DNA of 64,000 nt from Eledone cirrhosa (Eukaryota): assembly GCA_964016885.1 (NCBI GenBank), contig OZ024747.1, forward strand, positions 14,446,001 through 14,510,000, written 5' to 3'. Both the position numbers and the translations under genes were made by a program. The notes below the pieces were generated by a model, which ran no database searches, was not told where the DNA came from, and worked only from the letters and a program-made list of their open reading frames with translations. Positions 1-64,000 of the stretch are shown here, in pieces (position 1 is the stretch's first letter; every line of letters starts with the position of its first letter).

Positions 1-228
1 CTACTGCTGTTGCTGTTGTGAAAATATTGCTCTTCTTAAAGTGGTTATTGTTGTGGTAGTTGTTGTTCTTGCTTTAGTTGCAGTTAATATTATCCTTGTT
101 GGTGATAGTGTTGTTGATGGTGATGACGATGTTGAGGATGATGACAATGATGATTGTGATGATGAAAAGAGGAGGAAAAGGAGAAAAACATTAGACGTAA
201 ATAAATGGAAATTAAGGATAAGATATAT

Positions 229-292
<64 letters not shown>

Positions 293-293
293 G

Positions 294-362
<69 letters not shown>
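229..362. repeat. (CTA)n microsatellite
   Basis: Near-perfect ACT/CTA run; explains the poly-V/poly-T ORFs at 1-448. Confidence 0.97.
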
Positions 363-1979
363 AAAATAACAAAAGATACATTTTACAGCTTCATTCTCAA
401 GTTTCGCATGATATTAGCACGAGGAAATGGACTCTTCAATTTTATTAGTGATTTATATGACTTATCATACACCCACCCCCTCTCCCCAAAAGGGGGGGGG
501 GGGGAGGGGATGAGAAACAAATTATATAAAAATAAATACTGCTTGAATTTATTTTGCCACTAAAGGGTATTTTACGAACGTGCAAATATTTTCCATGCTT
601 TTGTGTATGCATATACGTCGACAGGTTTCACTGAAGGTTTTGCAAATATTCAAGTGTTTTCTTCAGTGAAATTTCCGGGATCAGTAAAAGGTTGCGATTT
701 AAAAACCTACAGTTGTCAAGAATAAGCATGTTTTTTCTAAATTTTTCTTCTCTATTACATTGGTAAAAGTGTAATACCAAGAGGGAAAAACATTTTTCTT
801 CTTTCTCAAGCTTCAAACTTGTCTTGACAAAATCTTATTTTCTCGTTTTCTTTTTCAGATATATAAATTTAATGTTGTTCGTTTTTTTTTCTCGCGTAGT
901 ATTTGAATTATTTAGATTATATATATATATATATATATCATTTAGTTTCCAAAAAGTTTCTGGTAAAGTTTATAGAAATAAAAAGTATTATAGTAATTTA
1001 TAAAAATGTCGGAAAACTTAATAAAAGTATATATTGTTATTTTTTTTCTAAAATAAAAATAGATTTTATATGATTATTTAATACAAAATATGATGAAGAA
1101 AAAAAAATGGTTAAAATTTTGTTTTCACAAATAATAAAAATATTTCATAAGATTTAATACTAAATAGATTTAACTGTTTAATGTTTATACTGCAAGCTGG
1201 GTAAATAATGTATATGGGTTGGTTGGGGTGGAAACAACACTCACTCATATCAGTAAGATCACATTTATATAAAAAAATGTCTAGTTGCTTTTTTTTACGT
1301 ACAAAAACGATGATATCTAACGTGATTGGCACAACACGACATATTAAATCGTTTGCAGTTCTTGACAAGTATTTATTTTTTCTATCACCCCAAGGATGAA
1401 AGCATTGGCGAGTACAATTATATTTTATTTAATGATGTAAAATGGCGATACTAAAATAGCGATATCCTAGTGAATCTGGTACCAAATCCATATTATTTAA
1501 AGGATCGGCTTCAGATTTTATTTGAAGGGACCAGTCGACTATATCACATCCAAGCGTCACTCAGTTCACGATAGGTATTTATGAGATATTTATGAGGGAA
1601 GACGAAGTCGATCTCGGTGGAATTTGAATTGAGAACGTAAAAGGTGGTAATACAATACAAACAATCTTGTCCGCATCATACCTCTATTGGTTTTCCCACC
1701 ACTCAGATGCTATAAATACATACATAGAATTGTAGGGTATCTTGGGCTTTTAACCCTTAGCGAGCCTATCCCGCTCCAGATTCAAAGACAATAGAGTTCT
1801 TCCAAGGAAAAAGGATATATATATATATATATAGTATTTTCCGTAGTGTTGTAATATGAATATTACACACAGTAGATGGACAGCTCACGTAGGGTTTGCT
1901 CGACGGTTCCAGTTGTAGTTTCAAAAGTAATCCGGAGAAAATTGAAGGATTTAAATGGATACAGTTCAGTAAAAGGAAT

Positions 1980-2100
1980 TTATTGACACGTGTTTCAATA
2001 ACAGTTATATAACCTGAAAACGGCTGCTATCTACAAAGTATTAATTATGCAGACTCTCAATATTTCAATGTTATTTTCAACTATCATTTCATCAGAATAA
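1980..2100 (-). ncRNA. Type I hammerhead ribozyme motif with long stem II (family F, PLE pLTR-like)
   Basis: Minus strand: TTATT-CTGATGA-AATGATAGTT...AACTGTTATT-GAAAC-ACGT-GTC|AATAA. Stem I TTATT/AATAA, 10-bp stem II base, GUC site. Region ~1946-2140 is homologous to 62262-62454. Confidence 0.85.
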
Positions 2101-2604
2101 TCTCATTGAGAACTTGTTTGGTTTTTATAGAGAATATTAATATTCTCTATATCTCTGATATTTGATTTAGGATTTTAACTTTTAATTTTAATTTTTATTC
2201 CCAACTCTCACTCTTAACTTACAATGTAAAACCATGGTACCTAGAATTAAGTTTATTTTCCCTTATGAGTTGATGGTCAGTCTTACTGTCAACGCTTAGT
2301 GAAAGGTAGTATTATGACCTATAAAAACTAACACCCTCCCATCCCCTCTGGCTTTCGGCTGACTGCCACAGTAGCGATGGGTAGCAGTAAACTTTGGCAA
2401 GGCATAGGTGGGCCACTGACAGCGAATTTCGTTGAAATCTGCGGTGCTAATGGTCAACTTCCTTCGGACATGCGCTTGCGCAGACCGGTGGGGGCGAATT
2501 GGTACTCACAAGGGAACGGATGAAAAACCCAAAAGCACGAACATCATCCGTTCCCATGTCGATTCAATTTGGATTGCCTCGGAAACAACCTTATTATGTA
2601 ACAA

Positions 2605-2678
2605 GTTGTCTGATGATGTCACGATACTCGCACACAGAACAGTGTGGCCAGTGTCGTCATTGAAATATATATCACAGC
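2605..2678 (+). ncRNA. Type I hammerhead ribozyme motif
   Basis: GTTGT-CTGATGA-TGTC-ACGATACT..CACAC..GTGTG..AGTGTCGT-CATT-GAAA-TATATA-TC|ACAGC. Stem I GTTGT/ACAGC, AUC site; ATTAAA and then (TA)n follow downstream. Confidence 0.85.
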
Positions 2679-2802
2679 ATTATTATTAAAGGACTTGAAC
2701 ATCTGAAACTACTTCGCTTTTACTTATTCGATATTTACTCCGTCACTCCTATGTGGAAAAAGTACGTTGAGTGCTTGAATTGAATTGCATCAATGTTTAC
2801 CC

Positions 2803-2858
<56 letters not shown>

Positions 2859-2884
2859 TGAGAGAGAGAGTATGTATGAATTAA

Positions 2885-3025
2885 ACCGGGTATGTGTTTG
2901 GTACTCTATTTATCGACTTCGAAATGTTGAAAGACAAAGTTGACTACGGCTGGATTTGAGCTCAGAGCTCAGAGAGCCGCATTCTAATGCATTCCAATGT
3001 CTCTACTAATTTTCCACTTACCCGT
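2885..3025 (-). mobile_element. Diverged tRNA-derived SINE family 1 copy
   Basis: tggtactctatttatcgac...gaaagacaaagttgactacggctggatttga matches the SINE1 core seen at 45373-45564. Confidence 0.7.
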
Positions 3026-3662
3026 GTAAGTATCAATATGTGAAATCAATCCTAAAAATGAACGAGTCGTTGGATCAGTGTTGAAGTATAAGTTTCATAT
3101 AGGATGTATATAAATAAGGAGACATATTTATACCTGCTATGGTTACATAGCTTCTAATTGAATAAAAGGAAATATGGGTAGCATGTTGGAGTATTGGTAA
3201 CACATTGGTCCAACAAACCAAATATGTGGGCGCGTATCCAAAGTACGTCAATACTCAGCATTTTTTTCCATTCAGAGGGATTTTTTAAAAATTCCAACTA
3301 ACAGACTCAAATACGGCGTAAGCACATGTTACTACCTAATTTTCAAATTCGCTCGCCGTTTCTAAACAAAGCCTGCTTTGTTTTTCCTTATCTATCTATA
3401 TACATACACATATATATATACATATATATATATACACAGCGTTCTATTGGAAACACGATCATCCTCCAGTTTGAAAACTTTTTCTTATTTCCTCATTAGA
3501 CACATTAGAGTAAGCTTGGAACGGTATTCCTAGATCCATGGGGTTCTGAACATTTGAAACCCATCAAGATTTCATCTTCTGATTCAGAATTGCCATACTA
3601 GTGGCGTATTGGTCACATACATACATATATACATATATACATACATATATACATACATACAC

Positions 3663-3701
<39 letters not shown>

Positions 3702-3708
3702 TACATAC

Positions 3709-6700
3709 ATGTGACAATGCTCCTTACATGCAAACAAACACAAAAAACCTCACTCCTCACCAACAAAGAGTAACAAATAAAATAGAGACAATGTTTGGTA
3801 ACAGTAGAACAAGAACACTCCACTATAAGCTGATCACCCTCAAACAAGAATTGAGAGCTGATAACGAAGAACGCCGATACCTGAAGAAGGTAGATGAGAG
3901 AAAAGTGTTTAATAAAAGATTCAGACGAAACCAAACATCAGTCTATAGAGATATGAAGGGCAAAATAATAAGTGTCACTGAGGCCCCATCCCAGAAAGAC
4001 ATAGATTCATTTTGGAGCAAAATATGGGGTGAAAAGAAGAATTTCAACCAAGATGCAGTGTGGCTAACAGAAATCTGAAAGAACTATTGCTCCTACACTA
4101 CAATAAAAACATACGAAATAAGTGAGGGTACCCTTGAGACTGTGATAGGAAAACTCCAAGATAAGAAAACACCAGGAAGAGACATGATTGTCGGCTACTG
4201 GTACAAAAAACTGATATTCTATCGGAGGTAACTTACTGACCTCTACCAACAAGTTCTTAAGGGAGATACACTTATACCAGAATGGTTGACGTTAGCACAA
4301 CATTGCTGGTCGGCAAGAACAAAGACACCCACTTGGCAAAAACTACCGACCCATTGCATGCCAGAACCTGATGTATAAGATGTATACAGCCTGCCTGAAC
4401 AAACATTACTGGTCCCCAAGAACAAAGACACCCACTTGGAAAAAAACTACCGACCCATTGCATGCAAGAACCTGGTGTATAAGATGTATACAGCCTGCCT
4501 GAACCTATTCCTCCAAGATCACTGTGAAAATATTAACATCATCACAGATGAACAAGCAGCTGGAAAGAAAGGGGTTTGGCGATGTGCTGAACAACTCCTA
4601 ATCAACAAAACTGCGATGTCGGAGGTGCGACAACTTAGGAGGAATATGACTACAGTCTGGCTGGACTACAGGAAATCTTTTGATTCTGTTCCCCACTCTT
4701 GGATGATAGAAGCCCTCCAACTTGCTAAAGGCCCAGATATTATTGTCAGAGCCATAGAGAAGCTGTCTTCTTCTTGGGCTACTATCCTAAGGTTAAAAAC
4801 AGAGAGGGAGGACTCTATTTTCACTGATAAAATAAAATATTGTAGGGGTATATTTCAGAGAGACAGTCTCTCTGTGATATTATTCATCTTGTCATTAAAC
4901 CCCTTGTCCTGTCTGCTCAAGAAATGTGAGGGATACATCATTGGCTCACAAGAGGACAGAAATACAAACCTAACCCATAATTTCTTTGTGGACGATCTGA
5001 AACTCTATGCCAAGAACATGGATGGGATGAAGAAACATCTTGACCTGGTTACAACGTTCTCAAAGGATATAGGAATGGAGTTTGGCCAAGATAAATGCTC
5101 ATACATGACTGTAAAGCGGGGAAAAACAACAACCCAATCTAGCAACATTGTCATCAATGGCCTAACTGTTTCACCGATATCTGATGAGGACTGCTACAGA
5201 TGCCTGAGGATAGATGAGAACATATCCTATAATGGTATCTGTAATAAAGAACGCGTAACCAAGGAATACTACACCCGATTAAGAAAATCTGGTCATCGGA
5301 ACTCTCTGCGCAAAACAAAACAGTGGCTCACAATGTGTTTGCTGTGCCTGTCCTAACACCAACGTTTGGAATACTCAATTGGACGATAGACGAAATCCGA
5401 GCAGTTGATGATGGAACTCGAAAAATACTGAACAACACCGGAAACTTCCACATCAACAGTGACATAGACCGCCTTTACTTGAAACGTAAGCAGGGAGGCA
5501 GAGGCCTAACATCAGTCCAGACAACATTTGAATGTCGCATCATATCTCTCCGACAACATCTACAAACCTCGAAGCGTAGGAGCCCGTTTCTCGAGCAAGT
5601 CTATCTGCATGAAACAGATAAGATCATGAGAGTTGGGAAGGAACTCCTCGAGAGATATTCCCTGTGTGATAATCAAAAGCTCACACCCAGGGATATCGCT
5701 CAGCAGTATCGCAGTGAATCCATGGATGAAAAACTGCATGCCTATCAGCAAAAAATCATGCATGGATATGTTGCCAGGAAGCTCCAGAGTGAGAGTAATA
5801 TAGATAAGGAAAGTAGTCTATCTTGGACCAACAACCGCTATATTGGCTCCCACTTTGAAGGATACGCTTTTGCAACCCAGGAATAGATTAGCACGAAATA
5901 CCTGATTCACAAAAGAGATAGGGATGCAGGCAAAACACCTAGATGTGATAACAAGTGCAGACTCAGCAGAACTAACATCGAGGATATCACCCATGTCATC
6001 AGCAGCTGTCCAAAGAGGTTATCGCGGTACTATCTACCTATGAGGCATGATGTAGTGTCCAAAACCCTGTACAATGCAGTTCGTAAAAAAGATAGCCCCG
6101 ATAATAAACATATTAAAAGCTACAGCAATGTGGAAGACATTCATGTACATAATATGAAAGAGTACTGGTGGAATCTTCCAGTAAAAACCCCAATAAAATG
6201 CAGGCATAACAGACCAGATATTATGATATGGGACAGGGAGAAGAAAGCATGCACAGTAGTGGAAATTAGCTGCCCAGCAGATGCCAATATAATATCATAG
6301 ATTAGTGAAAAGGAGAACATTTATACAGAACTGATGAAAAATCTGCAGATACTCCACCCTGATTACACCTTCAGATTTATGCCTGTGATTATTGGGGCAC
6401 TGGGATATGTTAGTAACTGCCTCAATACAAATCTTGAGAAGCTAGGCTTCACAGAAACAGAAAGAACAACTATTTAGGAAATTACAAGTACAATCCATTA
6501 ATGGAACAGTAAAAGTATGTAAGACATTCCAAAAACTTTGCATCTAATAACTGCATTTACACATATACAGATACAAAGCATATACACATGCACATATAAA
6601 ACTCAAAACATCCACATCCACACATACAATAACATCCATATCTACACATGCATGCATACATACATACCTACCTAGTTGATGTTGTGTAAATTCCAATGAG

Positions 6701-6776
6701 AGAGTCTTGTGTCTTTGTTAGAAACCGACTCTCTCTCTATTGGTAAAACTTTGTGAAATTATAAAATCAGAAGAAC
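3709..6776 (+). mobile_element. 5'-truncated, degenerate R4/Dong-like non-LTR retrotransposon (RT + zinc knuckle + restriction-like endonuclease)
   Basis: Broken ORFs 3728-6300: NYRPIAC, WLDYRKSFDSVPH, GIFQRDSLS, FVDDLKLY (RT); C-x2-(S)-x8-H-x4-C knuckle; RHD and RPD...VEISCP (REL). 3' UTR stem-loop at ~6692-6743. Identical flanks ATACACACACATACATAC at 3691-3708 and 6777-6794. Confidence 0.92.
3728..6548 (+). pseudogene. Disrupted RT-REL polyprotein ORF of the R4/Dong-like element
   Basis: Split by stops and frameshifts near 4076, 4300-4400 (duplication), 5285, 5884 and 6298. Confidence 0.88.
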
Positions 6777-7049
6777 ATACACACACATACATACCTATAT
6801 ACATACATATATATATACAGACATACATAGATATGTATATACAGACATACATACATATATACATAGTGGAATTGAAGAGTCTATTGAGTCAATTCTTTTA
6901 TATAACTAGCACTGGATATTGACCCTGCGGGAATGAAAAGCTCAGACAAACCAGATGGAATTTGAACGCAAAGCACTAAGGGACGTACACTTAACACCGC
7001 AAGGCATTTAAACTTTTGTGCACCAACGTTTTCCAACTATTCTCGTGAC

Positions 7050-7822
<773 letters not shown>

Positions 7823-8274
7823 TGGCATTCAAATACTAATGGATATAGATTCATACGGTTTCAAGTAAGAAAAACGCTGGAATTCTAGAATATTTTATCA
7901 CTTGGATCTATTTCTCCCTCCCATCCCCTATATTGTTACCCTCGGTTAGCCGTTTCATTTTTGCTTTCTTTTCACTAAAGCAGAAAAATGTTCCTGTTGT
8001 CCGCTTCTTTTTTTCTTTCTTTCCAATTCTTTCATTGTACATAACAAATAATGCTAACCCCTAAGGATACTACAATGACTATTTGTTAGGAAAGCAGGGT
8101 GATTAGAATTGGCGAGTAAGCCTTAAGCAATTTGCCGATCATTACAGAAACTTAATGAGAATCTGCCAGCAGGGTTTCACTAGAAAATTGGATTTTGCAC
8201 GCACGGAAGCACTAAAAGTAAATTTTTCTGTCATTTTATATTTTGATCTCTTATATATATATATATATATATAT

Positions 8275-8368
<94 letters not shown>

Positions 8369-8570
8369 TATATATATAATATATGTATGTATAAAGGTAT
8401 GTATGTATGCATATGTGTATTTATGTATTTGAATTTAAAACTAAAGGAAAAATATGAAGAAAATATGTTTAAATAATAGAAAAAAGAAATCTTAATAATA
8501 CAAATAATAGGCTTAGTATATATTCCAGATAAGCGGTATTAATAAGAGGACATGCATCCCCAATCCAAAC

Positions 8571-8648
<78 letters not shown>

Positions 8649-11155
8649 TTCACTCCCTCTCTCTCTATATATATATTTCCTTTAGATATCTAGACATCTT
8701 TTTATTTGAAGCTAACAACTTTACACTATATTTATCAAATATATACATATGCATGTGTGGATATGTTTGTGCATATCTACATGTATATATATGTGGGGAT
8801 TGGGGTCTCTGTGGGCGTCTCTTTGTTTGACTTACTAATGACGATCAATGCGTTCATAAATAATCATATGATATAATAAACATATGGCGATACTTATTTG
8901 CATATAATAGTCTAATAACGGACTCCCATTTTATCACTTTATATCATTCACACAGGAAGAAAGAAAGGCAAAGCGAACTACAACGGGCTTTGATATCAGA
9001 ATGTAAAAACCTGAACTAAAAATAGATAAATCAAATCCCACTTATTAACAATATTAACGAATTTTACTTTAAACCTCCAAGTCACAGTTCAGTTTCAATA
9101 TGTTGTTTCTTGGAACATTTGATATAAAGAAAAATAATAATAATTCCGTGGATACTGCTTCCACATTTGGAAATAAAAATTTATAAATAAAATGGATAAA
9201 ATAAAGCATCATTGAATTTTTTCAAACAGTCAATAATATATTTTTCTACTTTATATATTTATTTAGATTAATGTTACCAAACGATATTTTGATAATTAAA
9301 GGATGTGTAGACGTTCATGAGATACTTAATTGTTAATTTTATATTTATTTTAAATATTGTAAAGTAAAAAGAAGTAACTGCCTTTAGCGATTATTAAAGG
9401 CATGATTTTTAAGGACAACGTTTTATCTGTGTAGGTTTAAGCACTTCTTTGCTTCTCTGCAGGCCATTATTCCCAAGTAGAAGGACTTAATTGGAAAGAA
9501 TAACAAAGAAGCATACAAAGATACTAATGATATTCCAAGTTGACTGTTAAACATATTTTCTACAACAGATATATTAAAATTTGAAATGAGAGGCTGACGA
9601 TAAAAGTCGCCTTTGATTAAAAGGAAAAAAATTCTTTCAGCGAAGAATTGGGAATGAATGAAAAAAAAAAAAAAAATTTATGTACATGCAAACATATTGA
9701 TACTTATTTTTATGAAAGAGGGTTGCAGTGTCAAATTGGTCAAGAAATGTCTATAAAAGATGTCCACATTCCTAGTCTTCTACACAGAATCTACCACACA
9801 GAATATGATACGAATAAATGTGTGTATGTAAGCGGAATTTTCCATGAAACGTATTGAAATTAAATAGTCAACAAAGTTGTGTACTCTATACACCAGGCTT
9901 TCTAAACCACATCTCTAAGGAAAATTCAGACTTAGACTCCGCCCCTAGTCTGTTTTTTTAAAACTACATTCCTGCATATAAACTTACATACGTTCTAGTG
10001 AAAGGAACACGTAATAAATCGGTTTGTAAGATCAATCAAAGTCCACAGCTTAACATATCATTTGATAATGATTCATGAGTAGTGACCAATCTATTGTAAC
10101 ACATATTTATATATATATACATAACTGTAATGTCAATAGAATATTTGCGGTATTTGTTTTATCATGTGTTCATAAGAAATAAAATATAAGAAAGTAATTC
10201 AAAGAAAAAGAATGGCGTTATTTTTCTGAAAACTATTTTACTTTTTTCTTATTTCTTATTCAATTAAATGGAAACTGGGCTATAAAACCTCATTATATAA
10301 GCACGAACCTAACAGAAGTTCAATATCTAATTTTGAGAAAACGATTGTTTATTTTTCGTTTCTCTCTCTTTCCCAAATCCATCTCTCTCTCTTTTCATTT
10401 TAGTTTATTTCATAATAATTAATTTCAAATTCACTGAATTGTGGTTTTCGTAGAAGTTTAAAGGAACTGAAACCAGAAATCTAACCGGAAATAATTATAG
10501 CAATGATGGGAAATAGTGGGAATGGAGGAGAGAGAAAGAGGGATAGGGAAGTTTGTTACTGTAGGCTTCAGAGCACTTATCTATTAGAGTAGAAAGTAAG
10601 AATATTTGAAATATTAGAAGAAAAATATATAACAAATGAAAAATGGCTTGTCAATATAAATTCCAAGAGAGAGGGGGAGAGGTACAGAGAGAGATATTGA
10701 GAAAGAGAAGGAGAAAAGGGGTAGGGAGAGAAAGGAAAAAAAGCAGAGAGAAAGAGAGAGACAGGGGGAGTAAGTGATAGATAAATAGACTGAAAGAAAA
10801 TATATATAGAAGGAGGAATGAGAGAAGGAGGAAGAGAGTGAGAGTACAATAAAATGAGAAATACAGAAAAAGGGGGATAGAAAAGGAGACAGGAACTGAA
10901 AGAGAGCGAATGAGAGACGAACGAGAGATAGGAAGAGAGAGAGAGAGATAGAGATAGAGAGGGGGTGGGGGTGAAATAAAGAAAGCACGGGAAGAAAGGA
11001 AGGAACAAACAAATGAAAAGAAGAAAGGAAGTGAGTGATACAAAGAGAGAGACAATATATTTGGAGAGAGGGATATGGATAATGAGAGAGATGAAGGCAG
11101 AAACGAGAAAGACAAAACGATATATATGTATGTACACTTACACACACACACACAC

Positions 11156-11224
<69 letters not shown>

Positions 11225-11252
11225 ACACATATATATATATATATATATATAT

Positions 11253-11449
11253 AAGAAAGAAGGTGTGCTAAGATACCAGGTGGACCATAACGCACCAGAG
11301 TACTCGATACTTTGGGTAGTAGAGTGGGTAATAGGAAAAGAGTCAGGACCCCGACGGCTGAGCTCCGGCCGTTTCGACAGCTAGATCCGAACTGCTCGAA
11401 TCTAGTTGTCGAAACGGCCGGAGCTCAGCCGTCGGGGTCCTGACTCTTT
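11253..11449. mobile_element. Family A (subfamily A2) inverted pLTR-like insert in (TA)n
   Basis: Long minus arm plus short plus arm form the palindrome agagtcaggaccccgacggctgagctccggccgtttcgac...gtcgaaacggccggagctcagccgtcggggtcctgactct; carries the 3' half of a hammerhead. Confidence 0.85.
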
Positions 11450-11596
11450 CTCTCTCTCTCTCTCTCTGTATATATTTATATATATATATATATAAATGAA
11501 TTAATTATCTTATATTGTTTATTACATAACTAACAAGTTCTGTAGCCTACATAGAGCACTCTCTTTTCCTTTACCTTTCCTACGGAAATACATCAT

Positions 11597-11629
<33 letters not shown>

Positions 11630-12334
11630 ATGCGCGGCTAAGTGAGGTTTGGTGAGGTTATTTAACCCTTAGTTGGGTATTGATGGCCGTTGCTTCTGAG
11701 AAATACATCTGCCATTTGAGCAGTTCTTCTTTTTTGTGCTGCTGGGGTTTCACTTACCCTACTCACCAGATCAGGGTCTCATAGCAGAGCCAGTTTAGCC
11801 AGTGACAACTCGACCATGGAAACAGGTTGAACTAGGTTACCTGGCAAGCAGAAGCCTGACTTGACCATGCCATATTGCAGTAGCAATAACTATTACGTAA
11901 ATCATTACAGATGACGCTGATGGTGATGATGAAGGGAATTTCATGATTCATGATGATGTAGATGAAGTTAGTGATAAAGATGAGGAAAATGAAGAGGAGG
12001 GCGAGGAGAAGGGGGAGGGGAATGAGGTATATGTGGGGTGGGGGTGGGGAGGAGGAGGAGGAGGTGGATGAGAAGAAGGAGGGCAAGGATGAGGAGGAGG
12101 GCGAGGAAGAGGAGGATCAAGAGAACTGGGAATTTGAAATTGATTAAATTAGTGATGATGATGTCGACGACGACAACGATGACGATGATGATGGTGATGA
12201 CGATGATGATGATGATGATGTTGATAATGACGATAATAATGATTTAGTTTAAGGTGATGATGATACCTCACCGTGATGTTGACAGACGTCCATGACATTT
12301 TCATCAGTAGCAGAACAGAACACCGCAGTATACG

Positions 12335-12382
<48 letters not shown>

Positions 12383-12423
12383 CACACACACATACACACA
12401 CACACACATATATGTATACATAC

Positions 12424-12510
<87 letters not shown>

Positions 12511-12547
12511 TATATATATTTATATATAATTATACATACATATATAT

Positions 12548-12625
<78 letters not shown>

Positions 12626-12654
12626 TCATATATAATTATACATCATATATATAT

Positions 12655-12703
<49 letters not shown>

Positions 12704-13494
12704 TGGATGTATTTACGTACAATAATCAACATCTAAATGAGTGATATTTGAAAAGCATTTTCTTTATACCACCACCACCACCACCACCACTCTGAACTCC
12801 ATTCTTACCACCACTACCACATCCACTACCATCATTAGCACTTTCAACTACAACAACAATATCTGCACCACCACAACTACAACTACCACCAACAGTAGCA
12901 CCAACACAGTCACACATCCCGTACTCATTCCATGTCATTTCGCTTCTCCATCTACATAATGAACTTCGTATTCTCGTGCTTTTGAAATGTTTGAAATCAT
13001 AATTATTATCATCTTTGGTATTAGTAGCATCTCTAAACCCATCAGTATTATCATTGCTGTTGTTATTGTAGTTTTAACTGTTGTTGTTTTTGTTGTTGCT
13101 GTTGCAGTTTTTGTTCTCATTAAAACTTTTTCTCATTATATTATATCAATTACCTTTTATTTTACATTCACCTGACTGTTCTTCATTGTTATTGTTGACA
13201 TTAAAAATAATAATTTCTACGAGGTTGTTTTGACTTACAGAAGGATGTTTCAAATGTTATTATATTCATGTTTTCATATTTGAAGGTGAGCCATTGTTTT
13301 TTCAAAGAAACCGGCTTAGAAAACTGAAGAGAAAAGAACGTAGCATGAATGCCATGAAAATATCGATGATGGGTAATAAATGATTTGATTAATAGATTAA
13401 ACTTACTGTCGCTGGATCAAACACACAGGAGATATTTTTATTCTTCAAACTACTATTATATGATACAGTGAAATATATTGTTAATGACCTGTGT

Positions 13495-13655
13495 ACGCAG
13501 TATGGCCGAATGGTTAAGAAGTTTGATTCGCACTCATAAGACCCTGAGTTCAATCATACCACGTGACATATTAGACAAGTGTCATTTAACATACCTTCGT
13601 GTCGATCTAAGTTTTGCGAGGGAAATTGAATAGATGGATACTCTTTGGAAGCCTG
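13495..13655 (+). mobile_element. Diverged tRNA-derived CORE-like SINE (family 2)
   Basis: A box tggccgaatggtt, B box gagttcaatc, then ttagacaagtgtcatttaac (CORE-like). Confidence 0.6.
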
Positions 13656-14139
13656 TCCGATGGACTGTTACGGTGGACGATTGACCGAACCATGTCCTAC
13701 ATTCCACCATTTTAAATCAATTTAACAACAGCGACATGAGTACACGTGTATGTGGAATACCCATCAACGTAACCATCATTTAAAAAAAAGTAGGCGTTCC
13801 GTTGGTCGAACAACTAGTACACTCCTCGTCGAACCTGACGGATTTCCCCGAAGAAGTTCATTTTCAATTGTTACAGCTTAATTAGGATAACCACGTTCTA
13901 CGGAGAATAAACCTAAGGTAACTTCTAAATTCATATTTTAGTGTATATCTAGTTTTATAATTACATTAGACATTGCTATGGCATGGTGTTGTACCTCTTG
14001 AGAGAGTAGTAGTAATGTTATATTGGCATACGGTCTTCTAGGGTCTTTTAAAACCTGGCGAGCCCATCACTGTCCAGGTTTAAACTCAGCGGATTTCTTC
14101 CAGAGAATGACAGAGACAGTGAGAAAGAGATATAAAAAA

Positions 14140-14310
14140 CCGACACCAGTACTTGACTGGTACTTGACTGGTACTGTTTTATCGACATCGAAATGGTGAA
14201 AGACAAAGTTGACCTCGGTGGGATTGAACTCAGAGCCCAGAGCGCGGAAATTAATACCGCAAAGCATTCTATCCTGTCTGAAGTTACAACGACTTTGCCA
14301 ATTAGCCGCC
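14140..14310 (-). mobile_element. tRNA-derived SINE family 1 copy
   Basis: ctggtactgttttatcgac...aagacaaagttgacctcggtgggattgaactcag...gccaattagccgcc. Confidence 0.8.
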
Positions 14311-14980
14311 TTATTTATGACATTAACAGACAATTAAACCAAACTAGAATTAAAACTAATTTGTGAAAATTCAACATTTTAAATGCCAAACTATGCACTA
14401 GATTTTACGTAACCTAAAGCATTTCCATATCAGCTACATGAAAATGAATCAAACATTTAATTCCATTATACTTATAAATCTTTTAAAACTCTAACATAAA
14501 ATATCTTGATTGTAATCCGTTAGAATGAAATTTTAATTCCAATCATTATATAACACATTTCACCACACAATCTCTTCGCTTCATAGTATAGTATACTTTA
14601 CGATCTTTTTGCTGTAAAATCATCCCACCACTACTCCGAACATTCATCCTTCTCTGTTGAATACTTCACTAATATATATAAATATATATATATATATAGG
14701 GACTATTAAATCTCTCCCAAGGTAACTCTCTCTTGTGTTGTTATTTAATTTTTATCCTTTATACTCTTTCCTTCATTCTACACATCTCACGCATCTTATA
14801 CACACCACGCATCTCAACATACACCCACTTACATCTCTCTCTCCACCACCGGACCTTGTTACCCGGAGATTTACCCATTTGCATTGTCGAGGCTTCCAAA
14901 CGACCTAAAGATATTTACATATATATATAGTGAAAAGATAACAAGGACGATTGGTTACTCCTTCATTACATTTATTGGTT

Positions 14981-15065
14981 GGTGATGCACGTTTCGCCAC
15001 TGATCAGCTCAAGGTTCGATCTGTATCGATCTAGCCCGACTCTGTAATCCGTGGCTCATCGGACC
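14981..15065 (-). ncRNA. Hammerhead-like motif (C4 variant or decayed)
   Basis: Minus strand: GGT-CCGATGA-GCCAC...GTGGC-GAAAC-GTGC-ATC|ACC, then AATAAA; lies between (TA)n tracts. Confidence 0.65.
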
Positions 15066-15374
15066 CCTTATAATGTTACACCCCCACACCCACACATACA
15101 TATATATATATATACATATTAATAATAGTGAAGTACTCCACTCTAATCACACAAGCACACACACACATCCACATATATATATATATATATATATAAATAT
15201 ATATGTGTGTGCATATATACTTATACAGTGTGTGCATGTGGATGCATGAGTAGATAGTGAAGATAATCTATATGATTTTTAGATACATTGTTAGATCGGT
15301 AGTTATATAGATAATTGGCACAAATACACATATACAAATATGTACATACACACACACAGACACACACACAAGGA

Positions 15375-15521
<147 letters not shown>

Positions 15522-15727
15522 TTTTAGTTTTATATATCACATTTTCATTCATTGATTTATTCATAAATACATTTATACAAGATGCATATAAAAATACATG
15601 CATTTCTACATAGTACATTCATACTTCATATTTGTATACCCACATATTACACATAAAACATGCATACGTTCATGCACACACACACATATATATATATACA
15701 TATATAAATATTTATATATATATACAC

Positions 15728-15790
<63 letters not shown>

Positions 15791-15799
15791 TACACACAC

Positions 15800-15855
<56 letters not shown>

Positions 15856-15907
15856 CTCTTTTACCTGTTTCAGCCATCCGGCTGAGGCCATGCTGGGGCA
15901 CCGCCCT

Positions 15908-15946
<39 letters not shown>

Positions 15947-17022
15947 GTATATATATATATATATATATTTACATATACATACATAATTAGATAGACTGAT
16001 GAGAAAACATCTGACCATTTCCTTGTAGATTTCTTGTATTTATGAATTTTAATTCAAACCAATATTAAGTGAGGCGTAAATGTTGACTGCACTTCGTATC
16101 AAACAACTAAGTACGTATAACCCCCCACACAAACACACACTCGTGGCCTTTATTTATTGTGTCTTCCTACTTCCACATGTACTTCGACAAAAGTAGACTT
16201 TATGATTCAATCATTAACACTAACATATGTCTGCATATTGAATATTTGGCATAAAGAAAGTAATATTTTATGTGACGTCGTCGTCTTTTTAAGAAACGTT
16301 GGAGTTGGATAGATTCCAATAATGGAAAGGGAGATATGTGGGGAATTCTCAACTGGTTTTCCCTAGCACCATCGCATATCTGAATCTATCGGAAAATCAC
16401 TGCAGGCAAAAGAGGCACATAGACAATTCATACAACCCTTCATTGTCTTCTGATGAACCTAATTTCCTGAGACATAAGACGAAATACTACTTTCCACCGA
16501 AGCAAACACTCTTTTCACTAGTTACATGCGTAGTCGTAATAAATTTATCGACTTCCGGCCTTTCACACTTCTTTATTTGTGTCTATCACGTTATTAAATA
16601 TTTGATTCTTATTAAATATTTAATCATCAAAATGGCATTATTTTTCCCATACACCAAACAAAATTCTATCATTTATCGTTTTCTTTTCATATCGAACCTA
16701 CTCCACCTACACCATTTTGAATAGCACCAGCTTTACAGACTAAGTTATCTAAAATGAGACGTTTCCCATGCCGCTTTCAAATGCCTTGTAGCACACTCTA
16801 GCTGCAACCATTCTCTTTATCAAATAAGGTATTGTCAATCCGATTAACTTCATTTCCAATACTCCAGCTTTTTGTCGCTCTTCAGTTAGCATATAACAAT
16901 CTCGCCACATTTATTTCATTTATGAGAATCAACATTTATTGTATTTTCTAGAGTATGCATCAAAGAGTGAAGAGATTACTTGGCAGAGACAGTTAAACGT
17001 CAAAAGTTAAAATTGCTTTACA

Positions 17023-17089
<67 letters not shown>

Positions 17090-17625
17090 TATATGTGTAT
17101 ATATATATATACACATATTGTGTTTTTGCTTCAGACTTTTTGATGATATCTCTGTGGCATATATTTTTGTTTTTATTTCTAGTAATAGCGGAGTTGACTC
17201 GTAAAATAACTTTTAACCATATTTTTTTTTGTTGTCTCCAAACCAGAAATAGCCACATCTATGGAAATTAGTATAGATCTATCAAACGTTGTTTATACAC
17301 TAAAATCATCGCTATTCACTTTCTATTGCCATAGTACATAAATCTATCTGGCTTTAATACATTGTTCATATAAACATGAAAAGACTTACATTTTGAAAAA
17401 TACAACAATTAGAAAGAGAATATTTAAAGAAATATATGCTGGCATGTCTGTGTATTTAAGAAAATTGCTCACAACTACTTGGGTTAGTGATCGATTCGAA
17501 TGTGTACTACCTTGGGCAAATATATTCGGGAGGAATGAGACCTTGGCGTACAAATCCATTGTACGCGTCATTAGTAAACTATATATCATTGAGTCAATGT
17601 TTCGGCGAAGCCTCTATTTCTATTT

Positions 17626-17684
<59 letters not shown>

Positions 17685-17703
17685 TATATATGTGTGTGAG
17701 TGA

Positions 17704-17753
<50 letters not shown>

Positions 17754-17755
<2 letters not shown>

Positions 17756-17964
17756 CGAAGGAATTGTGGTAAGGAACCAGGTGGCCCATAACGCACCAGA
17801 GTACTCGATACTTAGGGTAGTAGTGTGAGTAATAGGGAAATAGTCAGGACCCCGACGGTTGAGCTCCGGCCGTTTCGACAGCTAGATCTGAAGTACTGTG
17901 TTAGTTTAAATCTAGTTGTCGAAACGGTCGGAGGTCAGTCGTCGGGATCCTGACTCTTTTCCTA
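17754..17964. mobile_element. Family A (A2) inverted pLTR-like insert in (TA)n
   Basis: Same arms and end points as 11253-11449. Confidence 0.85.
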
Positions 17965-17991
17965 TATCTAACTATCTCTCTCTCTATATAC

Positions 17992-18032
<41 letters not shown>

Positions 18033-18066
18033 TATATACACACACACACACACACATATATATATG

Positions 18067-18187
<121 letters not shown>

Positions 18188-18204
18188 GTATATATATATT
18201 TATA

Positions 18205-18236
<32 letters not shown>

Positions 18237-18247
18237 TGTGTGTGTAA

Positions 18248-18425
18248 ACGAAATCAACGAAGCGAAGAACACAGTACAGTGAAGTAATATATTAACTTAA
18301 CGCTTGATATAGTAGGAATAGAGTGAAAAGGTTTCGGCCACTAGTTCTTCATTAGAAGATAGAATGAGAAAAGGAAGGAGCGCGAACAAACTTTTGAGAA
18401 AAAGCACCTGTGTATTCAGTAACCC
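18248..18425 (-). mobile_element. Family E pLTR-like fragment with decayed hammerhead
   Basis: Reverse complement: ttctcattctatcttctaatgaagaactagtggccgaaac...ttcctactatatcaagcgttaa, homologous to 19870-20010 and 62488-62620. Confidence 0.7.
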
Positions 18426-18469
18426 ATTTTGAGCACGCACATACACACACACACCCACACACACACACA

Positions 18470-18521
<52 letters not shown>

Positions 18522-18597
18522 GGAAAAGAATATATATAGGAAAATGGCTGAGCTCCGGTCGTTTCAACAGCTGGTGTATCTTACCACACCCTCTTTG

Positions 18598-18655
<58 letters not shown>

Positions 18656-19056
18656 GCATACGTATTGAAAGAGGGATAAGGAAAGAAAGAGAGAGAGGAG
18701 GAGAAGAGAGAGAGAGAGATAGTGAGAGTAAAAGAGAGACGTAGAGAGACAGAATGAGAAGGGGAGAGAGAGAGAGAGAAGAAGAAGAGGAGGAAGTTTA
18801 CAATGGAAAAGCAAGAAGCAAAACATTTTAAATTAAATATACCGAGAAACGTATTATCCATACATATATTTTAATGTGTTTCGGTCATTAATTTGTGACA
18901 GAAGCAATCTTTGTATAAATAAACATTATGCTGAAAAAGATTTTCATTACTTTGTTCGTCATCTCTTTCACATGCCCGGCTAATATCCTACTGAACGACG
19001 ACCTACCTTGTCAGACAGTTCATAATTGTTTCATAGATAGCACTGTGTCTGTCTGA

Positions 19057-19088
<32 letters not shown>

Positions 19089-19758
19089 TGGACAACTTCC
19101 AAAAGTCCCTGGCCTGGCAGTGCTACCGAGGAGCTCTACCAGTTCGTGACAAGCTCTACAGACATGGGCGCCCGGGCAGGGACCCTGCAAAAAAGATCTG
19201 TCCGAGGTGCGTGCGAGACGAAGAAACCGTCGCGCACGCATTCATACACTGCCCGGGCGTCACTGACCTGTGGGGCTATGTAGAACGACTATTGTCGCGG
19301 GTGGGACCAATCCGGTTGACCACCGAGTCCAAGGTTGAAAGGGCTGAGGTCAGACACATTTCTCTCCGGCCAACAACTGATTCTTTTTTTCAAATACCAC
19401 TTTGGAAGAAGAATCAGAATGGAGAGAGAGGTGCTGTACCCCAGCAAGTTTTATGAAAGGTGGGTGAAAGTGGCAAGAATGGCCCGAGTGAATGGGCCTT
19501 CTCTCTATATCAGTCTGTAGGTTGACGAAAAAGAGGAGGAGAGGAAAGGAGTACAAGCTCTTCGTACTCCTGGAGATGAGGGTTGCAGATTTTTGCGGGG
19601 GTATGTGTTACCCATATGAATTGTCTCCCCCTAATGGGGAAAATCGACTAATTTTTTAAATTGCATTTGTGATAACATTTTACACGTTTTTATTGTATGT
19701 AAACTTCCCTCTTTGTATTTGTCCCCTTCTTTTGTGCCCCTGTGGCTAATAAAGAAAC
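19089..19758 (+). mobile_element. 3' fragment of an L1/Tx1-like LINE (zf-RVT region + 3' UTR) in a (TATC)n tract
   Basis: LAWQCYRGALPVRDKLYRHG...CPRC...EETVAHAFIHCP...W (CCHC zf-RVT); frameshifted C-terminus; AATAAA just before the 3' (ATCT)n; (CTAT)n on the 5' side. Confidence 0.85.
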
Positions 19759-19759
19759 A

Positions 19760-19836
<77 letters not shown>

Positions 19837-19881
19837 GTCTATCTATCCATCTATCTATGTATCTATCTACTTTCTTATTCT

Positions 19882-19920
19882 ATTTTCTGATGAAGGAGTA
19901 GCGTCCGAAACGTTAAGAAT
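19882..19920 (+). ncRNA. Minimal type I hammerhead motif (family E)
   Basis: ATTTT-CTGATGA-A-GGA-GTAGCG-TCC-GAAA-CGT-TA|AGAAT; stem III reduced to the palindrome AACGTT. Confidence 0.7.
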
Positions 19921-20042
19921 CTATTCCTACGATATCAAGTATTAAACTCATATATATCTTAATTTGGACTGTATTGTTTGCTTTATTGTTTTCCGTTTGC
20001 TTTTCGCATACACCCACACACATGTATGTATGTATATGAATG

Positions 20043-20073
<31 letters not shown>

Positions 20074-20359
20074 ATGAATGTATGTAACAGGTAAACAGAA
20101 ATAACAACACAATCGTTAGAGTATATGGAAGGAATATATTAGGTTAACGCTTGAAATAGTAGGAAGAGCGTCCTTCAACAGACGCTAGTCCTTCAACAGA
20201 AGAAAGAATGAGAAATTAGAAAGATTGAAGGGGCAGGCGAAGTGGAATTGAAAAAATGTTTTTAGAGAAAAATAACAGGTTCATTCCTGTTACCATCTTA
20301 CACACATACACACACACACACATACACACACACACACATACACATACACACACACACAT

Positions 20360-20391
<32 letters not shown>

Positions 20392-20497
20392 TCATATATA
20401 TATTCATATTTTTTCACTACCAAATCAACTTTTCAAATAGAAGTCGAAGTTGAAAGGTATGTCGAATCTATCTATTTTTAAGACTGTTTATATTGTA

Positions 20498-20559
20498 TTT
20501 TGTCTGAAGAAGGCATAACATATTTTTAATATGATATCCCTGAAATATATATAATGAAA
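20498..20559 (+). ncRNA. Type I hammerhead motif (family B; element ~20407-20689)
   Basis: TTTTGT-CTGAAGA-AGG..CATATT-TTT-AATATG..CCT-GAAA-TATATA-TA|ATGAAA; element 3' end abuts (TA)n. Confidence 0.8.
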
Positions 20560-20688
20560 TAAATATAGTTTTATAAATATAGTTTCCATTTATTTAATAT
20601 CGTAAATATACTCCAAATACTTGTTGAGTGCTTTTATATCAGTTATAAATATTTACTCGTTGTTAACCCAACAATTTAAATAAAACTT

Positions 20689-20767
<79 letters not shown>

Positions 20768-21304
20768 CGAAAGAAGTGTGGTAAGGAACCAGATGGACCA
20801 TAACGCATCAGAGTACTCAATACTTAGTGTAGTAGAGTGGGTAATAGTAAAATGTTTAACCCCGACGGCAGAGCTCATATATATATAAATATATATATAT
20901 ATACATATATATAAATATATATATATACATATACATATACATATACATATGCGTACATGTATATATTTATTTATATATACGAATGTCTTCAGATACGTTT
21001 GCCGCTCCCTGTAATACAATGTATGTATAACTGGATAGATAGATAGATGCACGAATTCATAACCCCTGGTAGGTTTGTAGGAGCGCCCTTGTTACATTCA
21101 TATGCATTTAAAACTTGGTGGAGGCCATCACTTCCAGTCCGAACAAAGACGATTTATTGAAGGTAAAGTGTGAAAAAGAGATAGAGAGAAGCGATCGTCT
21201 TCAGTAACGAACCGGTACTGTATTTATAACCTATGAATGATAATGAATATTAACACTCTACTTCGGGATTGAGTTCACCTTTTTCTCAGCCGTCAACCAC
21301 ATAC

Positions 21305-21393
<89 letters not shown>

Positions 21394-21449
21394 AATGAGT
21401 AGGACCCCGACGGCTAATTCTGGACACATTTCTTACCACATTTCCTTCG

Positions 21450-21488
<39 letters not shown>

Positions 21489-21531
21489 AATAACAAGAGG
21501 CTGGACTGGTGTAATTCCTTAAAGGTTTATT

Positions 21532-21589
21532 ATACTATTAACATTTCAATGACCGGGTTCAGTATGAATGCGGTGACATCATCAGGTAT
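21532..21589 (-). ncRNA. Type I hammerhead motif
   Basis: Minus strand: ATAC-CTGATGA-TGTC-ACCG..CGGT-CATT-GAAA-TGTTAA-TA|GTAT-AATAAA; stem II base identical in form to 2605-2678. Confidence 0.75.
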
Positions 21590-21762
21590 TCAGAAATTTA
21601 GCCAAAAAGGAATATAATAAGAGACACAATCCAAGGGGCTGAAAAGCAGAGAGAAATGCCCAAGACGAGACGGCGGCCAAAAATTAGCAGTTGCTAGTCC
21701 GGTCGGCCGCCTTCAAGTGAGGAATCTAGCAAACCTTAATGTATATATAGATATATATATAG

Positions 21763-21900
21763 TAATAATAATTGTTTCTACTTTTTGGCACAAGGCCAGC
21801 AATTATCCCAGTGTATTACTGGTACTTTATTTTATCGACCCCGTAAGGATGAAAGGCAAAGTTAACCTCGGCGGGATTTGAACGCAGTCCGTAAAGGGAC
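21763..21900 (-). mobile_element. tRNA-derived SINE family 1 (partial)
   Basis: aattgtttctactttttggcacaaggccagc...tcgaccccgtaaggatgaaaggcaaagttaacctcggcgggatttgaac. Confidence 0.9.
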
Positions 21901-22009
21901 AATAAATATGAAAACTAAAATCCAAAGAGGGCTCGATAAGAATAAATATATATCAAATATATAAAAACCATAGAGGAAATATTTATTAAAATAACAGATT
22001 AAAGTTTCA

Positions 22010-22085
<76 letters not shown>

Positions 22086-22138
22086 CAGGAAAGAAGGTTG
22101 ACATGGTTTGCTATACAAAAAAGGTTTTTAATCTCATA

Positions 22139-22244
22139 GCTGACAATTGTTTCTCTGAACTGGTAGGTCTAGAGATCGCTATTCGCTTATTTTCACGTTA
22201 CTCGATCGCCAATACAAAATTATAACCAGGCAGATCTTCGGAGC
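22139..22244 (-). ncRNA. Hammerhead motif with long stem II (C4 variant)
   Basis: Minus strand: GCT-CCGAAGA-TCTG-C-CTGGT...ACCAG-TT-CAGA-GAAAC-AATT-GTC|AGC, then ATTAAA and (TA)n. Confidence 0.72.
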
Positions 22245-22363
22245 ATGCGAGAATGAAGAGAATAGACAGGCAAGAAAAGAATATACAGGCTACTATATGA
22301 AGTAGTAATGGCATTCAATTAGAACAATAACAACAATTACAACAATGCTATTAATAAATTATT

Positions 22364-22434
<71 letters not shown>

Positions 22435-22984
22435 TACTTATTACTAACATACATATACTAACACACTAACATACATATACTCAAACAAAATATACTCATA
22501 CACATACACAAAACCAGGCTGTTCACTCCTACAACAGATCAACACACATGTTGACTTCCTGAGAAAGGTAACTTATGGCGCCATTAAGATCCTAATATTA
22601 TTTGTGGTATGGTAGAGTTATCGTAACATCCCTTAGGTCAAGTGAAACGGCAGTTGTTTATCGATAAGTTCTACAATATTGGTTTCTTTCTTCGTTATCC
22701 TAGACTGTAACTTATCAACCCACTGCCATCGAGAAGTGAGCAAGAGTGAGCCCCAGCGAGTGCGAATGGCTATTTCAACGCATCTTTCACTATTCTCCGG
22801 TGTAACTCTTTTTCCATACTGTCAGTTAGGACCATAAATCAGCCACCATATGATTTTTTGAACGCCAAAGAACGTTCTCTCTAGACATATAGCATTGATC
22901 AGGCCATTTACTATGTCATATTTTGGATCCAATTCTTAACTGTCTGAGGAATCTACAGTTTGCAGGCAAAATGTCTGAGTAACA

Positions 22985-23182
22985 GGCCACAGGATCAGCC
23001 TTAATAAACTATTAATTTTTCCCGCTCTACACATTCTGAGATCTAATCCCGCCGAGATTAGAGATGGCTTCATCCTTACAGGGTCGATAAAATAAAGCAC
23101 CAATAATGCACTAGGATCAATTTAATCGACTTTCTCCTCCTCTTCAAAGTGTTGGCCTTGTGCCTAAAGTAGAAACAATTAT
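22985..23182 (+). mobile_element. tRNA-derived SINE family 1 copy
   Basis: ttctgagatctaatcccgccgag...ttcatccttacagggtcgataaaataaagcacc...ggccttgtgcctaaagtagaaacaattat. Confidence 0.85.
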
Positions 23183-23372
23183 CATAAATAATTACTCAGT
23201 ATAGTTGCTTGCTAGCTAAGAGTTCAAAGCCTACTTTAGCATAGGTCATAGAAACACTACATATGCTAGTAGAGCTTATAATAATATTTCGTTCTGTAAA
23301 TAATATAGAGCATTCATTTTCCTTTGTGTATATTACGGAAACTTGACACTACATATATATATATTTATATAT

Positions 23373-23579
23373 GAACGAGTAGGACCCCGGCGGCTGAGCT
23401 CAAGCCGTTTCGACGGCTAATTCTGGACTAAAATGGTTTTAGTCCAGAATTAGCCGTCAAAACGGCTTGAGCTCAGCCGTCGGGGTCCTACTCGTTCCTA
23501 TTACCCACTCTACTACCCGAAGTATTGAGTACTTTGGTGCGTTATGGTCCACCTGGTTCCTTACCACATTTCCTTCGTT
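23373..23579. mobile_element. Family A (A1) inverted pLTR-like insert in (TA)n
   Basis: Short minus arm, then long plus arm ending ccacatttccttcgtt|(AT)n. Confidence 0.88.
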
Positions 23580-23846
23580 ATATATATATATACATATATA
23601 TATATGTGGGGGGGGGGTATATACATGTATAACATATGTTCCAGTGAGTGCGTTTCTGTATGTATGTGTATAGTAGGATGGAAAATAAATGTTTGTGTAT
23701 ATTGATTTGTTTTATGCGTACCTCTAGATTAAAGCCAATGAAGCGAGAGAGGGGGAGGGAGAACGTGTGTATGTGTCGGGGGAATTGTCTGAGGGTGAAG
23801 AGAATGATGAAGAGGGAAGAGACGGTCATCAAATACATATATTGCA

Positions 23847-23878
<32 letters not shown>

Positions 23879-24508
23879 TATATGAGTAAATAGTAGAGAA
23901 ACTAGCTATTTCATTTATATCATAGTACTTTTCTAACGGCCATATATGTTTAGTGTAAGAGAAAGAGAAGGGAACACAAGATACAACGAAAGAGAAGAAA
24001 GCAAAGAGAAAAAGAAAGGGAAACGAAAATAGGAGGAAGTTGTAAAGAAAGGAAGTTATTTGCTTTCAAGTGTGGGATTATCCGTTGTCAATGTTTGACG
24101 CTAATGGCGTCCCATTATATATAAAATAAAAATAATAATAAAAGCGTTATACAAGGGTAAGAGGAGGTGGTAAACAAGACGTATATTACGGCAACAAAAC
24201 ACCAGCAACAATAAAGTAACAGAAGGCGAACAATTAAGACTACAATAAAAAAAATATGACAGTGGTGTTTATAGAGAAACAAACAACAACAACAACAACA
24301 CCCCGCACGGCCATAAAAATGAAGTAAAAAACATGACAAAATAAAGATTTCAAAAATAAACAAATCAAACATTGAAACATAAAGAAAAGCTTAAACAACT
24401 AAAATATTACTCATATACACACTTAAACCCTTTCTCTAAAACACACACATGCATACAAACACACGTTCTCCTCCCTCCCCATATATATATGTAAGCCTCC
24501 CCATAAAA

Positions 24509-24547
<39 letters not shown>

Positions 24548-24802
24548 TAAGTTCTCCTCCTCATATATAATTATATATATATAGGCCTCCCCATATATAC
24601 ATATATATATATACATATATATATATGTGTGTGTGTGTGTATGTACATATTCGCCTATCATGTATAAACTTACACGCACCTATACCCACATGCGTGTAAT
24701 CTCCTGAATTGGCAAATAAACCAGTTTTTAGCACAAAAGGAACAATATTTATAACAAGCACCTTCACTAATAAATCGCAATGCTACTGCTGCTGTTGTTG
24801 CA

Positions 24803-25425
<623 letters not shown>

Positions 25426-25668
25426 AACGACGATGACGACGACTACTACTACTGCTACATTTATAAGCTGTAGACATTGTAAATACCTAGAGGCGGGGAA
25501 GTTAGCAAATATGACATTATAGTGACAAGGGCATCGCTTTCATGAAAGGAATAGAATTTAAAAATACAATTTGTGGAGTTTTCTTTTTGTTTTCTATTCC
25601 ATTGAGGATAGTAAAATTCGGCAGTTGCCTATTCATTAATATATCCCGAATGGTTTGCTGAGGATGAG

Positions 25669-25763
<95 letters not shown>

Positions 25764-25765
25764 AA

Positions 25766-25840
<75 letters not shown>

Positions 25841-25841
<1 letters not shown>

Positions 25842-26062
25842 GTTATTCCGGGTTGAATCGGAGGTAACCACAGTAAGTAAGGTACTCAATACATTGCAGA
25901 GTATAAAAGTTTTAATATAGATGAGATTCTACAGGACTAGAACTGTTTCATTCTTTAGAAATCATCAGGACTCACAGGAGAATCACAGAAATCATCAGGA
26001 GATTCGTGATGCTTTCTAAAGAATGAAACAGTTCTAGTCCTGTAGAATCTCATCTATATTAA

Positions 26063-26066
<4 letters not shown>
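25841..26066. mobile_element. Family C inverted insert with hammerhead-like core in (TA)n
   Basis: Minus arm CTGATGA-T-TTC-TAAA-GAA-T-GAAAC; plus arm tttctaaagaatgaaacagttctagtcctgtagaatctcatctatattaaaac; homologues at 29425-29490 and 33750-33905. Confidence 0.75.
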
Positions 26067-26125
<59 letters not shown>

Positions 26126-26371
26126 TAAACAAGAAGTGTAAGTCAAAAGCGTAAAATAAGCTTCTTTTATTCATATTCGCTGATATATATATTTCAGTGA
26201 GAGACATTATTCAACAGCTATGATCTCATCAAGCAGTAATAACTTGAACAGAAAAAACAGGAAAACATAATGTTGTAATAGATTTTACCTTGTTAATTCA
26301 TTGATATGCTCAGATCCAGAGTGTGGTGTTAGTCTCTAAGGAACTGAATATATATGTATACACACACACAC

Positions 26372-26422
<51 letters not shown>

Positions 26423-26429
26423 TACACAC

Positions 26430-26477
<48 letters not shown>

Positions 26478-26479
<2 letters not shown>

Positions 26480-26687
26480 CGAAGGAAATGTGGTAAGGAA
26501 CCAGGTGGACCATAACGCACCAAAGTACTCGATACTTAGGGCAGTAGAGTGGGTAATAGGAACGAGTAGGACCCCGACGGCTGAGCTCAAGCCGTTTCGA
26601 CGGGTAATTCTGGAATAAAAAATTTTTAGTCCAGAATTAGCCGTCGAAACGGCTTGAGCTCAGCCGTCGGGGTCCTACTCGTTCCTA
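26478..26687. mobile_element. Family A (A1) inverted pLTR-like insert in (TA)n
   Basis: Long minus arm plus short plus arm ending gttccta|(TA)n. Confidence 0.88.
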
Positions 26688-26747
26688 TATATATATATAA
26701 ATGTGCACATAGAGACAGACGCACACACGTGTATATATATATATATG

Positions 26748-26958
26748 TGGCTGAGTGGTTAGAGAATTGGATTCGCAATCGTAAGGTTGTGAGTTCGTTT
26801 CCTGGACAGGGCGATGCGTTATGTCCTTGAGCAAGACACTTTATTTCACGTTGCTCCTTCTACCTAGAGTTGCGACCGATAGATATTATTAGCAATTGGA
26901 AAGACCAATGGAAACATTGTCTCGTCGGTCCGATTTGACGAAAGTCGATCGTTCCTTT
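26748..26958 (+). mobile_element. tRNA-derived CORE-like SINE (family 2)
   Basis: A box tggctgagtggtt, B box gagttcgtttcc, CORE-like tgtccttgagcaagacactttatt; homologous to 47052-47249 and 57848-58040. Confidence 0.85.
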
Positions 26959-27008
26959 ATATATATATATATATATATATATGTGCAAATAGAGACAGAC
27001 GCACACAC

Positions 27009-27040
<32 letters not shown>

Positions 27041-27130
27041 GGAGGCCTATATACAACGGAAGGAGAAGAACCTTATGGTTATTACTATACATGACTTTGA
27101 TGAATAAAGGTTTAATGAATCAAGGTAGTG

Positions 27131-27199
<69 letters not shown>

Positions 27200-27439
27200 G
27201 CTGCTGCTGCTACTGTTACTGAAAGTGTAGATATCGGAACTTACCATAGATATTTGGAGAAATATTTATAATAAACAGACAGCAAGAATGAAGATTGGTT
27301 TTGCGTCAAAGATAAGCTACATTGCCTATGAAACGTCCTTTAATTATTGAGCTTAAAACCCACCGGGACACCGTGGTCACAATAGATATACATCAGCCGT
27401 ATGTCGACATCGTCAAAATCACCTACTCGTCTGCAATAG

Positions 27440-28920
27440 TTAATATACTGCTGGATGTAACTTATTCAGAAACAGTGCTCATATAATGAGTGAGGTAAGA
27501 AGACCATGTCAGCCTGAAGATCTTTAAATGTGTCACGAAAGAAATAATCTAGGAAATAGACATGGAGTAAGACGGTATAATTATAGGAGGTCAACACTTA
27601 ATAAACACCAATGTTTGTAGAAGTCATTGCAATTACACTAATACGGTTATGTTATTAGTAAGTCAACTGAACCAAATAAATAGGGCAAGTAAAACTTTGG
27701 GGCTGAACCTGCAGAAAGGCATAACCAAAACTCCAAAATATAGGAAGTGATAAGGATAGAAGACATAGTAATAGAGAAAGAAGACAATTCCAAACATCGA
27801 GGCCTGAACACATTTGGTCTTGACTGTGTTAATTGGACGACAGGGTCACTTCAGAAGCTCTCTACATTTCAGAACCACATCATGAGACTTATGACTGGCT
27901 AGCGGCTACGTGACCGTATCTATCAGTGAGCTGCTCAACATTACCAAACTTAGACCATTTACATCAATTGTCAAGTCAAGAGTACTCAAATTATACGGTC
28001 ATATAAAAAGATCAACTCGTGGTGTGAGTAGGTTATGCCTGGAAGGAAGGTTGGCTGGTAAGAGAAACAGAGGCCGGCAGCCAAAACGATGGCTTTGATC
28101 GAACTTTGTGGAGAGAAATATCTCCTGTTGATGTGTAGTCTGAAACTGGCGGAGTTTAGCATCAGATGAACAATTGAGAACAATACAAATGGTGAAGTGG
28201 AATTGTTTTAGAAAGTACAGTTATATTCAGAAAAAAAACTTTAAAAGAAAGTGTTCAACCATTGCGAGTCGCTAACAATCACATATATTACATATGGCAG
28301 CAGAACATGGAAGGTTAACATGACAATTAAACAGGAAGATCTGAACATCTGGTATGCCTAGGAAAGAATCATTAGATCTGAAGAGTTAAGAAGTAAGATA
28401 GAAGTTAAAGATCCTCTTGTGACGCTAAACTCCGCCAGTTGCAGACTGCGCATTAACATGTGAAATTTGTCTCTACAAAGTTCGATCACCAGCAGCAGAG
28501 TTCAAAGAGCAAAGACCAGGTCCAGTCCATGAATTGACATTGTCAAGCCATCGTTTTGGCTGCCGGCCTCTGCTTCTCTTACCAGGCATAACCTACTCAC
28601 ACCACGAGTTGATCATTTTATATGACCGTATAGTTTGAGTACTCTTGACTTGACAATTGATGTAATTGGTCTAAGTTTGGTAATGTTGAGCAGCTCACTG
28701 ATACAGATACGAAGTTACAGATTATATTTCATTGAATCGTTAAAAAACGTGGAGTAGAGCAAAACATTGAACCAAAATAGATGGATGAAAAGTACGACGA
28801 AGTGGATTCCGAGAGAAGGCCGGAGAAACTAGGATAGCTAGAAGAACAGATGGAAGAACGTGATTAACGGGTGTATAGAATCAGTTTGGACGATAGATAG
28901 TAAAGAAAGTAGGGATGTAA
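27440..28920 (+). mobile_element. Old RTE-like LINE remnant with two younger RTE 3' fragments in opposite orientation
   Basis: 27910-28098 encodes ...IVKSRVLKLYGHIKR...LCLEGRLAGKRNRGRQPKRW (RTE C-terminus). 28425-28710 is largely its reverse complement. Flanks show decayed KVF..ITYG..TW and RW..WIPR motifs. Confidence 0.75.
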
Positions 28921-29183
28921 AGGAGAATGCTTCCAGCAGTAGACTGCTATATCCCAAAGAAGAAGTGAAAATGGGTGAGGAAAAAGGCGCGGCAAGCATG
29001 GGCCTGGAATACGATAGACAAAGAAGTAATAGTTTTAAGATTGAATACGAATGGACATTTTGGGGAACATTGTCAATGGTGGACCTGAAGGAATGGCGAA
29101 AGATAGACAGATTCATAGAAAGCTATACAAACAGAGAGGTAACAAAATAGTAAGCAAAAGAGCGGGAATAAAAAAAAAAAATA

Positions 29184-29222
<39 letters not shown>

Positions 29223-29242
29223 GATAACAAAATATCGTAACT

Positions 29243-29353
29243 AGTATTCTGATGGTTTGATCGAACATGGACTGTAATTAAGGTCGGGTGACGTAACTTC
29301 TAACGATCACCGGCTTTTAGACAGACTTGATTAATGAAACAATTGTTAATACT
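29243..29353 (+). ncRNA. Hammerhead motif with long stem II (partly decayed)
   Basis: AGTATT-CTGATGG-T-TTGATCGA...TTGATTAA-T-GAAAC-AATT-GTT|AATACT; 6-bp stem I, then AATAAA; between (TA)n tracts. Confidence 0.72.
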
Positions 29354-29492
29354 GTAAATAAACACTTTTGTACAGCCGATCATGTTATTCCTCATTCTTT
29401 TACTATATATATATATATATATAATTTCTTGATGATTTCCTTCGAATGAAACAGTTCTAGTCCTGTAGAAGCCATTTCTATATTAAATATTG

Positions 29493-29550
<58 letters not shown>

Positions 29551-29551
<1 letters not shown>

Positions 29552-29903
29552 AAAGTTATATTTAAATTGTTGGGTTACAACTAGTAAATATTTATAACTG
29601 ATATAAAAGCACTCGACAAATATTTGGAGTATATTTACAATATTAAATAAATGGAAACTATATTTATAAAACCATATTTATTTCATTATATATATTTCAG
29701 GGATATCATATTAACAATACTACCAAATCAACCTTTTCAAATGCAAGTCGATGTTGTTACGGTATGTCGAATCTATTTATCTATAAAACTGTTTATATTG
29801 TATTTTGTCTGAGGAAGGCATAGCATATTGTTAATATGATATCCCTGAAATATATATAATGAAATAAATATGGTTTTATAAATATAGTTTCCATTTATTT
29901 AAT

Positions 29904-29908
<5 letters not shown>
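29551..29908. mobile_element. Family B inverted insert in (TA)n; hammerhead at 29803-29864 (+)
   Basis: Minus arm 29551-29718 and plus arm containing TTTTGT-CTGAGGA-AGG..CCT-GAAA-TATATATA|ATGAAA. Confidence 0.85.
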
Positions 29909-29946
<38 letters not shown>

Positions 29947-30531
29947 TCCACCCTAATATATAGATGAATTGATAAAGATAAATGTACATAGAAAATAAGG
30001 AAATGCAAAATTGGGAGAAAAGAAGAGAGGGAAAACGAAAGAAAATGAAGGAAATGAAATAAAGCGGTAAAGAGAGAAAGAAAATCTGAAATAAAATCAG
30101 TCTCTAGTAGGCTGAATTTGAATCATGTGATAATAGCCAGAAGGCTATGATGCGTGATTGTGAATCAACAACATAGCTACTCCGATAGGCTTCCTTCGGA
30201 GTCTCTCTTATCTGTTGTAAATGTTGCTTATTCACGTAAAACGGCTATTAATCTAGAATGTACAACAGTTGCATTTACTTTCCTTCACAAAAATCTCCAC
30301 CTAAATATACATTAGACTTATTGCGTTCATTGTTCGCCAGTATCGAGTAATAAAATATTTGTGTTTATGGACTAAGCGTTTCGATATGTATGCATAAAAG
30401 GAGGCTTACTTTTCCTACATTGAGATTAGTGCAATTAGTTGCACCTGGACGGGCTATATGTGAATAGTTAGCTCTGTCCATAATAAAAAAAAAGTAATCT
30501 CTCTCACTCTTTATATATCTACACCCTCTCT

Positions 30532-30636
<105 letters not shown>

Positions 30637-30643
30637 ATATATG

Positions 30644-30741
<98 letters not shown>

Positions 30742-30924
30742 ACTGAAGGGTAAGAAATTGTCTAGACAAATGTATGCACACTATGCGTGTTTGTACGATT
30801 GTATAGGCGCAATGTCGTAAGAAGATCTGAGAGTAAAGTTGTTATAAGATCGATTGTTATGATCCAAATATATATATGAGTTTTTGGCTTGTATTGGCCG
30901 ATAGTGCTTCTTATAGCTTTAATT

Positions 30925-30962
30925 GCCCTGATGAGTCCTTAATAGGACAAAACATTGTTGGC
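30925..30962 (+). ncRNA. Compact hammerhead motif, decayed (G12A)
   Basis: GCC-CTGATGA-GTCCT-TAAT-AGGAC-AAAAC-ATT-GTT|GGC, then AATAAA and (TA)n. Confidence 0.7.
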
Positions 30963-31032
30963 TAATAAAGACTTTTGATGTATTGAAGGCTTCTTTGGTT
31001 TATTTTCATAATATATATATATATATATATAT

Positions 31033-31076
31033 AACGAAGGAAATATGGTAAGGAACCAGGTGGACCATAATAAGGC

Positions 31077-31107
<31 letters not shown>

Positions 31108-31157
31108 GAATTAGGCGTCGAAACGGCTTGACCTCAGCCGTCGGGGTCCTACTCGTT

Positions 31158-31161
<4 letters not shown>
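31033..31161. mobile_element. Family A truncated inverted insert with poly(T) junction
   Basis: aacgaaggaaatatggtaaggaaccaggtggaccataa, then T~22, then agtccagaattaggcgtcgaaacggc...gttccta. Confidence 0.8.
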
Positions 31162-31199
<38 letters not shown>

Positions 31200-31432
31200 T
31201 TAGAAACACACAGATACATGCGGACACACACATATATACATGAATGCATCCGCACCCAACTGTGAGTTAAGGGTGCCAACTTCACCGATGTTGCTCAATG
31301 AATAACCGGGACAGACCAATTCAGTAGAACTAGACTGAACCAGTATCAGAGTTAAAAATACATTATGAAGAGAGAAGAAACATTTAGATATAATTAGTAA
31401 TAAAATGTATCATACCTAAACTGCTCCTAAAT

Positions 31433-31522
31433 TCCTCGACTACGTAGTTTCGTGGCATAAACAAAAACAATATATCATAAAGATATAGAGTCCCTGCGAG
31501 GTCTGCCGACTTATCAAGAGGA
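31433..31522 (-). ncRNA. Type I hammerhead with U3-A8 core (family D)
   Basis: Reverse complement of 32561-32650. Confidence 0.85.
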
Positions 31523-32560
31523 TACCTCATTTTACTAGTCTCAAGAACGCGTCTACACGACGTGAGAAAGAATCCCAAAAGGCGGAGGGGGAGATAGTCA
31601 CGCGATATAACGGTAGAGAAACAGAGCTAAGCCTCTTATAACCACGAAGAAAATACCACAGAGGCGGAGGGGGTATTCATATCGAGGCCGCAGAAGAGGT
31701 GGTGAAGAAGGCTAGAAGTATGAGTAATGGAAGCTTTCCAGTTGTCCCCACACCTCAAAGATTACTCGACCAGAGGGAGTTATTAACAATATATTTAGAA
31801 ACACACAGATATATGCGGACACACACATATATACATGAATGCATCCGCACCCAACTGTGAGTTAAGGGTGCCAACTTCACCGATGTTGCTCAATGAATAA
31901 CCGGGACAGACCAATTCAGTTGAACTAGACTGAACCAGTATCAGAGTTAAAAATACATTATGAAGAGAGAAGAAACATTTAGATATAATTAGTAATAAAA
32001 TGTATCATACCTAAACTGCTCCTAAATTCCTCGACTACGTAGTTTCGTGGCATAAACAAAATTTATTGGCATAAATTTCGTGGCATAAACATAATTATAT
32101 CTAAATGTTTCTTCTCTCTTCATAATGTATTTTTAACTCTGATACTGGTTCAGTCTAGTTCAACTGAATTGGTCTGTCCCGGTTATTCATTGAGCAACAT
32201 CGGTGAAGTTGGCACCCTTAACTCACAGTTGGGTGCGGATGCATTCATGTATATATGTGTGTGTCCGCATGTATCTGTGTGTTTCTAAATATATTGTTAA
32301 TAACTCCCTCTGGTCGAGCAATCTTTGAGGTGTGGGGACAACTGGAAAGCTTCCATTACTCATACTTCTAGCCTTCTTCACCACCTCTTCTGCGGCCTCG
32401 ATATGAATACCCCCTCCGCCTCTGTGGTATTTTCTTCGTGGTTATAAGAGGCTTAGCTCTGTTTCTCGACCGTTATATCGCGTGACTATCTCCCCCTCCG
32501 CCTTTTGGGATTCTTTCTCACGTCGTGTAGACGCGTTCTTGAGACTAGTAAAATGAGGTA

Positions 32561-32650
32561 TCCTCTTGATAAGTCGGCAGACCTCGCAGGGACTCTATAT
32601 CTTTATGATATATTGTTTTTGTTTATGCCACGAAACTACGTAGTCGAGGA
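32561..32650 (+). ncRNA. Type I hammerhead with U3-A8 core (family D)
   Basis: TCCTC-TTGATAA-GT-C-GGCA...TGCC-AC-GAAA-CT-ACGT-AG-TC|GAGGA; 5-bp stem I, palindromic stem III ACTACGTAGT, GUC site after 32645. Confidence 0.87.
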
Positions 32651-32927
32651 ATTTAGGAGCAGTTTAGGTATGATACATTGTATTACTAATTATATCTAAA
32701 TGTTTCTTCTCTCTTCATAATGTATATATATATATATATAGATGCATTGCCAAAGATAATTCGCATATCAAGTCAAATACGATATTATGTGGACTCCCTT
32801 CCTCGGGGCAAAGGCGGGTGCTTTTTGTCCCCTTATCGACAAAAATATTAACAAAATAACAATTTAAACAAGTTAATTCCACAAGCCTATTATAGCTCAT
32901 AATCGAACATGTTACACTTAAGTCGCC

Positions 32928-33344
32928 AATAATAATTGTTTCTATTTTTGGCACAAGGCCAGCAATTACCCAATACATTACTGGTACTTTATTTTGTCGA
33001 TCCCGTAAGGATGAAAGGCAAAGTTAACCTCGGCGGGATTTGAACCCAGAACGTAAAGGGCCATAACTCTATGCCTCACAGGATGTTGTGCGACGCTCTG
33101 CCGATACTGCCAATCCACCGCCCTTAATTGTTTCTACATTAGGCACAAGGCCAGCAATTTTGGGCAAGAGGAAAGTCGCTTAAATCGACCCCAGTGCATT
33201 ACTGGTACTTTATGTTGTCGACCCTGTAAGGATGAAAGGCAAAACTAACCTCGGCGGGATTTGAACTCATAATGTAAACGGCCGTAAATCTATGACTCAA
33301 AGAATGTTGTCCGACGCTCTACTGATTCTGCCAATCCATCGCCC
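32928..33344 (-). mobile_element. Two head-to-tail tRNA-derived SINE family 1 copies
   Basis: 32928-33123 and 33126-33344; reverse complement starts gggcggtggattggcag..tcgg.agagcgtc (A box), then gttcaaatcc (B box). Confidence 0.9.
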
Positions 33345-33749
33345 TCCTAATAATATAGTGGAAACCTCAAGATTGTTTTAGGGGTAATGTAACACTGATA
33401 ACAGTAATGGTCGGCGCATTAGTGTCAATCTCAAAAGTTAAAACGTTAGTAATACTATGCAAGATTGGTGGCATACAAAAATCCGCTTCGCCAGGTTCTC
33501 TGCAGATTTAAGGAAAGGACCTCGTTGTGATTTGACATATGACTAAATTCTCCGGTGCACTAAACATTAACTGTGCGTGGCAAAGTAATAATTGTTTCTA
33601 CTTTAGGCACAAGGCCAGCACTTACCCAGTGCATTACTGGTACTTTATTTTATCGACCTCGTAAGGATGAAAGGCAAAGAAGCATATATATATATATTTA
33701 CATGCACAAACACACACGTGTTATGGCCCTTTACGTTCTGTTTGTATGT

Positions 33750-33905
33750 ATCTCGGGTTCAACTGGGGATAACCACAGTAAGTAAGTTACTCAATAAATA
33801 GCAGAGCATAAATATTTAATATAGAAATAGCTTCTACAGGACTAGAACTGTTTCTTGATTATTTCCTTCGAATGAAACAGTTCTAGTCCTGTAGAAGCCA
33901 TTTCA
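33750..33905. mobile_element. Family C inverted insert
   Basis: cttctacaggactagaactgtttc...gaaacagttctagtcctgtagaag palindrome; homologous to 25841-26066. Confidence 0.78.
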
Positions 33906-35209
33906 TATATATCTATATGTATGTATTTGAAAGGAAAAGAATGACTTCCCTTGTAGTTCTAAATAATTTGATTTAATTTTATAATATTATAATATTATAA
34001 TAATATGAGTTGGTAGATATATATATATATGTATATATATATAACGAAGGAGTTGCGGTAAGGAACCAGATGGACCATAACGCACTAGAGTACTCAATAC
34101 TTAGGGTAGTATATATATATATTGTATGTATAAAGAGATACAGACATAGGTAGACCTCTCTAAATGTGTGATTTCATGATTATATGTTTTAATATAAAAA
34201 TCGTTAATATAGTAATTTTCCACTGGTTCATTTACTGTAAGTTATGAAAGCTGTTAGTTCATATAAGATTGGCAGAGTTTCATATCAATCTCAATATAGG
34301 AACGAATGTATTACATAAATGAATTGTAAAGGAAATACAAATTCAGTGAATAGAAAGGGAATATAAGTTAATTTAAGTTCAGGAACATCATGTAACCCGT
34401 TTGAAGTTAAATTATTATTAATTTTTATAATCAATTCTTGATCTTGGAAAATGTTTTACACAGTCAGTCTCTTGGTTCCCTTATTAAAGACGATTTTCCG
34501 CAATGTTTTTGTAATTTATTTGTCTCATCGGAGACCTTAAAGGGTAAAATGCAAAGTTGTCTTAGTGAGATTTAAACACAGAGCGTTTAAATCCCATTCT
34601 AAGAAAACATTTTAAATTTTTAAATAAAAATAAGATGCTTGTCTAAATCTCGCTGAATTAATGATTATTTTCAAAATTAATTGAAACATATACGCATTAT
34701 ATTGAACTAAATATATATTGTCATGATATAGTTAAACAAATACTCTGAATTGAAAATTTACGTATAATATATTCTTGTCCGTATTCAAATTTGAAAGGAA
34801 TTTCTTTCGTATTGAAAATAATTGATGGTTTGTGAAATCAATTACGATATGATAAAATCACCACAAATATGCTATTTTATTTAAATTGATATCAATTGTT
34901 TTCTGGAGAAGGGTTTACTATCAAATCAGAGGCAGTGTGTAAGGACATATATTTAACTATTATGGACATTGTCAAATGTGATATATTTGTATGTGTGATA
35001 GTAACATATTTAATAACAGAACATAACTGATATTAATATATATCACTTGATAGATTTGTTAACTGTAATCAAATATAATAATGTCCATTTATATTGCATT
35101 CGAGGTTTCTACATATATGTAAAGAGACAAGCGTGTGCGTGTGTATACGTGCTACATACGCAAGCAAATATCTATTTTTCCATACATACATACATACACA
35201 CACACACAG

Positions 35210-35248
<39 letters not shown>

Positions 35249-35344
35249 AGAGAGAGAGAGAGAAAGAAAGAAAGAGGTGTGTTAAATCATAAGGGCTAGA
35301 GTACCTCCAGAGTGAGAAACATAATTTTATATATATATATATAT

Positions 35345-35537
35345 GGGAAAAAGTATGACCCCGACGCCAGAGCTCAAGCCGTTTCGACGGCTATTTCTGG
35401 AGTCCAGAAATAGCCGTCGAAACGCTTTGAGCTCTGCCGTCGGGGTCATACTTTTTCCTATTTCCCACTCTACTACCCTAAGTATTGAGTACTCTGGTTC
35501 GTTATGGTCCATCTGTTTCCTTACCACATTTCATTCG

Positions 35538-35539
<2 letters not shown>
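35345..35539. mobile_element. Family A inverted insert in (TA)n
   Basis: Palindrome centred on ctgga|gtccag, with long plus arm. Confidence 0.88.
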
Positions 35540-35580
<41 letters not shown>

Positions 35581-35887
35581 AAAGTTTTATTTAAAATTGT
35601 TGGGTTACAACGAGTAAATATTTTATAACTGATATAAAAGCACTCAACAGTTTCTGGAGTAGGTTTACGATATTAAACAAATGGAAACTATATTTATAAA
35701 ACCATATTTATTTCGTTATATATATTTCTGGGATATCATATTAAAAATATGGTATGCCTTCCTCAGACAAAATACAATACATAAGCTGTCTGAGGAAGGC
35801 ATACCATATTTTTAATATGATATCCCAGAAATATATATAACGAAATAAATATGGTTTTATAAATATAGTTTCCATTTGTTTAATATC

Positions 35888-35890
<3 letters not shown>
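35581..35890. mobile_element. Family B inverted insert; hammerheads on both arms (35711-35772 minus, ~35787-35845 plus)
   Basis: Both arms carry CTGAGGA-AGG..CCA-GAAA-TATATATA|ACGAAA. Confidence 0.85.
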
Positions 35891-35951
<61 letters not shown>

Positions 35952-36063
35952 CTATTAGAAGCTTTAAGTTACATTTAATGTAGAGTTATCTTGCATTTGA
36001 ATTGGAACAGAATGCGAAATGAAGGAAGTGTAAACATCCTCCACCCCCTCCTCCTCTTCTTCT

Positions 36064-36116
<53 letters not shown>

Positions 36117-36333
36117 TCCTTCTATTTTCTTTTCTTGTTTCACCGTACTAAATAACATACGTTAATGATATACTTTTCAATACTTGCATTTTTATATTAG
36201 TGTGCTCTCAAATCATGGGATATATCTAATATCTACGCTATGTAATATCTGATTGTTCCCTGTCAATACATTATAATAAATGAATATTAGTTCGGTAGGA
36301 AACAAAGGAAATACACACACACACACACACACA

Positions 36334-36501
<168 letters not shown>

Positions 36502-37819
36502 CATATATATAACATATATAAATGCATATACTGAATCTATATGCCATATAACTTATCCAGGGATTGGGTTTGATCGATGTCATTTTTGTAAGATGGATTT
36601 CAATAGAGAGTATTTAGCTTAAATTGCTAAAATGTACTTAATTTTTCCTATTTCATTATCCTCTATGTCTATGTTTAATAAAAGAAATCACAAATGACTG
36701 ACCAAAAGAATGTGAATTTTTATAAAAATGAACTGAAATGTTTTGGGTGCGATTTTGAGATCACAAAAATAGATGAATTCTGTGATGAATAGATGAATTT
36801 CTTAATATCTTTTTTTGTTGAAAAGAAATCGACCGAACAATACTATTCTTATTTCGTACAGAAGTCAATGGGATGAATGAACCCATTAATGGATATGTCT
36901 CAATTTTAAAAGTTAATCAGATGACTCTATATTTACACATACTAGTGTTTCGAATGAATAATTTAATTATTACATTTAAGGTTGTATGGGATAAAATACC
37001 CAGCGATATTTGGTATGGATTTTATGTCCAGATTTCAATTTCTACTGAGGTTAACTTTACCTTTAATCACTTAACCTCGGTTAGAATAAAGCAACAACCA
37101 AGTACTGCTGCTCCTTGCTAGAATGTTAGAGGGAGCATTAAATCTTCACCGAAAATGTGTTTCCATTCGACATATGAAATGAAGCACACATGGTAGTAAA
37201 AGACTGTGATATCAATATTATCTCTGTAATACCTTTGGTTATTGTCAACGCAACACACACTGATACAAAACCTACTATTCACACATTATATAGTGGTACT
37301 AGTGACGTCATATGTGTTGTCCATGCTCTAACGATTCCCTGCATTTGGGCTGATATTTCCTTTATTGACCCTCAAAAGCTAAGAAGTTAAGTTTCTCTCA
37401 ATAGGGCCGGAACAAACGACGTAGGTCATTCTACCCGACACTCTTACAACATTGCAAATTCGCCACCTTTAAATGATATATTGTAGATTTTAAGGATTGA
37501 CAAGCTCATTACTATGTAAACGATTCGACCTTTATAAGTACTAAAAATATATGGTTATAGTTGAAGTAGTGCATGAATAGTAAGCATCGTTTTCTGATGT
37601 TAGTTCCAGATGGAAAGAGTCCATTATCTTGTTATATTTAATTTTATGTCATATAAGCAAGAAATTCTTTGTTTAAGATCATGATTGTTCTATGTTGTTT
37701 TCACACCCCCTTAAAATATATCTCTTGATATGCTAACATAGGTGTTTCTATGCCCTGCAACTAATAGAACCAATTAATAGAACTAAATTGACAACTACAA
37801 TCTTCCCATATAAGAAAGT

Positions 37820-37916
37820 ACCCCCTTGACAAGTTCGGCTATTTATTCACCAGGCTAAAAATTCTAATTTAGTCCAGAAATAGCCGTCGAAACGGCTTGA
37901 GCTCTGCCGTCGGGGT
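37820..37916 (+). ncRNA. Complete type I hammerhead with U3-A8 core (family A)
   Basis: CCCC-TTGACAA-G-TT-CGGCTATTT...AAATAGCCG-T-C-GAAA-CGGC-TTGAGCTCT-GCCG-TC|GGGG; GUC site after 37911. Confidence 0.87.
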
Positions 37917-37928
37917 CATACTTTTTCC

Positions 37929-38023
<95 letters not shown>

Positions 38024-38224
38024 CAGTAGCGTAGTAGTAGAGCACTCAGTCCATGGATGAGTTTGGTAGAAGTAGTTCCGCAACAGTTAGTTCACCATAC
38101 CGAGAACAAAAGTTTCAGTGGATATTCAGTTCGGTCAGAGTGGAGTTGTACGGAATATATATTATATATATATTATATATATATATTATATATATAATAT
38201 ATATATATATTATATATATATATG

Positions 38225-38267
<43 letters not shown>

Positions 38268-38271
<4 letters not shown>

Positions 38272-38772
38272 AAAATGTATGACCTCGACGGCAGAGCTCA
38301 AGCCGTGTCGACGGCTATTTCTGGACTAAATTAGAATTTTTAGCGTGGTAAATAAATAGCCGAACTTTTCAAGGGGTACTTACTTATATGGGAAGATTGT
38401 AGTTGTCAAGAGGAATGGTCACAATTTCTTGTAAACACAATTAAGTCTATCATGGCAGTGGGTGGGAGGTGAGGCTGGCTGAACTTGCCTGTAGGAATGG
38501 GTGGAGCCGGTCAAGCGTTGAAAGTGAAATCTATACAGCAAATTCTAAAAATGACAACTAGAATCTTCCCATATATGGAATTACCCCTTGAAAAGTTCGG
38601 CTATTTATTTACCACGCTAAAAATTCTAATTTAGTCCAGAAATAGCTGTCGACACGGCTTGAGCTCTACCGTCGGTGCCATACATTTTCCTATTACCCAC
38701 TCTACTACCCTAGGGTATTGAGTACTCTGGTGCGTTATGGTCCATCTGGTTCCTTACCACAACTCCTTCGTT
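38268..38772. mobile_element. Longest family A inverted insert; both arms contain the whole hammerhead (TTGAAAA core, GAAA changed to GACA)
   Basis: 38268-38409 is the reverse complement of ~38552-38692; plus arm ends ctccttcgtt|(AT)n. Confidence 0.88.
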
Positions 38773-39221
38773 ATATATATATATATATATATATTATATA
38801 CAATAAAATTATATATATATATATATAATTTGATTGTCATGGCTTAAATGGTATTTTTGTAAATTGAGACAGATTTTAAACGACAACCCCCTCCTCGCAA
38901 AAAGCAACAAGTTCAACAAAAGCAACAAGTTCTTTGAGAATCAAAATTATTCATTAAGTATATGGTTGTTCTATGATAAATGAGATAAGTTATTGTCTGT
39001 AGGTGAAACAAAGCAATTAATCTATTAGCACAAACAAATAAACACTACTAAATAGAATTTAAGTTTATATGAAAGATATAATTAACCGAGTAATCAATCA
39101 TTATATTACACTAATTGAAATGTGGATTTCCAGGAGGTTTTTTCTGGTGTATAAAACGTGTGAATGTCAAGCCTGTATGTGTGTGTATTTCATTAAGGAT
39201 ATTAGCATTTACGTATCTAAT

Positions 39222-39425
39222 GGGTGGTGGGTTGGCAGAATTGGTAAAGCGCCAAATAAAATCCAATTGCGTCATTTGTTCTGGGTTTTCTATTTTGAGT
39301 TTGAATCCCGATGAGGTCAACTTTGCCTTTTACCTTTCAGGGTTCGATAAAATATGGTACTGGGATTGATTTAATCAACCTTGTCCAACACTCAGATTTG
39401 CTGGCCTTGTACCTAAATTAGAAAT
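39222..39425 (+). mobile_element. tRNA-derived SINE family 1 copy
   Basis: gggtggtgggttggcagaattggtaaagcg...gagtttgaatccc..gaggtcaactttgcctttt...ggccttgtacctaaattagaaa. Confidence 0.85.
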
Positions 39426-39620
39426 CGATATATTTCTATGAATGAAAAGGAAAAAAAAACCCACTATGTTTTAGACTTGAGAATGATAGGAACTTACGCC
39501 GACATATTGATTTTGTTGTATATTAAATTCAATATAACAATGTTTATTCCGTACAAAATTGATCTCTACACGAATGAGCGTAAATAGGATATGAACAAGT
39601 CCCCTATTGATGTCCGGTGC

Positions 39621-40013
39621 AATAATAATTGTTTCTACTATGGGTACAAGACCAGCACTTTGAAGAGAAGGGGAAAGTCGACTCAATCGACCCTAGTGCA
39701 TTACTGGTACTTTATGTCATCGACCCCGTAAGTAAAGTTAACCTCGGCGGAAATTTGAACTCAGAACGTAAAGAGCCTTAACTCTATGCGTTAATAATGA
39801 TTTCTAGTATAGGCACAAGGCCAGTAATTTGGAGGGACTGGAAGTCGATTAAATAGACCCCAGTACATTACATGTGCTTTATTTCATCGACCCCGTAAGG
39901 ATGAAAGGCAAAGTTAACCTCAGTGGGGTTTTAACTCAGACCGTAAAGGGCCGTAACTCTATGCTGCAAAGCATGGTGTCCGACTCTCTACCGATACTGC
40001 CAATTCACCGCCC
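39621..40013 (-). mobile_element. Two tandem tRNA-derived SINE family 1 copies
   Basis: 39621-39790 (partial) and 39793-40013 (full length). Confidence 0.9.
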
Positions 40014-40497
40014 TTCTATGCGTTAATAATGGAAATAAATGATTGAAACAGTTAAGTAAAGCACAGATGAAATTTGAACTGATACCAGCCTTCAAATAAA
40101 ACTAGTCGCAATTTTACTAAGGCACTAAGGAGCGAAACAAAATTACGTTTAAGATGTGACAGTCGCACCCTTGGCGGGTCCAACACCCGCATTGAAAGAT
40201 TTCGAATTAGCATCATTTCTCCGAACACAAGTACTAGGGCAATCGTATAGAGACTTTATGACAGCAAGAAGCTGTCTATCAATCCGATACATGAATTCAA
40301 TTATCTATAAATAAATTCCTGACTATCTCAGTAAAGATTTATCAGTGCCGTTTACTATTATCTGATCAATCATGAGGCCAGTGGGGAATAATTGTCTCTT
40401 AAATGCCTAAATAATCAGAAAGTTTCATACATCGTTCAGAATTACGATAGACTTTGTTGAACATGTTTAGATGGAGTAAACAATATTTTATATAATA

Positions 40498-41122
40498 CTA
40501 TCAGTGGTACCCGGCATTGCACGGGATAGGGTATTGTGTGAAATATATAACCGCCTTAGCTAAGCTTAGTATTGCCACAACCACGGCTGGCAAAGAAGTA
40601 ACGGCCTGGTGGTACGTAAGTAAGCAAAACGTGAGGAAGAAGTTGTGTGCACTTACCAACTGTTTGGGGAATGAGTGAGATTTGTCTTGAGCAAGGGTGG
40701 AAAATAACCGGAGGCAGCAGACATCCAGACATACAGACAGATATTATAAGGGCGCGTTCTGGACGCAGAGCCAATTGTAGGAAGTGACGTAATGCAGACA
40801 GCCAGACATACAGACAGATATTATAAGGCCGTGACGTTATATGTATGCATCTATCTAAAAAAAGAAACACAAGAAACAAGAATTATAGAGAGAGATCGCT
40901 AAATCGCCTAATGCGGTCACTAGGGCATTGAACTGAGAGATCGCTAAATCGCCTAGTGCGGTCCCTAGGCCATTGAAAATTTGAATTTCTTTTGGCTCAG
41001 AACACTCCTAAAACATAAGTATTATATGAGTAAAGTTTGAAAACAGTCAGTTGGGTGTTTCTCTAGTTTTAGGGATTCAAACTCACATACACACAGACAG
41101 ACATCCTCAGTTTTATATATAT
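40498..41122 (-). mobile_element. Non-autonomous Helitron-like element 1
   Basis: Minus 5' end atatataaaactgaggatgtctgtctg; 3' end hairpin CCCG-tgcaatgc-CGGG followed by ATAG|T (CTAG variant); internal 26-bp and ~43-bp duplications. Confidence 0.65.
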
Positions 41123-41124
41123 AA

Positions 41125-41973
41125 CTAGCAGCTGTGCCCGGTTGCACCCGGGGCCACTTTTTATTAAGTTAATAATTTGAAAAATATTATTGAAAGTTTA
41201 TTATAAAGAAGCAGTTTCAGGGAAAAAAATGAAATATCCACTTGGGGCTGGACGGCGTACAATGAGAAGTGGAGCGACGTGAAAAGCATTGTTTATTAAC
41301 AGCGAAATAGCAATGTCGATGATATGCAATTTGAAAAATACTACTTACTGTTAGTGGTGGTTAACATGTATTAGAATTAAAATAAAAACACGCGTCCCTT
41401 CTTCGCAATTTAAGGATTTTATTTCTTTTGATGGAAAACAGTGACCGTACTGCAGAATCGATTCCATAAAACGGTACTGTGAAAATGAAACGTACTGTAT
41501 AAGGCAACAGTTTATTAATCTGCATTTTCAAACTTGCATATCATCGACATTGCTATTTCGCTGTTAATAAACAACGCTTTTCACGTCGCTCCAATTCTCA
41601 TTGTACGCCGTCCAGCCCCAAGTGCATATTTCTATTTTTTTCATGAAACTGCTTCTTTATAATAAACTTTCAATAATATTTTTCAAATTATTGGTACTGT
41701 ATGTTAACAGCGAAAGAACGTGAAATTGTAAATAACTCATCCAAGTATTAGAACAGGGGGAAATAACTCACCGAACGCAATAGTAAATAGACCGTTTGGG
41801 AGCCCTAGGGACCACATTTTTCAAGTTAGAGATTTTGAAACCTCGTCTATTTGCTTCCTTGGCACTTTTTACATAGGTGTGTAAATTTTCATGTTCGTCC
41901 GACCACGTCTACTACCATTTAACCGTGCACATCTGAATTTCAACCACCACCCATTTCACAAATATATATTAGA
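41125..41973 (-). mobile_element. Non-autonomous Helitron-like element 2 with long internal inverted repeat
   Basis: Minus strand A|TCTAATATATATTTG...CCCGG-gtgcaa-CCGGG-cacagctg-CTAG|T; AT target, no TSD; internal inverted repeat 41171-41337/41525-41692. Confidence 0.82.
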
Positions 41974-42229
41974 TATGTAGTAATAATCAATTGTAACATT
42001 GATACACTTACAATAATGCTTTTCGAATTTACAAATACACACTGTGAAATTTCACATATGAAAATGCATACCAGGGGCGGTGGAACTGGGTAGCCAGGAA
42101 GGCTATAATTCACCCCAACTCCAATAATTATATTTTCTCCCCCAAACCACCAAAACACACGTCTATTTGTATATGCGCTAAAATGTATGTACATGTTATG
42201 TAGAGATAGAAGAGAGAGATACATATCAA

Positions 42230-42680
42230 TATAGAGAGGGTGAGAGTTTGGTGGTAATTGATATAGAGCGGAAGGTTGCGAGAGTGTGTTGTATATTATA
42301 TATAGAGAGAGTGGGAGATTGATGTTTATTGATGTAGAAAGGGGAATTGGAACAGAGTTTCGAGTAGTAGATAGAGAGAGAGGGAGAATTCGGTGTTAAT
42401 TGAGATAGAGAGGGGGATTGTGAGAGAGGGTTTTATGGTTGATTTAGAGAGGGTGGAGATTGTTGGTAATGAATAGAGTGAGAGGATTGACAGAGATAGG
42501 TATTGAAAGATACAGAGAGGGGAGAGTTTGGTAGTAATGAATAGAGTGCGGGGGAATAAGAGAGAGAGTGACGTATGGTATATATATATATAGAGGTATA
42601 TATAGTTTTGTGGTAAATCATATAGAGAGGGGGGAGAGATTGATATTTATTTATATAGAGGATTGGAAGAGAGTTCTGTG
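42230..42680. repeat. Degenerate GA-rich minisatellite
   Basis: Recurring atagagaggg.gagag.ttggtg.taattga-like unit. Confidence 0.6.
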
Positions 42681-42682
42681 TA

Positions 42683-42765
<83 letters not shown>

Positions 42766-44356
42766 GTGTATTCTGTTTGTGCATCTTGAACATGTATATA
42801 TAACAACAATACTAACCATCTATTTGGCCTAAAAGCAACAAAGAAAATAGCTAAATAATTGTCTGGAAAAAGGCATAAGCGAAACACAAAAACCCTTTCT
42901 TCAAAGATACAAATGTCTTAATAACAAAGAGATAACAAATTCAATATCATATTCAGAAAATTTTATTATAATCATTCGGAATAATGCATTTACATCCAGC
43001 ATAGTCTATAGAAACCAACCGACATACGATTGACCTTTCAATTTTTGTATAGATCAAGATCTATAGAATCTATAAGAAAAATTCAATTCTGCTTATATAT
43101 GAGATATTTAATCGAGCTCGCCTTAAACACAAAAAGAATGCGTAATAAGTTATAGAAACGATGGATATTAAAGAGAAACTACCTTTCTTTGAGCATATAT
43201 TTGATTTTGATGTCAAGAAAAGGAAAATTGTTTTCTCTAAAGATATTTAGTGATTTATGGGAATCCACGAAAGCTAGTTTTCATTTATTTCCGTTTGTAA
43301 ATAGAAATTCGAATTCGCATGTGTAAGTTTTAATCCCACAAACATACTTATAGATACATATTTGAAGAAGCACAAACACACATACATACACATTAGTGCG
43401 TGAATTCAGAAATTTAATCCTAAAACATGCTTGAGAAGATAAAGAAAATAATATAGAAAATTGAAATATTAGAAAAAAAGAATCAGTAACATAAAAAGCT
43501 ACATTATGTGGGAAAAAAAAAATGATTTAAACATTTCTAAAAATTGTATTGAAGATGAAATAAAAAAAATATTAAGAAAATCAGAGAAAAACAACGGCAA
43601 AAATCACGCACACAAACATTGAAATAATCAGATTTTATAATGTTTACAAGGCATTTTATTGAAATGCTTCCTCTTCCGGCATATTTTTCATTTAATCTGG
43701 CAAATTTCTCTTTAAAAATGAGCAACTGGTGTTTATCGTAGCAGCACAAATATTATGAATCGCCAAGAATCACGCAGATGCCGTGGAAACTATTTAAGAA
43801 AACAAATAGAAAAAGACACAAAAAAACACAAAACAAAACAAACAAACAAAAATACTTACGCAAAAAAAAAACTAGTACAAAAAACCCAACCTAATCTCAT
43901 TTCTATTGTACTCAGATTACAAACAAACGAAATTTTGTTATAACTTTATATTTCCTCTAGCGTTTTCAATATTTCCTCTGTATTATTTACAACATAACAT
44001 ATTCCATTGATTACTTTGTTTATTCATAGTAGATGTAAATCGTATCATATTTTTTTATATTCCAAAAAATCCTTATTCACTACCCACCTGATTTGCAAAG
44101 TTATTATGCTTATTTGTTTTTAACATACACATATATACAAATCTATATTACTTTAAAAATTTATCAGTGACGTTGCTATTGTTATTGCTGTCATGGCCGC
44201 CATGTTAATAATTACCACTCTCGTTCGTACTTCAGTCATATTTGTCAAGATATTTCTAATATTATTTCATTTGATATCGATATTCCTACGTTTTCAAAGT
44301 CTAATAACTGACTGACTGTTTTCAATTTTAATCCTATAATATTTGATAGCTTAAGC

Positions 44357-44478
<122 letters not shown>

Positions 44479-44530
44479 TTGCGTGTGTGTCTGTGTGTGT
44501 GTATGTGTATTTGTGTATGCAACCCCCCCC

Positions 44531-44589
<59 letters not shown>

Positions 44590-45116
44590 ACACATATACA
44601 TATATACAGATATATTGGAAAATGTTCATGACCCCGACGGCAGAGCTCAACTCGTTTCTACGGCTATTTCTGGACTCAAGTACAACAACGAAGTAACAAC
44701 AGGAGCTCGTCTTTCGTTAGGTGGACCAACATTTCAACTCTATGACTTGGATATTTCTACCAAGTTATTACTACAACATTTGTCTTTTGTAACGTGTACT
44801 ACAGATTCTGCATGTATCACCTATGTGGAAGAATGGCAATGCTCTTTAACCAGCTGACGACTCTTTTATCCATGTTCACCTATAAACGATCACCTGATCA
44901 CAGATAATAAAGCACAGGTTGAAAAGTTGGTCCACGCAACGAAATGAGTGCTTTTGTAATGGATTCGTTGTAGTAGTGGTCTGATATATATATCCCAACT
45001 CTCACCGAGCGTGAAGCTAATAACACTATGTACCATTGACTCCTGCGTTTGTTTGTTTGTCATTTTGAACTATATATATATATATATAAAGTGTGTGTGT
45101 GAGAGAGAGAGAGAAA

Positions 45117-45201
<85 letters not shown>

Positions 45202-45372
45202 TGTGTGTGTGTATGTGTGTGAGTGTGTGTGCGTGAGAGAGAGAGAGGAGGAGAGATTAAGTTTGAGTTAACAGAAACTTGGGTGCGAGAATAATACAGC
45301 ATGTGACAACATTCAGTCGCCAAATGTGTGTTTAAAATGAGCTGCTGCGTGAGAACTTTCAGAAAAGATGAA

Positions 45373-45564
45373 TAACTGTTTCTACGTTAGGCACAAGGCC
45401 AGCAAATTACCCAGTGCATTACTGGTACTTTATTTTATCGACCCCGTAAGGATGAAAGGCAAAGTAAACCTCGGCGGGATTTGAACTCAGAATGGCAAGG
45501 GCCGTAACTCTATGCGTCAAAGCATGGCGTCCGACTCTCTACCGATACTGCCAATCCACCGCCC
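45373..45564 (-). mobile_element. Full-length tRNA-derived SINE family 1
   Basis: Reverse complement: gggcggtggattggcagtatcggtagagagtcggac...gagttcaaatcccgccgaggtttactttgcctttcatccttacggggtcgataaaataaagtaccag...ggccttgtgcctaacgtagaaac. The central domain resembles the Meta-type SINE core (from memory, unverified). Confidence 0.9.
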
Positions 45565-45734
45565 TTCAGAAAAGATGAATAACGTCATCATATTTATAAT
45601 GTTCTATTTGGTACTGCAGTGTGTTTTAGTTGTGGTGAAGCCCCTGCGCTTTTCATTATATATATATATTTATGTAGGAAAAGAGTCAGGACCCCGAGGC
45701 TGAGCTCCGACCGTTTCGACAGCTAGATCTGAAA

Positions 45735-45804
<70 letters not shown>

Positions 45805-46983
45805 CAGTGATATTCCAACAATAACGAGCTTTCTTTCCACTGTATCTATGGCTTCATATTATATAGCAGTAGTGTGTAATCTGAAATATATTTATCTGTT
45901 GTAGCTGGAAGCCCAATGTTATATATATAGAAGCTACTTCTGCGCTATGTGAGACGGTATGAGCTATTTTTATTCGACGGAAGGATATATTTGTTTTGTG
46001 TAAAGACTCAAGTGAAACTTCACATTACCAAGGCGACTGGATAATTGATATCCTGGTGAGTTTGTGACTGGTATACTATTAGCGATACAGCGTTTTTTTC
46101 TGTGATGAACCCAGGAACATTTTCAATAGATAATCATATACACTTCCTTCTAAATATAGATAGTTGGTCAGGTAAAGATCAAAGCAATACGCAGTGTCGG
46201 TAATGTAAAATTGAGGAATGCTTAGAAAGCTTACAGAGCACAGAGACTACAAATTTGGTCAAACAGCTAATGTTGTGTCCAAGAACACTCATGTCTCCCA
46301 TCCATTTACAGCATTGAAACAGGGTACGGTTACCTTGAAATTACATTATTCACTGAAGTTGTTTTGAGTCTACTAAATCTAAATTCCATTTCCATATTCA
46401 AGATATATATTAGACGATTCTAAGATCATTTTGCAAGATTTAGTCTCTTAGATTAGTATCTTCTGCTCTAAAATAAGACAACCGTTGCCTTTTTAACGGA
46501 GTTTGGTAGGTAGATATTGTGGAGAAACTCGCAGTATCTAATTATAAATACCCACAAACATTAATGACAAAATCAGTCAACACTTATAGTAGAGTCAAAA
46601 TTATTATATTAAATTGATTGGTACTTCAAGTATTCACCTATTGTGTACATCAACTCAATATACGCACACAATATACGCACACAAACACACATGATGGTAA
46701 AAGAAACAGAAACTTTACCGTCATGGTGCTCTCCCTTTGTTGCTAAGTATAGCAGTGGCATGATGACAGCCTTTTGAAATTCATAGCGAGGCAACAAAGA
46801 TGTTCATTATACATGAACATTTCGTATATGATTCATTATACAATCCCGGTCACATATATATATAAACATAGATGCAGGGTTCAGCAAAAATACTTCCCTT
46901 ATTTAAACAATTGATCGAATAAAATATGGGAGAATTTTCTGCCGCAGCCTGTAGAGGTTTGTGCTTGTCCGTATGTATGTATG

Positions 46984-47044
<61 letters not shown>

Positions 47045-47051
47045 AATTGTC

Positions 47052-47249
47052 AATCGACTTTCGTCAAATCGGACAGAGGAAATAATGTTTCCGTTGGTCT
47101 TTCCAATTTCTAATATAATCTACCGGTTGCAACTCCAGGTAGAAGGAGCAACGTGAAATAAAGTGTCTTGCTCAAGGACATAACGGATCGCCCGGTCCAG
47201 GAGTCGAACTGACAACCTCCCGATTGCGAATCCAGTTCTCTAACCAATC
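47052..47249 (-). mobile_element. tRNA-derived CORE-like SINE (family 2)
   Basis: Reverse-complement homologue of 26748-26958; flanked by (TA)n. Confidence 0.87.
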
Positions 47250-47688
47250 ATATATATATATCCCTCTGCCAGTCACACTCTCTCTCAGCTGGCCTCTTCC
47301 TCACATTTCCACTCACTCACTCTCTGCTTCTCCCCTTCTCTCACTGCCTCCCATTTGACCTGTGTGAAATATTTTTCTCGCTCATATCTCACCCAGGTCG
47401 GATGGTCTGTATCTCTCGTCCATGATTTCACCAAGCTTAAGTTTACAGATATCATGTACTTTTCTCTTCCTATCTTTCCGTTGCAATACCATCTTTGTTT
47501 GTTTACATGTCTCGCTCGCTTCACCCTATTTTACTTGTCCCAATAACTTTATTTAGTTATTGCTCGCACCAACTAGAGGTATATGATTTTTAAAGCGATG
47601 AAATACCAATGAAGGTTGGAAGATCACTGATGAAGGACTAATTTCATTCATATGTAACTCATGTGCAACCACGAAGCACTCCATTTTT

Positions 47689-47731
<43 letters not shown>

Positions 47732-47770
47732 CCCATTATTGTACAGCTAACCGTGTTACTCTTCATTCTT

Positions 47771-47838
<68 letters not shown>

Positions 47839-48694
47839 ACATATATATATATATACTCCCACATATATATATGTGTATGTATGCGTTTATGTATGTAAAT
47901 ATTTGTATGTGTGTGGTTGTCTGTTTCTGTCAACTCTTACACCCTACCTCCAGGTTCATGTTTTATATCAGAATTAAAACTTAGCGATACAAAAATAGAG
48001 ATCAATAAAAAAAAAAAATGACAATTAGCTGACGCAAGGACTAGAGTTCGATATGCTCGACTAAAACCCTTGAATTCAGTGCCTTAACAATCACTAACAT
48101 GGTAACAATCACTAATATGGTAATGCGGTATAAAATATAATAATTAATGCATATTTTTTTCCGTAAACATCAATTTATGAGCGATAATTAACAACACAGC
48201 CTCAGACGTGAACCAAATAACGCTGTCTGTGTGACGTGAGAAAGGCTGAACAAATTATATTACAAGGATGATGCTGGATATATTATTGTTTTCTGAAATC
48301 TAGCAGTATTTGTTTGCTGTAATTTCTTCCATAAACACAAGGACAACTATTTGGTGGGAGAGAGGCTTCGGTGATCAAATAAATCAACACTAGGACTTGT
48401 CTATAATACAGTTTACCGACCCCGGAACGATGAAATATGGAATGGGTAGGATGAGGACCTAGCACATAAAGAGCTGTAAGAAATACTGGAAGTTATTATG
48501 TCAAACGTTGACATAATTTACTTAGTTTATTCCATTTCGAAATAGCTAAGACTGGATACTGGAACTGTATTTTCCCGAGAGATACATAGCTAGGTAGATA
48601 ACTAGATACTTAGATATTTAGACAGATACTTAGACTCTTTTAATATACAGATCATGCATGTTTCTATACACACACACGCACACACGCACACACG

Positions 48695-48738
<44 letters not shown>

Positions 48739-50154
48739 GCATGTGTGAGTGAATGTAAATGAATATGTGTATTTGTGAGTGAGATTCTCTCTACTTAGAT
48801 TAGGCTTTGAGCTAAACGTAGTACCATGGAGTGAGGTGCAGCTAACTGCTGCAGGCGGCAGAGACACTGAATAAATAATAAAGAGAGTAGGTGGAGTATT
48901 TGTGCTGAGTTCAAAAGCTTCAGTGATCAACAACAACAACAGGCAATAATAATGATAAAAGTAATAATAATAATAACGACGATGACAACAATAACAACAA
49001 CAACATAAGTTTCTCGTTGAGATAATAGATGGGACAATTCTTAAGTTATTATCATGCTAGATAATTTGAAATCTTATAAATAGACCCGCACAACACACGT
49101 AAATGCAAAATATAGGGCATTTAAGTCACGAATTATAGACAAAGGCTGAATTTCCCCGTATTTCTGAACAATAGAACATTACAGTCCCGCTTCATTCATA
49201 ACGACTTCACATGGTGTTGATAGTATTCCTTTAAATGGGAGTGTTGATAGAAATGCTTGAAACAAAGCCACGACATGAACAATTCTATTATATAGCAGAC
49301 CCAGAGCAAAACCGGAACTACTCCCTGCAAGCTAAGGAAATACTAATTAATTATAGAGTGCGTCCGCTTATTTCGAACGTCGAGCTGTACTCACACATGC
49401 ACATGGTACCTATTTACATGTAGGTGCTCTTGGCTACGTTGCGTTTATCTCACCTTTTGCTGCTTTTTTTTCCTTCGTTATTTTATTGTTTGCTTTTAAA
49501 TGTCTTGGCCAGGGACTCCACAGAACACTGTTGACCAAACATCCACCGATCAAGCCTCTTCTTTGTGGAAAAGTCCGGCAACTAACCGTCGAATATTGAA
49601 CTGCCAGCTGCCGATTTTCAGTAGTCGAGATATAAATCAGATTTTGCATAATTGCCTGTGATGTAAACGAAACATATTCTAGACATATAAGATATGCTTG
49701 AAAAAAGAAAAAAGAAAGAAAGAAGAAAAAAGAAAGAACAAACACAACATCTTTGTTTTAAAAAGAAAATAATAAAAAAAATGTCAACAATAACAATAAC
49801 AATAACAACAACAAATACATTGTAAACTGATGTTACGAGAGTTCAGAAGAATAAAATGTGTTACGGGTTAAGTGATCTAAAGTGGCATTATCAACTGAAA
49901 TAGAGAGAAATACCTCAGTTTATGGACTGAAAAAAATTTCTATGAAGTATCATATAAACCATAGAGTATAGGCAATCTTAGCCTAACACATTCTGAATAT
50001 TGTATGCCAGAACAAAATGATCAAAAGCCTTATTTATTCATAGTTTTCCTGTTTATCAAAAATAATCGTAAGCATGCTATTATAAGTAAATAAGTTATTT
50101 CAAATAATATTCATAATGTATTTTATTTCTTTATTTCTCTACCCAACTCTTTAT

Positions 50155-50326
<172 letters not shown>

Positions 50327-50327
50327 T

Positions 50328-50358
<31 letters not shown>

Positions 50359-50462
50359 GCATATGTATGTATATATGTATGTATGTATGTATGTATATAT
50401 ATATATATAAACATATATATACAGACAAACACGCACACACCTACACACCTACACACACACAC

Positions 50463-50510
<48 letters not shown>

Positions 50511-50884
50511 TTTTTTTATTCATCCAATAAAACTATAAAGGAGGGGCCGAAAAACTTTCTGATAATAAAGAGTATAGAATAACATTAAATGTAAATAACA
50601 ACAAGAACAACTACGTTACAGGCTGAGCGGCAACAGCAACAAGAAAAGGGAAACAACACATACACAAAAGACAACAAAAGCGACGTAAAACAAGATGGCG
50701 ACGACGGCGACAACGATGGTAACGATGACGATGATGGTGATGCTAATAACGATGATGATGATGATGATGATGATGCTAATAACGATAATGATGACGATGG
50801 TGATAACGATGATGATGATGACGGCAGCAATGACAACGACAACCACGGCAGTTAGAATAACAAACAACAAAAATGGCGGTGTAT

Positions 50885-50955
<71 letters not shown>

Positions 50956-51981
50956 TGAAAGGAGGTAGTAAAACGGCGGAGAGAAAGAGAGGCTAAGATA
51001 AGATACAGAGAGAAAGAGAGAGAAAGAGAGAGAAAGAGAGAGAAATAGTGAGGGGGAGAGAGGGATAGTGAGAGGGACGGAGAGAGGGAGAGCCTCACCA
51101 CTCCTTCATTTAGTACAGAGTTTTCCTTTTCATAGTAAACCTTATTAGCTGAGGCCAGTGGACGATGCAAGTAATTTTTCTGCAAGCCGTACAAAAGAAA
51201 ACATTTGGCTTTTATCAGTTATCTGCTACAATATTCAGATCTGATGGCAACGAGGTAAGAGAAGGGTCGGATTATTCCAGTATAATGTTCCATGCTTTGA
51301 AAACATTACACAACGTGTGGCTGAATAGAAGGTGTGTATTTTATTATCAACACATTGAGAGCGTTCTCAATGGGGCAGTCATTATTTTTAATCATATTCT
51401 CTGGCATAACAAAGCAGGCACAGAATTTGTGAACAATCCCGGCAGGACTCTATTCATCGAACAGAAAAGTATATAATAATTACTCTCAACACATTATGGT
51501 AACGTTTGTTTTCAGCAGAATAAATCTAAAGAGAACCACTCGGCCGTAATAGCATCCATACCAAGAGACAATCGGCGTTCTATTTCCCCCATTGTATACG
51601 CCACAAAGACAGGCATAAAATATTAATAAAGAGCCATTGTCGGTAGCTGTTCAGTCCTAACGAAACATAAAAAGCTGCCAGAACCAAATGAAAAGACACT
51701 TTGTATGGGAATTGTTGCGAGGAAATAGTGTGTGCTGTGTGCTGTTTGTACAGCATTGTTGATGATATAAAAACGTTGGAATATTGATCGCAGCATGTGT
51801 GCTAGGCCACGTAGTAAAACACACACATATGCACGCATACACATCGACAAACACACATACATACACATTGATACAAACTCACGTATACGCGGACACATAT
51901 ATAAATAGGATAATATATATATATGTATTTACAAATGTTTATATATATATAAATACACACACACACAAATATATATGTATG

Positions 51982-52035
<54 letters not shown>

Positions 52036-52131
52036 CATTCATACATTTATACATATACATACGTACACACACATATACACATATATATATATATATATAT
52101 ATGTATATATTTATATATATATATATATATA

Positions 52132-52291
<160 letters not shown>

Positions 52292-52737
52292 CGTATATAT
52301 ATGTGTGTGTGTGTCTGTGTATGTACGGCAGTGAGTAGAAATAGAGATAGAAGGAGAAAATAGAATTAAAAATCCTAACAAAGGAAGGGGTGTTTAGAGA
52401 TAGATAGATAGATAGATAGATGGGAGGTTAAGGGGGAGGAAGAAAGAATGGGAGGGAGGAGGCGGAAAGCAACCAACATTATGTTCGAACTATTATGTTG
52501 ATAAATCGAATAGTAGAGAGACATAGAGAGACATACATAGAAAGCCAAAGAGATCAAGAAGGGATATAGGTTACAGGAAGATATATAGAAAAAATAAGAG
52601 AATATATAGGCTTGAATGAATGTGAAAGAGAAACAGAGAGAATGAAGTGTTTAGATATTAGAGAGGGGGGGGGGGTAGAGGAGACTTGTTAATAGAAAGA
52701 TTTGTAAAGGGATATATATATGTATGTATGATTGTTT

Positions 52738-52801
<64 letters not shown>

Positions 52802-52882
52802 TATATATATTTGTATGTATAATATATATATATATTTATATACATATAAGTATATATATTTATATATATATATATATATAAA

Positions 52883-52943
<61 letters not shown>

Positions 52944-53371
52944 GTATATATACTTATATTTATATCTATATCTATATATATAGATATATAGATATATATG
53001 TATATATACAGAGAGAGAAAGCTATAGAGAGAGAGAAAGAGGGGGTAAATAGAGAGGGGGGAGAGAGAGAGGAAGCGAGAGAGATGATAAAATATGTGAG
53101 AAGTGAAAGAGTAAGAGGTGGTTATTTTTAAAGGGGGGGGGGGAGACAGAGATCATGACAGAAAATAGAGAAAAATAAGAGAGGGGGAGAAAATGATTGA
53201 GCGGGGGAAAAGGGGACAGACTGAAACCGACTGTAGCGGGGAAGCAGGGGTCAAAGGGTGATTAAAAAGCGATAAGATACACACACAGAAACACACATAC
53301 ACACACACATACACACACACACATACAGACATACACACAAACAAACAAGATACACACACAGAAACACACAG

Positions 53372-53410
<39 letters not shown>

Positions 53411-53465
53411 TACAAACTTCCTAAGAAATGAATAAATAAAGAGGGGGAAGCAGGCGGAGATGGGG

Positions 53466-53504
<39 letters not shown>

Positions 53505-53603
53505 TGAGAGAGAGAGAAGCTGACAAAAAACTTACACACAACCCCGACAAATGAAAGTAAGGTATATATATATACTTACACACATATATATATATATATA
53601 TAT

Positions 53604-53793
53604 AACAAAGCAAATGTGGAAAGCAAACAGATGGACCATAACGCACCAGAGTACTCAATACTTGGGGTAGTAGAGTGGGAAATAGGAAAATGTATGACCC
53701 CCGACGACAGAGCTCAAGCCGTTTCGACGGCTATTTCTGGACTCCAGAAATAGCCGTCGAAATGGCTTGAGCTCTGTCGTCGGGGTCATACTT

Positions 53794-53797
<4 letters not shown>
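53604..53797. mobile_element. Family A inverted insert in (TA)n
   Basis: Long minus arm plus short plus arm, centre ctggactccag. Confidence 0.88.
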
Positions 53798-53831
<34 letters not shown>

Positions 53832-53836
53832 TACAC

Positions 53837-53892
<56 letters not shown>

Positions 53893-53937
53893 TATATGTT
53901 TATATATACATACACGCACACACAGAGACACGCACCA

Positions 53938-54002
<65 letters not shown>

Positions 54003-54280
54003 CTGAAAACATAGAAAGGAGAAGGCTAAAGGAAAGGACAACTCGGGGAGGAGAAAATAAACTTATAAAATCAAAAGAGGCTGGCAATTTTCTAGAGAAC
54101 AAACAATGAAGGTGAGGGAGGTCTAGAAAACAATAATAATAATAACATTAATGATAACAATGTTAATAACAACAACAACAACAACTACAACAACAATAAT
54201 AATAATAATAATAATAATAACAACAACAATAATAATAACATTAATGATAAAACAATGGTAATAATAATAACAACAACAAC

Positions 54281-54321
<41 letters not shown>

Positions 54322-54606
54322 TAACAATAACAATGATAAAATAATGATGATGATGATGATGACGATGGTGATGATGATGATGATAATAATGATGATAATG
54401 ATGAGGATGATGATGATGATGATGATGATAATAATGATGATAATTATGAGGATGATGATGATGATGATGATGATGATAACTAGTAACAGTAGTAGAACGG
54501 AAGGAATATATAATTTTAAAAAAGTAACAAAGAAAAAAGGGACAAAAAATAAAACAGACAAACAAAAAAAAAGACACAGGAAAAAAAAATGGATGAAAAA
54601 ATTAAT

Positions 54607-54835
54607 AAATAAAGGAATAAAAGAAGGAAGGAATAAAGGAATAAAAGAAGGAAGGAATAAAGGAATAAAAGAAGGAAGGAATAAAGGAATAAAAGAACGA
54701 CGGAATAAAGGAATAAAAGAACGACGAAATAAAGGAATAAAAGAAGGAAGGAATAAAGGAATAAAAGAAGGAAGGAATAAAGGAATAAAAGAAGGAAGGA
54801 ATAAAGGAATAAAGGAAGGAGGAATAAAGGAATAA
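54607..54835. repeat. 24-bp minisatellite AATAAAGGAATAAAAGAAGGAAGG, ~9 copies
   Basis: Direct reading; gives the NKGIKEGR repeat in the ORF track. Confidence 0.93.
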
Positions 54836-54967
54836 GAGAAGGAGGAATAAAGGAATAAGAGAAGGAAGGAATAAAGGAATAAGAGAGAGAGAATGAAATA
54901 GAATAATTTAAAAAGAATTGATACGTTGCGAAGAAAGAACGAGATGGACGAAGAAAAAAAAAGGGAA

Positions 54968-55535
54968 TGATGATGGTGGTGATGGTGATGATGGTGGTGG
55001 TGGTGATGATGGTGGTGGTGGTGATGATGGTGGTGATGGTGGTGATGGTGATGGTGGTGGTGGTGATGATGGTGGTGGTGATGATGGTGGTGGTGGTGAT
55101 GATGGTGATGATGCTGGTGATGGTGGTGATGGTGATGATGGTGGTTGTGATGATGGTGATGATGATGATGATGGCGGTGGTGGTGGTGATGGTGATGATG
55201 GTGGTTGTGATGATGGTGATGATGATGGTGGTGGTGATGATGGTGGTGATGGTGGTGATGGTGTTGGTGGTGGTGATGGTCGTGGTGGTGATGATGGTGG
55301 TGGTGATGATGGTGGTGATGATGATAATGGTGCTGATAATGATGATGATGATAATAATGGTGGTGATGATGGTGCTGATGATGATGGTGCTGATGATGAT
55401 GGGTTGATGATGATGGTGGTGGTGGTGATGATGATGGTGATGATAATGGCGGTGGTGGTGGTGATGATGATGGTGGTGATGATGATGGTGGTGGTGGTGA
55501 TGATGTTGACGATGAGGATGATGACAACGACAATA

Positions 55536-55578
<43 letters not shown>

Positions 55579-55603
55579 CGATGATGACGATGATGATGAT
55601 AAT
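54968..55603. repeat. (GAT)n/(GGT)n compound microsatellite
   Basis: Source of the poly-H, poly-DG and poly-MV ORFs. Confidence 0.95.
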
Positions 55604-55893
55604 GAAGTGTAGTACAAAATCAACCAGAAATGTAATGACAAAGAAAAGGAAAAGATGAAACTTATAATGACTCTCGGGACAAAATATACGACGGCTGCAG
55701 CCTGATGATGTAGGCTCTGGTGACATTTGAACGGAGAACGCACATACACACACTCACACATGTATATGACATCATTTACTATGTTATTAGACTTCGAATT
55801 GAAGTCAATATTTTGGTAACACCCTGTATGGTCTCTTTTACTCTTTTGCCTGTTCCTGCCAGTCGGATTAGGCCATGCTGGGGCACCGTCCTT

Positions 55894-55979
<86 letters not shown>

Positions 55980-56749
55980 AACTTAAGAAAATTAACAAAG
56001 AGAGGACAAGACAATGAAAGTAAACAAAACAAAACGAAAAAAAGGGAGACCCTAAACTACATATATATACATACATTTACACACAGACACACACACACAC
56101 GCATATACATGTGTATATATATATATGTATATATATATATATGCATGCATTCATACAGATGTATATGTGTGCGCGCATGTTATGGTTTAAAATGTATATA
56201 AGGGTAGTTGATTGTAAAAAAAAAAGTGACAGATGTGAAGGAGAGGAATCAATCTCCTATATTGACACATGTTCTGAGCTTCGATTATTGCAATTTCAGT
56301 CAAGCTTTTCCTTGGCCTTAAATGCAATGAAATAAATAATGTCTAATGGTTGGAGGGTCGTTGATCCATGTAAATATTCAAGAAGGCCACTAAAACTCAG
56401 CTGGTTGTGACTTCCTCTATGAAATTGATTCTCCACGCCTTCTCCAATTCACAATACATGATTGCTAATAAATCATTAATTTATTAATTTTACAAAGATA
56501 AAAAAAAACAAAAAAAAACGTAATATCGAATATAATGTCCTTGATTACATTTCTTCGGAAAATGTATTATACATATAAATACATTACACACACATACATG
56601 CATACACACACACATATATATATATAAATGTTTATATACATATATATCCGAAGCCCGACGGCTGAGCTCTTGTCGTTTCGACAGCAAATCCCATGTATCG
56701 AGTACTCAGCCGAATAATGGTCTTCCTAGTTTAAAATTGGTATACTCGT

Positions 56750-56876
<127 letters not shown>

Positions 56877-57148
56877 CATATATATATCTATATCTACACA
56901 CACACACACACATATATATATATTTATAGGAACGAGTAGGACCCCGACGGCTGAGCTCAAGCCGTTTCGACGCTATATATATTTATATATATATGTGTGT
57001 GTATGTGTGTAAAAGGTAAACAGAAATAACAACAGAATCGATACAGTATATGAAAGGAATATATTAGGTTAACGCTTGAAATAGCAGGAAGATGGTTTCT
57101 GAAACCCCCTTTTTACCTTCCTTTACTCACAAACACACACACACACAC

Positions 57149-57188
<40 letters not shown>

Positions 57189-57743
57189 CTTCAAAATATT
57201 AATAAATATAGACATTCATGTGATCAAATATATTTTATATACACATTTCAGAGGTACGTCCTCATCAGATAAAATAAATTGATGTCTGACATCCCTCAAC
57301 TGTGCTGATGGTTCAATTCCAGTCTTGGAATATATATATAGAGAGGCAGTTGATGTCGCGGTGTTGGGTATTTGCACCGGTCTCTGTGTCCTTTGTTCAA
57401 ATACTTCCGAGTTCCATTTTGCCGTTCATTCATTCGAAGTTGATAAAGTAAGTACTCGCCAGTACTAGTGAAGTATTTTATCTTTTCAGTTGTCATACAC
57501 AGGCGGTACCACTGAACAAAGAGAGAGAAGCCTTGTAGGATATTTGAATCTGTTTGCAACTACATGGTTAATACTACCAAGTCATGCTCGATTTCAAGTG
57601 TCGATTGTAGAGGTTGTACATGCACAATCAGTCTTGGCTACAGTCTCATTCATACGTTTTCCACGTAACAAGAAATTGCAGACATCCACACGTATATGTG
57701 TCGATTCAGACACACTCGCATGCACGAACACAAAAACTCTCAT

Positions 57744-57805
<62 letters not shown>

Positions 57806-57847
57806 ACATCCAGACATATATATGCGTGTATATATATATATATTCCT

Positions 57848-58040
57848 AACGATCGACTTTCGTCAAATCCATTGGTCTTTCCAATTGCTAATACTATCTA
57901 TCGGTCGCAACTCCAGGTAGAAGGAGCAACGTGAAATAAAGTGTCTTGCTCAAGGACATAACGCATCGCCCGGTCCAGGAATCGAACTCACAACCTCACG
58001 ATTACGAATCCAATTCTCTAACCACTCAGCCACACGCCTT
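57848..58040 (-). mobile_element. tRNA-derived CORE-like SINE (family 2) with short 5' duplication
   Basis: Homologous to 26748-26958; ctcagccacacgccttca is repeated at its 5' end. Confidence 0.87.
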
Positions 58041-58062
58041 CACCTCAGCCACACGCCTTCAT

Positions 58063-58276
<214 letters not shown>

Positions 58277-58289
58277 ATCTAAGGCGGGT

Positions 58290-58556
58290 AAAATTCCCGA
58301 GATCCTTGGACGAGTTCTCTCCAGCGGTCTCTGTCCCTCATTATCGCTGCCATGTCCTGCGTCTCCAACAGACCAGTGTCTGTCCTTAGGGCATCAACAT
58401 ACGTTAACCTTGGTCTTCCTCTTCTAGTGTGTCCATGTAATATACACTGAGGATGAATAAATCAGAGCTGTATGGGAGCATCCCAAAAGTCAGCTCAAAA
58501 TTGACACAGAGGAGACTGAGGTTAGCTGGACATGCTCACAGACATCCAGAGTTGAC
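58290..58556 (-). mobile_element. RTE-like LINE 3' fragment with inverted 5' piece
   Basis: Minus strand [20 protein letters not shown]...RDRW; plus strand RRLRLAGHAHRHPEL at ~58508-58555. Confidence 0.7.
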
Positions 58557-58595
58557 ATATATATATATCTATATTTATATATATATATATATAAG

Positions 58596-58665
58596 ACATA
58601 TCTGAGGAACCTTCGAATGCAAAGTCAGGTTCGAGCTGGCCGACGGAGAAACATGTGTAATATGT
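58596..58665 (+). ncRNA. Type I hammerhead motif
   Basis: ACATAT-CTGAGGA-ACCTTCG...CGACGGA-GAAAC-ATGT-GTA|ATATGT, then AATAAA; 6-bp stem I; between (TA)n tracts. Confidence 0.78.
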
Positions 58666-58708
58666 TAATAAATTGTGGTATGTTGCATTACTCATTCCTC
58701 GTTATCTA

Positions 58709-58811
<103 letters not shown>

Positions 58812-59183
58812 AATGGAATAGAATGAAACGAAATTTCATTTCTCACTCTTAGTACCGCTGTTCAAACCGAGCATTATAATAAATGTTCGGTAAACCTATA
58901 CGTGCATATATATATGTGTGCATGTATGTATATGTATATATATACATACTACTGTACGTCTGTATACATATATGTATGTACGTATACATACATACTTACT
59001 TACATCTAAGTAACTGCCGTACTAAGAGTGAGAAATGAAATTTCGTTTCATTCTATTCCATTTATCGTTTTCGGTGTGCCCGCCGACTAAACTCACTCGA
59101 TATGCAAATTACGCTGCTCAGCCGTTAATATGCATCAGGAAAGTATATACTTTCAGACGTTCAACCATCTGGCAGGAAGGTAT

Positions 59184-59226
59184 ACGATGCTGATGATAGC
59201 TAATAAGCTTGAAACTAATACATCGT
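59184..59226 (+). ncRNA. Minimal type I hammerhead motif
   Basis: ACGATG-CTGATGA-T-AGCT-AATA-AGCT-T-GAAA-CTAA-TA|CATCGT; 6-bp stem I, 4-bp stem II. Confidence 0.82.
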
Positions 59227-59325
59227 TCCTGTGTCAGTGTTGAACAAAAAGCTGACGTGGTTGCCTAAACACTGTACGGCGTAATTCGACCATTTCTGTT
59301 GGTTGCATTCTTTAAGGGTATGTCA

Positions 59326-59548
59326 ATATTTATTGATAAAACTGATCTATATAATATTTTATCTGATGAAAGCACACTACGATTTAACTTGGTGTCCTTC
59401 AAATATGTATAATGAAATAAATATGGTATTATAAATATAGTTTCCATTTGTTAATATATCGTATTTTTACTCCAATAATTTGTTGAGTGCTTTATATCAG
59501 TTATAAAAATATTTGCTTGTTGTATCCCAACAATTTAAATAGTACTTC
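59326..59548 (+). mobile_element. Diverged family B copy
   Basis: ttttatCTGATGAaagc...cttcaaatatgtataatgaaataaatatgg...gagtgctttatatcagttata; GAAA decayed. Confidence 0.75.
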
Positions 59549-59584
59549 TACATATATGTACATATATATACGTGTATATATAAT

Positions 59585-59637
<53 letters not shown>

Positions 59638-59658
59638 CATATATATATATATACACGA

Positions 59659-59730
<72 letters not shown>

Positions 59731-59741
59731 ATATATATATA

Positions 59742-59809
<68 letters not shown>

Positions 59810-59830
59810 CATATATATATACACGAATGA

Positions 59831-59866
<36 letters not shown>

Positions 59867-60389
59867 ATGCATATATATATACACGAATGTGTCTGTCTGT
59901 GTGCACATCGTAGCTACATACATGCCATTCACACAATGCCCACTTAATTTGTCTAACAGAAATCTTTCAGCATGAAATGAAATGGCGCTATGAACTCTGT
60001 CAATGTAAAATAAACGGAAAGAATAACTCTCAAGTATCCACCTAGTTTATTAGAGATTTGAGTATCGTTTCTAAATTTTCGACTGTATGGGAAGAATGGA
60101 TAAAAACCAACAACAATAATGACACAAATATTTATATACACAGCACTAGGTCATCTATAAATAATTATCTCTTGTATTGATGTACTGTTATGCTTGTTTG
60201 GCGGATCCAATTCATAATTATGTGTCTGTGTGTGTGGTGAACCACTCTGGATCCTGTCGAAGAATATTTCAGTTGTTGAAACAACAAAACACCTTACTCG
60301 TAAAGTTAACCTGCAAGTGCTTGCACATTCAAAAGACAGGTATTAGATTAATGTAGCTTTTTCTGACAGATTCATCATCCGATGGCCTC

Positions 60390-60800
60390 AGCCGAAATGG
60401 GCTCAACAATTGATCTCCACGTAGGTCTGTCGTTCATTGCCGTTGCCAAGTCCTGGATTTCAACACCGGAATCTCTGGAGATGACATTGGGGCAGGAGAG
60501 CTTGCGCCCCCTGTAATTAGTGAGGTGCTTGTGGCTTCCAAAGAACTAATGGGGACTCAGCCTCGTAGGTAGCACGATAGCAGTGGCCAGCAAATCTTAT
60601 TCTCTTCTTACGTACAACGTGAGAGGCGGGCATATATCTCTGTCAAAGGCAGATGTCACCAGCTTATGTTCTGAATGCGCTGAAGCAGGCGAGAGTATGT
60701 GTCATCAAGGCGCTTTTGTTGATTGGATGAAAGCGTCCATGTTTCAGTGTGACGCAGTCTGTGAGAAAAGTGACTCTTTGAGCCACAGTTACAACTCATT
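60390..60800 (-). mobile_element. Decayed RTE-like LINE 3' fragment
   Basis: ETWTLSSNQQKRLDDTYSRLLQRIQNISW, then RFAGHCYR and ISRDSG..DLATAMNDR. Confidence 0.8.
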
Positions 60801-61158
60801 TTGACCACTGAGTAGATTGGAGTAACGTAAATATATAATATCTTGCTCAATGTCATAATATACCTCCGGGAATGAGGCTCACACTCTTATGACCATTAGT
60901 CGAATATCTTAACAACAAAGCTGCACCCCTACTAAGGGTGGCTATTCTCTGTGTTTGTGTGTGTAGTGTGTGTAGTGTGTGTGTGTGTACATATATATGC
61001 TTATATATATGTGTATGTATATATATAACTCTCAAGTATCCACCTAGTTTATTAGAGATTTGAGTATCGTTTCTAAATTTTCGACTGTATGGGAAGAATG
61101 GATAAAAACCAACAACAATAATGACACAAATATTTATATACACAGCACTAGGTCATCT

Positions 61159-61350
61159 ATAAAATGGGAAAAATTAGCTAAAACCCAAAGCTTTTCCAGG
61201 AGCCAAAATTTCTGCAAATTGTGTAATCTTGAGATTTATTACATAATCACACACAAGAAGAAACTGCTGAATAACAGAATTGAACGAACATTATTCTGCC
61301 GTCACAGAACTAAAACCCTTTTTTCCCACTACAAGCCGAATATTACATAA
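61159..61350 (+). pseudogene. C-terminal fragment of a Penelope-like element GIY-YIG endonuclease
   Basis: IKWEKL...FCKLCNLEIYYI...LLNNRIE...CRHRTK fits the IxW..CxLC..E..I..LLNxRxE...CRH pattern I associate with cnidarian/mollusc PLE endonucleases; preceded by a 139-bp repeat. Confidence 0.7.
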
Positions 61351-61619
61351 AAGAGGGACATCCCCCAACTATATAAACCTTAATCTAGTTAGAAAAATAT
61401 AAAAACAATCTCTTTTCAACATATATTAATAACCTTAAATTACCATACTAATAATGAAAAGATATGCTGATGAGAATAGGTACAAATATGCGATAATGAA
61501 TGTGTCTAAAAACGTCCATAAGTATGTATATATATGTGAAAATGTATATAAATAAGTAAATATATATATATGTTTGATGTGTATAGTTAGATGTAAGTGT
61601 ATTCATGTATTAAAGTGCT

Positions 61620-61668
<49 letters not shown>

Positions 61669-62300
61669 GTATGTGTATATATATATATATATATATGTAT
61701 GTATATATATGTATATGTATATATGTATGTATATATGTGTATGTATGTATGTGTATATGGATGTGTATGTATGTGTATGTGTGTACACATGGACTAGAGT
61801 ATGTATGTATATATGTGTGTGTCTATACGTGTGTATATATAAAGATAAGTTGAGTATGAAAATGTATACACATGAGCGCGTATGTATGTACATGAATACA
61901 TGTGTGTATATATATGTGTATGCATGTGTATATATATGTAAGTATGAATATGTGAATTGTGAGTATATGTATTTTGTAGAGGTGTGCAAATATATTTGTG
62001 TGTGAATGCGTGGGTGAAAGAATACGTACACTTGAAAGAAAAATTTAAGTCTGAATGTTAAGTGCAAACACAAAACCAACCACGCATATCTTTACTATCT
62101 CTAATCCTTCTATAGATTTAGAAAAATAACCAATAATATATTCTATAAAAAATGTCAAAACAACAGATGGGAATCTAATTAATCACTGCCACCAAGAATT
62201 CTCACTGCTATCGAAAAACCACTCCTTCAACTATTCTTCTAACAACTTCACCCCTTCCTCCTAATATTCTCTATAAAAACTAAATAGGTCCTCAGTAATA

Positions 62301-62417
62301 TTATTCTGATGAAATGACAGTAAACAATAACATTGAAATATTGAATGTCTGCATAACTAAAAGTTTGTAGATAGCTGTTTTAGGTTATGTAACTGTTATA
62401 GAAACACGTGTCAATAA
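62301..62417 (+). ncRNA. Type I hammerhead with long stem II (family F)
   Basis: TTATT-CTGATGA-A-ATGACAGT...ACTGTTAT-A-GAAAC-ACGT-GTC|AATAA; element ends in (TA)n at ~62455. Confidence 0.85.
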
Positions 62418-62451
62418 ATTCCTTTCAACTAAACTGTATCCATTCAAATCT

Positions 62452-62730
<279 letters not shown>

Positions 62731-62941
62731 AAACATATATATATCTGTATATATATATATATATGTATATATACACATACATATATATGTAATATATATA
62801 TAGATATGTTTATATATTGTTATACTTTGGGAGGGTCATGTTCATCATTGGCAACATGACCCTCCCAAAGTATAACAATATCGGTTTCAACACACGATTT
62901 CAGATAAAGAATCTTGCTAAACAAATTCAGAAACGAAATAT

Positions 62942-62999
<58 letters not shown>

Positions 63000-63065
63000 A
63001 TATATATGTAATATATATATATGTTTATATATATATATATTAATATATACACATAAATATATATG

Positions 63066-63140
<75 letters not shown>

Positions 63141-63154
63141 ATTAACAATATTAA

Positions 63155-63570
63155 CAATATTAAATAAATGGAAAACTATATTTATAAAACCATATTTATT
63201 TCATTATATATATTTCGGGGATATCATATTAACAAAATGCTATGCCTTCATCAGACAAAATACAATATAAACAGTTTTATAGATAAATAGATTCGACATA
63301 CCGTAATAAACATCGACTTCATTTGAAGAGGTTTACGCTAGCAGTGAACATTTTATACAGAGAGAAAGAAAGAGAGAAAAAAGAAAGAAAGACAAAACGA
63401 AGAAAAGGAAGAAAAAGAAGAAAAAGAAAAAGAAGAAATGCATGAAACAAAATAGAGAGATGGAAAAATACAATTTAATATTGTAAATATACTCCAAATA
63501 TTTGTCGAGTGCTTTTATATCAGTTATAAATATTTACTAGTTGTAACCCAACAATTTTAAATATAACTTT
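63155..63570. mobile_element. Family B inverted insert; canonical hammerhead at 63199-63260 (minus)
   Basis: Minus strand TTTTGT-CTGATGA-AGG...CCC-GAAA-TATATATA|ATGAAA; plus arm 63472-63570. Confidence 0.85.
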
Positions 63571-63698
63571 ACATGTATATATATATATATATATATGCAC
63601 GTATATACGTGAAGAAGCAGACAAGAATTCGGTTCTCACTCTTGAGATGCTGGGTTCAATCTCACCCGGTGGCATCTGAGGAAATTTTACATTATAAA

Positions 63699-63752
<54 letters not shown>

Positions 63753-63899
63753 AGAGAGAGAGAGAGAGAGAGAGAGACAGTGAGAGAGAGAGAGAAAAAG
63801 AAAGTGATTTGATAGATAGGTAGATAGATACCTATCAATATCAATATAAAAATATATTTAAATCTGTAGACACACACAGACATAAACACGCACACACAC

Positions 63900-63966
<67 letters not shown>

Positions 63967-64000
63967 CACACACATATATATTTATACATTTATACATATG

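Follow-up and report, generated by a model that had tools for sequence, protein, structure and literature searches.

A U3-A8 hammerhead in the terminal repeats of a Hydra-clade Penelope-like element of Eledone cirrhosa, with a probable transcript start inside the ribozyme

RESULTS

A type I hammerhead fold with a U3-A8 core

The stretch of Eledone cirrhosa DNA that was analyzed (the window) is 64,000 nt long, and all of the parts of a type I hammerhead ribozyme, with U3-A8 in place of C3-G8, are found at 37822-37915 within a copy of repeat family A. The parts are as follows.

37822-37825, + strand: stem I 5′ strand CCCC, which pairs with 37912-37915, with a predicted extension past a 1x3 internal loop
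37826-37832, + strand: 5′ box of the catalytic core, TTGACAA (U3 U4 G5 A6 C7 A8 A9)
37833-37888, + strand: long stem II region (G10.1-C11.1, a small internal loop, a 9-bp helix and an inner hairpin)
37869-37874, + strand: initiator-like YYAGTY motif, in which A37871 is position −40 from C17
37889-37891, + strand: GAA (G12 A13 A14)
37892-37910, + strand: stem III, near-palindromic, 5 bp
37911, + strand: C17, the predicted cut site
37912-37915, + strand: stem I 3′ strand GGGG, which pairs with 37822-37825

Three helices surround the core and stem I is the open one, as in type I hammerheads, and 37826-37911 contains a Watson-Crick 3-8 pair (U3-A8), A15.1-U16.1 and a permitted base at H17 (C17). 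Stem II begins with the G10.1-C11.1 pair (37833/37888) and continues with a 9-bp helix, 37836-37844 with 37878-37886, enclosing a 33-nt insert that itself contains a 7-bp hairpin. An earlier note on this DNA had described a CCCC/GGGG stem I, a 9-bp stem II with a loop of about 33 nt and a stem III, as well as the cores TTGACAA here and TTGAAAA at 38588, and each of these is present. The hammerhead-constrained fold sits 1.1 kcal/mol above the minimum free energy, and the region is more stable than shuffled versions (z = −2.7; 4/200 shuffles). Moreover, a hammerhead descriptor gave four relaxed matches and one strict match in the 64-kb window, whereas all 30 shuffles were free of matches. The Rfam hammerhead models gave no match at the gathering score and none at an E value of ≤10, for which the length of stem II and the variant core are the likely reasons. 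We conclude from the folding models that the locus is a real type I hammerhead fold with a U3-A8 core and a predicted cut after C37911.

Pairing was compared across 34 aligned copies, which had been selected with patterns in which part of stem II is fixed, and 96.1% of 646 cells were paired. Between subfamilies A1 and A2, both members of three stem II pairs differ. Stem I was paired in 97.8% of cells with zero compensatory change, and neither stem I nor stem III had a double-sided change in the 34 copies. Three double-sided pairs were also reached in 496 of 500 control shuffles. Since the covariation traces to a single A1/A2 split in pattern-chosen copies, it gives the stem II helix modest support.

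Family A arms in the window

The intact hammerhead belongs to a solo fragment of a terminal repeat (pLTR), and further arms of the family, including head-to-head pairs, lie around it.

11248-11465, unstranded: head-to-head stub pair of the older subfamily A2
17749-17970, unstranded: head-to-head stub pair, A2
23367-23584, unstranded: head-to-head stub pair, A1b
26473-26690, unstranded: head-to-head stub pair, A1b
35341-35544, unstranded: head-to-head stub pair, A1, in which both arms start near −40 and there is one short end and one tailed end
37788-37931, + strand: solo pLTR fragment, A1, that runs out in a (TA)n tract about 20 nt past the cut site
38265-38548, − strand: long inverted pLTR arm of the neighboring insertion, with its core broken by A14C
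38552-38777, + strand: partner arm with an 83-nt tail and the same A14C
53599-53803, unstranded: head-to-head stub pair, A1

Arms spanning the cut site numbered 22 in the 64-kb window, compared with 16 in 200 kb of flanking sequence and 13 in dispersed stretches totaling 200 kb, indicating that the window is unusually dense. The count is slightly higher than the roughly 16 fragments reported in the earlier note; its statement that most of them lack the 5′ half held. Its claim that three long copies give the full fold did not, as only one of the three is intact. The other two, 38265-38548 and 38552-38777, are the two arms of one inverted insertion, and both carry GACA for GAAA (A14C) and mismatched stem I 3′ strands. 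As A14C is common to both arms, a core-dead template was probably copied.

The host is a Hydra-clade Penelope-like element

A genome search recovered near-identical copies of the repeat, some of them paired about 3.1 kb apart, and the solo fragment at 37788-37931 is 99% identical to both pLTRs of one such copy, L031. Direct pLTRs 3,096 to 3,118 bp apart flank a frame with a reverse transcriptase (RT) and, at the C terminus, a GIY-YIG domain. The frame is broken in L031 and intact in a second copy, L225, where hammerheads 3,118 bp apart flank a 718-amino-acid frame with YRDDG and YIG. A single RT plus GIY-YIG frame between hammerhead-bearing pLTRs is the organization of an EN+ Penelope-like element (PLE), as are the 5′ truncation, the inverted pLTR and the tail on one arm, and insertion into (TA)n is as in the Hydra clade. 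The L225-type protein contains RWR at residue 36, DKT at 116, CxCX5C at 571, CxxC at 669 and CxH at 697, and a simple string search of it found neither GxKF nor a contiguous CCHH. Its N terminus resembles that of Hydra-1_Obim when compared by eye. Pfam returned no family for the 718-amino-acid frame, and a related fragment matched GIY-YIG at an E value of 0.029, below the cut-off. A protein search scored 8,000 candidates and found 2,217 relatives, at about 40% identity among the matches listed, and none of the 120 relatives listed had an informative name. The 769-nt 3′ untranslated region (UTR) contains no AATAAA or ATTAAA. We conclude that family A is the pLTR of a Hydra-clade PLE, a placement made on published motifs and by-eye comparison with reference proteins. 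The U3-A8 type I hammerhead of the earlier note is supported by these results, and its membership in a PLE had been overlooked. Frames of further, divergent Hydra-like Penelope families were seen at L116:7318-9492, L122:6483-8060 and L034:6957-7271.

In passages of the study that describes the Hydra clade (Craig et al. 2021, PMC8557442), the elements share with family A the single RT plus GIY-YIG frame, DKT, the CxCX5C linker, CxxC and CxH, the lack of a CCHH string, (TA)n targets, pLTRs, and inverted arms with a tail. Family A differs from those descriptions in its U3-A8 or C3.A8 core, a stem II region spanning 56 nt, a stem III that is a 19-nt near-palindrome, a unit of about 3.1 kb, a tail of 83 nt, and RWR in place of RWK. 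In File S2 of that paper, every Hydra-clade hammerhead has C3 at its start (CTGA), and stems II and III are short. A small C3-G8 hammerhead is present in three metagenome contigs of one related element. As C3 is found both in the published hammerheads and in the related element, family A has a variant ribozyme within a known clade.

Copy number and core variants

Copies were counted in the genome as exact pattern matches, so that all counts are lower bounds. The intact U3-A8 box with stem II and GAAAC had 4,200 matches, and 3′ halves had 17,986 (A1b), 8,063 (A1) and 55 (one A2 variant), more than 26,000 in total. The A2 5′ half had 327 matches, and the region just inside the 5′ UTR had 184. 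Because the 3′-half counts are far above the intact counts, we conclude that half-ribozymes, incapable of cis cleavage, make up by far the larger part of the family A copies. The expectation in the earlier note that U3-A8 ribozymes are very high in copy number was borne out to the extent of thousands of matches, and has to be qualified in that most copies are half-ribozymes and that about a quarter of the 5′ halves have a C3.A8 core. U3-A8 hammerheads in PLEs are already published, so their abundance is known in kind; in the relevant part of the 2014 report, U3-A8 PLE cores in Schistosoma mansoni number about 1,300 (PMC4209133), and a high copy number was therefore to be expected.

The earlier note also held that only position 7 of the core varies, and this fails at the level of the family. 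All four bases occur at position 7 across copies, and position 8 is other than A in only 113 matches. Position 3, however, is C in 1,530 matches genome-wide, nearly all of them opposite A8. When position 3 was left free, with a pattern slightly different from that behind the 1,530 C3 matches, 5,612 matches were found. C3 was read in 24 of the first 100 5′ halves listed, so that the mismatched C3.A8 core makes up about a quarter of 5′-half copies, and CTGAGAA was read in 94 of the first 100 C3 matches listed. C3 is common to both arms of single insertions, indicating that C3.A8 templates were transposed. A8, the UGA-AA box and GAAAC are kept across subfamilies.

In a tree of copies (45 of 74 rows), the C3 copies form a grade from which young A1 and young A1b, both U3, emerge separately. 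Forcing 16 C3-G7 rows together was rejected (p-AU = 3e-43); the forced group was picked by the trait, the trait column was kept, the placement of the root is not certain, and a similar pattern could arise from recombination. From these sequences, U3 seems to have arisen independently in the two youngest lineages, whose nesting among C3.A8 copies is what selection for the 3-8 pair would produce. We conclude that the history of the core suggests that a mismatched C3.A8 core is tolerated and was repeatedly repaired.

A probable transcript start inside the ribozyme

Most arms end at recurrent positions. The 3′ ends fall at two sites, about +20 and about +103 from C17, and among 193 arms, 91 were short-ended, 79 were tailed and 23 were other. 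An apparent arm end at +131 is due to the alignment running on into (TA)n, and the real tail end is at about +103. The 5′ ends were at −34 to −44 from C17 in 144 of the 193 arms (56 at −39/−40), with a mode of −40, and the peak lay at −40 or at most 4 nt away in all three subfamily sets; a shoulder at −43/−44 is partly an artifact of local self-complementarity in A1b. These sets were anchored by patterns and leave out very short arms, and the same cluster of 5′ ends was found in a set that was not chosen by pattern (28 of 46). The YYAGTY motif has its A at position −40; it is kept in A1, A1b and A2, and at 37869-37874 it resembles the invertebrate initiator consensus.

Junctions in which both arms reach −40 were found at 1,350 sites for A1 and 134 sites for A2, and the first 50 of each were read by hand. 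One-base spacers were G:C in 13/14 and 17/20 cases, where the template base is T, an excess of G with a p value of 4e-11 against genome composition. Three-base spacers read C-N-G in 9 of 14 cases and never G-N-C, which places the junction G 5′ of the sense-strand A. Among 20 junction sites that were fetched (13 with a single G), substitutions differed and the G was found on either arm. A MITE-like spread of one palindrome was ruled out by the varying junctions and the different substitutions of the arms. Because untemplated bases are added by many reverse transcriptases wherever a template ends, the junction G is firmer evidence for run-off than for a cap. Summed contig depth from two runs of one study rose about 10-fold at −40 and dropped after the tail, which is DNA-like evidence for the stubs and not for expression, as contigs do not reveal where molecules start or end. 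An untemplated G is, in the section on L1 and SVA of PMC4859970, the accepted sign of a copied cap. We conclude from the arm ends and junctions that a capped sense transcript likely starts at A37871, inside the ribozyme and 40 nt before the cut. Several junctions with an untemplated G before a templated stretch from A-45 hint at a minor second start at −45. In the open-licence literature, searches turned up no account of transcripts starting within a PLE hammerhead, of a cap-like G at PLE junctions or of spreading C3.A8 cores.

Near-full-length copies do not end at −40

Thirty loci were anchored in the 5′ UTR, and 18 of them run at least 1.6 kb into the frame. None of the 18 begins at −34 to −44, and 16 reach at least 136 nt upstream, indicating that their template had no end at −40. 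In 4 of 4 copies tested, the two RNA ends were predicted to cofold into a form competent as a hammerhead, with an energy equal to the cofold minimum or no more than 1.1 kcal/mol above it. The missing poly(A) signal, together with the predicted pairing of the cleaved 3′ end with the 5′ half-site, makes a doubly cut circular RNA plausible. We conclude that a doubly cut, circularized RNA is a plausible full-length template, a modeled step for which the evidence is the absent second stop and the folding calculation. One near-full-length copy, L322, begins exactly at the predicted cut site, as a single case. Another locus, L337 (G000:C3:214145900-214148700), consists of about 5.5 family A-derived units, each 273/274 bp long and reaching from −62 as far as the first codons of the frame; the array is without the 5′ core, alternates between two variants and has an inverted tailed arm, which suggests that a 547-nt template without an intact hammerhead was copied repeatedly.

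DISCUSSION

We think it probable that the repeat is the pLTR of a Hydra-clade PLE with a U3-A8 hammerhead and that a capped transcript has its start within the ribozyme, 40 nt ahead of the predicted cut. RNA polymerase II would start at A37871 and produce an mRNA with the 3′ half of a hammerhead at its 5′ end and a whole hammerhead at its 3′ end, the latter setting the 3′ end of the mRNA. The element protein would nick (TA)n and prime internally at two sites, as has been seen in vitro with another PLE. The two cDNAs made on capped RNA would each run off its end, at −40, and copy the cap as G, and their head-to-head joining would yield the abundant stubs of about 200 bp. Full-length copies would need a template without an end at −40, most likely RNA that is cut at both hammerhead sites and then circularized, with stem III, being palindromic, mediating the cut at the 5′ half-site. 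Alternatively, the full-length template could be a read-through transcript, which would account for these data with no cleavage at all. Against this explanation, C3.A8 lineages left about 1,500 copies, A14C is found in both arms of one insertion and L337 is without a 5′ core, and these three observations favor read-through, with no cleavage, for at least some copies. A stronger version of the proposal is possible but doubtful: that the promoter lies inside the ribozyme purposely as part of a switch, in which the whole 3′ hammerhead would cut itself and would then remove the cap by way of its palindromic stem III, so that the circular unit would be the full-length template and the capped RNA would give only stubs, with C3.A8 repaired to U3-A8 more than once.

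The same three observations would be accounted for if the hammerhead were a largely dispensable passenger of the pLTR, with stubs made by run-off, long copies made from read-through host or tandem transcripts and no role for cleavage. In the portion of the Anolis study concerned with insertion in vitro, hammerhead mutants left insertion unaffected and no reads ended at the cut site (PMC11167929), and Craig et al. raise, in one passage, the possibility that hammerheads parasitize PLEs (PMC8557442). We nonetheless consider a passenger unlikely, as it would not predict compensatory changes in stem II, the conservation of A8, the UGA-AA box and GAAAC across subfamilies, the rejection of a single C3 clade with U3 on two separate young lineages, or a 3′ UTR lacking a poly(A) signal.

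The boundary at −40 could instead reflect RT stalling at stem II or a self-priming fold-back rather than a transcript start. The boundary does lie within the strongest helix of the RNA, and head-to-head palindromes are explained by self-priming on an antisense template in the relevant passage of Arkhipova et al. (PMC3846280), an explanation of head-to-head ends that differs from the capped sense start proposed here. Fold-back through stem II, however, should leave the 33-nt loop in the junction, and it was rejected because spacers of 0 to 12 nt are common. The same boundary is found in A2, where, by inspection, the stretch lies outside the inner hairpin; moreover, the junction G has sense polarity and near-full-length copies pass the site unstopped, with none of the 18 stopping there. 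Stalling or fold-back is improbable in our judgment. More improbable still is that the 40 nt from start to cut act as a retrovirus-like R repeat and that full-length copies arise by one 5′-to-3′ jump on linear capped RNA. That stretch would indeed be terminally redundant and the stubs resemble strong-stop DNA, but full-length copies should then begin at −40, and instead none of the 18 begins at −34 to −44 and 16 extend at least 136 nt upstream. A capped start inside the ribozyme is the reading that we retain.

Known systems match family A in part. The motifs of Cercyon PLEs of S. mansoni, in the sections of Cervera and de la Pena (2014, PMC4209133) that describe them, are likewise U3-A8 cores in pLTRs with more than 1,000 copies, G10.1-C11.1, a palindromic stem III, copies that are mostly truncated, and inverted pairs lying close together. 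Helix III is practically absent from those motifs, which require dimers, whereas family A has a stem III of 5 to 6 bp, a predicted monomer fold and a far longer stem II. The same sections propose a circle model for PLE RNA, with which a doubly cut circular template would be consistent. The core covariation of family A is also that of natural U3-A8 hammerheads, stated to be active in vitro in passages of Perreault et al. (2011, PMC3088659) that describe no C3.A8 mismatch spreading in a family. For the Anolis Poseidon PLE (PAc), parts of Frangieh et al. (2024, PMC11167929) show a tail that is delimited by two sites of internal priming, both downstream of the hammerhead; the two 3′ ends of family A arms match these sites, and targets are AT rich in both elements. 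The Anolis core is C3-G8 and overlaps the frame start, and those parts describe neither a start inside the ribozyme nor a cap-derived G. Penelope of Drosophila virilis resembles family A in having an internal promoter with an initiator in the pLTR, but its start, according to excerpts of Schostak et al. (2008, PMC2377424), lies upstream of the ribozyme, 46 nt before an intron whose 3′ end meets stem I.

Family A bears on the role of hammerheads in PLEs and on the origin of head-to-head inverted ends. It offers a precise geometry that can be tested (a transcript start 40 nt ahead of the cut, a pair of priming sites and a cap-like junction G), an intact coding copy usable for assays, and natural core variants (U3-A8, C3.A8 and A14C) whose copy numbers can be compared with measured cleavage rates. 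What these results contribute is the inferred start inside the ribozyme and the history of the core variants; if the start is where we place it, the role of the PLE hammerhead becomes testable.

A second hammerhead family and other observations

Family D is represented at 31192-32725 of the window by an inverted, partly tandem insertion of a 591-bp noncoding unit that carries a U3-A8 hammerhead with a fully palindromic stem III. As the earlier note had stated, family A is unrelated to it, the best matches being 13 nt (E = 0.26) and 16 nt (E = 0.84). A 23-mer of family D had 7,167 exact matches genome-wide, often in arrays of 2 to 5 units. No mobilizing element for family D was found, and an internal boundary is absent, as apparent ends at −39 were an artifact of an indel in the reference sequence. 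Its 591-bp tandem units fit a non-LTR retrozyme, in line with the part of a preprint that describes retrozyme-like units (bioRxiv 10.64898/2026.07.22.740005). The same identity was rejected for family A, which forms the pLTR of an element with a coding frame. Subfamily A1 has another TTGACAA box at L031:2384-2396, about 37 nt upstream of its core, that matches the context of the family D core at 12 of 13 bases, without significance (E = 0.26).

C3-G8 hammerheads with stem II regions of about 80 to 100 nt were seen at L108 (− strand), L112 (+ strand) and L182 (− strand), indicating that a long stem II recurs in this genome. At L132:8250-9998, a long open frame with C2H2 zinc finger-like motifs is probably an exon of a host gene. 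Within the window, 54001-56000 has a GC skew of 0.62 and an AT skew of 0.24 and is probably a simple-repeat tract.
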